Positions 1 to 57,932 of a stretch of DNA of 57,932 bases are shown in pieces. Source of the DNA: a virus. Taxonomy: Duplodnaviria; Caudoviricetes. The stretch spans positions 1 through 57,932 of IMG/VR virus record IMGVR_UViG_3300027772_000031; one strand, written 5' to 3'. A program made the translations under genes and the position numbers. The notes beneath the pieces are model-generated. The model saw nothing but the letters and a program-made list of their open reading frames with translations. It ran no database searches and had not been told where the DNA came from. Within the stretch, counting starts at the first letter, position 1, and each line of letters begins with the position of its first letter.

Positions 1-583
1 TGCTTGGAAAATATTCATTAACTTTTTTTAAATACTTATTTGGATCTCCGTAACCAGCCATTCCCATCATAATGTATTCTTCTTGATTTGGCATTAACCC
101 TATAAGCTGAGTAAATGCGGAATAAAATAAACCAAAACTAATTGGATAATTTTGTTTATACTTAAGTTTAATTTTTTCTCCTTCTCCAACCCAAATAGTT
201 GAAGTATTATATTCTCCTATTGCATCAAGTACAACAATAACGGCGTTATTAAAAGAACTAGTATAGTATCCTGCTGCAGCATGAGAGTAATGATGGCTAA
301 ATGATTTTCTAGGTATTCCTGGCAAAAGAAATCTTGGCTTCCAGTCTCCTGCGCCACCACTTATAAATAGCCTAGAGGCCTTTAGAAGCGGTTTCTCATA
401 GTAGGCTACATAATCAGGTACACCATAAGACAAAGCATCCTTAATTAAACTATCATTGACATACCAGTCATTTTTTTTCTTGCTGTATCTTTCTGAATGC
501 CCAGCAAATAAGATCTCTCCATCTTTAATTAAAGATACAGATGCATCATGAGATGTTTCATTTATTCCTAAGATTATTGGCAT
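1..583 (-). CDS. Carbamoyltransferase, NodU/CmcH family, N-terminal part (runs off the window edge)
   Basis: Not in the ORF track; translated by hand from ATG at 583: MPIILGINETSHDASVSLIKDGEILFAGHSERYSKKKND...HHYSHAAAGYYTS...VVLDAIGE...SFGLFYSAFT...EEYIMMGMAGYG. These are the Kae1-like motifs of CmcH/NodU. Start overlaps the upstream stop (TAATG). Confidence 0.92.
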   Translation of the reverse strand, partial: MPIILGINETSHDASVSLIKDGEILFAGHSERYSKKKNDWYVNDSLIKDALSYGVPDYVAYYEKPLLKASRLFISGGAGDWKPRFLLPGIPRKSFSHHYSHAAAGYYTSSFNNAVIVVLDAIGEYNTSTIWVGEGEKIKLKYKQNYPISFGLFYSAFTQLIGLMPNQEEYIMMGMAGYGDPNKYLKKVNEYFPS

Positions 584-1563
584 TATGTGCTCATCTGCTT
601 AATAAATTCTTCTGCCCAGTGTATGTGTTTATGTGCTCCATAATGACCATATTGAGAATTTAAATTATTTATGTCGGTGTCAAAAGCAAGATCAAAATTA
701 TTTCCATATTTTATTTTTTCTGATTGGTGGCATATCTCTTGGTTTTGACAAGGCTTTCCTGTATCCATACACAAATCTTTTTCAATTTTGTTTTTATGTA
801 TAAATATTCTTCTTGAATCCTCTATTTTTTGATGCCACAAATTATTTTTTAAGGGTATAAAATTTTTAAAAGATAATTTATTGTTTATAATATAATCTTC
901 TTGTTCTTCAACCCATGTTCCCCACAAAAAATTAATCCCAGATTCTTTACAATACATTTCTAAAAATTTTATATACTGCAGAGACAACGCAAATGTTAAC
1001 TCCTTTGGAATAATATTATTTGCATCATGTGGCTGTTGTGATATTCTTGCGTAATCTTCATGCTCATTCAAAAGCAAATGATAATTCTGTTTTCCTAATG
1101 TATTTATCTTAGGAGACCCTGGACGGCGGCCATCTTTGCTTGAGCTCATGTGACTGCCTTCCGAATACATTTCCATTCTTAAAAAATCTGGGAATAGGCA
1201 TAGCAAATTTTTAGGATTTCCAAATTCTTTAAAATAATTAAATAAATTATTTACAATAAATTGAACAGAAGCTCCAGAAGCACCTAAATTAAATGCTTTA
1301 ATATTTAAACTGGATGCAACAAGGTTTCCCCAAATTGCTTCTTCCACAACCCCTTCTCCATAAGTCATAGAGCACCCAGAGAATACAAGGTCCGCATTAC
1401 TTTCAAATTCTTTTGATCGATATGAGTATTTATTTACAGAGTAAACATCTTTATTTTCGTTAGGGTCCCATGCTATGCGATCATAAGCATGCTGTATTTG
1501 TGGTCCGCCCACTAATCCAGGACGTGCCTCATTCCAGTTCCAGTCATCGCTGAATATACTCAT
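583..1563 (-). CDS. SGNH/GDSL hydrolase-like protein
   Basis: YRSKEF, LVFSGCSMTYGEG (block I-like), NLGASGAS (block II-like), C-terminal HYGAHKHIH. Paralogous to 1647..2609. Confidence 0.65.
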   Translation of the reverse strand: MSIFSDDWNWNEARPGLVGGPQIQHAYDRIAWDPNENKDVYSVNKYSYRSKEFESNADLVFSGCSMTYGEGVVEEAIWGNLVASSLNIKAFNLGASGASVQFIVNNLFNYFKEFGNPKNLLCLFPDFLRMEMYSEGSHMSSSKDGRRPGSPKINTLGKQNYHLLLNEHEDYARISQQPHDANNIIPKELTFALSLQYIKFLEMYCKESGINFLWGTWVEEQEDYIINNKLSFKNFIPLKNNLWHQKIEDSRRIFIHKNKIEKDLCMDTGKPCQNQEICHQSEKIKYGNNFDLAFDTDINNLNSQYGHYGAHKHIHWAEEFIKQMST

Positions 1564-1650
1564 TTAGTAAATAAACCTAGGCCTATCATCATCTTTTTTT
1601 CTACGAAACTTTAACTTTATTTTATATATAAAATATTTAAATGCTATCAT
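1564..1650 (-). CDS. 28-aa basic micro-protein (MIAFKYFIYKIKLKFRRKKDDDRPRFIY)
   Basis: Hand-translated. Fills the gap exactly, with an ATGA overlap upstream and TAA abutting the next ATG. Confidence 0.7.
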   Translation of the reverse strand: MIAFKYFIYKIKLKFRRKKDDDRPRFIY

Positions 1651-2609
1651 TGTAACCTACTAGATATATAATTGTATAGATCTTCTGCTGCATGTATGTG
1701 CCAGTGAAATCCATTATGTGCCCCTCTACCATTATTTTTTTTTCTATCTGCAGCAACATTAAATAACAACTCATTACTTAGATCAAGGTGACAATCTAAA
1801 CTGTTATAGTTACCATCAACCAAGATGTCGTTCTCTATTGTATTATTATCAAGCCAGAAGCTGGGGGTGTGGTAATTTTTGGGCACTCTGTACCACCCAT
1901 TTGCTTTTATCCAGCAATAATTTTTATGGTATCCAGGATATTTATCTTCAATTTGTTTAAAAAGGGACTCTTGGTATCCATGATTCCATACGCTCCAAAC
2001 AAAATTGATATTATTTGACTCACAGTATTGCTCTAGCATATCTATCATGATCGTATCATAAAAAAAAGCAATTTTATTTGATATAACTTCTTGAGGCGTA
2101 TACGGAGCTTTTGCATATCTTGCTAATTCATATTTATATAAATCTGCAGTCAAGACAAAATCTTTAATAGAACCAGGTGAGTTATACAGTTTTGCCTGCT
2201 TAGAATTGGATTCAGGGTTTTGCATTTCGTCTTCTAAATAAGGATAAGAAAACCTATGCATCGGGAATAAAGCTACAATATGTTTAGGGTTACCATATTT
2301 TTTAAAATAAAAAAAACATTTAGCTACTTGTATGGCTACTGAGTCTCCACCGACTGCCAAAGAAGAAAAACTTAGTCCTAGTTTTTCTGACAAAATATGA
2401 GGGTACGTTTTTTCTACAGGAAGGCCATCTCCTCTAGTAAACGAATCACCTAAAAATAAAATGTCAGATTTATTTTCAAATTCTTGGCTTCTATATCCTA
2501 AAGCATTTTTATGATATTCAATAGGGATAATGTCTTCGCTGTAATTTTCGTATCCTGCAAGATTAATATCTTGAAGTAAAAGATTTTCCCAATTATTTAA
2601 ACTATTCAT
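1647..2609 (-). CDS. SGNH/GDSL hydrolase-like protein
   Basis: GYRSQEF, ILFLGDSFTRGDG, SLAVGGDS, C-terminal HNGFHWHIH. Confidence 0.7.
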   Translation of the reverse strand: MNSLNNWENLLLQDINLAGYENYSEDIIPIEYHKNALGYRSQEFENKSDILFLGDSFTRGDGLPVEKTYPHILSEKLGLSFSSLAVGGDSVAIQVAKCFFYFKKYGNPKHIVALFPMHRFSYPYLEDEMQNPESNSKQAKLYNSPGSIKDFVLTADLYKYELARYAKAPYTPQEVISNKIAFFYDTIMIDMLEQYCESNNINFVWSVWNHGYQESLFKQIEDKYPGYHKNYCWIKANGWYRVPKNYHTPSFWLDNNTIENDILVDGNYNSLDCHLDLSNELLFNVAADRKKNNGRGAHNGFHWHIHAAEDLYNYISSRLQ

Positions 2610-2853
2610 TGTTTTCTCCTTTTAATGCTTTAACATTAGATTCAACTATCTGCTGCACATATTCAGAAAAATGTTTTCTTATAGATCCCATCGGCCTTGA
2701 TCCGTACGATTCCCAAATTCTTTTATATTCAAGCACATTGTAATAGCTTGTTGGGCATAGCGTATACCCATCATACTCTTTTAATGTTGAAGGTAGTGGG
2801 ACATGCTTGGTACAACATTTACACCTTTTTGCATTTTCTTGGTACATACTCAT
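2602..2853 (-). CDS. Hypothetical Cys-containing protein
   Basis: ORF overlapping both neighbours; CKCC...CP. Confidence 0.7.
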   Translation of the reverse strand: MSMYQENAKRCKCCTKHVPLPSTLKEYDGYTLCPTSYYNVLEYKRIWESYGSRPMGSIRKHFSEYVQQIVESNVKALKGENNE

Positions 2854-4649
2854 ATTATTTCCATATTCTCTAGCGATGCAGATAAAGATTCGGGTATCCT
2901 GGGTGCTCGAATCATGTTTTGAACATATTCTTTTTCTTTTGTTATTCCAAAATCATTATCATAACTCATAGATTCATAGTCATGTATTTTAATTTCCTCA
3001 TCACGCTTTATTCTAGTTCTACTGATTGAATTATATATAGCCCCGCACACGGCATCTGACAAATCCTTTGAACCTTTTCTTGGGTGGTCCACCTTATCTC
3101 TATTAATTTTAAGCTGAAGTAATTCATCAATTAAAAGCGGAATATGTGGTCCAGACACTCTTTCTTCTAGTACTACCATTGCCATGTCATCATAGTGTTT
3201 TTTTCCAACAGACAAAATTTCTGTATTAATACCATACGCCTTTAGCTGTTGCATCATGTCGTGAGAGTTCCACCTATCGAATGTACACACTTTAATATTA
3301 AAACCTAATGTTCTTAGCGATAGGATGTAGTCTTTTACTTCAGTAAAATCTACAGACTTAGATGGGGTTGGAGTCCAAAATCTAACTGCGTCAATTTCTA
3401 CAATTGGTGCTGGTTGTGAGTAAGTATCTGTTACCTTAATATCTACCCACTTATTTACATGGGCCATAGCAACTGCACAATGGTCATGCTTTTGCGCTAA
3501 GTCTACGTGTAAAAAATATTCTTTTTCTTCTTCTGGCTTAAACCAATTTTCTAATCTTCCAAATTGGTCTACTGCCAGGTTCATTTTATTAAATGCTTTT
3601 TCAATTTTTTCCCTTGATTTAAAAAATGCATCTACTGCCTCTGTTGGCATACAAGCAAATCGGCCCAGGGCGTCTGCTGAATTTTTATGAAATGCAACTG
3701 TAAAATCTGTTATATTTTTAGTAGGATTGACTTCCCAGGTGGGTCTTTTTAGTGCAAATACTTTTGGGTACACATAAGACAAGATGTGATCTTCTTCCCA
3801 AGATACTTCAAACTCATTTCCTTCCGTGTTATCTGGAAGGTCCTGATTTAATTTTAATAATTGAGTTCTTAATATTACTTCTTTATTTGCAATTACAGAC
3901 TCATAAAACTTTTGAATTGGATCGTTTTTAAATCTAGGGAAAGATAATAATATAACTTTACCAAAATCTGGAAAACGAGAATCAACTGATGCTCTATACA
4001 TATCATATATTGCCTCTGCGGTTTTTGCTTGATCATGCCCAGATGTGCTTTCCGTAGCAAAACCAGATATTTCATCTAGGATTACAGCAATTACATTGTA
4101 GCCTTCCCAAGCCTCTCTTTCCGAGTGTCCAGAGTGTACTGTTATTGATTTATCAAATTTAATTTCAGAAGCCTTATCTGTATACTTGCCAGCAAACCAT
4201 GGAGAGTTTTCAATTCTCATTTTGAATCCTTTAAAAAATACATTGTTAGCTTGCTGAGCGTTAATGGCAATATTTAAAATATCAATAGCGTCTCTGGGAG
4301 GTTTTCCATAATATACTGCTGGGTCTCTTAAACAAAGAAGCAAATATACCATGTAAGCAACAGCAATAGTAGAGCAATAGTCTTTTCCAGATCCCTTACC
4401 AAGCTGCGCTACAACTTCTACACAGGTTTGCTTAAATATTTTTTTGCCTTGCTCCTCACCGTATATATTAATAAGAGTTGACTCTTTATATATCTGAGAG
4501 CTTTTTTCAATTAATAAATACTGATACTCTGATAGTGGGGGCAAACCCAGGTATTGTGCATTAGTAACAAACGTTTGTAAATCTACTGGTTTTTCTTCAA
4601 ACTCATCACCATCTAGGATTTCTATAAAATCTGAAAAATCAAGGGACAT
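2850..4649 (-). CDS. terL: Terminase large subunit
   Basis: Walker A-like LGKGSGKD, Walker B VILDEI, nuclease motifs HVDLA, TFDRWNS and DHPRKGSKDLSDA. Start moved to ATG 4649 (AAGGAA upstream). Confidence 0.93.
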   Translation of the reverse strand: MSLDFSDFIEILDGDEFEEKPVDLQTFVTNAQYLGLPPLSEYQYLLIEKSSQIYKESTLINIYGEEQGKKIFKQTCVEVVAQLGKGSGKDYCSTIAVAYMVYLLLCLRDPAVYYGKPPRDAIDILNIAINAQQANNVFFKGFKMRIENSPWFAGKYTDKASEIKFDKSITVHSGHSEREAWEGYNVIAVILDEISGFATESTSGHDQAKTAEAIYDMYRASVDSRFPDFGKVILLSFPRFKNDPIQKFYESVIANKEVILRTQLLKLNQDLPDNTEGNEFEVSWEEDHILSYVYPKVFALKRPTWEVNPTKNITDFTVAFHKNSADALGRFACMPTEAVDAFFKSREKIEKAFNKMNLAVDQFGRLENWFKPEEEKEYFLHVDLAQKHDHCAVAMAHVNKWVDIKVTDTYSQPAPIVEIDAVRFWTPTPSKSVDFTEVKDYILSLRTLGFNIKVCTFDRWNSHDMMQQLKAYGINTEILSVGKKHYDDMAMVVLEERVSGPHIPLLIDELLQLKINRDKVDHPRKGSKDLSDAVCGAIYNSISRTRIKRDEEIKIHDYESMSYDNDFGITKEKEYVQNMIRAPRIPESLSASLENMEII

Positions 4650-5223
4650 AGTCAAATTCCTTTGGTACTTTAATATAATTAAAAAAATGATTTGAGTGAG
4701 AGTATCTAAATTCACTTTGTACTTCATTTACTTGATGCATACAATGCTTTTCTGAACTATGGATTACAAGATCCCCCTTTTTAGGCCTATAGGATATTCC
4801 TTGAGCTGCGTAGTAAAGATCTCCTCCTTCAAAATCATTAAAATATAAGATCAAGGCACTTATAATGTTTTCAGCTAATTTAAAATCTTGTCCATCTTTT
4901 AAATTAGCGCTGGCCTCTCTTACGGGCATAAAATCAAAACTGTCTGAGTGCCTTTTGCCAATTGCACCTTTTTTCATTCTTACTATACCTTTATCGGATC
5001 CTAAATATACTTCTTTATCAAGTAGAGATTTTACTCTATCATGGATTGGATTAAGTTCTTCTATTTTTTTAAGAGATCTTTCTTGCCCAGCAATGCCGAT
5101 CCACTTTTCATCTTCAATATTCTCTGCAACTTTGCACATCGTATTACATTCATCATCAGACATAAAATTATTATATACATATATATCTTCACCAAGCTTA
5201 TTAAATCCTTCAGTATTAAACAT
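4639..5223 (-). CDS. 2OG-Fe(II) oxygenase, prolyl 4-hydroxylase-like
   Basis: HSD...YFNDFEGGDL...HQV...RYS: facial triad plus 2OG-binding Arg. Confidence 0.88.
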   Translation of the reverse strand: MFNTEGFNKLGEDIYVYNNFMSDDECNTMCKVAENIEDEKWIGIAGQERSLKKIEELNPIHDRVKSLLDKEVYLGSDKGIVRMKKGAIGKRHSDSFDFMPVREASANLKDGQDFKLAENIISALILYFNDFEGGDLYYAAQGISYRPKKGDLVIHSSEKHCMHQVNEVQSEFRYSHSNHFFNYIKVPKEFDYVP

Positions 5224-5761
5224 CGGACACCTTCTGGGATTCTATTATTTCAATTGGCTCTACTATGCCAGTTATTTGAGAAAGCTTTTTCATAATTTCT
5301 CGTCTTACATCTGGGTAGTCTTTTGCAATATCCTTTAAAATTGAAACTAACAGTTCTTGTTTTCTTTCTGTTTCAAGAATTTGAGATGCAATTTGATTAT
5401 TTTCAAGAAGACCTACGGACTGCAACATGGCAATTCTTTTTGACTCTATATCTGCAATAAGCTTTAGGGTTCCAGATTTAACATTTAGTTGTCCCGCCTG
5501 ATCCGCATCCTCTACTGTTTTCCAAGCTTCTTTGATAAGCATTGCATAGTGTTGGTCTGCACCCATCAATGCTTCTTTAGCCCTATCTCTAACGCTGGTA
5601 TCGTTGTGTACTACGGCTTTCCATTCATCAATATATTCTAAAACTTCTTTTCTTGTAAATCCAGTAATAGTAGATATTTGGGTTGGGCTGTTACCTCTTA
5701 GAAGCTCTGAAACGACCTGATTCATTCTATCAAAATGCACTAATGGCTCTATTTCACTCAT
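5216..5761 (-). CDS. HTH protein, probable terminase small subunit
   Basis: N-terminal HTH-like segment (LLRGNSPTQISTITGFTRKEV), helical body, position upstream of terL. Confidence 0.55.
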   Translation of the reverse strand: MSEIEPLVHFDRMNQVVSELLRGNSPTQISTITGFTRKEVLEYIDEWKAVVHNDTSVRDRAKEALMGADQHYAMLIKEAWKTVEDADQAGQLNVKSGTLKLIADIESKRIAMLQSVGLLENNQIASQILETERKQELLVSILKDIAKDYPDVRREIMKKLSQITGIVEPIEIIESQKVSDV

Positions 5762-5767
5762 TTTATG

Positions 5768-5796
5768 ATTATACTTCTAGTCAACTAAAAAGTCAA
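5768..5796 (-). promoter_or_regulatory. sigma70/SigA-type promoter, leaderless
   Basis: TTGACT-17 nt-TATAAT, with the ATG at 5761 starting 6 nt after the -10. Confidence 0.8.
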
Positions 5797-5943
5797 TTAA
5801 CGCTTGACCTTTAATTTAAATTTGTCTATATATCTCTGTATGGTCATGGCGGATACTCCGCATTCGATCCCAATTTCTACAATATTCTTTTTTTGAACCA
5901 CATATCTGCTATACAGCCAATTCTTATCTTGATAAAGCTTCAT
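5797..5943 (-). CDS. Small HTH DNA-binding protein (48 aa)
   Basis: Hand-translated MKLYQDKNWLYSRYVVQKKNIVEIGIECGVSAMTIQRYIDKFKLKVKR; GAGGTGG RBS. Confidence 0.75.
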   Translation of the reverse strand: MKLYQDKNWLYSRYVVQKKNIVEIGIECGVSAMTIQRYIDKFKLKVKR

Positions 5944-5967
5944 CTTTTCCACCTCATATTTATTATA

Positions 5968-6534
5968 CTACCTTTTAGTAAGAACCTCATTAGAATAATA
6001 GGCAATTCCAAATGAGTCTGCCACGTCAAAATCCGATAGGCTTAAGTTATATTTTTTATTAAAATAATCTACAGTTCTTTGCTTCCTCATATTACGTAAT
6101 TGATTTTTATACCAGGAGTCTGCATATCCTGGGTTAGCCAATCTTATTGCAGATTTTTCATCCTTTGTCGGATTTTTGTTGCCAATGTACGCCTGCCAAG
6201 AGGATGGGCTAATAGTAATAACCTTAGCACCAGTAGACATAAGCTCAGCAATAACAACTCCATAGACATAAGACAATTTTATCACAGCATCGGGTGATCT
6301 GACAAGTATGGCACCCTCTACCGCAATATAATCACTTTTTAGGTCTTCAAGCATTAAGCTCATTCTAACTTTAGCATTATATATCTTTTCATAAATATCT
6401 TGCCCAACTAGGTCTATCTTCCCCCATTTTAACGGGACATTGTTTTCCATTAAACAAAAAGCTATAGAGCTTGTCGAAGCATCTATTCCGAGAACCCTAG
6501 AGGCTTTTGTTTTTACTAGGCTAGCCAATGTCAT
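5968..6534 (-). CDS. ruvC: RuvC-like Holliday junction resolvase
   Basis: VLGIDAS, IAVEG and DVADSFGIA acidic motifs. Confidence 0.85.
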   Translation of the reverse strand: MTLASLVKTKASRVLGIDASTSSIAFCLMENNVPLKWGKIDLVGQDIYEKIYNAKVRMSLMLEDLKSDYIAVEGAILVRSPDAVIKLSYVYGVVIAELMSTGAKVITISPSSWQAYIGNKNPTKDEKSAIRLANPGYADSWYKNQLRNMRKQRTVDYFNKKYNLSLSDFDVADSFGIAYYSNEVLTKR

Positions 6535-6799
6535 CGATTATACCCATTAGTCTAGAGTGGTGTTTCTTTTTCATTTTTTTAATGCATAAAGAGCATATCT
6601 TATTGTCGTTATACCTACTAAGATATTCTGGGCAACTTTTGCACTTTCTTTTTTCTCCAGCTCTTATTGCTTTTTTTTCATAATACTTTTCCATGATTCT
6701 TTTATTTGTTGCAACCCTACAACAGTTGTCACAACAATATTTTTGATTATGAGTTTGTGCCTCAAAATCTTTTTTACATTCTTTGTTAGCGCATATCAT
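6521..6799 (-). CDS. Zn-finger protein
   Basis: CANKEC, YCCDNC, CKSC and CSLC motifs. Confidence 0.7.
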   Translation of the reverse strand: MICANKECKKDFEAQTHNQKYCCDNCCRVATNKRIMEKYYEKKAIRAGEKRKCKSCPEYLSRYNDNKICSLCIKKMKKKHHSRLMGIIDDIG

Positions 6800-7587
6800 A
6801 TATGGCTAACCTTCATTAATTCTATATCTACCGTCCCAGGGTCGGATGACTTATCCCAACAATCTTTTTTAATTGGGCAATATGTGCATGGCAATTTATA
6901 CTTTGTTGCACCTTCTGGCCTTGTAGGCATTTCATTATTATTAAAATTATCCCACACCAATTTCATCCATTCAAAAGCATCTTCAATGATTTTCTTGTTT
7001 TTATCATTCATTGAAACTGGTATAACTATAATTTCTTGTGTATTTTTATTTTCATACATAAAAAATCCTTCTTTAGCATTCTTTAATTTCATGTATGTTA
7101 ATAGCTGAAGTAGATGATTGTCTGTTGGCTTCATTTCGGCCTGTCTGGCGTCCCACACTTCTTGCTTAGCTGTTTTTATTTCACCAATGACAGTTTCACC
7201 ATCATACTCCATGACCAGATCAATAAATCCTCTAACTGGTGGATACTCATTAATAATTTCTTCTTCTTCGGCCCTCCACTCTGGCATAGTGGCAATTAAT
7301 TTTTGAAGTCTTTCGTGAGCTTGAGTTCCTTGTGCCATATTGGCAACTGCTACGGCATCATTGTTGTCAATAAAAACTGCTCCCGAAAAAGCCATATACC
7401 AATATCTTGGACAAGTGCCATGACCAAATCCAAGAAGGCTGGGGCTAAATGATTTCTTTGTCATTTCTCCGTCTGCACGTTTTGTATTTCGATACGACTC
7501 ATCAAGTAAGCTGGCAAAAAGCTCTGGGTCAAAATACTTTCCAGTATGCTTTTTAAATTTAAGGTTCTTTACAATATCTCTAGCCAT
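6796..7587 (-). CDS. Cas4-like PD-(D/E)XK exonuclease (likely 4Fe-4S)
   Basis: CPR, GTQAHE, GFID...EIKT, QLLTY and C-terminal CTYCPIKKDC. Confidence 0.85.
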   Translation of the reverse strand: MARDIVKNLKFKKHTGKYFDPELFASLLDESYRNTKRADGEMTKKSFSPSLLGFGHGTCPRYWYMAFSGAVFIDNNDAVAVANMAQGTQAHERLQKLIATMPEWRAEEEEIINEYPPVRGFIDLVMEYDGETVIGEIKTAKQEVWDARQAEMKPTDNHLLQLLTYMKLKNAKEGFFMYENKNTQEIIVIPVSMNDKNKKIIEDAFEWMKLVWDNFNNNEMPTRPEGATKYKLPCTYCPIKKDCWDKSSDPGTVDIELMKVSHI

Positions 7588-7926
7588 TTATGAGTTATAT
7601 CTAACGACATACTTAAGTGCATCTACAAGTTTGTCTATGGACTCCTTTACTGAATAGTAAATATTCTTTTTATTATTGTTTACTGTTCCTGCTTTATCTT
7701 TAGCAATTGTAGAATACACAGAAGCCAGCACGGCAAACTTAGTAGACATTGCTTGAAGCTCCATAATTAAATGTGGGGCTTTTGCAGATGGAACATCTGG
7801 ATTCATTAAAAGTTTTACCACAATAGCCAGCGCTTTATCTAGGTGTTCATCTTTCATAAATTCATGAAGGTCGTTGAACTCCGTAATATCACTAATTAGC
7901 TCTAAAGTATTTTTATCATTTGTCAT
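7588..7926 (-). CDS. Hypothetical protein
   Basis: ORF abutting both neighbours. Confidence 0.75.
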   Translation of the reverse strand: MTNDKNTLELISDITEFNDLHEFMKDEHLDKALAIVVKLLMNPDVPSAKAPHLIMELQAMSTKFAVLASVYSTIAKDKAGTVNNNKKNIYYSVKESIDKLVDALKYVVRYNS

Positions 7927-8721
7927 TTAAAAAAATAACCTCCATATTCCATCGCATTGTACACCAAAACCTTGTAAAGTAATTCTTCTGTCGGTGGAAA
8001 ATGGTTTTACTGATCCCGCTGCTGCATGTATTTGTTGTCCAGTATGAACGATCATTTTTCCTGGTATGTGCTGCAGTACACCTGGTATTTTATTTAACAT
8101 TTTATAATCTAAATATTCAGAGTTTGTTTCCCTTTCATAATAGTTATATCCTTTATATATTTCTGCAATTTCACCTTCCATATAGTAACCAAGATCTGGC
8201 TGATCCCAAAGCAAGAGCGCTGCGCCGTGTTCTGGCATTTCAATGGCAAGCGTATAACTTATAGATTCTGGATTAATATTTTTATACTTACTCCAAATAT
8301 AATCTAGAAAATAAGTCTGCCCATCAGAATGAATTTGGCAGGCGCCAGACAGCGGGAGCCTCTCTTCTTTTTTAATATTATTTGGCTTTGCTTCACCATG
8401 GATAAAAAATCCTGGGATTGGGGCCTCGTCTATAATTAACTCACATTCTCCAAGCTTATTACTTAGTGCTTCTAATATTTTTTTATATAGATCTGGAAAA
8501 TTTTTTCTTAAAAGATTGTTGTTGTACTTAATTTTATCCAACAGATCGCTATTAACTGGCTTGTCTGGCTTTATGTCTGCATGAGTTGCCAAGCCTAGCG
8601 TGTAAAAATGAGTAGCCCATTCGGGTCTTCTTGCCCACTCAGAACTTAAACGGTCAATGGTTTGAGCATAGACTTTGCATTCATCTTCAGACAATACATC
8701 AATAACAAAATGCTCAATCAT
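7927..8721 (-). CDS. Divergent 2OG-Fe(II) oxygenase
   Basis: QIHSDG...QIHAAAG...DRRITLQG (HxD...H...R). Start moved to ATG 8721. Confidence 0.7.
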   Translation of the reverse strand: MIEHFVIDVLSEDECKVYAQTIDRLSSEWARRPEWATHFYTLGLATHADIKPDKPVNSDLLDKIKYNNNLLRKNFPDLYKKILEALSNKLGECELIIDEAPIPGFFIHGEAKPNNIKKEERLPLSGACQIHSDGQTYFLDYIWSKYKNINPESISYTLAIEMPEHGAALLLWDQPDLGYYMEGEIAEIYKGYNYYERETNSEYLDYKMLNKIPGVLQHIPGKMIVHTGQQIHAAAGSVKPFSTDRRITLQGFGVQCDGIWRLFF

Positions 8722-8722
8722 T

Positions 8723-8863
8723 TTACGCTTGTGACCCCTGAGCTTTCTTTTTTTTACCGTAGGCACCTAGGTCGGCTTTTATTGTTCCATCTTTTCTGAC
8801 CCTAACAATTCTACCATTTTTAATAACAGTAGGATTAAAAGGTATTTTATTATTCGATCCCAT
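8723..8863 (-). CDS. Small basic protein (46 aa)
   Basis: Hand-translated MGSNNKIPFNPTVIKNGRIVRVRKDGTIKADLGAYGKKKKAQGSQA; fills the gap and is coupled to both neighbours. Confidence 0.7.
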   Translation of the reverse strand: MGSNNKIPFNPTVIKNGRIVRVRKDGTIKADLGAYGKKKKAQGSQA

Positions 8864-9551
8864 CTTGGCCCCTTACGTGTAGATTAAATTTGTCAACTTG
8901 GTGCTGACCAATTTTATTTCCAAAAGCATCTGTACCAGCTTTATAGAATTTTGGTTTAATTCCTTCAGCATTTAACTTTTTTATTTCGCTTACATAACTC
9001 ACCTGGGCGTGATAATCATCTCCTGCAAAAGATTTATCTTTAATGTTAATTACAGAGTTGTTTATATCCGATACATTTATTGGTAATACACAGGCAACAT
9101 CTGTTCCAGCTGGTATGGTGTAGATCTTGGTATCGTATAGTTTTAAAACTAATGGAAATGGTGCTCTAAAAAAAGAAGATGTTAGCAGGGTTGTAACAAC
9201 ATCATAATCTTTTCTTTTATCCGATAAATTATTTGGAACTTCCATGGTCAGCAATGAAACATCAATATCGGTTTCAAATATGAGATTAGTAACTAAACTT
9301 ACAGTTCCTTCTCCCCTTCCCTCCCAAACCATTCCAGTTTTAGTTATTTCTTTTGCTGGCTCGTGAAGCTTTCCGCTCCAACAAAAACTTATATCCTCAT
9401 CATAATATAGCCCATATCCAAAAGAATTAGCTGAAACTATCGGGTAACAGCTGTATGTTTCAGGATTCATCCAGCCTCGTTGAGGCTTGAGTTGTCTAAT
9501 CTTAAAAGATTTTTTATTTTTATTTCCAGTTCTTACTACAATATTATACAT
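8850..9551 (-). CDS. DUF6065-like protein
   Basis: RGWMNPETYSCYPIVSANSFGY matches the R-x-WM...Y-x-C-x-P...N-x-x-G motif. Paralogue of 52751..53452. Confidence 0.65.
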   Translation of the reverse strand: MYNIVVRTGNKNKKSFKIRQLKPQRGWMNPETYSCYPIVSANSFGYGLYYDEDISFCWSGKLHEPAKEITKTGMVWEGRGEGTVSLVTNLIFETDIDVSLLTMEVPNNLSDKRKDYDVVTTLLTSSFFRAPFPLVLKLYDTKIYTIPAGTDVACVLPINVSDINNSVINIKDKSFAGDDYHAQVSYVSEIKKLNAEGIKPKFYKAGTDAFGNKIGQHQVDKFNLHVRGQDGIE

Positions 9552-9852
9552 TTTTTTTCTCCCAAAAATTAATTAATTCTTCAAGAACGGTCCACTCTAT
9601 AATTCCAAGCCTGACCTTTGACTCATCCCCTATAATAATTTTTAATGCTGGGTGCATATTTCTGCTTACCTTAAAAGTATCTGTACAAATCTTTGCCCAG
9701 TTATCCTTGTTTAGTGTAAATGATGAGCTAGCCTCTTTATAGTCTACTAAAAACTGTCTCCATTGTGCGTCACCCTTTTGATAATCTCCACGTCCAGAAT
9801 TTTTCTGAGCTTTGGCGCCATCTCGCTTTACTTCAGATCTTTCAGACATCAT
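9544..9852 (-). CDS. Hjc-like PD-(D/E)XK resolvase/endonuclease
   Basis: E...NSGRG...KGD...LVDYK pattern. Confidence 0.65.
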   Translation of the reverse strand: MMSERSEVKRDGAKAQKNSGRGDYQKGDAQWRQFLVDYKEASSSFTLNKDNWAKICTDTFKVSRNMHPALKIIIGDESKVRLGIIEWTVLEELINFWEKKNV

Positions 9853-10664
9853 AGCCTATCATTTATATTAATTTCATTTGAATCTATTTTTATTATTTGT
9901 AAGCTATTTTTAATGTAGTCACCTTCTATAACTTCAATTTCAGCAGTTGGATTATTACTTTTAATAGAATAGTTTGCAACCCAGTGTTCGTCTGGATCAC
10001 GTTGATAATCTACAAAAATTCTCAAAAAATACCTATCCGATCCTTTAAAAGATTTTACCGCATGATAAAATGGTTCTGTTGATGGCATAACAACCGCATC
10101 GCCTATGGACGGCTTGTACTTATAGCTTTTATTTGATACTGAGTCATATGCACAAATTTCTCCACCTTCGTAATCGTCATTTAAATAAAAATTTACAGTG
10201 ATAACGTGTCTACGGGTTTTAAAATCGCTAATCATGGGAAATTCATCTACGTGATAATCCATTAACAGGTCTTGTTTCATTTTATTTACACTTTCAAGAT
10301 CATACCTAAAATAATCAATTTCGTAGTTTGATTTTTGTTCTTTTACTTTTGACCAATCTTTTATAAAAGATGGCCATATGCCTTTTTCATTTTCAAAACT
10401 TTCAAAATAGTCTCTTTTAATAAATTCAAAAGCATCACAAATTTCTATTAAATATTTATTTTCGTCATTTTTATATTCACGGGTTTTATCAAATTCCGAA
10501 AACCTTCTTTCGCCTTGTCCATACCAAACCTTCCAATCCATAAAGCAAGACTCTACACTATTATTTTTTAATTTTTCAATTAACTCTTTGCTATTTTTAA
10601 ATAAATTTTTATAAATAACAATTTGTGGAGCTACAACAATTTTTTCTATTTTATTATATTCCAT
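9849..10664 (-). CDS. 2OG-Fe(II) oxygenase, prolyl 4-hydroxylase-like
   Basis: YHVD...YLNDDYEGGEI...HAV...RYF. Confidence 0.9.
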   Translation of the reverse strand: MEYNKIEKIVVAPQIVIYKNLFKNSKELIEKLKNNSVESCFMDWKVWYGQGERRFSEFDKTREYKNDENKYLIEICDAFEFIKRDYFESFENEKGIWPSFIKDWSKVKEQKSNYEIDYFRYDLESVNKMKQDLLMDYHVDEFPMISDFKTRRHVITVNFYLNDDYEGGEICAYDSVSNKSYKYKPSIGDAVVMPSTEPFYHAVKSFKGSDRYFLRIFVDYQRDPDEHWVANYSIKSNNPTAEIEVIEGDYIKNSLQIIKIDSNEININDRL

Positions 10665-10853
10665 TTAGCCCATCCTATGAATAGTCTCATGTCCTTGAGA
10701 ACAAGTCCACTTCATTATTAAATTCTCAGGATCCCACAACCCACCATCTACATCTAGATCACATTCGGAGCACGGCTTTATTCCTGAAAGAGGTTCGAAT
10801 GTAGAATCGGATTCCTCTTCTTTTCCTTTTAAAAATTCATTAAGATTTGGCAT
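10665..10853 (-). CDS. Small Zn-ribbon protein
   Basis: CSEC...CSQGH; ATG at 10853 preferred. Confidence 0.65.
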   Translation of the reverse strand: MPNLNEFLKGKEEESDSTFEPLSGIKPCSECDLDVDGGLWDPENLIMKWTCSQGHETIHRMG

Positions 10854-11844
10854 CAATGTCCTCAATTAATTTATCAACAACTTTTGGATTTTCTCTTAGA
10901 TACGTTACCGCCTTAGCACGACCTTGAAGTCTTTCGCCATTAACCGTATACCATGCTCCACCCTTTTCTACCGCTCCTACCATTTCTGCAACATCAAGAG
11001 TTTCTCCAACTAGGTCTACTCCTATATTTTCTCCTTGATAATAGAAATCATACTGTCCTGATAGATTAGGGGGGCCGAGTTTGTTGTAATCAATAATCCA
11101 ATTGACTGGTCTGCCAACTCTTTGTTCAATGATTTTATCGCCAACTTTAATGCCAGCTTTGATAGCATTAGCCTCAGCCTCGGAAGACCAGAGCTTAATA
11201 ACGGTGGAAGAGAAAAATTTGACTGCCATTCCTCCTGTCGGAATGTGGGAGGCATGCATAGATCCAAACTGATTTCTTTGTTGTGAGATGAGTACCAATA
11301 GTGTATTTTTGTTTGCATAATTTAACATTTTGACTGCATGAGTCATATCCTTTGCTTCTGCTCCGATTTGCTTAGTGTCTTGCAAATCTTTCATTTCATT
11401 TCCATCTTTTTCAAAATAAATAGCTGGAAGTAAAGCAGATATTGAATCTACAACAATTATATCTACTCCAGCGTCCATTAATTTGGTTGCTACATCTACC
11501 ATATCATTAACTGTTTTTGCTGGTGAATAAATGAGCTCAGATGAATTTACTCCAAGTGTCTCTGCCCATGTCTGATCAAAAGATGCTTCTGCATCAATCC
11601 ACGCACAAGTCTTTCCTTCTTTTTGCGCCAGGGCAATCATCTGTAAACAAAATGAAGATTTTCCAGCAGACTTATTGCCCCATACAAGGGCTTGTCTTCC
11701 AAAACCAAGACCACCCTTTAACGCCATATTTAAACCAATGCTTGGCGTTTTTTGTTTTTCAACTTTAATGTCTTGTGCTGATTGAACTCTTGCTCTTGTT
11801 TTTGGATCTAATTTTGCTAGTATATCATCTAGTTCGATAGTCAT
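10840..11844 (-). CDS. recA: RecA-family recombinase
   Basis: Walker A GNKSAGKS, WIDAE, IVVDS, TGGMAVKFFS, GGAWY. Confidence 0.95.
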   Translation of the reverse strand: MTIELDDILAKLDPKTRARVQSAQDIKVEKQKTPSIGLNMALKGGLGFGRQALVWGNKSAGKSSFCLQMIALAQKEGKTCAWIDAEASFDQTWAETLGVNSSELIYSPAKTVNDMVDVATKLMDAGVDIIVVDSISALLPAIYFEKDGNEMKDLQDTKQIGAEAKDMTHAVKMLNYANKNTLLVLISQQRNQFGSMHASHIPTGGMAVKFFSSTVIKLWSSEAEANAIKAGIKVGDKIIEQRVGRPVNWIIDYNKLGPPNLSGQYDFYYQGENIGVDLVGETLDVAEMVGAVEKGGAWYTVNGERLQGRAKAVTYLRENPKVVDKLIEDIDAKS

Positions 11845-11864
11845 TATATTCCTTTGTTATACCC

Positions 11865-11876
11865 ATTATACCATTT
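11865..11876 (-). promoter_or_regulatory. Extended -10 promoter for recA
   Basis: AAATGGTATAAT followed by AAGGA RBS. Confidence 0.6.
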
Positions 11877-12228
11877 AAAACAGGTTGTTGTGAAGAGGGG
11901 GTCTATTTAAATTTATTTGCATTTTTTTTGCAAGCTGCTCATCTAGGCTATCGGTAATTAATCCACCGTCCATCATTGCAGCATAAACATCCAGCATTCT
12001 AATTAAAACATCTGCCATCTCTTCTACAATTTCTTGAGATCCTTTATTTTTTCGGATAGCTTCCAAAACCTCAGTAACTTCCGAATGGACCAAAGCAAGT
12101 TTATTGCCAATTTTATCATGACTGATTGGCCCCTTCCAAAATCCTTTTGAAATAGCAGTGTCATGCAATATAGCAGAAAGTGCGTCTAGGCCGTAGTCTG
12201 TAACCATGGTTACATCGTTATTGCTCAT
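11875..12228 (-). CDS. MazG-like nucleotide pyrophosphohydrolase
   Basis: LVHSEVTEVLEA...EEMADVLIR...KM..N..RP. Exact start uncertain. Confidence 0.85.
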   Translation of the reverse strand: MSNNDVTMVTDYGLDALSAILHDTAISKGFWKGPISHDKIGNKLALVHSEVTEVLEAIRKNKGSQEIVEEMADVLIRMLDVYAAMMDGGLITDSLDEQLAKKMQINLNRPPLHNNLF

Positions 12229-12448
12229 TAGCATTTTCTTTATTATCAGATTGTGCACCGCTGCCTATCTTAAAGGTAAAGGTTTGATTATCAGAATTAT
12301 AATCAACCTGTAGGTCTTTGTCCTCGTTAACCGAATTTAAAAATTTTGCTACTGGGATCGATACCTCTCCTAAATGTTCTACTAAAGATACCAGAATCCT
12401 AGTCACATTCATATTTGCAAAAATTTCTTGAACGCTTTCTTCTGCCAT
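12218..12448 (-). CDS. Hypothetical protein
   Basis: AGGAG RBS before ATG 12448. Confidence 0.7.
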   Translation of the reverse strand: MAEESVQEIFANMNVTRILVSLVEHLGEVSIPVAKFLNSVNEDKDLQVDYNSDNQTFTFKIGSGAQSDNKENANEQ

Positions 12449-12495
12449 ACTGTTGCTCCTATTTCTATTATTTTTCTTGGAGTGCACCAAGATAT

Positions 12496-15400
12496 TTACT
12501 TTATTTCCTTAACCATGATTGTGCCGTCGTCTAATTCAGACAATACCACAGTGCATTTCATTCCTTCACGCATTTTTGCTAACGATATCTTGTACATGCT
12601 TGGAAATACAATTACTCTGGTAAGCTCTCTTTCTCTATTTGATAGAACTATGTGGCTCATTGTTTTACCAGCTTTAGTAATATACGGAGTAAAGTTAACT
12701 ACAATATATTCATCTTTATTTAAATCATATTCTTTTCTATAAAGGTAGTCCACGAACATGTCTTTGCTGTTTGGATCAATATCACTTATTTTTACATACC
12801 TTGCAATACGATTATCTCCAACTAAAACAAAATACATTTGTCCAGTCTCTATCTGTGTTTGCTCGTTATGGAAAAGACCAACTGATCCCGTTTCATCTAC
12901 AAGTTCTACTCTTGCCCAGCCAGATCCTCTTTTAATAGATTTAACCATTCCAAACATAACAAACGAACCAAGATCATCAAATTCTGAAATTGGTCTGGCT
13001 TGAGACTTTATTCTGGGTGGAACCCCTTCAAGGTTAAACGTTGGTATTCCTAAGTACTCATAATAATTTTCTTTTTCTTTACCACTTCTTTCGTTATCAT
13101 CAAAAGCTGCGCCACCAATAGCATTAAGGGCAGCAACTGCTCGACTATTAATCCCGCTACCCTTTTCTGAAACTTTTTGTGAAAAATCAGAATAGCTGGC
13201 GTATGGTCTTTTTTCTATAATTTTATTCGCTATGCTATCAGATATGAATTTTACTTCAGCAAGACCAAAAACAATTTTGTCTTTTTGTAAAGAGAAATTA
13301 ACATCTGATTCATTAATGTGTGGCAAAGACACTCTAAGCCCTAGTCTTTTTGCTTCAATTAGATATTCGGTTCTTGCGTCCTTGTCATTTTCATTTTTAA
13401 GAATCGAAAACATAAATTCAATTGGATAATAATTTTTGAGCCAAGCAGTGTAATAACTAAGCATAGAATATGCAACAGCGTGACTACGATTAAAAGAATA
13501 ACCCGCATGAGCTTCAAAAGTTTGCCAAAGGGTCTCTGCTTGTTTTTTAGAAATGTGTTTTGAAGCCCCATCAATAAACTTATCCTTGAACTGGTCAAAC
13601 TCTTTTGCATCTTTTTTCTTTCCAATAATCTTGCGGACCTTATCAGCCTCTGACCAAGTCATACCACCAAGGTGTACGCATGCCTGCATAACCTGCTCTT
13701 GATATATGATAACACCATATGTGTTCTCGGTGAAAGGCTTCATTATTGGGTGAATGTAGCTAACCGCTTCATTTCCATGTTTACGTTTAATGTAAGAAGA
13801 TCCTACCGTATTCATTGCTCCTGGTCGAACTAGAGCATTGGAGGCCGCAAGTTCTTCAAATTTATCTACACCAACTTTAATTAATAGATTTGTGTAAGGA
13901 GTTGCTTCTGCCTGAAAAACACCTTTTGTATATCCATCGCTAAGCATCTTATAAACATTTGCGTCATCCATTGCCAGACTAGACAGATGAATTTCTTTTC
14001 CGCTTCTATCCTTAATAGACTTCAGGGTATCAGAAATTACAGACAAGGTCTTAAGTCCTAGTGCATCTAGTTTGATAAGACCTATATCTGCAACCGTATC
14101 CATGTCGTATGCAACAACAGGAATTCTTCCTGATACTTTATCTTGTGCATCTTCACGAGATTCAACTGGTGCAAACTTTCTAATATCATCTTTTGCAACA
14201 ACTACTCCAGCAGCATGTACTCCAACAGATCTGATTCTTCCACGTAGCTTTTCTGATAGCCATATGACTTCAGGATATCTGGCTCTAAATTCTTTAGTAT
14301 TGGGAGAGTCTATAAAATCTTCAAATGTATCAATTGATTTTAATGCACGATTTACTTCTTGAAGTGGAACCATGAAAACACGTGCAGCATCTCTAATAAC
14401 ACCCTTATCTTTAAAGTATGTATATGTAGAAATTGATGCTACGTGCTTAAACTTCTTTTTTAAATAATCTTTAACTTCTTTTCTTCGGCGATCTTCAAAG
14501 TCCGTATCAATATCTGGAAAGTCATTACGCTCTGGGTTAATGAATCGGAAAAACAATAGGTCATATTCTATTGGATCTACATCAGTAATTCCTAATGCAT
14601 AACAAACTAAAGATCCTGCAGCAGAGCCACGTCCAGGCCCAACCATAATGCCATTTTCTTTAGCCCAATTAATCATATCTGCAACAACTAAGAAATAGGA
14701 AGCAAAATTTTTATCTTTAATAATCTCAAGCTCTTCTATAAGCCTTTGGTCATATACGTCATTTCCCAGCCAGTTCTCTCTCAGGCGTAGCCTTTCTAGG
14801 CCTTCAAAGGCCATATCAGACAGTTTTTGGTCGGCATTGGTCTTTGGGATAGGTAGTAGGTCTAAACCCCTGTTAAAATCGTATTCTGAGACTTTATTGG
14901 ATATCTCTATAGTATTTTCATATATATCTGTTCTAGTTATACCAATCTCATTAAAATCAAATTCAATTTCAGGTCTGCTCTGAATAAATAAATTATATTT
15001 CTGAAATGATATTTTTCTGTCTGGATATAAGTAGTTTAGTCTATCCCCTATGTCTTTAATTTTTCTAGACGAATCGAAGTCTGCCTCTTTATCCATTTTG
15101 GGAGATGTAGATAGAATCAGCATTGCTTCTTCTAATACCCTATCTTCTTCTTTGGCGTAATGGGAATCGCTGGTTGCCACCATCTTAATTCCTAATTCAT
15201 CTGACAACTCTATTAAACCTTTGTTTACTTCCGCTTCGTTGTGGGCCTGAATTTCTACATAAAAATCTTCTTTGAACTGATCTTTAAATTCTTGTAACAA
15301 AAGCTTTGCTTCATCCATATTTCCTTTTGCAATACACTTTGCCATAATTCCGTTCATGCAGCCAGACAGGACAATTACTCCTTCTTTGTATAGAAACAAT

Positions 15401-15783
15401 ATCTCTCTATCAATTCTTGGCTTATGATAAAAACCTTCATTCCAAGCTAGCTCTTGAAGAATATTTATATTCTCTAAACCTTTTTGGTTTTTTGCAAGAA
15501 GAATTATATGATTATATGCCTGAATTGATTTATCAGTTTTAGATGAACGGTCAAATCTATCTGTTGGTGATATATAGGCCTCAACTCCAAGAATAGGCTT
15601 TATTCCACTATCCCTGCATGCTATTTGAAAGTCTCTATGGGATGAAAGTGTTCCGTGATCTGTTATTGCTAAAGAAGTTTGTCCAGCATCCTTAGCGGCA
15701 TTAACAAGTTCAATCGGTGAGTTTAACCCATCCATTAATGAGTAATAAGAATGTACATGTAAGTGCGTAAAGTCTTTATTCAA
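12496..15783 (-). CDS. dnaE: DNA polymerase III alpha subunit
   Basis: PHP motifs HLHVHS, TDHG, SDSHY; GRGSAAGS, PDIDTD, HAAGVV, YSFNRSH; C-terminal OB fold. Confidence 0.97.
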   Translation of the reverse strand: MNKDFTHLHVHSYYSLMDGLNSPIELVNAAKDAGQTSLAITDHGTLSSHRDFQIACRDSGIKPILGVEAYISPTDRFDRSSKTDKSIQAYNHIILLAKNQKGLENINILQELAWNEGFYHKPRIDREILFLYKEGVIVLSGCMNGIMAKCIAKGNMDEAKLLLQEFKDQFKEDFYVEIQAHNEAEVNKGLIELSDELGIKMVATSDSHYAKEEDRVLEEAMLILSTSPKMDKEADFDSSRKIKDIGDRLNYLYPDRKISFQKYNLFIQSRPEIEFDFNEIGITRTDIYENTIEISNKVSEYDFNRGLDLLPIPKTNADQKLSDMAFEGLERLRLRENWLGNDVYDQRLIEELEIIKDKNFASYFLVVADMINWAKENGIMVGPGRGSAAGSLVCYALGITDVDPIEYDLLFFRFINPERNDFPDIDTDFEDRRRKEVKDYLKKKFKHVASISTYTYFKDKGVIRDAARVFMVPLQEVNRALKSIDTFEDFIDSPNTKEFRARYPEVIWLSEKLRGRIRSVGVHAAGVVVAKDDIRKFAPVESREDAQDKVSGRIPVVAYDMDTVADIGLIKLDALGLKTLSVISDTLKSIKDRSGKEIHLSSLAMDDANVYKMLSDGYTKGVFQAEATPYTNLLIKVGVDKFEELAASNALVRPGAMNTVGSSYIKRKHGNEAVSYIHPIMKPFTENTYGVIIYQEQVMQACVHLGGMTWSEADKVRKIIGKKKDAKEFDQFKDKFIDGASKHISKKQAETLWQTFEAHAGYSFNRSHAVAYSMLSYYTAWLKNYYPIEFMFSILKNENDKDARTEYLIEAKRLGLRVSLPHINESDVNFSLQKDKIVFGLAEVKFISDSIANKIIEKRPYASYSDFSQKVSEKGSGINSRAVAALNAIGGAAFDDNERSGKEKENYYEYLGIPTFNLEGVPPRIKSQARPISEFDDLGSFVMFGMVKSIKRGSGWARVELVDETGSVGLFHNEQTQIETGQMYFVLVGDNRIARYVKISDIDPNSKDMFVDYLYRKEYDLNKDEYIVVNFTPYITKAGKTMSHIVLSNRERELTRVIVFPSMYKISLAKMREGMKCTVVLSELDDGTIMVKEIK

Positions 15784-15904
15784 AGTCTACCTGATTCTCA
15801 AAGTGTTCTGGTGAAATGGTTTGCTTATCGTCATCCATTGAACCGCATACAGTGCAAGTTACTTGACCGTCAAGGTCCAGCTCAAAGGTGCAGTTGTGCG
15901 CCAT
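15776..15904 (-). CDS. Small Cys/His protein (42 aa)
   Basis: Hand-translated MAHNCTFELDLDGQVTCTVCGSMDDDKQTISPEHFENQVDFE. Confidence 0.6.
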   Translation of the reverse strand: MAHNCTFELDLDGQVTCTVCGSMDDDKQTISPEHFENQVDFE

Positions 15905-15905
15905 G

Positions 15906-16235
15906 TTAATGAAAACTATCTCCACAAGCGCATGAGCCTTGTGCATTAGGATTATCTATTGTAAAGCCCTGCTTCTCTATTGTATCTACAAAGTCTAGGT
16001 TCGAGCCCTGTAAATAAGGATCCGACATTCTATCTAATCTAAGATCAAAGCCTTCAAAGGGATAGATTACATCGCCCTCTTTTTCTTCATAGTCAAAGTA
16101 GGTTTGATATTTAAGTCCAGAGCATCCTCCAGGTTGAACAGATACACGTAGGAATTGAGGTCGTCCAGGTGTAGCTATCTGAGAGTCTTTTATCAGCTCT
16201 GCCACTTTCTTTACTGCATTATTGCTTAATATCAT
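15906..16235 (-). CDS. erpA: HesB/IscA/ErpA Fe-S cluster carrier
   Basis: GGCSG and C-terminal NPNAQGSCACGDSF. Confidence 0.93.
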   Translation of the reverse strand: MILSNNAVKKVAELIKDSQIATPGRPQFLRVSVQPGGCSGLKYQTYFDYEEKEGDVIYPFEGFDLRLDRMSDPYLQGSNLDFVDTIEKQGFTIDNPNAQGSCACGDSFH

Positions 16236-16442
16236 TTAGTATCCACCCATACATTCATTGCGAGTATGATAAAGTCTAATCTTAGTCATTGTCTTTTTAT
16301 TCGGAGCATAAAACTCTTCCCCACAGCATGCTGACCTTAAATGCCACTCTTTAGCAAAGTAGTCATAGACCATACCTTTGAAATTGGCATACTTGTGTGC
16401 TACAAATGTAGCAAATGGGTCTGGTATTTCATATGAGGTCAT
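16236..16442 (-). CDS. Hypothetical protein
   Basis: ORF directly behind a leaderless promoter. Confidence 0.7.
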   Translation of the reverse strand: MTSYEIPDPFATFVAHKYANFKGMVYDYFAKEWHLRSACCGEEFYAPNKKTMTKIRLYHTRNECMGGY

Positions 16443-16448
16443 GACTAC

Positions 16449-16477
16449 ATTCTACTAAATAAAATAGGGCCAGTCAA
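16449..16477 (-). promoter_or_regulatory. sigma70-type promoter, leaderless
   Basis: TTGACT-17-TAGAAT, 6 nt before the ATG at 16442. Confidence 0.75.
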
Positions 16478-16490
16478 TAGACTGGCCCTA
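16456..16490 (-). terminator. Rho-independent terminator after the SSB gene
   Basis: TAGGGCCAGTC-TATT-GACTGGCCCTA stem followed by TTTTATTT. Confidence 0.85.
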
Positions 16491-16500
16491 CGCTTAATAT

Positions 16501-17166
16501 TTACCAGTCTACGCTGCTTGATGAAGCGGACTCTTCTGGTCCTGTGCCTTCACCCATATAGAAAGCTTCTTGTTCTGCATATGGAACATGTCGAACAGCA
16601 GTTTTTTCTAAATCAAACAAAACTAAACTAGATGAATCAAATGCAGTTTCATCTTTTGCCAATGGAATAATTGTGTAGCTTGTATCTGTTTTAGATCCAT
16701 TGCGCTTAATTCTCCACATGAGATTTGTAATACTACCCATTTCTCCAGCATACTCTATAAGTGTAGGAGTAATAGTTTTTCCACTTGTACCTTGTGAAAG
16801 AATAGCAACATACGGATCTGTTTTGCCATCATCTACCAGTACGTTTATGTAAAGACGGGTTCTTGCTTTCCATCCAGCTTTTGGATCTTTCCTGTGTTGT
16901 TCGTTAGCCCAATCACGTCCGTCTGAATCCATTGTGTCAAGAGCTTTGCGGCGATAATCTTTTGGGTTAGTGTGTTCTAAAGCAATAAAACCACAACCTA
17001 GCTTATCATTGTAGTGTGGCGAATCAGCATCTAATTCTTGAAGAAATCTAATCTTTATGCTTTCTCCATCTTCAACCTTTAGCCATCTACCTTTATTTTC
17101 ATCCCCACTATAAGTAGGTTTATCTAGTGCCTTGTTAAGTTCTTTTAGTCCTTTTACTATACTCAT
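16501..17166 (-). CDS. Single-stranded DNA-binding protein (gp32-like)
   Basis: KIRFL...RLYINVLV...RNGSKTDTSY, acidic tail ending in W, position after primase. Confidence 0.75.
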   Translation of the reverse strand: MSIVKGLKELNKALDKPTYSGDENKGRWLKVEDGESIKIRFLQELDADSPHYNDKLGCGFIALEHTNPKDYRRKALDTMDSDGRDWANEQHRKDPKAGWKARTRLYINVLVDDGKTDPYVAILSQGTSGKTITPTLIEYAGEMGSITNLMWRIKRNGSKTDTSYTIIPLAKDETAFDSSSLVLFDLEKTAVRHVPYAEQEAFYMGEGTGPEESASSSSVDW

Positions 17167-17216
17167 ATATTCTCCTTTTGTAGTTGATGGTATATATCCA
17201 TCTTTATTTTTTTTAT

Positions 17217-18215
17217 TTACGAGTTCCAGGATCTGTATTCTATATCAGATACTGCATTTACAACACAAGCCTTTATTTCCTCATCGGTCATATCGCCTGC
17301 ATCTTTTGCATCATGTGGGTATATCTTACCATAAGAGTAAGAAGCCCACAAGAGGTCTTTATTTTTTAATCTATTGGCTATGCTCAGGCCTAGCTCCCTG
17401 CCAGCCAAATCTACGTCTGTCATTACGGTTATCTTATTAAAATACCTATTTAGTATTGCATGTTGCTCCTTTGATAAAAACCCACCAAGGGTGGCAACAA
17501 CATTAGGGAATCCAGCTTGATGCACACGGATTGCATCAAAACTAGACTCCACAATTATTACATGGCTACCAATTTTTTTAGCACGATGTACATTAAACAA
17601 AGTTTTGCTTTTTGGCAGACTAGTACTATTTTTAAAAGATTTACCCTCAATAGATCTGCCAACTATTCCTATAGGGATTCCATCTGGGCTATGAACTGGA
17701 ACTGTTACCATGTTCATGTTGCTAGAATACCCTAGGCCAAAATCAATTATTGACTGCTGATTTATTCCCCTAGAAAAAAAGTATTGTTTTCCAGGCTCAG
17801 TTGTTATTAGATCGGTATATAGCTTTTTTAAAGTATCTTCTGAAAACTCTTCAAAATCTGGCTTAGACTCAAACATCTCTGCCATTATTTCATCAAAATT
17901 ATTTAAGACTTCTTTTTCTTGAGAAGATATAAATCTCATAGCCTCAAAATCATTTTTGTGCAATACACGTTTTACTAATTCAATTAACGTTCCAGATTCT
18001 CCGCAGGAAGGGTTAAAGCATAACCATGCACCAGAGCTTTTATTAATACAGCAAGATGCGGTATGTCTATTTGAATGAAATGGGCAATAGAACATAACCT
18101 CATTTCCAGGTTCTGCTGTTACATCTAAGCCAAGGCTTTTTACAATTGACTTGATGTGGTTTGGTGCATATTGCGTGGAATTAGTTTCCCTTGCGTTATG
18201 CCCTCTGATAGCCAT
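17217..18215 (-). CDS. dnaG: DNA primase
   Basis: Zn finger CPFH...CFNPSC; TOPRIM IIVESSFD and DVDLAG. Start approximate. Confidence 0.92.
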   Translation of the reverse strand: MAIRGHNARETNSTQYAPNHIKSIVKSLGLDVTAEPGNEVMFYCPFHSNRHTASCCINKSSGAWLCFNPSCGESGTLIELVKRVLHKNDFEAMRFISSQEKEVLNNFDEIMAEMFESKPDFEEFSEDTLKKLYTDLITTEPGKQYFFSRGINQQSIIDFGLGYSSNMNMVTVPVHSPDGIPIGIVGRSIEGKSFKNSTSLPKSKTLFNVHRAKKIGSHVIIVESSFDAIRVHQAGFPNVVATLGGFLSKEQHAILNRYFNKITVMTDVDLAGRELGLSIANRLKNKDLLWASYSYGKIYPHDAKDAGDMTDEEIKACVVNAVSDIEYRSWNS

Positions 18216-18442
18216 GCCTTCTTCTTTCCTATGTATACGCCATAGAGTGTCATTAGGAACACCCATGTTTCTCCTGAGAATTCTACCGAAAAGTTAGTGT
18301 CTATGTCAAGAACCCTTGCATAGCCTTTGCTTCTCATGTCTTGCATAAGTAAGTTTTCGTATTGAGCCCTTACCCTTATCATATCCGAGTCATCCTTAAA
18401 ATTAACTTGGATTTGAAATCTTTTTATCTGTTTGTGATTCAT
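18140..18442 (-). CDS. Hypothetical protein
   Basis: ORF bridging helicase and primase. Confidence 0.65.
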   Translation of the reverse strand: MNHKQIKRFQIQVNFKDDSDMIRVRAQYENLLMQDMRSKGYARVLDIDTNFSVEFSGETWVFLMTLYGVYIGKKKAWLSEGITQGKLIPRNMHQTTSSQL

Positions 18443-19667
18443 TTTGGAATGGATTCTCATATATTTCCTTGACGATACCACGGTTGATATCCCAGTCTAA
18501 ATAAAAATTGAAATCATGACCATGTCTGTTTTTTCTTGAAACAATTTCAATCATGTTTGTTTGAGGATACCTGTGTACGGCAAGAGCCATATCTGCATCA
18601 TACTCAATAGCTTTTGACCAAGCCACCTGGCTCATCATTGGCGGATTGTCCTGATCTGAAATATCATCTGCAGTTGCTGCAGTGATATCAATTATTGGAA
18701 TATTGTTTGATACGGCAAGCATTTTAAATTCTCTAGAAACATTTCTATTTCTTTCTACTTCAGAGTTTGATCTTTTGTTATCATTAAACAATTGATGATA
18801 ATCTACAATGACAAGGTCGGGCTTATGTTGATCTATTTTACCTTGAATTGTTGCTGGTGTGACTTCAGATGAACCCTCGTTTGAAACTAAAACAAAACTA
18901 TTTTTTCCTTCAAACTTTTTATTTCCCCAGTTTCTAAAGTCATCAATATTAATATCTCCCTTTGATAAATCGCTTGCTTTGAATATACCAGAGCCAAGCA
19001 TTGTAAAAATACGGTCACGCATATTTTCTGGAGACATTTCAAGAGAAACAATCATTGGCTTGAATCCCTGTTCCCAGGCTTTACATGCCAAGTATGCTGT
19101 GAACCAAGTCTTACCTTTACCTGGCCAACCTATAGCAACAATTAAATGCCCAGGAGCCATGCCAGTCGGATAAGCTTTATCTATTGCATCAAACCCAGTT
19201 AAGATTCCTGGTGCACCACCCATAATGGATGATCTTTCTTTTACGCTTTGATAGTGCCTTGCAGCATTTTCAACATCAACAATATCTAAATCTCTTACGT
19301 TGTTGGTGTATCGGCTTAATCCTGCTAAGTCGCTTTGCATTTGTGCAAGAACTCTTGAGGCTGCATTTTCTTTAAGAGAAGACCCTCCACGTAAAATTAT
19401 ATTCTTTAGCTTACTTGAAATAAATTCATTTTTTAGTTGGTCTAGGTAGTAGCCAGTTTCTGCTTTTGCTTCTACTGCTTCAAAGTCTTTGTGTCTTTCT
19501 ATAAGGATGCCAATTTCAGGCACGGCTTTAAATTTATAATAATATGACTTTAGGCTTTCCCATATGTCTCTATGAGATGTAAACAGTTCATCAACATTAT
19601 CGGCCAACAATGTGCTTATGTCTTTATTCTTGCAGACTGCCGATATTAGCGTTGCTTCTGTATTCAT
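18402..19667 (-). CDS. dnaB: DnaB-like replicative helicase
   Basis: GWPGKGKT, SLEM, IVDY, IEYDAD, KNRHG. Confidence 0.93.
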   Translation of the reverse strand: MNTEATLISAVCKNKDISTLLADNVDELFTSHRDIWESLKSYYYKFKAVPEIGILIERHKDFEAVEAKAETGYYLDQLKNEFISSKLKNIILRGGSSLKENAASRVLAQMQSDLAGLSRYTNNVRDLDIVDVENAARHYQSVKERSSIMGGAPGILTGFDAIDKAYPTGMAPGHLIVAIGWPGKGKTWFTAYLACKAWEQGFKPMIVSLEMSPENMRDRIFTMLGSGIFKASDLSKGDINIDDFRNWGNKKFEGKNSFVLVSNEGSSEVTPATIQGKIDQHKPDLVIVDYHQLFNDNKRSNSEVERNRNVSREFKMLAVSNNIPIIDITAATADDISDQDNPPMMSQVAWSKAIEYDADMALAVHRYPQTNMIEIVSRKNRHGHDFNFYLDWDINRGIVKEIYENPFQNESQTDKKISNPS

Positions 19668-19987
19668 TCTTGACCCTCCACCATCTTCTTAGTCTCATTC
19701 AATAGAATGCTACGGTTTAACTTATCTTTTTTAATCTCTTTATTTAAAACATCTATTCTATCAAAATTATTATAAAAGAAGTTTAGCGGATGCCCAGTTT
19801 TATTGGTTTTAAAATAATAATCTAAGAGCTCTTTAGCCCTTTCAAATCCTATGCTTTCTATAACATCTTGCATTGCCCATTTTTCTCTAAACTTATTCAA
19901 AGAAGGCATTTTGCCATACCGATCTTTATACAGGTTTTGATAAATTGTCATAAGAATATATGGGTCTTTATTATTTGCCACTGGCAA
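19664..19987 (-). CDS. Hypothetical protein (possible helicase loader)
   Basis: Coupled upstream of dnaB; function inferred from position only. Confidence 0.65.
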   Translation of the reverse strand: MPVANNKDPYILMTIYQNLYKDRYGKMPSLNKFREKWAMQDVIESIGFERAKELLDYYFKTNKTGHPLNFFYNNFDRIDVLNKEIKKDKLNRSILLNETKKMVEGQE

Positions 19988-20174
19988 GCTCTTTTTCTAT
20001 TTCTGTTGTTTTGCTAATTAGTTTTTCTTCAACAAATTTATAGACACGGTCTGTTGCAGACTCTACGTTTTCTCCAGGGCGGACGTCATCTTCAACGCCA
20101 ATGCCAACTTTAATGCTTTCATAATTTCCTAAATTTCTTGTAAACGATAAATCTACTTTAATTCTTGTTGTCAT
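19971..20174 (-). CDS. Hypothetical protein
   Basis: TRNLGNYESIKV motif seen in small phage proteins. Confidence 0.75.
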   Translation of the reverse strand: MTTRIKVDLSFTRNLGNYESIKVGIGVEDDVRPGENVESATDRVYKFVEEKLISKTTEIEKELASGK

Positions 20175-20287
20175 TTATGCTCCGCCTTAATGTGTCTAGA
20201 TAACGTGTCGCTTGCAAAAATTGCCCATCTAACTTCTACGGTTACATTACAAATAGGACAGACCATAACTCTTTTGTCTGTAGTCAT
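20171..20287 (-). CDS. 38-aa C2H2-like Zn-finger protein
   Basis: Hand-translated MTTDKRVMVCPICNVTVEVRWAIFASDTLSRHIKAEHK; overlaps both neighbours. Confidence 0.7.
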   Translation of the reverse strand: MTTDKRVMVCPICNVTVEVRWAIFASDTLSRHIKAEHK

Positions 20288-20769
20288 CACTCCGCCTTCC
20301 ATACTGGAACAAACCCTGAATCAGTCTTAGTATACAATATAAAGTCAGTTTTGAGAAGGGCTATCAGCTCTGATCTTGAAGGAACATTTTTAGAGTGTCC
20401 TGAATCTAGTATATATTCGTGTAATGACAAAATGTCCTTTTCGCTAAACATATACTGATACCACTTGCTTGTCTCGGCATTTCCTATAGGATATATCTTT
20501 TGAGGAGACAATATTTTTTCTTTTAAAATATACTCCTGTATTGTAACCCTATGTTTATTCAATATAGATCCTACTTGTTTAATTGTATAGGCCTTATTCA
20601 TATTCTTTTTTACATCAACATATGAATATAGAACTCGTTTTTTGTCAGGGTAGCACCACGAAATAACGCTGTCTTTAGATCTAGAAACACTGATTGCTTT
20701 ATGTATTTTTTCGTTTAAGAAGAAATACTGTAGTTTTTTGAGTGTTGCCTGTCTGTTTTTTCTAGCCAT
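20287..20769 (-). CDS. HTH (MerR-like) DNA-binding protein
   Basis: YTIKQVGSILNKHRVTIQEY...YMFSEKDI. Confidence 0.65.
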   Translation of the reverse strand: MARKNRQATLKKLQYFFLNEKIHKAISVSRSKDSVISWCYPDKKRVLYSYVDVKKNMNKAYTIKQVGSILNKHRVTIQEYILKEKILSPQKIYPIGNAETSKWYQYMFSEKDILSLHEYILDSGHSKNVPSRSELIALLKTDFILYTKTDSGFVPVWKAE

Positions 20770-20900
20770 TTTCCGAATGCACTCGATTCTTTATTAATCA
20801 TCCATCTTTTTCCACACTGCATGCAAAACAATTCAACATGCAATTTTTGAGAAAAAACTCTATCTACAAAAACTCTACCTTTGCATTTTTGACACCACAT
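20715..20900 (-). CDS. Zn-ribbon protein
   Basis: CQKCKG...CMQCG. Confidence 0.75.
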   Translation of the reverse strand: MWCQKCKGRVFVDRVFSQKLHVELFCMQCGKRWMINKESSAFGKWLEKTDRQHSKNYSISS

Positions 20901-21715
20901 TATAAGCTAAACAACTTTCCATCAACAACACACGTATAATCTGGTGATACGTGAATCATGTTAACGTGTGGATATTTTCCACCTTCAATGTGAGCAATAG
21001 CAAATCCCTTTTGCCAGTCATGGTGCTGGGTGTATTTCATACCTGGACCCTTTTCATCACACATATGTCCAATTTCATATCCACGCAAAGTTTCTCCCTT
21101 GCCCTTATTTCTAAGTTCATATGTCACCATGTGTGAAGCAATTCTATGTGAATGTCCTCTAATTAAAGAAACCTGCATATCTTCCATATCTTTTCTAGCA
21201 GATCCTGTGGCTGCAATTGACATTCCGTGGTGGACGTGAATATCTCCAAAACGGCGCTTAGGCAATTCGTTATAATAAATGTAGTCGTACCCCAATGAGT
21301 CTAAACTCCATAAAGCTTCTGGAGTGACATGCTTTGCATACTCAGGAATTTTTTTGTCTAAGTAATCAAAGATTCGAATATCATGGTTTCCTAGTGCTGA
21401 AAACAATTGTGCATCTGGAAGCATCTTTCTTGTTCTTTCGTAAAACTCACGAGCACCGCTTGCTTCAATTTTCATATCTTTTAGCATTAATTCTAAATCA
21501 TTAAGCACATCATCATTCTTATATGCCTTTAAAAATTCTGTTGGCTTGCCGTCTGTGAATCTACTATAGCAAGCCTGATCGTCTGTATCACCAAGGTAAT
21601 CTACGACATCGGGTTTAAACCACTTCATAACCTTAAACCAAAGCTCAATCATTTTATCGTCTTGATATGGAAACTGCTGATCAGATGAAAGCATCCATTT
21701 TAAATCGTTAGACAT
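20900..21715 (-). CDS. Calcineurin-like metallophosphoesterase
   Basis: SD, LGD..D, GNHD, HG and GHSH motifs. Confidence 0.88.
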   Translation of the reverse strand: MSNDLKWMLSSDQQFPYQDDKMIELWFKVMKWFKPDVVDYLGDTDDQACYSRFTDGKPTEFLKAYKNDDVLNDLELMLKDMKIEASGAREFYERTRKMLPDAQLFSALGNHDIRIFDYLDKKIPEYAKHVTPEALWSLDSLGYDYIYYNELPKRRFGDIHVHHGMSIAATGSARKDMEDMQVSLIRGHSHRIASHMVTYELRNKGKGETLRGYEIGHMCDEKGPGMKYTQHHDWQKGFAIAHIEGGKYPHVNMIHVSPDYTCVVDGKLFSL

Positions 21716-21771
21716 TTATTACCCTTTTTTTATTTAAGACATAAAGATTTATGGCTTATTAACTACTTGAA

Positions 21772-21799
21772 ATTGTAGCATATGCTTTTATTTTGTCAA
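21772..21799 (-). promoter_or_regulatory. sigma70-type promoter heading the replication module
   Basis: TTGACA-16-TACAAT with extended TG. Confidence 0.75.
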
Positions 21800-21806
21800 T
21801 ACTATT

Positions 21807-22235
21807 TTATGAACTGGCCGCTATCCACTCTACATAAACGCTGCCACTTGCGGTAGCTCCTACTGGCAACATTGATATAGTAAATCCAGTGGCGCTTGGA
21901 GAAGTAACAACTGGTTGATATTTTTGTTTTAAAAAGTTTGCTGAGCTTGCTTGCCATAAAGAACAAATTATGTTAGGGGTTGCAGAAAATGTTTTTTTAA
22001 ATGTAACAGATATTGTGCCTGTTCCTGATGTAGTGCATGGCACCTTTAATCTTCCAGACTCAATTATTTGAGTAGAGGTAGATACCGTTCCAGAACCAGT
22101 TGAGGTTGCAGTTACTTCTACCACGCTATTTGCCAAACTATTTATAATGTTAATGTTAGCAACAATACTGGCCATCAACTCTGAGGTAACTGGATCTCCA
22201 GGGTTAATCGACATCGGTTTTAATTGTTCAGCCAT
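21807..22235 (-). CDS. Virion protein with H-type-lectin/gp53-like C-terminal domain
   Basis: SVTFKKTFSATPNI...TGFTI...VEWIA pattern. Confidence 0.6.
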   Translation of the reverse strand: MAEQLKPMSINPGDPVTSELMASIVANINIINSLANSVVEVTATSTGSGTVSTSTQIIESGRLKVPCTTSGTGTISVTFKKTFSATPNIICSLWQASSANFLKQKYQPVVTSPSATGFTISMLPVGATASGSVYVEWIAASS

Positions 22236-22237
22236 TT

Positions 22238-22414
22238 TTACTCCTTAGAATCCGTATTGCTTTCGTTTTCTTCTGTTGCATTTGCTAAGTTAATCATACC
22301 TTGCATTTGAGTTATTTCTGCACGGAGTATAGCTATATGCGTCTCATATTGTGAGACAATTTCACCAACACGCTGTTGGAGCGCTGCTATTACCAAATCT
22401 GCTTTATTTTCCAT
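22238..22414 (-). CDS. Small coiled-coil protein (58 aa)
   Basis: Hand-translated MENKADLVIAALQQRVGEIVSQYETHIAILRAEITQMQ...; AAGGAG RBS and upstream extended -10. Confidence 0.75.
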   Translation of the reverse strand: MENKADLVIAALQQRVGEIVSQYETHIAILRAEITQMQGMINLANATEENESNTDSKE

Positions 22415-22445
22415 TATATCTCCTTGATAGATTTACAGTATACCA

Positions 22446-22649
22446 TTATGGGTTATTTGTGTCTAGTCCATTCTTAGAAAGATATGACTCTGTTGTCATC
22501 TCTTCTTCTGTGATTCCTTCATGCCTAGAAAATCCTTCTTTTAATAATGTTCCGCAATCTGGGCAAATTGCATAGGCGTTAGATTTATCTAATGATTCTG
22601 CATAAAGCTCTTTGTCATCTATACATACAGCACAAAAAAACTTAAACAT
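22446..22649 (-). CDS. Small Zn-ribbon protein
   Basis: CAVC...CPDCG. Confidence 0.6.
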   Translation of the reverse strand: MFKFFCAVCIDDKELYAESLDKSNAYAICPDCGTLLKEGFSRHEGITEEEMTTESYLSKNGLDTNNP

Positions 22650-25116
22650 TGTTGCTCTCCAATTCTAATATCTTTTGATCCATAATTTGGATTTTTTCTT
22701 TTAACTCTCTAATTATTGGTATTAATAGGAAAGCTAGCTTATGCTCATTTTGAAGCGCTGTTGGCTGGCCGTTTAAATTCCTTTGAACAAAAAGTCCAAG
22801 GCCAGCGTCCTCTAAATCTTCTGCAATCGGTCCAAAAGAATGGGTTCCCCATAAAGTTGAGTCAGTTTCTGGATGGTTGTTTATGTATGTATAAAATGCT
22901 GGGTTTATATTAAGAATTTTATCATAATAAGATTTAGGAGCATAGGTAATATTTTCCTTAAACCTTCTTGATGAGCTGTCATTTACGAGAGATCTTATAT
23001 ATCTAAAGTCTCTTGCTCTTACGTCATTTCTAATTTCTGCAGCGTAAGACCTTGATGCAGAGTCTGCTGCAAATCTGAATACGTTTGATTGGGTATTTAT
23101 AAAGAATGATTGGCCAGAATCTGAGTATGGGTTTCCTGCTGATATTGTATAATCTGATCCACCGTTCCATCCAATTAATACTTTGCTTCCTAGCAAAATT
23201 CTAGGAAGATCTGGTAATCTGCCAGTAAGGTCTCCATTACCCAGATCAAATCCTCCTACACGGCCAGACGTGAAGCTTCCACTTATTCCAGTAATACTTC
23301 CTGTGGTAATCTTAGTTGCATTTATTGAGAATGCAGAAATAAAATCTGCAACAACTGCGGCAGCAGAAATAGTTCCTGTTGTTATTTTTCCACCATTTAT
23401 TGTTGTTGTAGTGGTAGAGTTATTAATACTATTAACAATTGCATCTCTATTAAAGCTTGTAGATGGAAGTGCTGCATCAGCCGTTGCTTTTGCAGCAAGC
23501 GCAGCAACTTTTGCGGTATTGGCATCTGTTGCAGCGGTCTGTGCTGTAGTGCTTGCAGTAGTAGCTGTTCCATTAACGGTAGTTAATTGTGAAGAAGTAG
23601 CATATCCACCAATTACTGCGTTGCTAGCATATAGCGTTCCATCTGAAGCAACTCTAAATTTTGCATTTGCATCTGGAGTATTGTTTCCAGCCCACATCAC
23701 GTAGTCTCCAGAAGACTTTAAGTAAACGCTGTTTGTTGCTGTAGCACCTACCTGTATTGATCCCGTGCTGTCTAAAGTAATATTGTTTTTATTTATTGTG
23801 GTGTCGGCAATATTCCAGCCGCCTATCGATCCTCCGTTTGCAGTAATAGTACCAGTTGATGCGCTAATGGTTACTGATTTTGTTCCATTTGCTACTTTTA
23901 ATCCTGTTGAGTTTAAAACAAATCCATTACCAGAAAGGTTACTGTTGGCATCTATGGTGCCATTATATATTGATGCTCCAGTAGTAGACATAAGTAAATT
24001 TCCACTAAACGTTCCACCTCTTGCCGTAACATTTCCATCTACTTCAAATGTAGATCCATCCCATAAAAGATAATTATTTGTTGCCCCGCCAACCTTAAGC
24101 CTAGCGCTGTTTGTGGCATTAACATACCAGTAGTTGCTGGCATCAAAATACAATCCCTTGTTTGTGGCAACTGATCCTACCCCTACTCCAAATTGAAATG
24201 GTCCACCCGATATGTAGCTTGATACAGATGGTGTGCCCGTAACCGTAACATCTGTGCCAGAAATGTATGAAGATGATGTATTGTTGTACTCGTCATAAGT
24301 TGCAACTGCTATCTTATATGTTGATCCTATTGCTAGTCCACCAAGCCTGTAGGTTGTGCCAGTGCCTGGGGAATTAACATAAGAGTAGGTTACTCCGTTG
24401 TCGTTACTAAATCTAATTCTATATCCTCTTATGCCTCCGCCTGTTACTGCTGGCCAAGATATGTCGGCATAAGCATTGAATCCTAAATATCCAGATGTGT
24501 CTATCCCACTGCTAACGCTAACTGATGTAACATTTGATGGACCAACTGTGTCTACGGTAATTGGATCTGATGCTCTAAACGGACCAGACACAACACTTTT
24601 TTTATGATAATCTTGATCTCTTGTGTCTACACGAATCCACCTATTATTTGTATTTGAAACTAAAATAGTAGCGGAATTTCCAGTTCCACTCCAAACTAAA
24701 TACTCTTCTCCTGTAAATGATCCTGTAAGGCTTTCATAAATTTGAGCATCTATAAACCATTTATTAGTAGATAAACTTTTATCAATTGAATCCCACTTTA
24801 CACCGTATAATAAAAGTCCTGGCGTAACGGTTAAATTTGAAACTGGCAAGGTGTAATCTGGTGCTTGTAAATTAACTACAAAATTTGCAGATCTTGGGCC
24901 AGATATTAGTTGAGATGGATTATTTGGGTCTTGATAATAGTAAGAAAATGCAAATTGATATTTACCATTTGCAATTACGGCTAACCCAGATCTTTCTACC
25001 TTAAATGCATTTGGATCGGTTTTTCCTGCAGCATTAGCGGCGCCTGCATTTGTTGAGCTTAAGTCTGCTGGAGATGCGTACCTATTACCAAATTTGTCTA
25101 AACTATAATTTGTCAT
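22642..25116 (-). CDS. Tail fibre/tip protein with FN3 domain and C-terminal peptidase S74 chaperone
   Basis: FN3 (ISWPAV...GYRIRFS...GLAIGSTYKIAVATYD), Gly/Thr-rich shaft, SSRRFKENI...GPIAEDL...coiled coil. Confidence 0.85.
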   Translation of the reverse strand: MTNYSLDKFGNRYASPADLSSTNAGAANAAGKTDPNAFKVERSGLAVIANGKYQFAFSYYYQDPNNPSQLISGPRSANFVVNLQAPDYTLPVSNLTVTPGLLLYGVKWDSIDKSLSTNKWFIDAQIYESLTGSFTGEEYLVWSGTGNSATILVSNTNNRWIRVDTRDQDYHKKSVVSGPFRASDPITVDTVGPSNVTSVSVSSGIDTSGYLGFNAYADISWPAVTGGGIRGYRIRFSNDNGVTYSYVNSPGTGTTYRLGGLAIGSTYKIAVATYDEYNNTSSSYISGTDVTVTGTPSVSSYISGGPFQFGVGVGSVATNKGLYFDASNYWYVNATNSARLKVGGATNNYLLWDGSTFEVDGNVTARGGTFSGNLLMSTTGASIYNGTIDANSNLSGNGFVLNSTGLKVANGTKSVTISASTGTITANGGSIGGWNIADTTINKNNITLDSTGSIQVGATATNSVYLKSSGDYVMWAGNNTPDANAKFRVASDGTLYASNAVIGGYATSSQLTTVNGTATTASTTAQTAATDANTAKVAALAAKATADAALPSTSFNRDAIVNSINNSTTTTTINGGKITTGTISAAAVVADFISAFSINATKITTGSITGISGSFTSGRVGGFDLGNGDLTGRLPDLPRILLGSKVLIGWNGGSDYTISAGNPYSDSGQSFFINTQSNVFRFAADSASRSYAAEIRNDVRARDFRYIRSLVNDSSSRRFKENITYAPKSYYDKILNINPAFYTYINNHPETDSTLWGTHSFGPIAEDLEDAGLGLFVQRNLNGQPTALQNEHKLAFLLIPIIRELKEKIQIMDQKILELESNNV

Positions 25117-25997
25117 AAATATCCAATATTTATTTTATATTCTATGTCCATCTCTACCCCTAATTTTTTAATTATAGGAGTTGCCAAAACAGATCTGCTG
25201 ATTAATCCATACTGAGTATTATAGGAGTCGTCATCATTAACCCTCAGTCCGTCTAATAGCACGTTTGCTGTGCCGCTGGCCGCCTTAATTCCCACTTCAA
25301 TTGTAGTGATTGCCGAGAAATCTACGGCATCTGTAGACGAATATGTAGAGTTAAACAGGTTAGACATTGATGTTTTTAATATTTTATTACCGATTGAAGA
25401 CTGTGCTGGAAATCTAATTTCTTTGTATGCGGTAGGAGAGCTATACATTTTAACAAATATATAATTTAGATTTAAATCCCTTTGATTAAAAGCAATACTA
25501 ATTGAATCATTTACTCCATATCCAGAAATATCAAATAGAGTATCTAGTTTATATGACTTAGAGTTTCCAGATGTTGCTGACAAAGAAAATAACGTTGAAC
25601 CTATTAATGGGGATGGGCTTGTTACCGTGATTGGCTGATTGCCGCTTGAATCGTACCAAGGAAAAATATTTTCAAATGAAGAGATATAGTTAGAAGAATA
25701 ATCTGTATTCTTTATATCTACTGATGGGAACAGACCCATTTCATATATTACACCCTCGACATCAGTAGGCAGTGTTGTTTTATAAACAACAGAATATGTA
25801 GTAACTCCAGTGCCCGTATTGGTTTGAATATCTGAGCTTCCTAGGAATACTCCAGACCTGTAAAATTCAAACTCTAAATCTGTATCGTTAACAGAGGCAG
25901 CAGTAGACCCTATTCCTATTGCTATGTCCTTTTTACTAAAATTTAATCCATTAGCCAGATAAGATGTTATAAATCTTTTACCAAATTTTGTTATCAT
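25113..25997 (-). CDS. Minor tail protein
   Basis: MITKFGK...IAIGIGST...LEFEFYR N-terminus; lies in the tail module. Confidence 0.7.
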   Translation of the reverse strand: MITKFGKRFITSYLANGLNFSKKDIAIGIGSTAASVNDTDLEFEFYRSGVFLGSSDIQTNTGTGVTTYSVVYKTTLPTDVEGVIYEMGLFPSVDIKNTDYSSNYISSFENIFPWYDSSGNQPITVTSPSPLIGSTLFSLSATSGNSKSYKLDTLFDISGYGVNDSISIAFNQRDLNLNYIFVKMYSSPTAYKEIRFPAQSSIGNKILKTSMSNLFNSTYSSTDAVDFSAITTIEVGIKAASGTANVLLDGLRVNDDDSYNTQYGLISRSVLATPIIKKLGVEMDIEYKINIGYL

Positions 25998-26410
25998 GCT
26001 AAAAACACTCCCTTGACAATATCTCCAACGCTATTTTTTACTTCAAAAGTAACTCTTAAAAATCTATTATTATTTTTATCATAGTATATGTCTGGATCAG
26101 TAATCACTTGTCCAGACGAATATCGTGTTCCATTTTTTCCTATTAAAGTTATGTCTTCTAGGTTTGGAGCAAGAAGCGAGGAGTCTGAGTCATCAGAAAG
26201 ATTAAATAAGTCTGTGTCCTCTTCTATGTCATCATCTTCAGATCCTGGGGTACTAGGGACGAATGTCTTTTCAACCTTGTTTGTATATATATTTACAAGA
26301 TCATATTGATCTTTTTTTATTGTATCAAGTAGTGGAGAGTCTATTGGTAGTTGTGGCTTTACTCCACCAGCTACCTGGGATTTACCGACTTTTGGATTCT
26401 TTTTACTCAT
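25994..26410 (-). CDS. Hypothetical tail-module protein
   Basis: ORF behind a leaderless extended -10 promoter. Confidence 0.65.
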   Translation of the reverse strand: MSKKNPKVGKSQVAGGVKPQLPIDSPLLDTIKKDQYDLVNIYTNKVEKTFVPSTPGSEDDDIEEDTDLFNLSDDSDSSLLAPNLEDITLIGKNGTRYSSGQVITDPDIYYDKNNNRFLRVTFEVKNSVGDIVKGVFLA

Positions 26411-26430
26411 ATAAAGATTCTACCATTTCT

Positions 26431-29400
26431 TTAAACATAAATCGACCTACATACAAGAGTTGTTGAGCTCATTTCTCCATACTCATTATTGGTATCTAAA
26501 ACAATATATTTACCTGCTGTTTGTCCAGTGTCTTCGCTTGAGTATACTAGATTTTCTGGATAAGAAATTTCTACTACGTCTCCAATATCAATTAATGGGT
26601 TTGGGAACACGTCTATTGTTAAAACTGTTTGCTGCTTAGACCATTGAGTTTTCATCCAGTCTGAAAGATTTTTAGCCTCTGATTCTTTTTGTATCCAGAC
26701 TGAGTCAAATGAGACCTGCTCTTCCGTGCTGGTGGCTGACATGGATGGATCTATGTACTCAAATGGATCAAGAGGGGAAATGCTTTCTCCAACGACAACA
26801 AAACTTTTTTCTCCGCCATCGGCAAAATCTATAAATGTTCCAGTATTATTTAATATATAAGCCTCTATGCCAAATGAGTTGGCGTCGTAGCCAAGTATAG
26901 ATGCGTTTGGGTTTAAAATAATTTGTGGATATTTTACAAAACCAGGTCGTGTAGCATACTTTGTAGATATCTTTTTAATTTCTCTTGCTACTGGTCCAAA
27001 TTCTTTTATCCACGGAGATTTTGCTAAACTAGATGACCATCCGTTTGACAGGAAGTCTCCAAATACATTTTTAATTGCTCCTGTAGACTGCAAGTAAGAT
27101 CCATAGTTATCTGTGGAGCTTGAATTGAAAAAATCATCTTTATTTAAAACACAAGAGTATACATAGTCAAACGCCACTTCACCAGATATGGAAATCAAAC
27201 CAATTTTATTAGTAATAGATATTGGCTCGTTATCTGTAGCTGTAATTATAGTATTGTTAAATTTAATTTTAAATACTCTACTTAATGGATTTGCTTGAGA
27301 AACCTTAATGTCTATCCTGTATAACTCTCCACCCGACACTCCAGTAATTGAGTTGTCTTCAGTTTTTTGTGTATCGGAAACTGCAGTTTCAACTCCATTT
27401 ATTAATTTAAACAATTGAACATCTCTTGCCCCTAAACCTTTGTTAGCAACGTTTTGAGATGTTGCAATTTTTAAAATATACCCGTTGAGATTATTTGCAG
27501 ATAGGCCAACTCCAATTGCTGCAGTAGACATTTGGTCACCAGTCGTTCTGCCTTGAGTAGTTGTTTTTAATTTAAAGAACATAGCTGATCCTACGGAAAA
27601 ATATTTTTCAGTAGAGAAGGGATCTGAGTTAATTGTAGCAAAATAGCTTGAGCCAGATGAGGGGGCTGTCATGGTTAATAGAGAAGAAGAAATAGATTTT
27701 CCAGCACTATCTGTGGACTGCAATGAAAATATAGAGTTATCTGCTGTATTTGTTTTTGATGCAAAATTAACTATTGCTCCAGACCATTCATTTTTTAAAG
27801 ACGCTAGATCAACCTGGTGCTGTGTTCCAACTCCAACTCCATTACCCGTGGCGTTAAAAGAATTTCTTTCTTTAATTCTATATCTTAATGTAGATTTAAA
27901 AGATCCAATTTTACTTTCACCCAAATACTTTGCAATATCTGCATCAGAAGTTATCCATCTTTTTGTAGTAGTATTAGGAGCACTGAGCGGCTCATATTGA
28001 AACTCTATTGCATCATACTCAACAACTTCATTATTAACTAAAAAATATCCAGACTTGTTATAGAATTCGTTGTCGGCTAAACTTGAATAAACGGTTATTG
28101 GTGATAAAGATACGGTACCAAGTGGGCAATCTGTTTCTGCTGGCTGACTTGCATTTAGCGTAGATTGTAGGGCTGCTGCACCAAGCACTGACGGTGGAGA
28201 CACATATAAAAAGTCTGAAGAGCCTTTATAGTTTGTACTTATTATCGGGGTATATATTACTTTCACTGATTTAGTTGACGGCACAACTTCTTTATTCAAT
28301 GAAATAATATTAGGCAAATCTGTTAATTTTTTTGAATTTCTGAATTTAAAAACAGAAGATCTAGTTTTATCAAAAACATAATCTCTTGGATAAAACTGAA
28401 GAACATCATTATTGTCAAAAGTTGCAATCATCTGTGTATCTTTGCATAGCTCTTGAATATGCTGCCAGACTGTCTTTGACCCATCTGTGTACCAATAGAG
28501 TGGAACTATTGTTGCCGAGTCTGCTACTAAAGTATTATTTTTAGCATATGTATTAAAATTATAATTTGTGAATCCTATTGAGTCTAACAGTCTTCTAATG
28601 ATTGCTTGTGAGGGAGCTGACTGTATTACAATGTCTGGTGCCAAGATCTCTTGTAAGAATTTTCCTCCGTCTAGGCCCTGTATCTCCATAGCACCAAATT
28701 CATTAATGCTAAAAGAATCTATGTAGAATGTTCCTTGCGGTACTTTTTCTGATTCAATAACGTTATATGGGATTACTTTTACATTTTTATATAGATTAAT
28801 TTTATTTTTATTAAAAGAATATGTTTTGTCATACTCTATTCCTGACCTATCAAACCCTTCCAGGGACAGGCTTAATGAATTAGAGGTAACCTGCCCAACG
28901 GGTACAATTCCATAGGAGTCGCTTGATGATGTTTTTGATGTTTTAAAATTAATTAGTTTGTCAGATATATCCTTTATATATCTAGCCCCTACCTCGATAA
29001 CACCTAAAAATGAATTTGCTACGCTTATTGTTTCTACGGATACAATTATCTTTTTTATATTAAATGGAGTTGAAGGAGAAGCAAATTTTGTAGTAGACCA
29101 TGATGATCCGTTATAGTATAAATTGAACACGCCATCATCTGGAACTACCCCATTTGTAGATATTGTAGACTCCGCTCCAGAATGATCCTGAATTTTTATA
29201 GACCAGTTTGCTGGCTTGGAGTATGCCGTTTCAAACTTTATAACTATTAAATTAGATACTGCAGTTTTTGCAACTGGGTACTCTACTGTAAAATTACAAT
29301 TTGAAAGAGAGTAGTTTGCCGCTTGAGGAGATAGCCAAAACTTATATTGGTTTTTTGTACTAGAAAAGTATGTTCTTGTTTTTAAGTCTCCAGCAACATT

Positions 29401-29688
29401 ATACTTTGGGATACTCGTAATAACATTTGGGTTTAAAATAAAATACTGAATGCCTGAAACGCTAGGCCTTCTTGGATCAATAATGCTTGTAAGAGGGAAA
29501 AGCTTTTTGAATGGTTCATAATACTTGTTAGTAGATGGGTCTATTTTTACTTGTGAAGCAACTGGAGAAGATATAGATACCCCACTAATTAAATCGTTCA
29601 TATTGTACTCTAGCCAGCAACCTCCAGACATTGAGTACGATGATGATTGATTTATTTTATCGAGTACCGTTTGGCTTACAGATTGCAT
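26431..29688 (-). CDS. Large minor tail (tip/hub) protein
   Basis: 1085 aa, second gene after the tape measure; C-terminal PNPLIDIGDVVEI hub-like motif. Confidence 0.78.
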   Translation of the reverse strand: MQSVSQTVLDKINQSSSYSMSGGCWLEYNMNDLISGVSISSPVASQVKIDPSTNKYYEPFKKLFPLTSIIDPRRPSVSGIQYFILNPNVITSIPKYNVAGDLKTRTYFSSTKNQYKFWLSPQAANYSLSNCNFTVEYPVAKTAVSNLIVIKFETAYSKPANWSIKIQDHSGAESTISTNGVVPDDGVFNLYYNGSSWSTTKFASPSTPFNIKKIIVSVETISVANSFLGVIEVGARYIKDISDKLINFKTSKTSSSDSYGIVPVGQVTSNSLSLSLEGFDRSGIEYDKTYSFNKNKINLYKNVKVIPYNVIESEKVPQGTFYIDSFSINEFGAMEIQGLDGGKFLQEILAPDIVIQSAPSQAIIRRLLDSIGFTNYNFNTYAKNNTLVADSATIVPLYWYTDGSKTVWQHIQELCKDTQMIATFDNNDVLQFYPRDYVFDKTRSSVFKFRNSKKLTDLPNIISLNKEVVPSTKSVKVIYTPIISTNYKGSSDFLYVSPPSVLGAAALQSTLNASQPAETDCPLGTVSLSPITVYSSLADNEFYNKSGYFLVNNEVVEYDAIEFQYEPLSAPNTTTKRWITSDADIAKYLGESKIGSFKSTLRYRIKERNSFNATGNGVGVGTQHQVDLASLKNEWSGAIVNFASKTNTADNSIFSLQSTDSAGKSISSSLLTMTAPSSGSSYFATINSDPFSTEKYFSVGSAMFFKLKTTTQGRTTGDQMSTAAIGVGLSANNLNGYILKIATSQNVANKGLGARDVQLFKLINGVETAVSDTQKTEDNSITGVSGGELYRIDIKVSQANPLSRVFKIKFNNTIITATDNEPISITNKIGLISISGEVAFDYVYSCVLNKDDFFNSSSTDNYGSYLQSTGAIKNVFGDFLSNGWSSSLAKSPWIKEFGPVAREIKKISTKYATRPGFVKYPQIILNPNASILGYDANSFGIEAYILNNTGTFIDFADGGEKSFVVVGESISPLDPFEYIDPSMSATSTEEQVSFDSVWIQKESEAKNLSDWMKTQWSKQQTVLTIDVFPNPLIDIGDVVEISYPENLVYSSEDTGQTAGKYIVLDTNNEYGEMSSTTLVCRSIYV

Positions 29689-30137
29689 TATACTTCTACC
29701 AGTGAAATACTAACGTCCCAAAAAGCCTGTGCCGCATCGCTTGTTTTCTCTTTTACATTTCTTTTTATTAATGAAAATGAGCAAGACTCAAATGATGCAA
29801 AAAATTCTTCTGTTCTTGATAAATTATATGCAATTTTTGCAGTAAATGTTGTTTGTCCAAGTGCGCTTGTGTAGAATGACTTTATGTCTTCGGCTCCCCA
29901 TCCACCATCAACGGTCATGGTTGAATATGATGGGACCATGCTCCACGAAACAGATAATGATTTTTTATCTGCAATGAATAATTTTCTTAAAGTTCCATTT
30001 GCCATTCTTACGGACTGATCAATTCTTTCTACATCAACCTGAATAGGAGATCTATTGTGTTCGGTTAATTTTTGAAATGTTCCAGTAGCATCCTTAACAA
30101 ATAAGGCTGATCCGACTGGTAAAATTAAAGCTGCCAT
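29688..30137 (-). CDS. Distal tail protein-like
   Basis: Directly after the tape measure; RMANGTLR motif. Confidence 0.7.
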   Translation of the reverse strand: MAALILPVGSALFVKDATGTFQKLTEHNRSPIQVDVERIDQSVRMANGTLRKLFIADKKSLSVSWSMVPSYSTMTVDGGWGAEDIKSFYTSALGQTTFTAKIAYNLSRTEEFFASFESCSFSLIKRNVKEKTSDAAQAFWDVSISLVEV

Positions 30138-33100
30138 TATATAGACTTACTCTCCCCGACCATTTTTATATTAACCTTAGCCTTGTTTCCAAGAACGACC
30201 TCGGCTTTTTTAATAATCATATTTGCAAGAGATACTGTGTCCATTCCATCTGTTGCAGTTATGTATTGATTAAGTGTAACATATGAAGGACTATCCTGTC
30301 TAGACATTGCTGATGTTCCACTAAATTTTGATTGTGACGGAACAGAGTATTGCATATTATTAATTTTTTCAAGCAATGGAAGAACTCCTGGCTGTCTAAC
30401 AGCATTGGCATTTACAATAAACTCTCCGTTAGAAACATATGCACCGCTAGCATATTTGCCCCTTGGAAGACTTGGCATATATATTGAGTCAGATGTTCCA
30501 GTTCCAGGACCAGATAGAAGTCCTCCATCTTTATAAGACTTGATAGATGTTCCATCTGGGGTTGAAGCGTACCAAGCTCCAATTGCCTTTTTGCCTTCAT
30601 AAACTAAACCATTCATCATATATGTATAGTCACCTTGAACCCATTGAGTTTTATGTAACTGAGCAAATGCTCTTGAGGCTGCAGATCTATCTGACCAAGT
30701 CTTTCCTGTTAATTTAGAATCTGGGATTACATAAGTTTCTGCTGCACCACTTGGGCCAGCAACTGGCATAGAGTTATAGGCCTTTTGATCAACTTCTTTA
30801 CCAGCAGCATTATAATATTTATCTCTAGTTCTTTTTCCAGACACTTTCGACTGATCCGCTTTAGATAATGAGGACGGACCAGTGCCTGCCATGTCTACCG
30901 TTTTACCACTAATGGTAATATTGCCATTAACAGTTATTCCTTTTGCTAAAAGGGCAGCTTCAATTGCGCTTGGAGTATCTGCCATAATCTTTAATGCTTT
31001 ATCTGCTATTTGACTTTGAGTTAAATTAGTTGGAGTTTTTTCTCCAGCAGCTGTAGAAGATGTAGCAATTAATTTAGATGAGTCAATTTGGCCATTTGGT
31101 GTTTTAGCATAATCGGCTAGAGACTTACCCGCAGTTCTGGCATTTGTGTATAAAGTAGTCATTGCAGCATTTACATCATTCACAGCGGTTTTTTGATCTT
31201 CTAATCTCTTCTTAAATGTATCTAAGCTTTCAGCAGCAATTGCTGCTTTATCAGCTAAATCTTGATTTTTATTTGAAAGATTTTCAATAGCTTTCTTTAA
31301 TGGTGCATTGGCTTTTTCATTAGCAGTATCAATGGCTTTAGTCTGTGCATCTGTTTGTTGTTGAGAAGTTAAAGACTCTAAATCAATTCTTAATGACTGT
31401 GCAAGCCCAGTATCACCAGTTGCTGTAGCGTTCTGTATAGCAAGTCTAGTCTTTTCAATTTCTCTTCCCAAATCAGCATCTTTTTGTTTTTCCGATAGAG
31501 CCTTTTTCCTAGACTCAGCTAACTTGTTGTTAGCTTCAATTTCTTTATTTAGAGAGGCAAGCATATCTCTGTCAGCAATTTGTTGTTTTACTTTTTGTGT
31601 TTTTAAGCTTAAAACGTAACCCTTTACTTTTTTATCAAGGGCGTCGATAGCATCATATTGTTTTGACAGAATACCTTTTCTATTTGATGCTTCAACTTGT
31701 GTGCCAACTTCATTAAATACTTCAGCAAGCGACACAGCCTGCTCGGGGGAAAGGGCATTAATATTTCCTCTAAATCCTTTTGCTTTAAGCTCAAGCTTAG
31801 CCCATACGGCTACTAAGTTTTCTGTACCATTCAGTAGTTCTGACATTTCTTTATTGGTCTTAGATAAATCTTTTACAACATTTTTTCCAATTTCAGCCTT
31901 AGCGCTTTCTTCTTTATTTATTTGACCAAGAACTGTTTTTGTGGCTTCTGATATGCTTAATGATTTCTCTTTGCCAGAGGTGTCTTTGTTTACAAGCTTT
32001 TCTCTCTTTTCAATTAAATCGTTAATGGCAGTTTCTATTGCTTGTGTAGCAGTATTAAATGAAAGTGATTGTTCTTTTTTACCTTCATTTTTTCTAGATA
32101 ATCCAAAATCAACGGCAGCCTGAACTGCGTTTGTTTGTGGGTCTTTTATTGAATTAAATAATGGGTTTTGCATGGTAGCAGATCTTGCCTGATTGGCCTG
32201 GTCAGATAGTTGTAATGCAGCATAGAGTTTTTTAGTTGCTTCTTCTGCTGACATTCCAGCAGCAATAAATTGTTCTTTTATTCGACGAACTGCGTCTGGA
32301 ATTTTTTCGCTAGGCTGCTTGTTAAGAGAAGCAATTAGATCAGGCATTGTTGTTTTTATTTCTTCTTTTAGTTTTGTATATTCTGCAACAGTTAAAGAAA
32401 ATGGAGTTCCAGCACTTAGCATACTATCGTAGATTAGCTTATTGGCTTCTGCCGTATCTTTTGCTGTTTGAACTGTTTCTTTTACTTTCTTTCCAAAATC
32501 TCTGAATTGTAGCCCAGCTTTTTTAGCTGCTTCTTCTGTTAGCCCAAACGAGACTTGATTTAATCTTTGTCCCTCTTTATAGTTATTCCACGCCTTATAT
32601 CCTGTAACTAAGGCTGCTGTAACCCCAGCTAATATTAAATTGCCTTTTGAGAAAATCTTTAAGGTATTTCCCAATACACTACCCAATCTAGCAAGTACTT
32701 GGCTGGAAGCCTTTCCTTCTTTTGACATATTAGTTAAATGTGTAACTGTTTTTGCAAAAATAGGATCTTTTAGTGTTGGAGCATTAAAGCCTCCACTCTT
32801 ACGTAGCGGGCCTTCCATTCCGTCTGGTCTTGCAAAACTAGGTGGTCTCTTTGATAATTTATTAGCTCCCATACTTCCCATAAGTAAGAATGGTAATAGG
32901 TTTCCAAGTTGACTTATTATAGGTCCAACATTTCCACCAACTTTATCTCCCAGCATGTTAGCCCCGTATCCAAGTCCACCAAGCATAGCTAACGATCCAA
33001 TCATTCCACCCATTCCATACGCAGGAACTTTTCCACCAGAATTCATTCCTGGAATAATTTTTCCGCTCTGGCTTGGACTAAATAGTTCTGGTCCTTTTTC

Positions 33101-36100
33101 TCCAACTAAATAATTTTGTCCTGGAGATACTGGACCTCCCATTTCTCTGTTACCGCTAATATCAAATATTTTCTTTTTAAGTTCTGCTGTCATTGGTGTA
33201 TTTTGTTTCGAATCCCAATTTAAATATTTATTTCTTAATATGTCTTTATCTATTGGCGACAGTTGTTTTAATATATTTTTGTCTCCAACCATATCTGAAG
33301 CTGCTGATCTAATAATTGAATCTAAAACATCTGGTTCAAGCCCATGCTTTAAAGAACCAGTTTTTGCGTCTTTAACATAACCGTATGGCTTTTCTTTTGC
33401 CATAGCTGCTGCAAATTTATCATAGAATAATTTTTGTGTATTCTTTCTTAAGCCAGAATTTGCAAATAAAGTCTCCGCTGTTTTAATTGATAAAGAATTT
33501 ACTCCCCACGGGGCTGACTCATACATGCTTGGCTTAGGGGCTCCTGTTGGACCAAACCCTGCGCCAATTCTTCTCATTGCAAGTCCCTTAAGAACATTAC
33601 CTATTGCTCCACCACCTACGTAACCTGGAATTTCTCCTCCAGAGTTTGCGGCAATTTTATTTTTAAACATTGGCTTTCGACCTATAGTTAACAGGCTTCT
33701 CAATTGATTTAATATCAAGACTGGTTTATTAGCCTGTATATTTTTTACAACCGAAGGTAATTGTTTTTCTAAGGTTGCAGCGTCTTTATATCCTAATTCT
33801 CTAGCAAGCATCTCTGCAGCTGCTTTAGCTTGTTTTGCGCTTAGTGGAACTCGATCCTCAAACATTCCACCACTCATGGTATTTAAATGATTTGTAAATT
33901 GATTAACGGTCTGATCTCCAGCAATTGCTCGATAAATATTTCCTCTTGTAAGATTGGCTGTCTTTTTATCTTTAGATGCAGTGAACCATTCATTCCACCT
34001 ATCGGTGTGCTCGCTAGCAAACTTTCTGCCACTTCTATAAATTCCCATAACTCTTTTTGTTGAAGATTTATCTATGTCAGACCTTTGTTCAAGAGCATGC
34101 ACTAAATCTATCTCAGGTCTTTTTCCACCAATTTGCGGACGGCTACCACGTAGAATATCTTTAGTATCTTTTATTAAAATGTCTTTATATCGAACTACTT
34201 CTTCTTTTCCATCTGGTAAAGTTCTAGTAACCTTGGCACCTTGCATATCAATATATTGCTGCATTTGAGTAGATTGAGATATTCTAATTGATTTAAATTT
34301 CTCTCTATCAATATCGCCATCTGGCATTCTGGCTCTTGTGAATGCGCTTTCAATATCTCTTTTTGCTAAACTAATTGATTCGTCTGGAGAAAATCCAACG
34401 TCTTGTAGGACTGCGGCGTCATGTAAAATAAATTGAAGCATAAGATCTTTTTCAAAATCTGGATTGTTTGCTCTGCTCATATAGCCCTGCAATCCCCTTG
34501 CATGGTTAAGTGATAATGTTGGAGGCTTCTTGCCATAAGCCCTTCTTCCATCAATTTTCCCGCCAACCTGCATAAATGAAATTCGTTTTTTAGTTTTGTT
34601 AGCAACATCATATGCATCTTTATTTTCAGCATAAACTTTTGGAGGAACTACTGTTTCTCCAGGTGTGACGACTGCGTCAATCATTCCTCCAGATTTATAA
34701 CCTCTTTTTGCTTTAGCAACTAGTGGTTGGTTAACTTTAGACGCTTCTTGATTTAATACAAATCCCCCAATTGGAAGTTTGGCCATAGTATTATCATAGT
34801 TAATGCTTGTATCTCCTGGAACAACAGCTCCGTCTTTTTGTGGATGATAAACGTATCCACCTGAGTTTAATTTTCTAGGCATTGTTGTTTGTATGCTGTA
34901 TCCAGCACCAGAAGTTCTTACTCCAAGGTTTTTAGCAATTGCATCTATTGTTGCAGCAGTTTCTGTTTTATGAAATAGTTCTTTCATATTAGATTGTCCA
35001 GTTTTAGATACTACTGATTGTCCAGTCAAAGGCACCATTCCAAAATTAATATTTCTGGCCTGAGCAGTTGCAATTCCTTGTGCAGTTTCAACCATTAATT
35101 TTTCAATTACTAAGTTCAACTCAGCTATTTTCATTCTTGCTTGCTCGGCTGTAATTTTTCCAGCTTGCAACGACTTAACAATTAATCCTGTTTCATCTGC
35201 GGCTAGGGAGGTAACCTTTGTCATTTCTGGCAAAAGCATTTGATAGGAGTCAGACAATGACTTAGTGATTGTTCCAGTTGCTGCAATTTCTTGTTTTAAT
35301 AGTAAAAGTTCAGCTTCTGATTGCATCGCAATTGCTGCAGTCATAGAGTGCCATTTGGCTGCTTCTGATGCCACAATGCCAGTTGATACGTTATTGACAG
35401 ATGTAACTCCTGGGATCCTTGGCATGTCGGCATTCATATATGATTGTGGTGAATTTAATACTCTTTGATTAACTGGCTTTGGTCCTGGAACTGTTGAGAA
35501 AATAGTTTCTTGTGATCTCTGCTCTGGAGTTTTGGAACCAGTTGGTATCATGTGAGACATATCTCTTGAATAAGGTTTTCCTACGTATGGGCTATTTTTA
35601 TCTACAACTCGTGCACCATTCATTAATACTGGATTACCAGCAACTGTTGACATGCTGTTAGATGTGGCAATTGTAGATGACATTGCATTTTCTTTTAGCT
35701 TAGCAAATGATGATGATAGAGTCAATACTGCGTCTGAAAATGTTGCGGCTGCTTTTGTGTCACTATAAAAAGATTCCTCTACTGTTTTAGCAGCGGCTGA
35801 AGCGGCCATTAGCTCTGGTGTTAATAACTTAAATCCTGTTCCACCCTTGCCTATATTTTTTAAAGAGAATATTCCTTTTATGATATATCCAAAGAAGTTT
35901 GCAAGAACACCAGTAAGCATAATGATTGGCCCTGCAATAGCCGTTAGTGATCCGACCAATCCAAGAACTGCTTTAATTGGCCCTGGAAGATTTCCAATAA
36001 ACTTAATAATTCCATCTACAGCATTTAATACGGTTGCTGCAACTTTTAAGAACTGCTCACCAACTGCTGACAAATCGGCTTTAATAGACTCTAGCGCTCT

Positions 36101-37579
36101 CTTGTATCGGCCAGACGCAGACTCTGTCATCATTTTTAATTCTCGTTCAGAAATATTAGCTAAGTCCGTCGTGCTAGCTTTCATTAAATCTAAAACTTGA
36201 AGAGTTTGACTTCCCTGTTTTCCAAGGTTCTCAAATAATGCATTAATTCTTGCAAATTGGAATTTACCAAAAAGTTGCTCTATTGCTCTTGCCCTACTTA
36301 ATGGATCTAGAGTATCTAAAGAATCTTTAAGTGCCATAATTGTTCCTGTTAAATTTCCAGCATTCTTTTCTACTATTCCTCCAAGATCTATGCCCATCTC
36401 CATGAACATTCCTCTTGCAACTTTAGTTGGGTTAATAATAGATGCTAAAGCAGACTTTAATGCATTAGCTCCTTCAGATGCATTAATTCCGCCTTCTCTC
36501 ATTGCTGTAAGATATAGGGCTAAGTCTTTTACGTCTCCGCCTAATGCTTTAACAACTGGACCAGCTTTTGGAATTGCTTCTGTTAAATCTGCAAGACTTG
36601 TTGATGTCTGGTTTTCAACTGCGTTAAGAAAATCAATTGTTCCTGTAAGTTCTTTGGCGCTTTGTCCAAAAGCGGTTTGAATTGAAAGGGTTGCCTTCAT
36701 TGCATCTTGCCTATCTATCTCACCAAGTGTTGCTAATCTTGTTGATTCTCTTGTAGAGTCTAAAAGATCTTTGCCTTGTTTTCCAGTAGCTGCAATATCT
36801 GCTGCAAGAGCAATTGTTTCGGTAAAATTAGATCCCATTGTAGATGCTAGCTCTTTAGCAAGCGCTGCAACGTCTTTTCTAACTTTTAATAAATCTTCAC
36901 TTGAACTTGCTGTTAATCCACCATAAACCTTTGTAAGTCTTACTAGCTGCTGATCTGCATCTTTAAATGCTTTTGCTGCCGCTGCACCAAATGCTACAAG
37001 CGGAACAGTTAATCCTACTGTTAATTGACGACCTGCCCACTGAGTATTTTTACCCCAATTAATTAATTGGCCAGCTCCATCTTTCATAACCTTATTCATA
37101 ATGGCAAGCTCTTGCCTCATTAAGGCAGTTTTATTTTTAGTTGCATCAAGCCCAGATTGGACCATAACATTGTATTGCATTAATCCTTGAGCGTTCTTAC
37201 CTAGTGGCTGGATAATAGCGTTTTGTAATAGAACTTGCTGCTTTGCTAAATTCTGTACCAAGGAGCTGGTTTTTTGTGTATGCCCTTGCCAAGTTTGATA
37301 ATAGTCTTTTAATTTGAGTCTTCCAGCATCTAAGTTCTTTCCAAATTTAGATACGTCAGAATTTAAAGTAACAAAGTGTCTACTGAATTGCCCAGTAGAG
37401 CGCATGGTTTCATCAAACTGTCGATTGATAACACCAACTTGATTGGCAAGGTTTTTATTAAGACCAATTGTTGATACTTGAAGCTTTTGCATTTGAGCAG
37501 CAACGGCTTGCAATTGCGCTGTAAGACTAGAAAAATTAGCCGTTGCGGTTATGTTGGTGACTATATTTTGATCGGCCAA
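30137..37579 (-). CDS. Tape measure protein
   Basis: 2480 aa, TTG start, TP901-like core (GINASEGANALKS), Ala-rich helices; follows the tail chaperones. Confidence 0.93.
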   Translation of the reverse strand: MADQNIVTNITATANFSSLTAQLQAVAAQMQKLQVSTIGLNKNLANQVGVINRQFDETMRSTGQFSRHFVTLNSDVSKFGKNLDAGRLKLKDYYQTWQGHTQKTSSLVQNLAKQQVLLQNAIIQPLGKNAQGLMQYNVMVQSGLDATKNKTALMRQELAIMNKVMKDGAGQLINWGKNTQWAGRQLTVGLTVPLVAFGAAAAKAFKDADQQLVRLTKVYGGLTASSSEDLLKVRKDVAALAKELASTMGSNFTETIALAADIAATGKQGKDLLDSTRESTRLATLGEIDRQDAMKATLSIQTAFGQSAKELTGTIDFLNAVENQTSTSLADLTEAIPKAGPVVKALGGDVKDLALYLTAMREGGINASEGANALKSALASIINPTKVARGMFMEMGIDLGGIVEKNAGNLTGTIMALKDSLDTLDPLSRARAIEQLFGKFQFARINALFENLGKQGSQTLQVLDLMKASTTDLANISERELKMMTESASGRYKRALESIKADLSAVGEQFLKVAATVLNAVDGIIKFIGNLPGPIKAVLGLVGSLTAIAGPIIMLTGVLANFFGYIIKGIFSLKNIGKGGTGFKLLTPELMAASAAAKTVEESFYSDTKAAATFSDAVLTLSSSFAKLKENAMSSTIATSNSMSTVAGNPVLMNGARVVDKNSPYVGKPYSRDMSHMIPTGSKTPEQRSQETIFSTVPGPKPVNQRVLNSPQSYMNADMPRIPGVTSVNNVSTGIVASEAAKWHSMTAAIAMQSEAELLLLKQEIAATGTITKSLSDSYQMLLPEMTKVTSLAADETGLIVKSLQAGKITAEQARMKIAELNLVIEKLMVETAQGIATAQARNINFGMVPLTGQSVVSKTGQSNMKELFHKTETAATIDAIAKNLGVRTSGAGYSIQTTMPRKLNSGGYVYHPQKDGAVVPGDTSINYDNTMAKLPIGGFVLNQEASKVNQPLVAKAKRGYKSGGMIDAVVTPGETVVPPKVYAENKDAYDVANKTKKRISFMQVGGKIDGRRAYGKKPPTLSLNHARGLQGYMSRANNPDFEKDLMLQFILHDAAVLQDVGFSPDESISLAKRDIESAFTRARMPDGDIDREKFKSIRISQSTQMQQYIDMQGAKVTRTLPDGKEEVVRYKDILIKDTKDILRGSRPQIGGKRPEIDLVHALEQRSDIDKSSTKRVMGIYRSGRKFASEHTDRWNEWFTASKDKKTANLTRGNIYRAIAGDQTVNQFTNHLNTMSGGMFEDRVPLSAKQAKAAAEMLARELGYKDAATLEKQLPSVVKNIQANKPVLILNQLRSLLTIGRKPMFKNKIAANSGGEIPGYVGGGAIGNVLKGLAMRRIGAGFGPTGAPKPSMYESAPWGVNSLSIKTAETLFANSGLRKNTQKLFYDKFAAAMAKEKPYGYVKDAKTGSLKHGLEPDVLDSIIRSAASDMVGDKNILKQLSPIDKDILRNKYLNWDSKQNTPMTAELKKKIFDISGNREMGGPVSPGQNYLVGEKGPELFSPSQSGKIIPGMNSGGKVPAYGMGGMIGSLAMLGGLGYGANMLGDKVGGNVGPIISQLGNLLPFLLMGSMGANKLSKRPPSFARPDGMEGPLRKSGGFNAPTLKDPIFAKTVTHLTNMSKEGKASSQVLARLGSVLGNTLKIFSKGNLILAGVTAALVTGYKAWNNYKEGQRLNQVSFGLTEEAAKKAGLQFRDFGKKVKETVQTAKDTAEANKLIYDSMLSAGTPFSLTVAEYTKLKEEIKTTMPDLIASLNKQPSEKIPDAVRRIKEQFIAAGMSAEEATKKLYAALQLSDQANQARSATMQNPLFNSIKDPQTNAVQAAVDFGLSRKNEGKKEQSLSFNTATQAIETAINDLIEKREKLVNKDTSGKEKSLSISEATKTVLGQINKEESAKAEIGKNVVKDLSKTNKEMSELLNGTENLVAVWAKLELKAKGFRGNINALSPEQAVSLAEVFNEVGTQVEASNRKGILSKQYDAIDALDKKVKGYVLSLKTQKVKQQIADRDMLASLNKEIEANNKLAESRKKALSEKQKDADLGREIEKTRLAIQNATATGDTGLAQSLRIDLESLTSQQQTDAQTKAIDTANEKANAPLKKAIENLSNKNQDLADKAAIAAESLDTFKKRLEDQKTAVNDVNAAMTTLYTNARTAGKSLADYAKTPNGQIDSSKLIATSSTAAGEKTPTNLTQSQIADKALKIMADTPSAIEAALLAKGITVNGNITISGKTVDMAGTGPSSLSKADQSKVSGKRTRDKYYNAAGKEVDQKAYNSMPVAGPSGAAETYVIPDSKLTGKTWSDRSAASRAFAQLHKTQWVQGDYTYMMNGLVYEGKKAIGAWYASTPDGTSIKSYKDGGLLSGPGTGTSDSIYMPSLPRGKYASGAYVSNGEFIVNANAVRQPGVLPLLEKINNMQYSVPSQSKFSGTSAMSRQDSPSYVTLNQYITATDGMDTVSLANMIIKKAEVVLGNKAKVNIKMVGESKSI

Positions 37580-37582
37580 CTA

Positions 37583-37948
37583 CTACTCCTTTTGGTAACC
37601 GAGACCTGCTCCGATACCGAAACCTTCTTGTTGTGCAAATTCACCTTGTAAAGAAACAACATCAGATGCATCTGCAGTTATACCAAGAGCTTTTCTTTTT
37701 ATATCGTCAAAGCTCTTTCCTTCTTGCTTCTCTACACCATCGAGCTGGATGCCCTGTATAGATGCCAGAAACTTTCTTTTCTCTGATTCAGTTTGTTGCA
37801 TAGACTTGAAGGTTTGAATCAGTTCAGGCATTGAAAGATTTTCTTCTAATTCCTGATAATTCTTATAGTTTCCTATTAAGAATACTTCCCCTTCTAAAGC
37901 AGCGAGATCTAGTTCTGACCAGCTAGAACTGCTGCCGCTAGTAAATTT
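37583..37948 (-). CDS. Tail assembly chaperone, -1 frame extension (gpT-like)
   Basis: The -1 frame is open from the slippery site through ...WSELDLAALEGEVF...MPELIQ to the stop at 37583. Confidence 0.8.
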   Translation of the reverse strand, partial: KFTSGSSSSWSELDLAALEGEVFLIGNYKNYQELEENLSMPELIQTFKSMQQTESEKRKFLASIQGIQLDGVEKQEGKSFDDIKRKALGITADASDVVSLQGEFAQQEGFGIGAGLGYQKE

Positions 37949-38241
37949 GGATCATCCATTTTGATTCCGCCACAAACCTCAAGAATTCGGTTAATGGTAG
38001 GAACATCTAGGACATCTTCAAAAGCGTCTCTGTCTTTTGTTAGCTCTGGTAATTGTTTTTCAAGTGCTACTGCACAAGCATCAATAAGAACTGTTAGAGT
38101 TTCCTCTTCAGTAGTTACTTCTGCTGTTTTCTGGATAGCCGCCATAAACTTTCTAAGCTCTTTAATTGTTAAAGGCTTAAGTTTAACGGTTGCCCCATTT
38201 TGCAATTGAATTTCTTCAACGTCATATACTGTTGTTGCCAT
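37909..38241 (-). CDS. Tail assembly chaperone (gpG-like)
   Basis: Between major tail and tape measure; AGGAGG RBS. Confidence 0.85.
   Translation of the reverse strand: MATTVYDVEEIQLQNGATVKLKPLTIKELRKFMAAIQKTAEVTTEEETLTVLIDACAVALEKQLPELTKDRDAFEDVLDVPTINRILEVCGGIKMDDPNLLAAAVLAGQN
37942..37948 (-). other. -1 programmed frameshift slippery site A AAT TTA
   Basis: X XXY YYZ heptamer in the correct phase, just after the last stop of the -1 frame. Confidence 0.8.
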
Positions 38242-38295
38242 TTAATCCTCCTAGGATTTGTCTTAATTATTGTATCATATTGCAAATATAAGGGC

Positions 38296-38324
38296 AATAA
38301 AAAGCCCCCCAAAAAGGGGGGCTT
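38296..38324 (-). terminator. Rho-independent terminator after the major tail gene
   Basis: AAGCCCCCC-TTTTT-GGGGGGCTT then TTTATT. Confidence 0.85.
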
Positions 38325-38345
38325 CTATTAATTAATGTTAATTAA

Positions 38346-39104
38346 TTATAGCCAGATGCGGTCTACGATTGTACCGTATTCTGCCCTTGCGAATGCTGAG
38401 TCACCTGATGGAAGCAAACGGAATGTTACTGGGAATGTTGATGCTGCGTTACGAGCCAAAGAGAACTGTGACTGTTGTACAGAAAGAACACGACGTGCAT
38501 AATATACACGCTCTGTCTTTGATGATGCCGCAGTAGTTGGAGCTTGTCCAATCGCAACTAATTGACGCTCAACTGGAGCTTCTCCTAGTGCGCCTGCTGC
38601 AAGACCAAGGGTCTTTTCATCTGAAGAAAGTGTTGCTTGTGACTGTCCGAATACTGCAAGAACGTTCTGAAGAGTACCTTCTGCCATTTCTGTTGCAATC
38701 ATAACTTCCATTGTCTCCTTGAAAAGTTTTGCTGAGTCAAGAAGCTGATCTACTGTTACTGAACCGTATGATGGGTTGTATGTAATTTGAAGACCGTTGT
38801 TTGTGTAACCTACGTTACGGTATGCAGCGCCTTTTGTTGCTGACACTGTTGTTGAATCTGTTTCTACATCGTTAAGAGTAGTGGTGTATGACTCTCCTGA
38901 TGTTCCACCTGTTGGTGGTGTACCTGATCCTGCTGTGCCACTTTTAAATGCTGGAACTGTTTTGTTACGTCCAGAAGCGCCTGCGATAGGTGTTCCTGGT
39001 ACCATGTTTTCTACATATCCTGATGTGGTTGAATCTTCTACTGATAAAAACAGTGGAGACGCACCAACGAGAATGTTTCTAGCATTACCAATATTTTGTG
39101 CCAT
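38346..39104 (-). CDS. Major tail protein
   Basis: NVGYTNNGL...TVDQ...FPVTFRLLP; strong RBS and a terminator behind it. Confidence 0.85.
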   Translation of the reverse strand: MAQNIGNARNILVGASPLFLSVEDSTTSGYVENMVPGTPIAGASGRNKTVPAFKSGTAGSGTPPTGGTSGESYTTTLNDVETDSTTVSATKGAAYRNVGYTNNGLQITYNPSYGSVTVDQLLDSAKLFKETMEVMIATEMAEGTLQNVLAVFGQSQATLSSDEKTLGLAAGALGEAPVERQLVAIGQAPTTAASSKTERVYYARRVLSVQQSQFSLARNAASTFPVTFRLLPSGDSAFARAEYGTIVDRIWL

Positions 39105-39216
39105 GTGTAAAACCTCCTGTTAAATAAACATATATATATATTGACTTACTTTAAATCTAAGCTGGCTAAGCTTTTCCTCTTGACTAAGTTTATCCTAAAA
39201 GCGGCCCAAACGCAAA

Positions 39217-39723
39217 CTAATAAAACCTACCCCTAGGAGATACGTCTCTTGCATATTTAACCTCTAATATCACATCGGCCGACAGGAACCCAGCCAGCTC
39301 TTCGGATGGCTCTGTGGGAGACATCTCTAGTATTAGGGTATTGAAAAAAATGATCTTATTAGTAGTCTTAGATCTATTTAAGTCTTTTGCCGAGTCATCC
39401 ATACGCCTAAAAACATCTATCATTAAATTTCTAATTTCATTAATTTCAGAGTAATCTACTGAATATATTGTAAATGATATTTTTTCACAGCATACCATCC
39501 AGTTTTCTTCATAGGTGCTTCCCATTTTGTCATAGACTATATGAGTTTTTCCATTTAAAAATTGATTTAGTTCTGGGGACTGCTGAACTGGGATAATTGG
39601 GACTATTGCTTCTCCTAAATTATCACTATAATATGAATTTGCATCTAGTATATTATTGTCTTGAATTTCTTGCCATAGATGCTTGCGTATCTCATAAATT
39701 GCATCTATTCCATAATCTACCAT
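39217..39723 (-). CDS. Tail terminator-like protein
   Basis: Position and size. Confidence 0.6.
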   Translation of the reverse strand: MVDYGIDAIYEIRKHLWQEIQDNNILDANSYYSDNLGEAIVPIIPVQQSPELNQFLNGKTHIVYDKMGSTYEENWMVCCEKISFTIYSVDYSEINEIRNLMIDVFRRMDDSAKDLNRSKTTNKIIFFNTLILEMSPTEPSEELAGFLSADVILEVKYARDVSPRGRFY

Positions 39724-40544
39724 TATGCGACACCTCCAAATTGTTTTATCAAGGCATCCTCGGCCTGTGATCTAATTGTACCTGGACTAAATGTATATTG
39801 CACTTTTTTGATAGAAGAAGGCACTTTCATTGCTTGTTTAAACTTTGCGCCAAATAAGCTTTGAAATCCAGAAGCTTTAATTGAGTTGCTAACAAGTGGT
39901 CCGCTAAAATATCTTGAATACGCCAGATTAAATCTATTTGTAGACGCTGTTCCTCCTGGGCTTTTTACGGTTACGGATTTACCTTTTGGCATAAACACAA
40001 CATTACCGTCTACCTCAAACACTAATCTTTCTGCAGATTTTGGAGATATTATTAAAGGCATTCCCTTTTCCATTATTGCTGCTTTTTGAGAAAATATATA
40101 CTTGCTTCTTTGAGATCTATTTTTTGAAGGAACCGATGTCTTGGATAGCATTAACTCATAATCAATTTTAAAAGACAACCCTAGCCCCCCAAGTCTATTT
40201 AATTTAAATAATCTTGCTGTGCTATCTCCAACCTTGTTCCACTCGTAAACGTGATGAAGAGATTTTGGTTTTGTTCTTGCCTGAGAATCTATGAATCTAC
40301 CAAAGTCTTGATTTACTTGGTTAAATATTGTTTTCTTAAAAAGTTCTTGGAAGGCGGTGCTTGAAGTTAATTTTGCAGCTACGTTTGCCTGATAGTATAA
40401 AAAAGCAGATACTTGTGCAACTGTGCTATCTTTAAGCGCTCCAGCCTGTGTGGGTGTTGTCATAAATCTTTCTAGCCCCGATGCGGCTTGTAATAAGGCT
40501 ATGCCACTAGTCTCCAACTTGTTGGTTCTCCGACCTTTTTGCAA
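39723..40544 (-). CDS. Neck/tail-completion protein
   Basis: Position in the head-tail module; start uncertain. Confidence 0.55.
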   Translation of the reverse strand: MQKGRRTNKLETSGIALLQAASGLERFMTTPTQAGALKDSTVAQVSAFLYYQANVAAKLTSSTAFQELFKKTIFNQVNQDFGRFIDSQARTKPKSLHHVYEWNKVGDSTARLFKLNRLGGLGLSFKIDYELMLSKTSVPSKNRSQRSKYIFSQKAAIMEKGMPLIISPKSAERLVFEVDGNVVFMPKGKSVTVKSPGGTASTNRFNLAYSRYFSGPLVSNSIKASGFQSLFGAKFKQAMKVPSSIKKVQYTFSPGTIRSQAEDALIKQFGGVA

Positions 40545-40935
40545 TTGAATTATATGCCATTAATGTTCCAAAGGGATCTGTGATTGGGGTTGAGCTTACT
40601 ATCTCAAATACTGTAGGGGTATCGTTTGGATAATTTAATTCAAACCATATAACATTGTTTGATGAATCTCTAATATTAGTTATTTTTTGTCGATATGTAA
40701 TTGGAGTTTGTGTTCTAATTTCTATAGTTTTGGTATCTTTATATTTAGTTGATATTGCTTGATTATCCCCGCTTCTTGCAGAAGACGAATTAGATATAAT
40801 TCCTTTTGCAAAACAAGGGACAGTTTTTGCATATATCCAAGATTTTTTAATAGCACCAGTATTCTGGTCTTGATAATCTTCTTGCAGATATACATCTACT
40901 TTCATGTTGAAAATAGAATCAACTAGGTTATTCAT
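40507..40935 (-). CDS. Head closure/stopper protein
   Basis: QDQNTGAIKKSW pattern; position. Confidence 0.6.
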   Translation of the reverse strand: MNNLVDSIFNMKVDVYLQEDYQDQNTGAIKKSWIYAKTVPCFAKGIISNSSSARSGDNQAISTKYKDTKTIEIRTQTPITYRQKITNIRDSSNNVIWFELNYPNDTPTVFEIVSSTPITDPFGTLMAYNSIAKRSENQQVGD

Positions 40936-40936
40936 A

Positions 40937-41917
40937 TTAAATAACTACCATTTTATTTGTTACGTATGGTAATAATAGCTGATCTGCATAGTTATTACCC
41001 GTACCGCTAAATGCTGATGTGTCATATTGGAACTGCCAGTCAAATGTCTGTATGCTCTTTATATACTTATTGCGCCACTCTTTGTCCTTAGAGAAAAAGT
41101 CTTTCATTAATTCAATACATGCAAGCTCTACTTCGTCTGGAACCTGATCCCATCCATATCGACCAGCAACCCTATACGTACCACCATTAATAAATGCTCC
41201 GTTTCCAGTATCGTTAATACTTGGTGGAACCATTCCGTTGGCAGTATACACAGTATTATCTAGCATGTTAGCCCTATTGACTCTAAGACCAAAACCGCTT
41301 TCTGAAACATTTACAGAAAAATTCCAATTATCAATATTATTAATATTATCTACTAAAAGGACGTCATTCAAGTAAAGCTCATGTAAAGTGTTTAATTTGC
41401 ATGGCAAAGGCAATACATCGGATCCACTTGAATAAACAATATTTACATCGTCATACAAATAGAATTTTTGTTGTGTGTAATTTTCAATTAATTTTCTAGC
41501 ATATCTTTCTGCTGCAACTAGATCAAAAAAAGTTTTATAGTTTGGGTCAGATTGATCAAAGCCAAATCCTAAAGAATCTGCAGCTTGAGTTAAATCAGTG
41601 TATGGCTTAACTACAAAAATTTGATGTTCTTTTGTTACGGTCTGTCCCTCAACCTGATATTGCCATATTAACTTTAATGATCTAGGTCGGTTGGTAAGAG
41701 ATAACGGAGGGTACACGCTGTACACTCCAAAATCCGTATCTACTGCTTCTGCTGTTTGAGTGTGCAAAACAGTTACTGGATTTATAGATGGGTTAACTGC
41801 TGGGTCTTCAGTTATATCATAAAACCTAACTACTGGCAAAGAGTCTGCTGTGGATATTCCGCCCTTCCAAAAAACTCTTTGCTTTACTGGCGCATTGGTT
41901 CCTACTATAATTTCCAT
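40937..41917 (-). CDS. Head-tail adaptor
   Basis: ARKLIENYT...YGWDQVPDEVELAC...ADQLLLPY. Confidence 0.75.
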   Translation of the reverse strand: MEIIVGTNAPVKQRVFWKGGISTADSLPVVRFYDITEDPAVNPSINPVTVLHTQTAEAVDTDFGVYSVYPPLSLTNRPRSLKLIWQYQVEGQTVTKEHQIFVVKPYTDLTQAADSLGFGFDQSDPNYKTFFDLVAAERYARKLIENYTQQKFYLYDDVNIVYSSGSDVLPLPCKLNTLHELYLNDVLLVDNINNIDNWNFSVNVSESGFGLRVNRANMLDNTVYTANGMVPPSINDTGNGAFINGGTYRVAGRYGWDQVPDEVELACIELMKDFFSKDKEWRNKYIKSIQTFDWQFQYDTSAFSGTGNNYADQLLLPYVTNKMVVI

Positions 41918-41932
41918 GTCGTGTGATTTAGA

Positions 41933-42328
41933 TTAGCTGTAATAATCCTGAACTTCTTTTGGGGTAGCTAAACGAAATCCCTCCTCTTGATCAAAAATTT
42001 TCTGTGCTATTTCTTTGCTTACTGCAACAAAGGGATGTTCTTTTGTAAATGTTTGACTCAAAATATCGTATCTATAATTCTGTCTGTCCATTTTAACCAA
42101 AACTGTATCTTCTGCTGATATAGATTTAGGGTCAAATACTGGAAGGACCTCTACTTCTTCTTTTGCATCTTCTACGGCCTTTTTTGTTTTTTCGTAAACC
42201 GAATAAGTTACGCCTTCTTCTGATAGAGCGGCAATGATATCTTGTTTATTCTTTAGTTGAGAAGTTTCTACTCCAAAGTCTTCTGCAATGGTTTTTAGCT
42301 CTCCAACTTTTAATGTGTCAAATGACAT
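41933..42328 (-). CDS. Hypothetical protein with Rho-N/HeH-like N-terminus
   Basis: LKVGELKTIAEDFGV...KQDIIAAL. Confidence 0.65.
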   Translation of the reverse strand: MSFDTLKVGELKTIAEDFGVETSQLKNKQDIIAALSEEGVTYSVYEKTKKAVEDAKEEVEVLPVFDPKSISAEDTVLVKMDRQNYRYDILSQTFTKEHPFVAVSKEIAQKIFDQEEGFRLATPKEVQDYYS

Positions 42329-42380
42329 TTCGATCTCCTTTTTCTAGGTTCATCCATTATAGCATTCTATAATTAAAATG

Positions 42381-42408
42381 AAAAGCCCCCAAATACTTGG
42401 GGGCCTTT
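42381..42408 (-). terminator. Rho-independent terminator after the capsid gene
   Basis: GCCCCCAA-GTAT-TTGGGGGC then TTTT. Confidence 0.8.
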
Positions 42409-42429
42409 CTTGCTAGTTAAATCCTATTA

Positions 42430-43482
42430 TTAGGAAGCAACCTTAACGTTTTTAACAACTACCCAAGCGTCTGCTTGCTCGATTTGAACACCAACACGAG
42501 TATACATTGTGTACTCGATTGAGTCCTTACGTGGCCAGAAGAATCGGTAAACAGTTACGTCACGCTTAACACCAATAACTACGTTATTAGGGAATGTTAA
42601 GTGAACATCTCCGTGTGAACCTGATGGGCTTGCATAATCACCAGTCTGTGTCTCAGGAAGTAGTGGCACTTCGATAATTGGAATACCAAATGCGAATGGT
42701 GCTACATAACCTGCTGGACCTCCTAGTGGCTCTGTTGCTCCACGGATAATGCTTGAAGCAATATCTTGTGGAATTGTTTGATTGGTACCAATGCTGTTAG
42801 CATATAGGAAATCCTGAATTAGGTTTGATCCTGCTAAAAAGCGTAGGTCTCCACGGCGTTGCTTGTACTTACGTGGCATTGCCTTAAGTGCTTTATTGAA
42901 TACCTCACGAGATACTCCAGCTCCTGCTGCATCAACAACACGGCCGTTTGCCTTTGATTTCTTAACAACACCATCAAACGCCATGTATAGTGCGTCTGAT
43001 CCTGCTGCGTTACCATTAAGGATTACGTCTTCAATGTCGTTACCAGCTTGAGTTGCCATCAAACGTGCGATGTGATCTTCAAGATCTGGACCTTCGATAT
43101 TGTCTTCTAGAGACTCTGTTGAGAGCTCCCAGTCAAGACGTAGTTTCTTTGTTGTAAGAGATATTTTTGAGAAAGTTACAGCTGCGTTTGATGCGCCAAC
43201 GCTGTTTGCCTCAGTTGCAAGTTTCATAAGCTTCTCGCCTACTCCAACTCTATCAATTTCTGTTGTATCAGATTTCATTCGAACGGTACGTGCGACTTTT
43301 CCAATTACGGTTGCATCGAACATATAGTCTAAGAAACGAGCTGATTGTTCTGGATTTAGAAGTCCGCCGTTACCATTTTCTGATGCACGGTGTACTCCTG
43401 TTCCTCCAGTTGTTGAAGCAAAAGTACCAGTATTAGTTGTACCTGCTGCTTCTACTGCCTTTTCTAATGTTTCATTGCTCAT
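42430..43482 (-). CDS. Major capsid protein (HK97 fold)
   Basis: GGLLNPEQ...LSTESLEDNIEG...DIEDVILNG; follows the protease. Confidence 0.92.
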   Translation of the reverse strand: MSNETLEKAVEAAGTTNTGTFASTTGGTGVHRASENGNGGLLNPEQSARFLDYMFDATVIGKVARTVRMKSDTTEIDRVGVGEKLMKLATEANSVGASNAAVTFSKISLTTKKLRLDWELSTESLEDNIEGPDLEDHIARLMATQAGNDIEDVILNGNAAGSDALYMAFDGVVKKSKANGRVVDAAGAGVSREVFNKALKAMPRKYKQRRGDLRFLAGSNLIQDFLYANSIGTNQTIPQDIASSIIRGATEPLGGPAGYVAPFAFGIPIIEVPLLPETQTGDYASPSGSHGDVHLTFPNNVVIGVKRDVTVYRFFWPRKDSIEYTMYTRVGVQIEQADAWVVVKNVKVAS

Positions 43483-43499
43483 AGTTTTTTCACCTATCC

Positions 43500-44822
43500 T
43501 TAGTTAAATATTTCGTTTACGGAACCGAGGAAAGTACCGTTCCACTTTGATTTTTTAATGGTGGACCCCACAGACCCGCCAAGGTCTGAAGACTTTTTAA
43601 TTGCTGTAGAGCCTTCGACGGCATCTACACGTTTCTGAACACCGCTAATGGTGTTTTTAATATCAGCAACAGCATCACTTAGTGTGCTGTGCTTTTCTGC
43701 CAACTCTGTAATTTGATCGTTTATGCTTTTGCTAAAACTCTCAACTGATACTTTAATATCAGCAACCTGAGCTTGGTTATCCTCAGTTGCTTTTGACAAA
43801 GTATCGGAGAAAAAGCCCTTTAGGTCGCCTAACATTTTTGCAAAATCAGGTTCATCAACCTTAACTTCTACTGTGTCGGCTGCTTTTTCAACGTTGTCGG
43901 CAGAGGTATCTTCTGTTGTCTCTTCAACAACTGCAACTTCTGCAACTGGTGCCTCTACAACATCGACAGACTTTTCAATAATTGTTTCTGCTTCTAAAGC
44001 GTCTACAACTACATCGTTTGTTACGTCTGACATTTTATTACCTCCTTCTACGTTTGCCTGTTTTGCAATTGTTTGTATTGCAGGCAACGGTAATCTTGAC
44101 TTCTTAAATGAAGCAAGAATTTTATCTATTTCTTTTGCTTTGTTCTGATCTGAGCTTTCAACCCATCCAATCAAAACTGCATCTTTCCCAGTGACTGGGG
44201 AAGAATATGTTTTATCTGTTGACATAAAAACAGAGTCGCTATCTTCGCAATAAAAAATGTTTTCTGTTACAACATTTGTTGCTATGCCCTTAAATATAAA
44301 TTGACCATTTACTTTTTCAATTGAAACAATATTGCACATTTCGTTTGCTGGAGAATCAACAATAGAAAGCTCCACTAAATCATATTCTTTAATAAATCTT
44401 ACTGTTTCTCCTGTAGACTTATTCATTTCATTTTCAGAGTCTTTAATTTTTCCTCCGATTGAAAATCCAGAAAGAGTTCCGTCAAGAACTTTCTCCCAGG
44501 TATCTTGTGCACCTTTTGAAATGTATGAAGTAACATAAACTCCATTATAAAATTCTTTTGTTTTTGCATCGTAGTATGTTTCTGGATTAAATGAAACAAG
44601 TTTACCTACGGCAAGCGGCTGATGCATTTCTCTAAGATTACCTCTAAATGATTCAAATGCTTTTAAGCTTGCTTCTGCGGTTACAACATCTCCAGTTTGA
44701 TCTACGTTATCTAATGTAGCAAATCCAGACACCGTTCTTTTTTCTCTGTTAACCTTTGTAAAGGGTACAGATAAGTGAATGTTTTGGCCGTCGTGGGACC
44801 ATTGACTTTTTTCAATGTTCAT
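43500..44822 (-). CDS. Prohead protease with C-terminal scaffold region
   Basis: DQTGD, REMH, GFSIGG, ELSIVDSPAN; acidic coiled-coil C-terminal half. Confidence 0.9.
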   Translation of the reverse strand: MNIEKSQWSHDGQNIHLSVPFTKVNREKRTVSGFATLDNVDQTGDVVTAEASLKAFESFRGNLREMHQPLAVGKLVSFNPETYYDAKTKEFYNGVYVTSYISKGAQDTWEKVLDGTLSGFSIGGKIKDSENEMNKSTGETVRFIKEYDLVELSIVDSPANEMCNIVSIEKVNGQFIFKGIATNVVTENIFYCEDSDSVFMSTDKTYSSPVTGKDAVLIGWVESSDQNKAKEIDKILASFKKSRLPLPAIQTIAKQANVEGGNKMSDVTNDVVVDALEAETIIEKSVDVVEAPVAEVAVVEETTEDTSADNVEKAADTVEVKVDEPDFAKMLGDLKGFFSDTLSKATEDNQAQVADIKVSVESFSKSINDQITELAEKHSTLSDAVADIKNTISGVQKRVDAVEGSTAIKKSSDLGGSVGSTIKKSKWNGTFLGSVNEIFN

Positions 44823-44875
44823 ATGGTCAATTTTAGTGCTTTATTTACTATAACGCAAATCGTAGTCGATTAGGG

Positions 44876-46462
44876 TTAGTCAACCTGACTGCCATCACCC
44901 TGTGGGTTCCTGGCTTCCCCAGAAATATCTGGCTGATTATTTTGTCTTTCTTTATCCCTTGTTCTAGTATTTCCAGCTTTTGCTCTTTGTTCTGCAGCAG
45001 CCTGTGGCTTTAATTCAATTACGTCATCTCCGCCATCTAAAGGTATCATTCCTTTTCTAATTCTAACCTCATTTGGGGTAATAACCTGCATTCTTAAATA
45101 TCTTTCATCAATTTTAGATTGAGTGTCTTCATCTGTAAGAGTAAGCTCTTCAAATTTAATTTTTAATGCATCGGTCTTTTCTTCAATAATTGAATTTATT
45201 CTTTTTTCAAGTCTCATTTGTGCTGGACGACATACCTGCTCTTTAAATGTTTTGTCTGCATCACGAGCAACGGCTAAATTAACTCCTTCTGGAGTTCCTA
45301 TTTTATTTATTGGAACTCTGTGCGCCAGCAAAATTTCATCCCTATTAGATTTTCTATAAATATTAAATGATGATTCTTGGGCTCCAGCTTCAACTGGCTC
45401 CATTTTAAATTCAACTTTTGAGTCTGGAGTGTCTGGGGGAAGTGGGATATATAGAGATCTATGATTCTTTCCTTTTAATCCAACCTGGAAAAACTCAAGT
45501 AGTTTTCTTTCTGATTCTGGGGAAAGCTTTGCTCCCTTTACTGTAATAATATATCTTGGGACCGCTTTGTTTTCAAAGTAATCTAGGTTATATCTTCCAG
45601 CAAATTCATTACCAGCAATAGAAACTTGTGCTGCAATAATATCTGGTATTCCGTAATAGTTATTCATTGGGGTGTATTTCTTTAAATGGATAATTTCGTT
45701 TGGAGTATCTTCTGCGTCACCAATTGGATTGATGGTCTCTAAATCTCCAAAGTTTCTAAAAAATACTGCCTTGCCATATAGCAACTGCATAAATCCATCA
45801 CGTAGTCTTCGTACACGCATTGTTTTAGACGGTATATGCCCGATATAGCCTATATCTCCCGCAGTTGTACGTCCAACCTCCAGATAACCATTACCAGTGG
45901 CTTCTAGGTCAGTATAGACCTTAATTAGGGTCTCTGTAAAGGTGTCTTCTTTATTAGTAGAATCTAGCCATTCTTGTAAATCCTGCTTAAGCTTATTTAA
46001 TTTTCTGCGAGCCCTATCAAGCTGCCTAATATCTGTAATTGCATCAATGGCATCATTTGTTTTTCTTGTTTCCATAAATCCATATCCTAGGCCAACAATG
46101 TTTGCAACCTTTGCATTAATTGCGGCATAGTTGTAAGTAGATATCTCATATATTTGAGAGAGGTATTCTAAATTATAAACTGGCTGAACAAGGTCAAACA
46201 TTGCATAGCCGCTTATTGCTTGAGCCATTAAATTCTGTTGTGTCTGAGCGCCATCCTGTCCAGTAAATGACTTTGTGAAATCTCTATTAACTTTTCTTTT
46301 AAAATTTGTACCAAGGCCTCTGACTTTTTTTAAATCCTCAAGTCCTATTGAAAACGGATCAAAATGTTCTTTTTCTTTTTTAAAAGAAAATAAATCAGAG
46401 CTATTTCTTATAGCAATTTCTGATGTGCTATCTTGAAAATCATCGTCAATTGAAATTGCCAT
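44876..46462 (-). CDS. Portal protein
   Basis: DLEATGNGYLE, NEIIH, YYGIP, HRVP, ITPNEVR...GGD. Confidence 0.93.
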   Translation of the reverse strand: MAISIDDDFQDSTSEIAIRNSSDLFSFKKEKEHFDPFSIGLEDLKKVRGLGTNFKRKVNRDFTKSFTGQDGAQTQQNLMAQAISGYAMFDLVQPVYNLEYLSQIYEISTYNYAAINAKVANIVGLGYGFMETRKTNDAIDAITDIRQLDRARRKLNKLKQDLQEWLDSTNKEDTFTETLIKVYTDLEATGNGYLEVGRTTAGDIGYIGHIPSKTMRVRRLRDGFMQLLYGKAVFFRNFGDLETINPIGDAEDTPNEIIHLKKYTPMNNYYGIPDIIAAQVSIAGNEFAGRYNLDYFENKAVPRYIITVKGAKLSPESERKLLEFFQVGLKGKNHRSLYIPLPPDTPDSKVEFKMEPVEAGAQESSFNIYRKSNRDEILLAHRVPINKIGTPEGVNLAVARDADKTFKEQVCRPAQMRLEKRINSIIEEKTDALKIKFEELTLTDEDTQSKIDERYLRMQVITPNEVRIRKGMIPLDGGDDVIELKPQAAAEQRAKAGNTRTRDKERQNNQPDISGEARNPQGDGSQVD

Positions 46463-46794
46463 TATTGTGGACCCTTCTTGAATCCTTCTTTATAGACTCC
46501 AATATCTAGTGGGTCTGGGGTAAGGCCCCATTTAAGTCTTTCGTTTTGATGCTCAAACTCTTCATCATCAATTTTTCTACGTCCAGCTAGAAATTTAGGT
46601 GAACCTTCGTGAATTCCATATGATCTTACTTCTCTTGCTATCAAATCAATTTTAGATCTATTTCCTTTTATTGATGCAACTGAAAGAAAATTACCGTCAT
46701 CATCGCCAATCCATCTGCCGTCTGGCATTTCCCAGACATATATCCCTAGGGTTGTTTCTTCAATAACTTGGCTTTTTTGATTTAATATTTTCAT
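46462..46794 (-). CDS. Hypothetical protein
   Basis: ORF coupled to the portal gene, with its own promoter. Confidence 0.75.
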   Translation of the reverse strand: MKILNQKSQVIEETTLGIYVWEMPDGRWIGDDDGNFLSVASIKGNRSKIDLIAREVRSYGIHEGSPKFLAGRRKIDDEEFEHQNERLKWGLTPDPLDIGVYKEGFKKGPQ

Positions 46795-46866
46795 ATGTAT
46801 AACAGTTTACCATTATTTGTCATTTAAGTCCAGTTTTTGTCAACCAAAGTGACAATATTATTAATT

Positions 46867-48681
46867 TTATACCAGCTGGGTGTCTAAATATCTGACTGAA
46901 TAGGCTGTATTGTCTTCTCCAGATACGCTTTCGGATAGGCTTATGCCTGGGTCAGACACAGCTTGTATATTATTTGAGCAATAAAGGTTATAGTTTTCTA
47001 TTGCCTCTGTCTGAGTAAAAGCACTTGGGTAGAGCGCTATGTTGCTGTATGTATTATTAAGTCCGTATTGAGTACCAGCCTGATTTTGATTAAATTTAAT
47101 GTTAGTAGAATTGCTTGATAGGACCAATACAACATGATGGAAAAGACCTGTTGTAAAAAAGGTTGATATGTTAGTGCTAGAAGTTACATCCACTCCATTT
47201 ACATATACCGCAGATATACCAGAAGATTGAACTACTCCAAGACTAGTCCATTTAAAATCTGAGGTATTTGATGAAAACAATATATTGCTGGTTCCGTTTG
47301 GCTTAAAAAATAACTCAATTGTTCTTGATGCATTTGTGGTGTCTACAGAAAACCCACGTCCGTCGGTCATTGTTAATCCATTATAGGAGTTTTGTGATTT
47401 TACTGGGTAGTTATAATTACCCAAAGAATAGTCGTGGGCAGAATAAATTCTTGAGCCCCCATTATCTGAATAAAAATCTTTATTGGAGTACATGTCAATT
47501 TCTAATTTATCAAAATACGGAAGATCAAAAGAGGCGTCTGCGGTTGTCATTGTAACTCGTATATCTAAAATGCTGCTTTGTAAATTTTGATTCTTATTGT
47601 AATATGGAAGCGGAGAATTGTTGTTGCAAGCTACCCACGGCTGGCCTGGGACTTGAACTTCTACTAGTATGTTTTTTACATCTTGCCCATAAGATATGGT
47701 AGAAGATTGTATATTTTGTGGATTACTTACATAAATTCTATCTGTAAACGAAAATGTTTTTGACTCAACGCCCACAGATTCTTTAAAATATATTCTATTA
47801 TTTATCGAGTCATAATATGTGTCATCTGTTAATAGGTCTTCAAAATTTTTAATCCCAGGATATCTGTAAGATACATCTGGCCGTATTGTCACAGAATTTA
47901 ATGAAAAGAATACTCCATTTTTTGGATAAACAATTTGAGAGTATTTTCTTTCTTTATACCCAGACACATAATGAGATCTGACCCTAGACTCTTCAATTTC
48001 ATAATTGTAAAAAGCAACCCCATCAATGATAAAATTTTTATTTATATTAGACGGACCAATTGCTGGTGAGAAAATTGTATTTGTAAATTTAAATTTATTG
48101 GAAAATGTTTTTTCTTTTACCAGGGATCCATTTAAGTACAAGCTAATTTTGTCTTTTGAAAAAACTCCGACTGCATGTATTACTTGATTTTTAGATATCT
48201 TGTAATTGACATAATTTAGAGCATCAACCTTAAAAACAACATTTTCGTTTTTATAAAAAATTCCAATTTGATTAGATGAATCTGCAACTATTGGATATTC
48301 TAAAATATCTGTAGGGTCTGGTTTAAACCAAGCCTCCACGGAAAAAGCGCTATCTGGGTTTTTGTTTGTCGCTATTCCTAGTGCCTTTAACTTAATATTA
48401 GAGGTTGATTCAATAAGGGTTCCTCTTACCCCACTATTAATTATGGGCATTAGCTGCATTGATGAGGATTGTATTGCATATCCGTCTGAACCATTTCCAG
48501 AATAATCAATAATTGGTAGACCGCTGATTGCTGCATAAGATACACCATTGTCTTTTAAATCTTGGTAAGTGCTATAGGTATTTTTTAATACTGTATAATT
48601 AGTTACTTCACCAGATTTTACTTCATCTAGAAGGTAAAAGGATAGAGGATAGTCTTGCAAGACAGTATACTTATATGACAT
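46867..48681 (-). CDS. LamG/concanavalin-A-like virion protein
   Basis: PLSFYLLDE...DYSGNG...FSVEAWFK...HAVGVF...LYLNG...IDGVAFY, with a second LamG-like unit at the C-terminus. Confidence 0.78.
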   Translation of the reverse strand: MSYKYTVLQDYPLSFYLLDEVKSGEVTNYTVLKNTYSTYQDLKDNGVSYAAISGLPIIDYSGNGSDGYAIQSSSMQLMPIINSGVRGTLIESTSNIKLKALGIATNKNPDSAFSVEAWFKPDPTDILEYPIVADSSNQIGIFYKNENVVFKVDALNYVNYKISKNQVIHAVGVFSKDKISLYLNGSLVKEKTFSNKFKFTNTIFSPAIGPSNINKNFIIDGVAFYNYEIEESRVRSHYVSGYKERKYSQIVYPKNGVFFSLNSVTIRPDVSYRYPGIKNFEDLLTDDTYYDSINNRIYFKESVGVESKTFSFTDRIYVSNPQNIQSSTISYGQDVKNILVEVQVPGQPWVACNNNSPLPYYNKNQNLQSSILDIRVTMTTADASFDLPYFDKLEIDMYSNKDFYSDNGGSRIYSAHDYSLGNYNYPVKSQNSYNGLTMTDGRGFSVDTTNASRTIELFFKPNGTSNILFSSNTSDFKWTSLGVVQSSGISAVYVNGVDVTSSTNISTFFTTGLFHHVVLVLSSNSTNIKFNQNQAGTQYGLNNTYSNIALYPSAFTQTEAIENYNLYCSNNIQAVSDPGISLSESVSGEDNTAYSVRYLDTQLV

Positions 48682-48684
48682 GTC

Positions 48685-49785
48685 TTACGCCTCTTCTAGT
48701 GTTTTAACTCTCGCCGTAAGCTCTTGCACTGCCTTAATGAGCGGAGCAATAAACTCTTCATATCGTAATGCTTGTTCTGATTCTGGATTGGATTTATCTA
48801 TTAGTACCCAGCCACCAAAATCTACTCCTGAATTTTCTAATGCTTGTTTAACTTCTTGTGATATTAAGCCCCAATGTGTTCGTGTTCCTGCAATTGAATC
48901 TCCTTCTGGAGTTACAGATCCTTCAATAAATTTATAACTTACTGGCCTTAAATCATTAATAAAATTTAAACCTAAAGATGAATCCAATATATCAGTTTTT
49001 AGTCTTAAATCAGATGTGCTAATTGTTCCTGTATTAGAATAAATTGTTTTCCAGAATTTATTTGAAGAAACTCCACTTGGCACATCGGCTGGTTGTCCAA
49101 TTGAATATAAATTGTTTGCTAGCGGATACCAGTTTGAATTTACTCCGTATGCAGATGAAGTGGGAATGTTTAATGATATTGTCCCAGGTATCGGATCAAT
49201 AATTGGTGTATCTCCTGCTGGGCCTGGTACTCCCTGCGCTCCATTTGCTCCAGTTGCTCCTCTTGGAATTGTAAAAGCAAATACTGCATCTGTAGAAGTA
49301 CCAGTATTTGTAACTAAAGCATTTGTTCCAGCCGCACCAGTAGTGGTAGTTCCAATTGCAAGTGTTGTAGGTCCTGCTGGCCCTTGTGCTCCTGTTACTC
49401 CTTGGGGTCCTGCTGGTAAAACTAAATTTAAAGTTTGAGATGGGCTAGTTCCAGAAATTGTAGCTGCTGCGGAGGATCCGCTTGTGACTGATCCTATTGA
49501 TAAAATATTTGAAGGACCCGCTCCACCTACAACTCCATCGATTCCTCTTGGTAAAGTTAAATTAAGAATTGCGGCAGATGATGTTCCTACATTTGTAACG
49601 GCTGCTGGAGTAGAAGCGCTTACCGTGGAAATAGTTCCTATAGTAATTGTTCCTGATGGCCCCTGTGGCCCTGGATGGGCGTCTAAGTAGGCATCTACGT
49701 CTGCTGCCAGATAAGCTAGATCTCTCGGTACGTCTGGGGTATCTGAGTAGACGGGGTATCTAAAACCTTTTCCTGTTGTAGTCAT
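48685..49785 (-). CDS. Collagen-like fibre with C-terminal peptidase S74 chaperone
   Basis: Gly-X-Y runs (GPQGPSG, GPQGVTGAQGPAGP, GATGANGAQGVPGPAG); SDLRLKTDI...GLISQEV...LRYEEFIAPLIKAVQEL. Confidence 0.88.
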   Translation of the reverse strand: MTTTGKGFRYPVYSDTPDVPRDLAYLAADVDAYLDAHPGPQGPSGTITIGTISTVSASTPAAVTNVGTSSAAILNLTLPRGIDGVVGGAGPSNILSIGSVTSGSSAAATISGTSPSQTLNLVLPAGPQGVTGAQGPAGPTTLAIGTTTTGAAGTNALVTNTGTSTDAVFAFTIPRGATGANGAQGVPGPAGDTPIIDPIPGTISLNIPTSSAYGVNSNWYPLANNLYSIGQPADVPSGVSSNKFWKTIYSNTGTISTSDLRLKTDILDSSLGLNFINDLRPVSYKFIEGSVTPEGDSIAGTRTHWGLISQEVKQALENSGVDFGGWVLIDKSNPESEQALRYEEFIAPLIKAVQELTARVKTLEEA

Positions 49786-49805
49786 TTTTTTATTATACCA
49801 TTCAT

Positions 49806-50459
49806 TTATTTAGAGTATATATGAGCTGGGCTCATCCATCTAGTACCGCTTGTTATTTTTGTAACCTCATGAATATACGGCTCTTGAGATGGGAAAATAA
49901 TTATACTACCAGCCTTGGGCTTAATGCTAATATTTTGATTTTTAAAGCTAATCTCCCCTCCTTCGTAATCATCATTAATATATGCAACTAGCGAAAACGC
50001 AAGAGCATTATGCCCATCTTGTCCATCAAAATGAGGACCCATTGATTGACCAGAATTCCATTTTTTTATTAAAATGCCTTTAAGGTTTAGCGAATAATTT
50101 TCTTTATTTAATCCATTTAATTTTATGTATCTATCTGCACACATTTCAAATGCCGTTTCAAACTCATTAGATATATATAGAACTTTTTTATCAATTAAGC
50201 TAATAGTTTTAGTTGATTTAACAACATGAGTATCAATTTTTTTAGTTGCTCCATAAACTAAAGATTTATCATCACTTGCCGTCCATGGCTCCCACTTAGA
50301 TATTCTATTGTAAGACTCTGGCTGATCATCAATATACTCTATATGACTTTTTAATTCAGATGGAAAACTTAATGCATTTTCAAAATAAAAAATTTTATCT
50401 TGTTGTATCTTTAATTTAAACATATGAAATTGCTCAAAGCCAACATCATTGCTATTCAT
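49806..50459 (-). CDS. 2OG-Fe(II) oxygenase, prolyl 4-hydroxylase-like
   Basis: PHFD...YINDDYEGGEI...HEV...GTRW. Confidence 0.92.
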   Translation of the reverse strand: MNSNDVGFEQFHMFKLKIQQDKIFYFENALSFPSELKSHIEYIDDQPESYNRISKWEPWTASDDKSLVYGATKKIDTHVVKSTKTISLIDKKVLYISNEFETAFEMCADRYIKLNGLNKENYSLNLKGILIKKWNSGQSMGPHFDGQDGHNALAFSLVAYINDDYEGGEISFKNQNISIKPKAGSIIIFPSQEPYIHEVTKITSGTRWMSPAHIYSK

Positions 50460-51216
50460 TTATATCCTCTACTTCAGAAGCTGGGTATAATTCTGATCTT
50501 GGAGTTTGTCTTAAACCTTTGTCTCTTATTTCGTTCCACTCTTTTTGTTCAATTTTTTGTTTATCCCTAACTTCTTGAAGCTCAATTGCCCATTGATCTC
50601 TTAGTTCTTGAGGATAGTCTGACTCTTCTCTATCATCCCAGAAAGATCCTAGAGTATATCTAACTTTCTTTTTAACTACAGTAACTTCATGCATATTTTG
50701 AAATCCCCCAGCAAAAGTAGCGAGTAGTCCAACTTTTGGAACAATGGTTAAATCAGTCTTTGTAAAATTTAATACCCCGCCTTCAAAATCATCATTTAGA
50801 TAAATAAAGGTTGCGTATCTACTTCTAGTAAACGCTCCCGCAACTCCGTCGTTACTTGTATTATCTGAGTGAGGGTGTGCAAATGCACCTGGCTCCCATC
50901 TTTGTGAATGAAAGCTAATTCTAGACATTTGTTTTGGATCTTTTCCAGCCATGTCGGCTGTAGCAACAATAACTCTTTCTTTTAGACTATCAAAGAAATC
51001 TCCTGGTAGGCCACAGGCAATTACATCTGCATCGTTTAGTTCTGGCATTCTTCCCGAAGAAGATTCATAAAAAGAAATTTGTTTCCAGTCCCACTCGCCT
51101 TTGTTTTCTTTTATTTTTATAACCTTTAAAATAGATTCGCACTCATCTTTAGTTAAAAAGTTTTCATGAGTAACAATATCGTCACGATGCCTTGTTATTA
51201 CTATTTCTTTATTCAT
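50452..51216 (-). CDS. 2OG-Fe(II) oxygenase, prolyl 4-hydroxylase-like
   Basis: PHSD...YLNDDFEGG...HEV...RYT. Confidence 0.92.
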   Translation of the reverse strand: MNKEIVITRHRDDIVTHENFLTKDECESILKVIKIKENKGEWDWKQISFYESSSGRMPELNDADVIACGLPGDFFDSLKERVIVATADMAGKDPKQMSRISFHSQRWEPGAFAHPHSDNTSNDGVAGAFTRSRYATFIYLNDDFEGGVLNFTKTDLTIVPKVGLLATFAGGFQNMHEVTVVKKKVRYTLGSFWDDREESDYPQELRDQWAIELQEVRDKQKIEQKEWNEIRDKGLRQTPRSELYPASEVEDINE

Positions 51217-51219
51217 ATA

Positions 51220-52050
51220 TCACATACTTCCTTCTTTATACGGATTATCTTTTCTTGATTTATATGTATCAAAATCTACTGGGGCATCGTCTACTAAATA
51301 AACCATATTTCTAGGATTATCGTATGAAAGTCTTTCTACTTCTTTTTTAAACCAGTTGTGAGCTCCAAATTTTTTTTGTGCCGCTAGCCATTCTGGGCTT
51401 CCGTCATATGAAACCATAACAAAATTTCTAACAAAGAATTTCTCTTTTTCTTTAATAATTTTAACACCATGAAAATATGGAACGTTTGAAGGAAATACCA
51501 GGATGTCTCCTGCTACTGGTTTATGGTTAATTAATTTACCATCAACATAAAACTCAATATCTCCTCCGTCATAATCATCATTAATATACATGGTACAAGT
51601 TATAAAAAATTTACTTCCTGGCATATCTTTTTCTGAAATGATATAGTCTGTATGGTATTGCATGGTCATATTATTTGCCATGCTGTCTACATTTGGATTA
51701 TACTTAGAGTATGAGCATCCACTAAATACCCAATCTGGTGGCAAAACAATACCTTGTTTTTGAATATAATCTGCTATAACCTTGTCATAAGCGTTTTCTA
51801 CTTCTTCAATAAAATTCTTTTCTTTAATGAACATCGGGTCAGTTAACAAATCTTTAGGATAATTTGATGGATGCTTTTTTTGAGTATATGTCCCAAAATG
51901 TGCCCACGGATCCCACTTGCTTAAAGCATACTTTCCTTCAGATGTTTTTTCTGATTCATTCATTACTTCATACATTTGTTTAGGGTCTTTTAATACGTTA
52001 CGATATACATAAATTTTTGGAAAAATTTCTACATATTCTAATTCACTCAT
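51220..52050 (-). CDS. 2OG-Fe(II) oxygenase, prolyl 4-hydroxylase-like
   Basis: YHTD...YINDDYDGGDI...HGV...KFF. Start moved to ATG 52050 (ATGA overlap). Confidence 0.9.
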   Translation of the reverse strand: MSELEYVEIFPKIYVYRNVLKDPKQMYEVMNESEKTSEGKYALSKWDPWAHFGTYTQKKHPSNYPKDLLTDPMFIKEKNFIEEVENAYDKVIADYIQKQGIVLPPDWVFSGCSYSKYNPNVDSMANNMTMQYHTDYIISEKDMPGSKFFITCTMYINDDYDGGDIEFYVDGKLINHKPVAGDILVFPSNVPYFHGVKIIKEKEKFFVRNFVMVSYDGSPEWLAAQKKFGAHNWFKKEVERLSYDNPRNMVYLVDDAPVDFDTYKSRKDNPYKEGSM

Positions 52051-52724
52051 GGCTGTTTTTCTCCCGTATGTTTTTGAATCGTCCAAAAAAATGGCGACGT
52101 AAATCTATTTCCTGATTTTATTGGTCTTACGCCATGCGTATAATACATGTCTCCAGGGAAGAAGTATGCTGCTCCAGCTACTGGTTTAAATTCAATTCCG
52201 TGTTGCGGGAAATATAACTCCCCCCCCTCGTAGTCATCGTTAAAATAAAACAATCCCGCAAGGTCGTACCACGGAAAATCATTTGCTCTGCCTTTTTCTG
52301 ATCCAGAATGGAATTCTTTATCTGCATGAGGTTCTTGTCTTGCACCAACTGGCCACCTTACAATTGCTGGCCCAGTTTCTTTTGCATCTACATCAAAAAA
52401 TTTATCTACTTCTATTTTTAATCTTGCAATCATACTATATATTAAATCTAAAATAGTGGGATCAGACGCCATTAAAGATCTATAAGTACAAACTCTATTC
52501 TCCCATACGGTATGGTCATACAAAACAAGTCCGTCTGCATCTCTATGGGTTTCTGTGATATCCCAGATTTTATTGTTTAATGAAAAATTCATTAATCTAT
52601 CAATTTCTTCTTGAGTTAAAAAATTTTTGATTTCTATAATGTTATCTATTGAATTGCCAAAAAACCCAGAGGGGGTTATTGACTTGGGTCTATTATCTCC
52701 CCAGTCATTAGCTATTTTTTGCAT
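52047..52724 (-). CDS. 2OG-Fe(II) oxygenase, prolyl 4-hydroxylase-like
   Basis: PHAD...YFNDDYEGGEL...HGV...GNRFT. Confidence 0.92.
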   Translation of the reverse strand: MQKIANDWGDNRPKSITPSGFFGNSIDNIIEIKNFLTQEEIDRLMNFSLNNKIWDITETHRDADGLVLYDHTVWENRVCTYRSLMASDPTILDLIYSMIARLKIEVDKFFDVDAKETGPAIVRWPVGARQEPHADKEFHSGSEKGRANDFPWYDLAGLFYFNDDYEGGELYFPQHGIEFKPVAGAAYFFPGDMYYTHGVRPIKSGNRFTSPFFWTIQKHTGEKQP

Positions 52725-52750
52725 GTTGTCACCATATCCTCATTTTACCA

Positions 52751-53452
52751 TTATTCAAGACTATTGACAAACAGTCTTATAGTTTTAACCTGATGGCTCC
52801 CGATGCTTTCTTTTTTGTGGTCTACGGCATCTCTATAAAAATTAGACCATACTCCGCTTGAATTAAGTTTACTAATTTCACTTGAATACTCTGATTCATT
52901 ATAGGGTGCTTTTGGCAATGTTTCTAAATTTTTAAAATTAATTTCAGAATTTTGCAAATCATTTAAATTAATAGGAATCATACTTGTAATTGGAGTACCA
53001 GCTTTAATTGTTATTATTTCATTTGGTTTAGTTATCATCCACGCTACGGGAATGTCAGTCGGAAAAAATGAACTGCTGATTATGGTTGTAAATGGAGTAG
53101 CGCCATCAAAAAATAAGTTAGGAACTGGCATGCAAAGCATACTAATAGATTCGCTTGTAACCAGCCTTACCCCTGTTTTGAAACTTATGGTTGCGTTTGC
53201 CCTTCCAGCATAGGCATATTTTTCTCCAGACAATATCTTTACGTGCTCAGCATTGCTGTCATTAATTCCATCCCAAATAAAAGATATATCTTCTGGAAAA
53301 GAAATTGACCATCCTAATTGATTTGTTAATCCTACGGGGAAACATTTATAAGCATGAGACTCCCACGTATTGTCCATCCAGTCTCTTTTAATAGTTAAAG
53401 GCTTGACAATTCCTAAACCTTGTTGTATTTGATAGGCATCAACTTTATACAT
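52751..53452 (-). CDS. DUF6065-like protein
   Basis: KRDWMDNT...HAYKCFPVGLTNQLGW motif and C-terminal W...YRDA. Confidence 0.75.
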   Translation of the reverse strand: MYKVDAYQIQQGLGIVKPLTIKRDWMDNTWESHAYKCFPVGLTNQLGWSISFPEDISFIWDGINDSNAEHVKILSGEKYAYAGRANATISFKTGVRLVTSESISMLCMPVPNLFFDGATPFTTIISSSFFPTDIPVAWMITKPNEIITIKAGTPITSMIPINLNDLQNSEINFKNLETLPKAPYNESEYSSEISKLNSSGVWSNFYRDAVDHKKESIGSHQVKTIRLFVNSLE

Positions 53453-54158
53453 TCAAGTTTCTACCAGTTAGAGAATCTTCTTTTACCCACTTAAGTCTCA
53501 TTTCATAAAACTCTTGTCTATGAGCATGATCATTATAATCTAACATAGTTACTATTGAAAATTTCATTCCTGATTTTACTGGCATAGCTCTATGAGAGAA
53601 TAGATAGGTTGATGGGAAAATATATAAATCTCCTGCTGTAGCCTTAATGTTTAAATTAAGCTTTGGAAAATATAGTTCTCCGCCTTCGTAATCATCGTTT
53701 ACATATGCCACTAGTGAGACGGTGGCGCTGTAAGAAAATCCATGATCTGCATGCTCTTGAAAGTGTTGTCCTTCACCGTATCTGATACAGTTCATAACTT
53801 CCCAATAATTCATCTTTACGCTGTACATTTGACAGTAATCTTTTACTGCGGCATCTTGTGATTTTTTTAAATCTTCCCATAAAGATGAAACTAATTGTTC
53901 TGTTTTTGTGTTTGGATTTTTTATTTCACCAACCTTTATATCTTCACAGTTCCTATAATCTGGTATTTTTTCGCTATAGCCAACAAATCCAAAGGTCCAT
54001 TTATACCTTGTATCGCCTTCGGCTTCGGCTGACTCACCTATTTTGTTTAATTGCTCTATAACAGATATGTCTTTTTTAATTGCATTTCTATACACCCAGA
54101 CACCTGGGAATAGTTGCTCTTTTGAGGTAAATCCGTATTGATCATCAATATTATTCAT
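53445..54158 (-). CDS. 2OG-Fe(II) oxygenase, prolyl 4-hydroxylase-like
   Basis: EHAD...YVNDDYEGGEL...HRA...GMKFS. Confidence 0.92.
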   Translation of the reverse strand: MNNIDDQYGFTSKEQLFPGVWVYRNAIKKDISVIEQLNKIGESAEAEGDTRYKWTFGFVGYSEKIPDYRNCEDIKVGEIKNPNTKTEQLVSSLWEDLKKSQDAAVKDYCQMYSVKMNYWEVMNCIRYGEGQHFQEHADHGFSYSATVSLVAYVNDDYEGGELYFPKLNLNIKATAGDLYIFPSTYLFSHRAMPVKSGMKFSIVTMLDYNDHAHRQEFYEMRLKWVKEDSLTGRNLNV

Positions 54159-54164
54159 AGGAAA

Positions 54165-54175
54165 AGTATACCATT
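54165..54175 (-). promoter_or_regulatory. Extended -10 leaderless promoter of the oxygenase cluster
   Basis: AATGGTATACT ending 6 nt before the ATG at 54158. Confidence 0.65.
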
Positions 54176-54212
54176 TCTTATGGTGAAAAACAATAGACGA
54201 TCTAGTGTTTTT

Positions 54213-55442
54213 TTAAGCTATTGTTAATGTCGAGTTAACAATGAACCAAGGGTTTCCTTCTGTTCGAATGTCATAAACAGCTGATTCATTTTCATCAATT
54301 TCTATAGATGTAACGGCTGTTTCAGTAATTCTAGCATCTGGTCCAATACCTATCAATATGTCTCCTGCTTGGATTTCTCCTGCATTTTTGTAGGCAATTC
54401 CATTTGAAACTTTAATAAATACTGGGTGCTCTGCTGAGAAATTTTTACCTAGGTTATTAAATCCTACTAACTTAGACATTTTAGATTCTACAGACTTAAC
54501 AAATGTTTCTACAAACATTACTGAGCCAGTAAGTGGGTGAGAAGTTTTAGTCTCAGTTATAGATTTAAGATCTATAAACTCACTGCTAATTGTAATTAAA
54601 ACATCTCCTACTGAAACATCTTTGGCTTTTATCCAGCCGTTTGATGCGTAAACTAATGAGTCTGGTGCTAAACACTTACCCTTAAATCCTGGTGGGGCAA
54701 AGAACCCTGGTGGGGCAAAGAACCCTGGTGGGGCAAAGAACCCTGGTGGCGCAAAGAAGCTTGGTGGCGCAAAGAAGCTTGGTGGGGCAAAGAAGCTTGG
54801 TGGGGCAAAGAAGCTTGGTGGAAAGAATGGTGCTGCTGTTGTTACTGAATTAGAGATTGATGAGGCAGCTGAGTTACCATTAGCATTTGTTGCATAAACT
54901 GTATAGGTTTGAGCAGTATCTTGTTCTTGCGTAACAGTTACGGAAAGAGCATTGAGGGTTCCGCCCTTTGAATCTGATGATGCCCAAGTATAATTAGTAA
55001 TTGCAGATCCGCCGTTTTCTGGTGCAACCCAAGTAACAACATCTTGAAGAGTTCCTGCTACAGCTGTTGGTGCTGCTGGAATTTGTGGAACTGTAGTTAT
55101 AGTTGGTGATGTAACTGCGGCTGATGCTAAAGAGTTGCCGTATGAGTTAGTTGCAATAACAGTAATATCTGAAGTTATGTTTGAACCAAATCCTGTTATT
55201 GTTAAGGGAGAAGCATTTCCTGTGGCTGTATGAGTTACAGAGTGTACACTGCAATAACCAGATGCTGTATAGCTAGTTGCTACTGGTGAGTTTCCAGGCA
55301 ATGTAAATGCAACAGTTACCTGTCCATTTCCAAATGCTCGGTTTGTTCCATCGCTAGTAACGCCTGTGATTGTTGGTGCTAAAGGCTCTAAAAAGTCGTT
55401 AGCGGCCTGTGAGTGTTTTCCTGCTTTTTTACCTGATGCCAT
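54213..55442 (-). CDS. FN3-like domains + (PP[S/G]FFA) repeats + C-terminal Hint autoprocessing domain
   Basis: Two FN3-like units (VTWVAPENGGSAITNY...YTVYATNANGNS); repeat tract; Hint block A CLAPDSLV (Cys257), block B SAEHPVF, block F VYDI, C-terminal WFIVN. Confidence 0.85.
   Translation of the reverse strand: MASGKKAGKHSQAANDFLEPLAPTITGVTSDGTNRAFGNGQVTVAFTLPGNSPVATSYTASGYCSVHSVTHTATGNASPLTITGFGSNITSDITVIATNSYGNSLASAAVTSPTITTVPQIPAAPTAVAGTLQDVVTWVAPENGGSAITNYTWASSDSKGGTLNALSVTVTQEQDTAQTYTVYATNANGNSAASSISNSVTTAAPFFPPSFFAPPSFFAPPSFFAPPSFFAPPGFFAPPGFFAPPGFFAPPGFKGKCLAPDSLVYASNGWIKAKDVSVGDVLITISSEFIDLKSITETKTSHPLTGSVMFVETFVKSVESKMSKLVGFNNLGKNFSAEHPVFIKVSNGIAYKNAGEIQAGDILIGIGPDARITETAVTSIEIDENESAVYDIRTEGNPWFIVNSTLTIA
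54685..54830 (-). repeat. 18-bp coding tandem repeat, about 8 units
   Basis: CCACCA[AGC/GGG]TTCTTTGC[C/G], encoding 4x PPSFFA, 3x PPGFFA and a final PPGF. Confidence 0.97.
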
Positions 55443-55483
55443 TTTAATTTTCTCCCTTATTTATTATTTAATAATTAAACTAA

Positions 55484-57358
55484 TTACGCTTTAAGATCTC
55501 CATAAACAACCCAGGTGTTTGCTGCTCTCTTAAATAGAGTACATGATGACCACTGTGTTCTTAATTTTAATCCTGGTGTTGAGTTAACAGTAACAGATCC
55601 ACTAACTGGTGCAATAGATACTTCTCCCGCACCTGTCTGAAGAACATCTAAAGAAGTTCCTATTGGATAGTTGACTGTTGAGTCTTCTGGAATCGAAATT
55701 ACGCAACCATAGGCTGAATTTACTTCGATTAAATCGTCTCTTTCAGTTAGTGATGAAAGTGTATAAGATGTTGTCTTTTGTGAAATTGGTGTTAAAGAAT
55801 CTACCTTTAATCCAAGGCTAGTTGTTACTGATGCTGCAAAGTTAGCGTCATCGCCAAGGGCTGCAGCAAGTTCATCAAGTGTATCTAATGCTGCTGGTGC
55901 ACCAGTTAATAATGCGCTAACTTGTGCTGTTGCATCTGCGATTGCTTCTGCTTTTGCAGTTGCGATTGCTGAAGACTGTGCGGTAGATACTGGCTTATTA
56001 GCATCTGATGTATTTGTAACGTTACCTAATCCAAGAGTTGCGGCTGTTACTGCAGCAACCTCTGACTTAAGTGCAAGTAATGATGTATCAGATATGCCGT
56101 GTACGTTTGTTGATGTTGTATTGTGAGTAGTTAAATCAGTAGTTTTTGCTGTTAACTGAGTTTGTACTGAGGAAGTGGTTCCATTCAAATAACTAAGCTC
56201 TGTAGCAGACACATCTCCAATTGAAGTTGTGGCTGGAAGAACTACGGTTCCTGTGAATGTTGGTGCCTCAATTTTTGCAAATCCATCAATGTTTGCACCA
56301 TTTGGAATTGTTACTGTTCCTGTAAATGTTGGTGAGTTAATTGTAGACTTAAGACTTAAATCTGTAACCAGACCATAAATTTTGCTTTGAGCAATTTCTG
56401 CATCTGATGCAATTTTATTATTATTAATAATTCCATCTGTGACATGTGTTCTTATCAAGAAATTAGATGGTGCTGTCAATGAGCTTGCCTCTATTGGTCC
56501 ACTAATTGCTGCAGAAGATACTAATCCTGCTGTATTTATTGAACCAGATGTAGTAAGTGCTGTTGCATTAATATTTGTAGCACCTAAATTCTTAACAGAA
56601 AGATCATCTAGTGTTCCTTGTGTAAAGTCAACTGTTGTTCCTGGCGCAGTAGTTACTCCCTTAAACAATTTCCACTTATTATCAGAAGTATCACGAACTA
56701 ATCCTGAATATTGTGCCGTTCCATCATTAAACTTTGCGTGGAATCCTAGATCTAGGGTGTTTCCAGCATTTGAATCTGCAAGTGCAATTATTGCATCTTC
56801 TGTAGTAAAGTTTGCTGTTGAGATACTTGTTGTAGTACCGTTAACTGTTAGGTTACCAGTAAGTGACAAATCTTTTGCACTAATATCACCTGATGTTGTA
56901 ATATTTTGAGTAAGTATATTTAGGTCTAATTCAGACTCTGGAATTTTGATGCTAGAATTTAATGATGCTACTCCGTTTTGTGTTCCACGATCTGCAACCT
57001 CTAGGTATGTGCTGGCTGTTGAATTTGAAAGTCCAGTTACCTGTGCATCTACGTATGACTTAAGAGCAACAACGGTGCTGTCTACTGTGATGGTAATTGT
57101 ATTTGAGCCGTCGTTGTAGGTCTTTGTTAAACCTGAGCCCATTGTAAGCGCTGTATTAATTGCGTCTTGTGAAATTTCACTAATTTCGGTTGAATCTGCT
57201 GCTATGTAAGAAAGGGAATTCCATGCGGTGGATCCGTCTCCAACTTTAATTTTTCTAGTGTCTGTTACAACGCCTAGCTCTCCTGCTGCAAGTACTGGGT
57301 TGACTCCAGACCAATCTGTTGCTGATCCTCGTCTGACTTGAATTCTTACTGTTGACAT
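55484..57358 (-). CDS. Fibre protein with Mtd-N/hyaluronidase-N-like N-terminus
   Basis: RIQVRRG...W...NPVLAAGELG..TDT...KVGDG...W..L.Y; SPTFTGTV repeats; APAALDTLDELAAALGDD. Confidence 0.85.
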   Translation of the reverse strand: MSTVRIQVRRGSATDWSGVNPVLAAGELGVVTDTRKIKVGDGSTAWNSLSYIAADSTEISEISQDAINTALTMGSGLTKTYNDGSNTITITVDSTVVALKSYVDAQVTGLSNSTASTYLEVADRGTQNGVASLNSSIKIPESELDLNILTQNITTSGDISAKDLSLTGNLTVNGTTTSISTANFTTEDAIIALADSNAGNTLDLGFHAKFNDGTAQYSGLVRDTSDNKWKLFKGVTTAPGTTVDFTQGTLDDLSVKNLGATNINATALTTSGSINTAGLVSSAAISGPIEASSLTAPSNFLIRTHVTDGIINNNKIASDAEIAQSKIYGLVTDLSLKSTINSPTFTGTVTIPNGANIDGFAKIEAPTFTGTVVLPATTSIGDVSATELSYLNGTTSSVQTQLTAKTTDLTTHNTTSTNVHGISDTSLLALKSEVAAVTAATLGLGNVTNTSDANKPVSTAQSSAIATAKAEAIADATAQVSALLTGAPAALDTLDELAAALGDDANFAASVTTSLGLKVDSLTPISQKTTSYTLSSLTERDDLIEVNSAYGCVISIPEDSTVNYPIGTSLDVLQTGAGEVSIAPVSGSVTVNSTPGLKLRTQWSSCTLFKRAANTWVVYGDLKA

Positions 57359-57407
57359 TTTTTTCTCCCTTTGTTACTTTGTATTAGATTATTATACCAT
57401 TATTTTT

Positions 57408-57764
57408 TTATGCTAAAGCGCCTGAATCAAACACCATTCCATAAGTTGAAGTTGATGGGCTTCCACCATCAGCAGATTTAGTTGCTGTTGATGATACTCC
57501 ATTTGCTTGAACTGTATATATTGGCTGTCCATCGTAATCAATTGCAAGACCTATGTCCATCATATTGATCATTGTGTTTTCATCTGGAACTTCTGAATTT
57601 AGAGCTAGCGGCATCCATGTGCCACCTATCTCAATTTGTAATTTGTTTGTTACGGTATCAAACCTTAAGGGAGTAGACCCTAATACAACATTAGACTCAA
57701 AAGTAGCAGTTCCTGCGACATTTAGTCCATTCTTAACTTTAAAATTCTTATTTACTGTTGCCAT
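57408..57764 (-). CDS. Small virion/fibre protein
   Basis: MATVNKNFKVKNGL N-terminus, DGG motif; fibre gene context. Confidence 0.65.
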   Translation of the reverse strand: MATVNKNFKVKNGLNVAGTATFESNVVLGSTPLRFDTVTNKLQIEIGGTWMPLALNSEVPDENTMINMMDIGLAIDYDGQPIYTVQANGVSSTATKSADGGSPSTSTYGMVFDSGALA

Positions 57765-57831
57765 TTAAGTTCACATATCCCCTAAGTTTTTGTTGGGGAG
57801 ATTTTAGGCTCTCCCCTGGCCCTTTATTTAA

Positions 57832-57932
57832 TTATTTAATTAATGTTCCAACTACAACAACTTCAGTGTTATTGTTTGCTGGGGTTACACGAATTCTTAC
57901 ATCTGAGCCAGAATAATCTGCAGTTACTGCAG
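57832..57932 (-). CDS. C-terminal end of an upstream virion protein (truncated)
   Basis: Open frame AVTADYSGSDVRIRVTPANNNTEVVVVGTLIK* running in from the window edge. Confidence 0.65.
   Translation of the reverse strand, partial: AVTADYSGSDVRIRVTPANNNTEVVVVGTLIK

Follow-up and report, generated by a model that had tools for sequence, protein, structure and literature searches.

Much is known of Hint chemistry from inteins, from Hedgehog proteins and from a few bacterial BIL domains. What would such a domain do at the very end of a phage protein, with nothing behind it? The question is raised by a 409-aa protein encoded on the minus strand of the window, the whole 57,932-nt stretch of viral DNA that was analysed (IMG/VR record IMGVR_UViG_3300027772_000031). 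An initial annotation had proposed that this protein consists of an FN3-repeat moiety followed by a Hint domain that can cleave but not splice. With the residues of the N-terminal junction present, and the penultimate His, the terminal Asn and a C-extein all absent, the sequence allows this predicted reading.

Domain plan of the 409-aa protein

The gene and its parts are laid out as follows.

54213..55442, minus strand: whole gene, 409 aa, with an N-terminal peptide, two FN3-like domains, a Pro/Phe linker and a C-terminal Hint domain (open reading frame list and translation)
55377..55442, minus strand: conserved basic N-terminal peptide, residues 1-22, MASGKKAGKHSQAANDFLEP...
55113..55376, minus strand: first FN3-like beta-sandwich, about residues 23-110, beta strands with pLDDT >90
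54828..55091, minus strand: second FN3-like beta-sandwich, about residues 118-205, pLDDT >90 in the full-length model
54675..54827, minus strand: Pro/Phe-rich linker and N-extein end, residues 206-256, PPSFFA/PPGFFA repeats with an FKGK motif at the end
54672..54677, minus strand: predicted scissile junction Lys256-Cys257, candidate site of the N-S acyl shift, with Cys at this column in 46/47 covering rows
54216..54674, minus strand: Hint domain, residues 257-409, 153 aa (AlphaFold2, Foldseek, profile match to BIL, dN/dS 0.135)
54426..54437, minus strand: block B Ser336-Ala-Glu-His339 (B:7 to B:10), aligned to THDH (KlbA intein) and TPSH (Pho RadA intein)
54267..54278, minus strand: block F Val389-Tyr-Asp391-Ile, residues 389-392, with Asp at F:4, aligned to IYDL/VYDL of solved inteins
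54213..54221, minus strand: Ile408-Ala409 in place of the intein His-Asn, then a TAA stop (alignment A2: IA/IS under the sister-class HN)

The full-length AlphaFold2 model of the protein reached a mean pLDDT of 83.7, and its confidence varied by region. The N-terminal peptide is conserved across 20 orthologues (alignment A4), with K5 and G8 invariant and F17 and P20 kept in at least 90%; residues 1-13 are disordered in this monomer model (pLDDT <50), and the peptide is possibly a docking peptide. The annotated FN3-repeat moiety was borne out by the two confidently modelled beta-sandwiches, by a match of the family profile to titin FN3 (E 2.4e-17) and by the presence of Pfam fn3 in 15/70 family members. 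At 54688-54821 the linker's coding sequence is a tandem repeat with an 18-bp unit (7.4 copies, 96% match), and the linker is disordered in the full-length model (residues 210-254, pLDDT <50). A stretch rich in Pro, Phe, Tyr and Trp precedes Cys1 in 42 of 44 full-length relatives, where these residues make up a mean fraction of 0.57-0.71 of the last 40 residues.

A Hint fold with an intact N-junction and no C-junction

A separate AlphaFold2 model of residues 245-409 had a mean pLDDT of 94.3 and a pTM of 0.87, and showed the horseshoe-like all-beta fold of the HINT superfamily. Foldseek returned 58 PDB matches at E <= 0.001, and the 50 listed of these 58 (TM by query 0.34-0.69) were without exception inteins, BIL domains or autoprocessing domains of Hedgehog. 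When 70 relatives were combined into a profile, it matched the BIL domain of Clostridium thermocellum (2lwy, E 5.7e-11) and the intein of KlbA (2jmz, E 2.4e-9). Searched as a single sequence, the protein scored 24.9 bits against Pfam Intein_splicing, under the 35.8 cut-off, and PHROGs held no useful family for either the whole protein or the Hint domain. As modelled, the C-terminal domain is a Hint fold, with a resemblance far beyond chance.

The landmarks on which the initial annotation had relied, namely the Cys257 start, the preceding ...PPGFKGK, SAEH, VYDI and the C-terminal sequence, were all found where it had placed them. Cys257 is encoded by TGT at 54672-54674, directly after ...PPGFKGK. 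Together with Ser336...His339 it provides the N-terminal Cys/Ser and block B Thr/Ser-x-x-His of the superfamily, and Cys257, the block B Ser and His and the block F Asp align to their counterparts in solved mini-inteins, including the catalytic T-x-x-H and VYDL motifs. Pro398 is aligned to the block F His of KlbA. At the other end, the protein closes with ...PWFIVNSTLTIA, followed by a TAA stop at 54213-54215; the annotated lack of a penultimate His, a terminal Asn and a C-extein thus held, with Ile408-Ala409 standing directly before the stop. Because the stop follows Ala409 immediately and the next gene starts only after 54 intergenic nt, at 54158, no C-extein is encoded.

Three other identities were considered for the domain and rejected. 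A split-intein N-fragment does not fit the presence of blocks F and G, with a pLDDT of about 97 up to the last residue; membership of the Hedgehog family does not fit the absence of a sterol-recognition region; and a decayed pseudogene does not fit a dN/dS of 0.135 and a conserved Cys1.

Conservation of the predicted catalytic residues across the family

Related loci were searched for with a 12-row alignment, and the family alignment comprised 70 rows, 47 of which cover the Cys1 column. The Hint part retrieved 69 cluster representatives at E <= 1e-3 and the FN3 part 447 homologues, and the viral stretches of the family numbered 412. Cys1 was present in 46 of the 47 covering rows, and B:7 was Ser in 63 and Thr in 6 of the 70 rows (Ser/Thr in 69/70), while F:4 was Asp in 34 and Glu in 11 of 70. 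The block B His, which the annotation had counted among the retained residues, is present in this protein as His339 but is not a family trait: B:10 was Gln in 52, His in 15 and Glu in 3 of the 70 rows. PMC4031507 calls the B:10 His the most conserved intein residue, and its replacement by Gln is expected to cripple the intein N-S shift. Gln at B:10 in 52/70 relatives therefore implies that the N-junction chemistry of the family at large is non-canonical. Judging by the aligned residues, the reaction could be slow or dependent on a cofactor or partner in the family, the 409-aa protein itself having the His.

The members fall into two classes by their C-terminal ends. His-Asn stands at the end of the domain in 27/70 rows, and members of this sister class carry a further tail of 1-19 aa; a Cys, Ser or Thr at +1 is absent in 26 of these 27, and Lys occurs at +1 or +2 in 25 of them. 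In the non-His class, to which the 409-aa protein belongs, the chain ends exactly at the Ile-Ala position (G:7) in 39 of 40 members. Basic residues also gather on the upstream side of the junction in this class: [F/Y]K lies within 8 residues of it in 19/23 members and K/R within six residues in 21/23, with the -1 residue itself basic in 13/23 and non-basic in 10/23. One relative has Ser at position 1 and His-Asp at the end of the domain, followed by Ser in a 46-aa tail. The linker-plus-Hint cassette is mounted on varied passengers: 15 members have fn3 and 8 have PASTA, and one cluster has Laminin_G_3.

A tblastn search of 50,697 phage records gave one weak FN3 match only. Scanning 185,579 prokaryote genomes for the pattern of the near (non-His) class gave no match, and the His-Asn class pattern was found in these genomes on one contig (L039), which is binned to a Chitinophagaceae MAG and looks phage-derived despite this binning.

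Orthologues without the Hint domain, and selection on it

Across 80 viral loci of other lineages, the Hint domain was absent from 24 of 59 distinct complete orthologous ORFs, and 3 of these 24 stop right after the linker, ending in ...PFR or ...PR. It was likewise absent from 34 of 119 database homologues, about seven of which end in ...FR or ...FGR. These ends resemble the ...PPGFKGK end of the predicted product, which suggests that an FN3-tether protein free of Hint is a viable mature form. Since Hint-less orthologues are common, plain self-removal is favoured over an obligatory ligation, lipidation or cyclisation.

Where the domain is present it is under purifying selection, with a dN/dS of 0.135 relative to the closest, near-identical phage (L001). 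Against the same phage, the second FN3 domain is fast-evolving, with a dN/dS of 0.71 and 52% amino-acid identity, and the neighbouring genes are 89-97% identical (dN/dS 0.02-0.23).

Genomic neighbourhood and host

The Hint gene is flanked by the following genes.

55484..57358, minus strand: upstream tail-fibre gene, 624 aa, with an Mtd_N N-terminal domain (Pfam Mtd_N E 8.6e-16; PHROG tail-fibre families)
53445..54158, minus strand: first of five downstream 2OG-Fe(II) oxygenase paralogues, prolyl-4-hydroxylase-like (PF13640 E 8.9e-13)

A homologue of the fibre gene lies upstream in those related loci that have upstream sequence, and the same holds for two loci tested from other lineages. The best PDB match of the 53445-54158 oxygenase was the Bacillus anthracis prolyl 4-hydroxylase 3itq (E 2.4e-6). 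Within the window's own lineage, a 2OG oxygenase directly follows 22 of 30 distinct Hint ORFs, these loci not being independent of one another. In the 80 loci of other lineages, an oxygenase directly follows 4/35 Hint-bearing and 3/24 Hint-less orthologues, as judged with a profile that was built from the five paralogues and may miss distant ones. The idea that the oxygenases modify the Pro-rich tether is weakened by these two counts; a link between the oxygenases and the Hint protein is speculative. Elsewhere in the same phage, the ORF at 48685-49785 carries a Peptidase S74 domain.

The portal protein is 56% identical to the portals of Streptomyces phages. Ten further ORFs yielded no host marker, and host inference was unsuccessful.

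A proposed model of self-removal and its alternatives

The reading that we somewhat favour is that a BIL-type Hint domain, formed by the last 153 residues, retains only one reaction, self-removal, with the thioester resolved mainly by water. Self-removal at Lys256-Cys257 is most likely the role of the domain. In the N-S acyl shift, Cys257 would attack the carbonyl of Lys256, assisted as in inteins by Ser336 and His339 of block B and Asp391 of block F, and mainly water would then resolve the thioester and free the Hint domain of about 17 kDa. The expected product is a mature virion-associated protein made of the N-terminal peptide, the two FN3 domains and the Pro/Phe tether, ending in ...PPGFKGK-COOH. 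Since the residues for Asn cyclisation are missing and nothing follows the domain, neither C-terminal cleavage nor splicing would take place. We infer the cleavage itself, the use of water as nucleophile and the virion location; the module is therefore read as a self-removing C-terminal cassette. As to its benefit, the Hint domain may hold back the strongly hydrophobic tether, in soluble or unassembled form, until folding; alternatively, its ability to remove itself may be all that lets it persist. Plain hydrolysis leaves unexplained the strict chain end at G:7 and the Lys motif adjoining the junction.

Instead of water, a specific amine might resolve the Cys257 thioester, whether from a Lys side chain in a virion protein (the neighbouring fibre, for example) or from the host cell wall, an outcome that we regard as rather unlikely; it is with the same reserve that we consider its consequence, the FN3 adhesin being tied covalently through its tether without ATP, as by BUBL BIL2 or, by analogy, sortase. 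According to PMC8616854, BUBL BIL2 joins the C-terminus of its N-flank to a Lys in an isopeptide bond, and its structure 6y75 was the second-ranked Foldseek PDB match (E 2.9e-7). The range of passengers (fn3, PASTA, Laminin_G_3) fits a generic anchoring device, a Lys adjoins the junction in both classes (19/23 non-His, 25/27 His-Asn), and an Mtd_N fibre gene precedes the Hint gene in every locus where it was looked for. However, the frequency of Hint-less orthologues (24/59) means that covalent attachment is not essential for the protein's role, and long paralogues seem to carry their own N-terminal region, so that a C-terminal anchor is not required. Carried further, the terminal Hint would be an ATP-independent ligase-in-cis whose amine is a Lys of the fibre or capsid or a host peptidoglycan amine, which we hold to be unlikely; it is similarly improbable that the FN3 adhesin (PASTA or LamG in relatives) is tethered covalently in this manner via the Pro/Phe linker, and we are as doubtful that the junction Lys and the free G:7 carboxylate belong to such chemistry. 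If true, phages would possess an equivalent of anchoring by sortase or of BUBL-type isopeptide conjugation.

Two further readings depart from self-removal in opposite directions. The Hint domain could be retained without cleaving, as a distal structural or binding module in which Cys257 serves another purpose; Gln at B:10 in 52/70 relatives, a change expected to cripple the N-S shift in inteins according to PMC4031507, is consistent with this, and the conservation seen in a dN/dS of 0.135 would also be expected of a binding domain. We nevertheless judge retention quite unlikely, as the near-invariance of Cys1 (46/47) and of Ser/Thr at B:7 (69/70) is hard to explain without catalysis, His339 and Asp391 are kept in the 409-aa protein, orthologues manage without the domain, and it is the FN3 domain, not the Hint, that evolves fast and presumably faces the ligand. 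The reaction could, on the other hand, stay within the molecule, the side-chain amine of Lys256 or Lys254 attacking the thioester to leave a C-terminal lactam, which was the cyclisation option of the initial annotation. In general peptide chemistry, Lys and Arg at an activated C-terminus readily form lactams, which counts in its favour, as do the basic -1 residue in 13/23 non-His members and the K/R within six residues in 21/23. A non-basic -1 residue in the remaining 10/23, the ordinary ...FR ends of Hint-less orthologues and the lack of a precedent among Hint domains in the portions of the literature searched make a lactam highly improbable.

Novelty and implications

Full-text searches aimed at this family turned up no account of a terminal Hint domain in a phage structural protein, and the phage intein papers found dealt with terminase or RNR inteins only. 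Hint domains that close a phage virion or adhesin protein are thus undescribed in the searched literature, and the design is common in environmental phages. The family offers a natural series that runs from possibly splicing-competent members through His-Asn plus one Lys and a zero-length C-extein to Hint-less proteins, and it can show how a splicing element turns into a pure cleavage module, and how an N-S acyl shift would operate when Gln stands at the site of the 'most conserved' His. In phage biology, self-removal would add a step of post-translational maturation or attachment to tail-fibre modules. For engineering, the domain would be a compact 153-aa tag, with no C-terminal scar residue and no C-extein, that could serve thioester production.

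Comparison with known Hint systems

With the N-junction residues present and the C-junction residues absent, the domain is by its motifs BIL-like, as opposed to an intein or a Hog domain of Hedgehog, and predicted to be cleavage-only. A functional parallel in phage tail fibres and spikes is offered by the Peptidase S74 intramolecular chaperone domains (PF13884), likewise C-terminal domains that cut themselves off after assembly; this is an analogy only, as their fold and chemistry are unrelated according to the Pfam family description and they are not homologues of the phage Hint. Pretoxin-HINT (PF07591) domains likewise sit in secreted or surface multidomain proteins, and the likeness is weak (18.5 bits against a cut-off of 27.7, with 4/70 members matching). 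PT-HINT lies upstream of the C-terminal toxin that it releases, whereas the phage Hint has nothing, and no toxin domain, downstream.

Class 1 mini-inteins (KlbA 2jmz, Pho RadA 4e2u, Npu DnaB 4o1r) share the fold and the N-junction residues, and their blocks B, F and G could be aligned to ours. Unlike them, the phage Hint lacks a C-extein, the terminal Asn, the penultimate His and the block F His, is not inserted in a conserved host protein and has no homing endonuclease. Where a class 1 intein has His at G:6 and Asn at G:7, Ile408-Ala409 is aligned, and a stop follows Ala409 where a C-extein with Cys, Ser or Thr would continue the interrupted host protein.

The likeness to Hedgehog and BIL autoprocessors that had been proposed for this arrangement proved uneven: BIL is closest by sequence (2lwy), but Hedgehog is similar by fold only. 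Like the Hog domain (1at0, 6tyy; TM by query 0.65), the phage domain is a C-terminal Hint whose Cys1 thioester would release or activate the C-terminus of an N-terminal passenger. Unlike Hog, its chain ends at block G, with no sterol-recognition region and no sign of a lipid nucleophile, and the protein has no match to Pfam Hint PF01079. Tetrahymena BUBL BIL2 (6y75, 6tmm), also high in the structural ranking, is a BIL-type Hint that hands its N-flank to an amine; in contrast to the phage Hint, it has His-Asn and a C-flanking ubiquitin-like domain bearing the acceptor Lys, as described in PMC8616854.

The bacterial BIL domains (types A and B; Amitai et al. 2003, Dassa et al. 2004, as cited in PMC4031507 and PMC7765530) come closest. 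They share with the phage domain the Hint fold, Cys1, the block B and F motifs and the lack of a +1 nucleophile, with cleavage rather than splicing expected, and their host proteins, too, are variable, non-conserved and of surface or adhesin type instead of conserved enzyme sites. The C. thermocellum BIL 2lwy is the best PDB match by sequence (E 5.7e-11; TM by target 0.80). Type A keeps His-Asn followed by a non-nucleophilic +1 residue; the sister class retains this His-Asn, whereas the 409-aa protein ends in Ile408-Ala409. Type B has a C-flank and, in the same two papers, reportedly no block G similarity, its cleavage being uncoupled from splicing. Compared with that published description only, its motif pattern of an intein N-junction without an intein C-terminal motif fits the phage Hint, which differs in keeping the hydrophobic block G strand, with Ile-Ala for His-Asn and no C-flank at all. 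What sets the phage domain apart from the BILs is its phage host, the Pro/Phe repeat tether that almost always precedes it and the Gln at B:10 in most of its relatives.

Predicted fold of the C-terminal domain

The protein under study is encoded by the following ORF:

54213-55442, minus strand: Hint-protein ORF, 409 aa (ORF list and translation)

Its translation bore out the sequence details of the initial annotation, namely the junction GK|C257LAPDSLV, the motifs S336AEH339 and V389YDI392, and an end at ...PWFIVNSTLTIA followed by TAA. Single-sequence evidence for a Hint domain was weak: in Pfam, Intein_splicing scored 24.9 bits, below its cut-off of 35.8, and PT-HINT scored 18.5, and phmmer against PDB sequences returned the mini-intein of KlbA (E 0.016) and the intein of Pho RadA (E 0.039), in alignments pairing SAEH with THDH and TPSH, and VYDI with IYDL and VYDL, respectively.

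With the 153-aa domain as input, an exhaustive phmmer search across 1.84 billion cluster representatives recovered 69 proteins at E <= 1e-3, 29 of them at <= 1e-10. The alignment joins the query to 66 of these 69 matches and to three matches from another search (70 rows); the database homologues P0048, P0070 and P0073 were left out as short or spurious matches. The resulting profile matched the C. thermocellum BIL domain 2lwy in the PDB over almost the full domain length (E 5.7e-11), as well as KlbA (2.4e-9) and other inteins. AlphaFold2, supplied with this alignment, modelled residues 245-409 with a mean pLDDT of 94.3 and a pTM of 0.87, and Foldseek returned 58 PDB matches at E <= 0.001, the best 50 of which are all inteins, BIL domains or Hedgehog autoprocessing domains (for example TvoVMA 4o1s, Tetrahymena BIL2 6y75, Npu DnaB 4o1r with TMq 0.69, 2lwy with TMt 0.80, and Hedgehog 1at0). 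The Hint fold that had been proposed from the sequence is thus established as far as prediction can do so.

Residues retained and reactions permitted

The N-junction residues are kept in the query: Cys257, Ser336 (B:7 in intein block numbering, a Thr in most inteins), His339 (B:10) and Asp391 (F:4). At the other end, Pro398 pairs with the block F His of KlbA, so that this His is absent, and Ile408-Ala409 lie under the His-Asn of relatives, where the query chain stops. Because the C-junction residues are missing and the chain ends at Ala409, splicing and Asn-dependent C-cleavage are excluded; judged by its residues, the domain would retain an N-S acyl shift and thioester resolution, and nothing else. 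The original suggestion that it can cleave but not splice fits the sequence, with the N-junction residues in place and the His-Asn, the block F His and a C-extein all missing. This residue pattern matches the review description of BILs: they have no +1 nucleophile, and those of type B show no similarity in block G and are limited to cleavage (PMC4031507, PMC7765530).

Gene neighbourhood

The 57.9-kb IMG/VR virus record, estimated to be 54% complete, carries genes for a portal, a head protease and a structural protein like a major capsid protein, for a DNA polymerase, a helicase and a primase, and a 2480-aa ORF, along with the following genes:

55484-57358, minus strand: tail fibre with an N-terminal Mtd_N (major tropism determinant) domain, directly upstream of the Hint ORF
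49806-54158, minus strand: five PF13640 2OG-Fe(II) oxygenase paralogues and one DUF6065 gene, in a row directly after the Hint gene
48685-49785, minus strand: fibre-like protein, 366 aa, with a C-terminal Peptidase_S74 intramolecular chaperone domain
46867-48681, minus strand: Laminin_G_3 protein, 604 aa, adjoining the portal
15906-16235, minus strand: 109-aa ORF of the Fe-S cluster biosynthesis family PF01521 (E 1.1e-13), which may be an auxiliary metabolic gene

The fibre cluster of this phage would hold two unrelated kinds of self-cleaving C-terminal module, Peptidase_S74 and Hint. The order Mtd_N fibre, Hint protein, 2OG oxygenases, S74 fibre, LamG protein, portal is kept in 37 related viral loci; in one sub-lineage (loci L032-L035) a TylF-like O-methyltransferase takes the place of the oxygenase, 2 nt after the Hint ORF. 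Many related phages have, in addition, a longer Hint-ended paralogue (680-1142 aa) that follows a different fibre-like gene. A short (400-440 aa) and a long (680-1142 aa) Hint ORF occur together in L003, L005, L007, L010, L011, L013, L014, L016, L018-L020, L029 and L031, each copy behind a fibre-like gene at loci where the upstream flank is present.

Passenger domains and tether

A full-length model from a 20-row orthologue alignment (pLDDT 83.7) comprises a disordered N-terminal peptide, two beta-sandwiches, a disordered linker and the Hint domain. The linker includes a PPxFFA tether, predicted to be disordered and encoded by a tandem repeat:

54688-54821: tandem repeat of an 18-bp unit, 7.4 copies with 96% match, coding for the PPxFFA tether

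Such a Pro/Phe-rich repeat precedes Cys1 in 42 of 44 full-length members, with a tether of ~40 to ~190 residues among orthologues, and the 18-bp repeat may serve as a recombination site for exchanging C-terminal modules. Other passengers in the family include PASTA (8/70 members) and further domains. Between the query locus and its closest phage (L001), identity is 89-97% in the neighbouring genes; in the query gene it is 52% for the second FN3 domain (dN/dS 0.71) and 80% for the Hint domain (dN/dS 0.135); the passenger is diversifying and the Hint domain is constrained.

Two classes of Hint terminus

Position 1 is Cys in 46 of the 47 alignment rows that reach it. Across all 70 rows, B:7 is Ser in 63 and Thr in 6, B:10 is Gln in 52, His in 15 and Glu in 3, and F:4 is Asp in 34, Glu in 11 and another residue in 25. 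His B:10 is described in PMC4031507 as the most conserved residue of inteins, with only two exceptions then known; given that conservation, the Gln majority is a genuine departure from inteins.

Domain ends fall into two classes. One has His-Asn (27/70 rows) or His-x (3 rows) and continues for 1-19 more residues, with Cys, Ser or Thr at +1 in just 1 of the 27 His-Asn rows. The non-His class (40/70) ends in IS (16), IA (13), VS (4) or other pairs, and 39 of its 40 rows terminate precisely at the intein Asn position. A single phage can combine the two classes, as L031 does. In 19 of 23 non-His rows, the query included (FKGK), an [F/Y]K motif stands no more than 8 residues ahead of Cys1. None of 19 His-Asn rows has it there; in that class a Lys instead follows the Asn (at +1 in 14/27, +2 in 11/27 and +3 in 2/27). 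Since both ends of a Hint domain converge on the active site, this complementary pattern can be read in two ways: the Lys may assist catalysis, or both classes may yield a tether with a Lys-containing motif at its end, one class by ligating the tail and the other by cleavage alone.

More widely, viral clusters whose C-terminal domain has the Hint fold are numerous in a protein atlas, one of them with Laminin_G_3, and BFVD contains uncultured-phage proteins auto-named, for example, 'Hint domain containing protein'. The sole match among 185,579 prokaryote genomes (L039) is an 8.8-kb contig binned to a Chitinophagaceae MAG, which looks phage-derived and encodes fibre-like ORFs and a collagen-like repeat protein. 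The Hint protein of this contig, 688 aa long, has His-Asn-Lys, and a PF13640 oxygenase gene lies 7 nt downstream.

Hint as an optional module

Residues 1-256 retrieved 447 homologues at E <= 1e-5, and among the 119 listed besides P0002 in which Hint status was scored, 83 have a complete Hint domain, 2 a partial one and 34 none. A few of these 34, P0178 apparently among them, may be frameshifted gene calls. A search with a Hint-less member led to 80 viral loci, in which 35 of the 59 distinct complete orthologous ORFs carry the Hint domain and 24 lack it, with the next gene close behind and an Mtd_N fibre in front wherever checked.

Hint-less proteins end in ...FR or ...FGR right after the tether, in a ~20-aa basic amphipathic tail, in a ~20-aa Cys-rich knot or in other short tails. 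The knot (for example ...CRGSRPYPYCFCQGSIWAC) or the amphipathic tail (pattern SSKRFK..I..V.NIK) is found in P0085, P0139, P0152, P0100 and P0143, and in P0092, P0095, P0099, P0121 and P0190; both are alternative end-pieces of one tethered FN3 protein. Hint-bearing ends are highly diverse (His-Asn|Lys, Ser1...His-Asp|Ser, Tyr-Ser, Phe-Asp, Tyr-Asp and others). Forms with Ser1, T/S-x-x-His, a terminal His-Asp, Ser at +1 and a tail of 36-98 aa (P0102, P0104, P0144; L044-L046, L066, L067, L075, L080) may be genuine protein-splicing elements between tether and tail. The Hint-less and the diverse Hint-bearing orthologues together indicate that Hint is an optional, swappable module at the tether end.

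Downstream oxygenases

The best PDB matches of the oxygenases are prolyl 4-hydroxylases (3itq, E 2.4e-6; PBCV-1 5c5t, E 0.0066). Hydroxylation of the Pro-rich tether by these enzymes is an attractive possibility, though weakly supported. An oxygenase directly follows 22 of 30 distinct Hint ORFs in the window's lineage, whose loci are mutually related, and also that of the distant L039. In other lineages it directly follows 4/35 Hint-bearing and 3/24 Hint-less orthologues, and lies within 2.5 kb of 5/35 and 15/24, respectively. The adjacency is strong in the window's lineage only.

Fate of the thioester

We judge the chances a little better than even that the domain removes itself through Cys257-dependent hydrolysis of the thioester, which would leave an FN3-tether protein ending in ...FKGK; this predicted product resembles the Hint-less orthologues. 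Capture of the Cys257 thioester by a specific amine has a precedent in BUBL BIL2, described in PMC8616854 as forming a Lys isopeptide and here the second-ranked structural match, and we consider it unlikely in the query. It is more doubtful still that the Hint domain is retained without cleaving, and formation of an intramolecular lactam seems very improbable. Self-removal by hydrolysis is our preferred reading.

Comparison with known systems

Terminal Hint domains that only cleave are already known from Hedgehog proteins and BILs. A search of the main texts of openly accessible papers found none on this phage terminal-Hint family. In contrast to Hedgehog and BILs, the query family is phage-borne, the query chain stops at G:7 with no C-flank at all, a Pro/Phe tether always lies ahead of the phage Hint domain, and most relatives carry Gln at B:10. 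On these grounds, we regard the phage Hint domain as a new form of the known terminal-Hint design.
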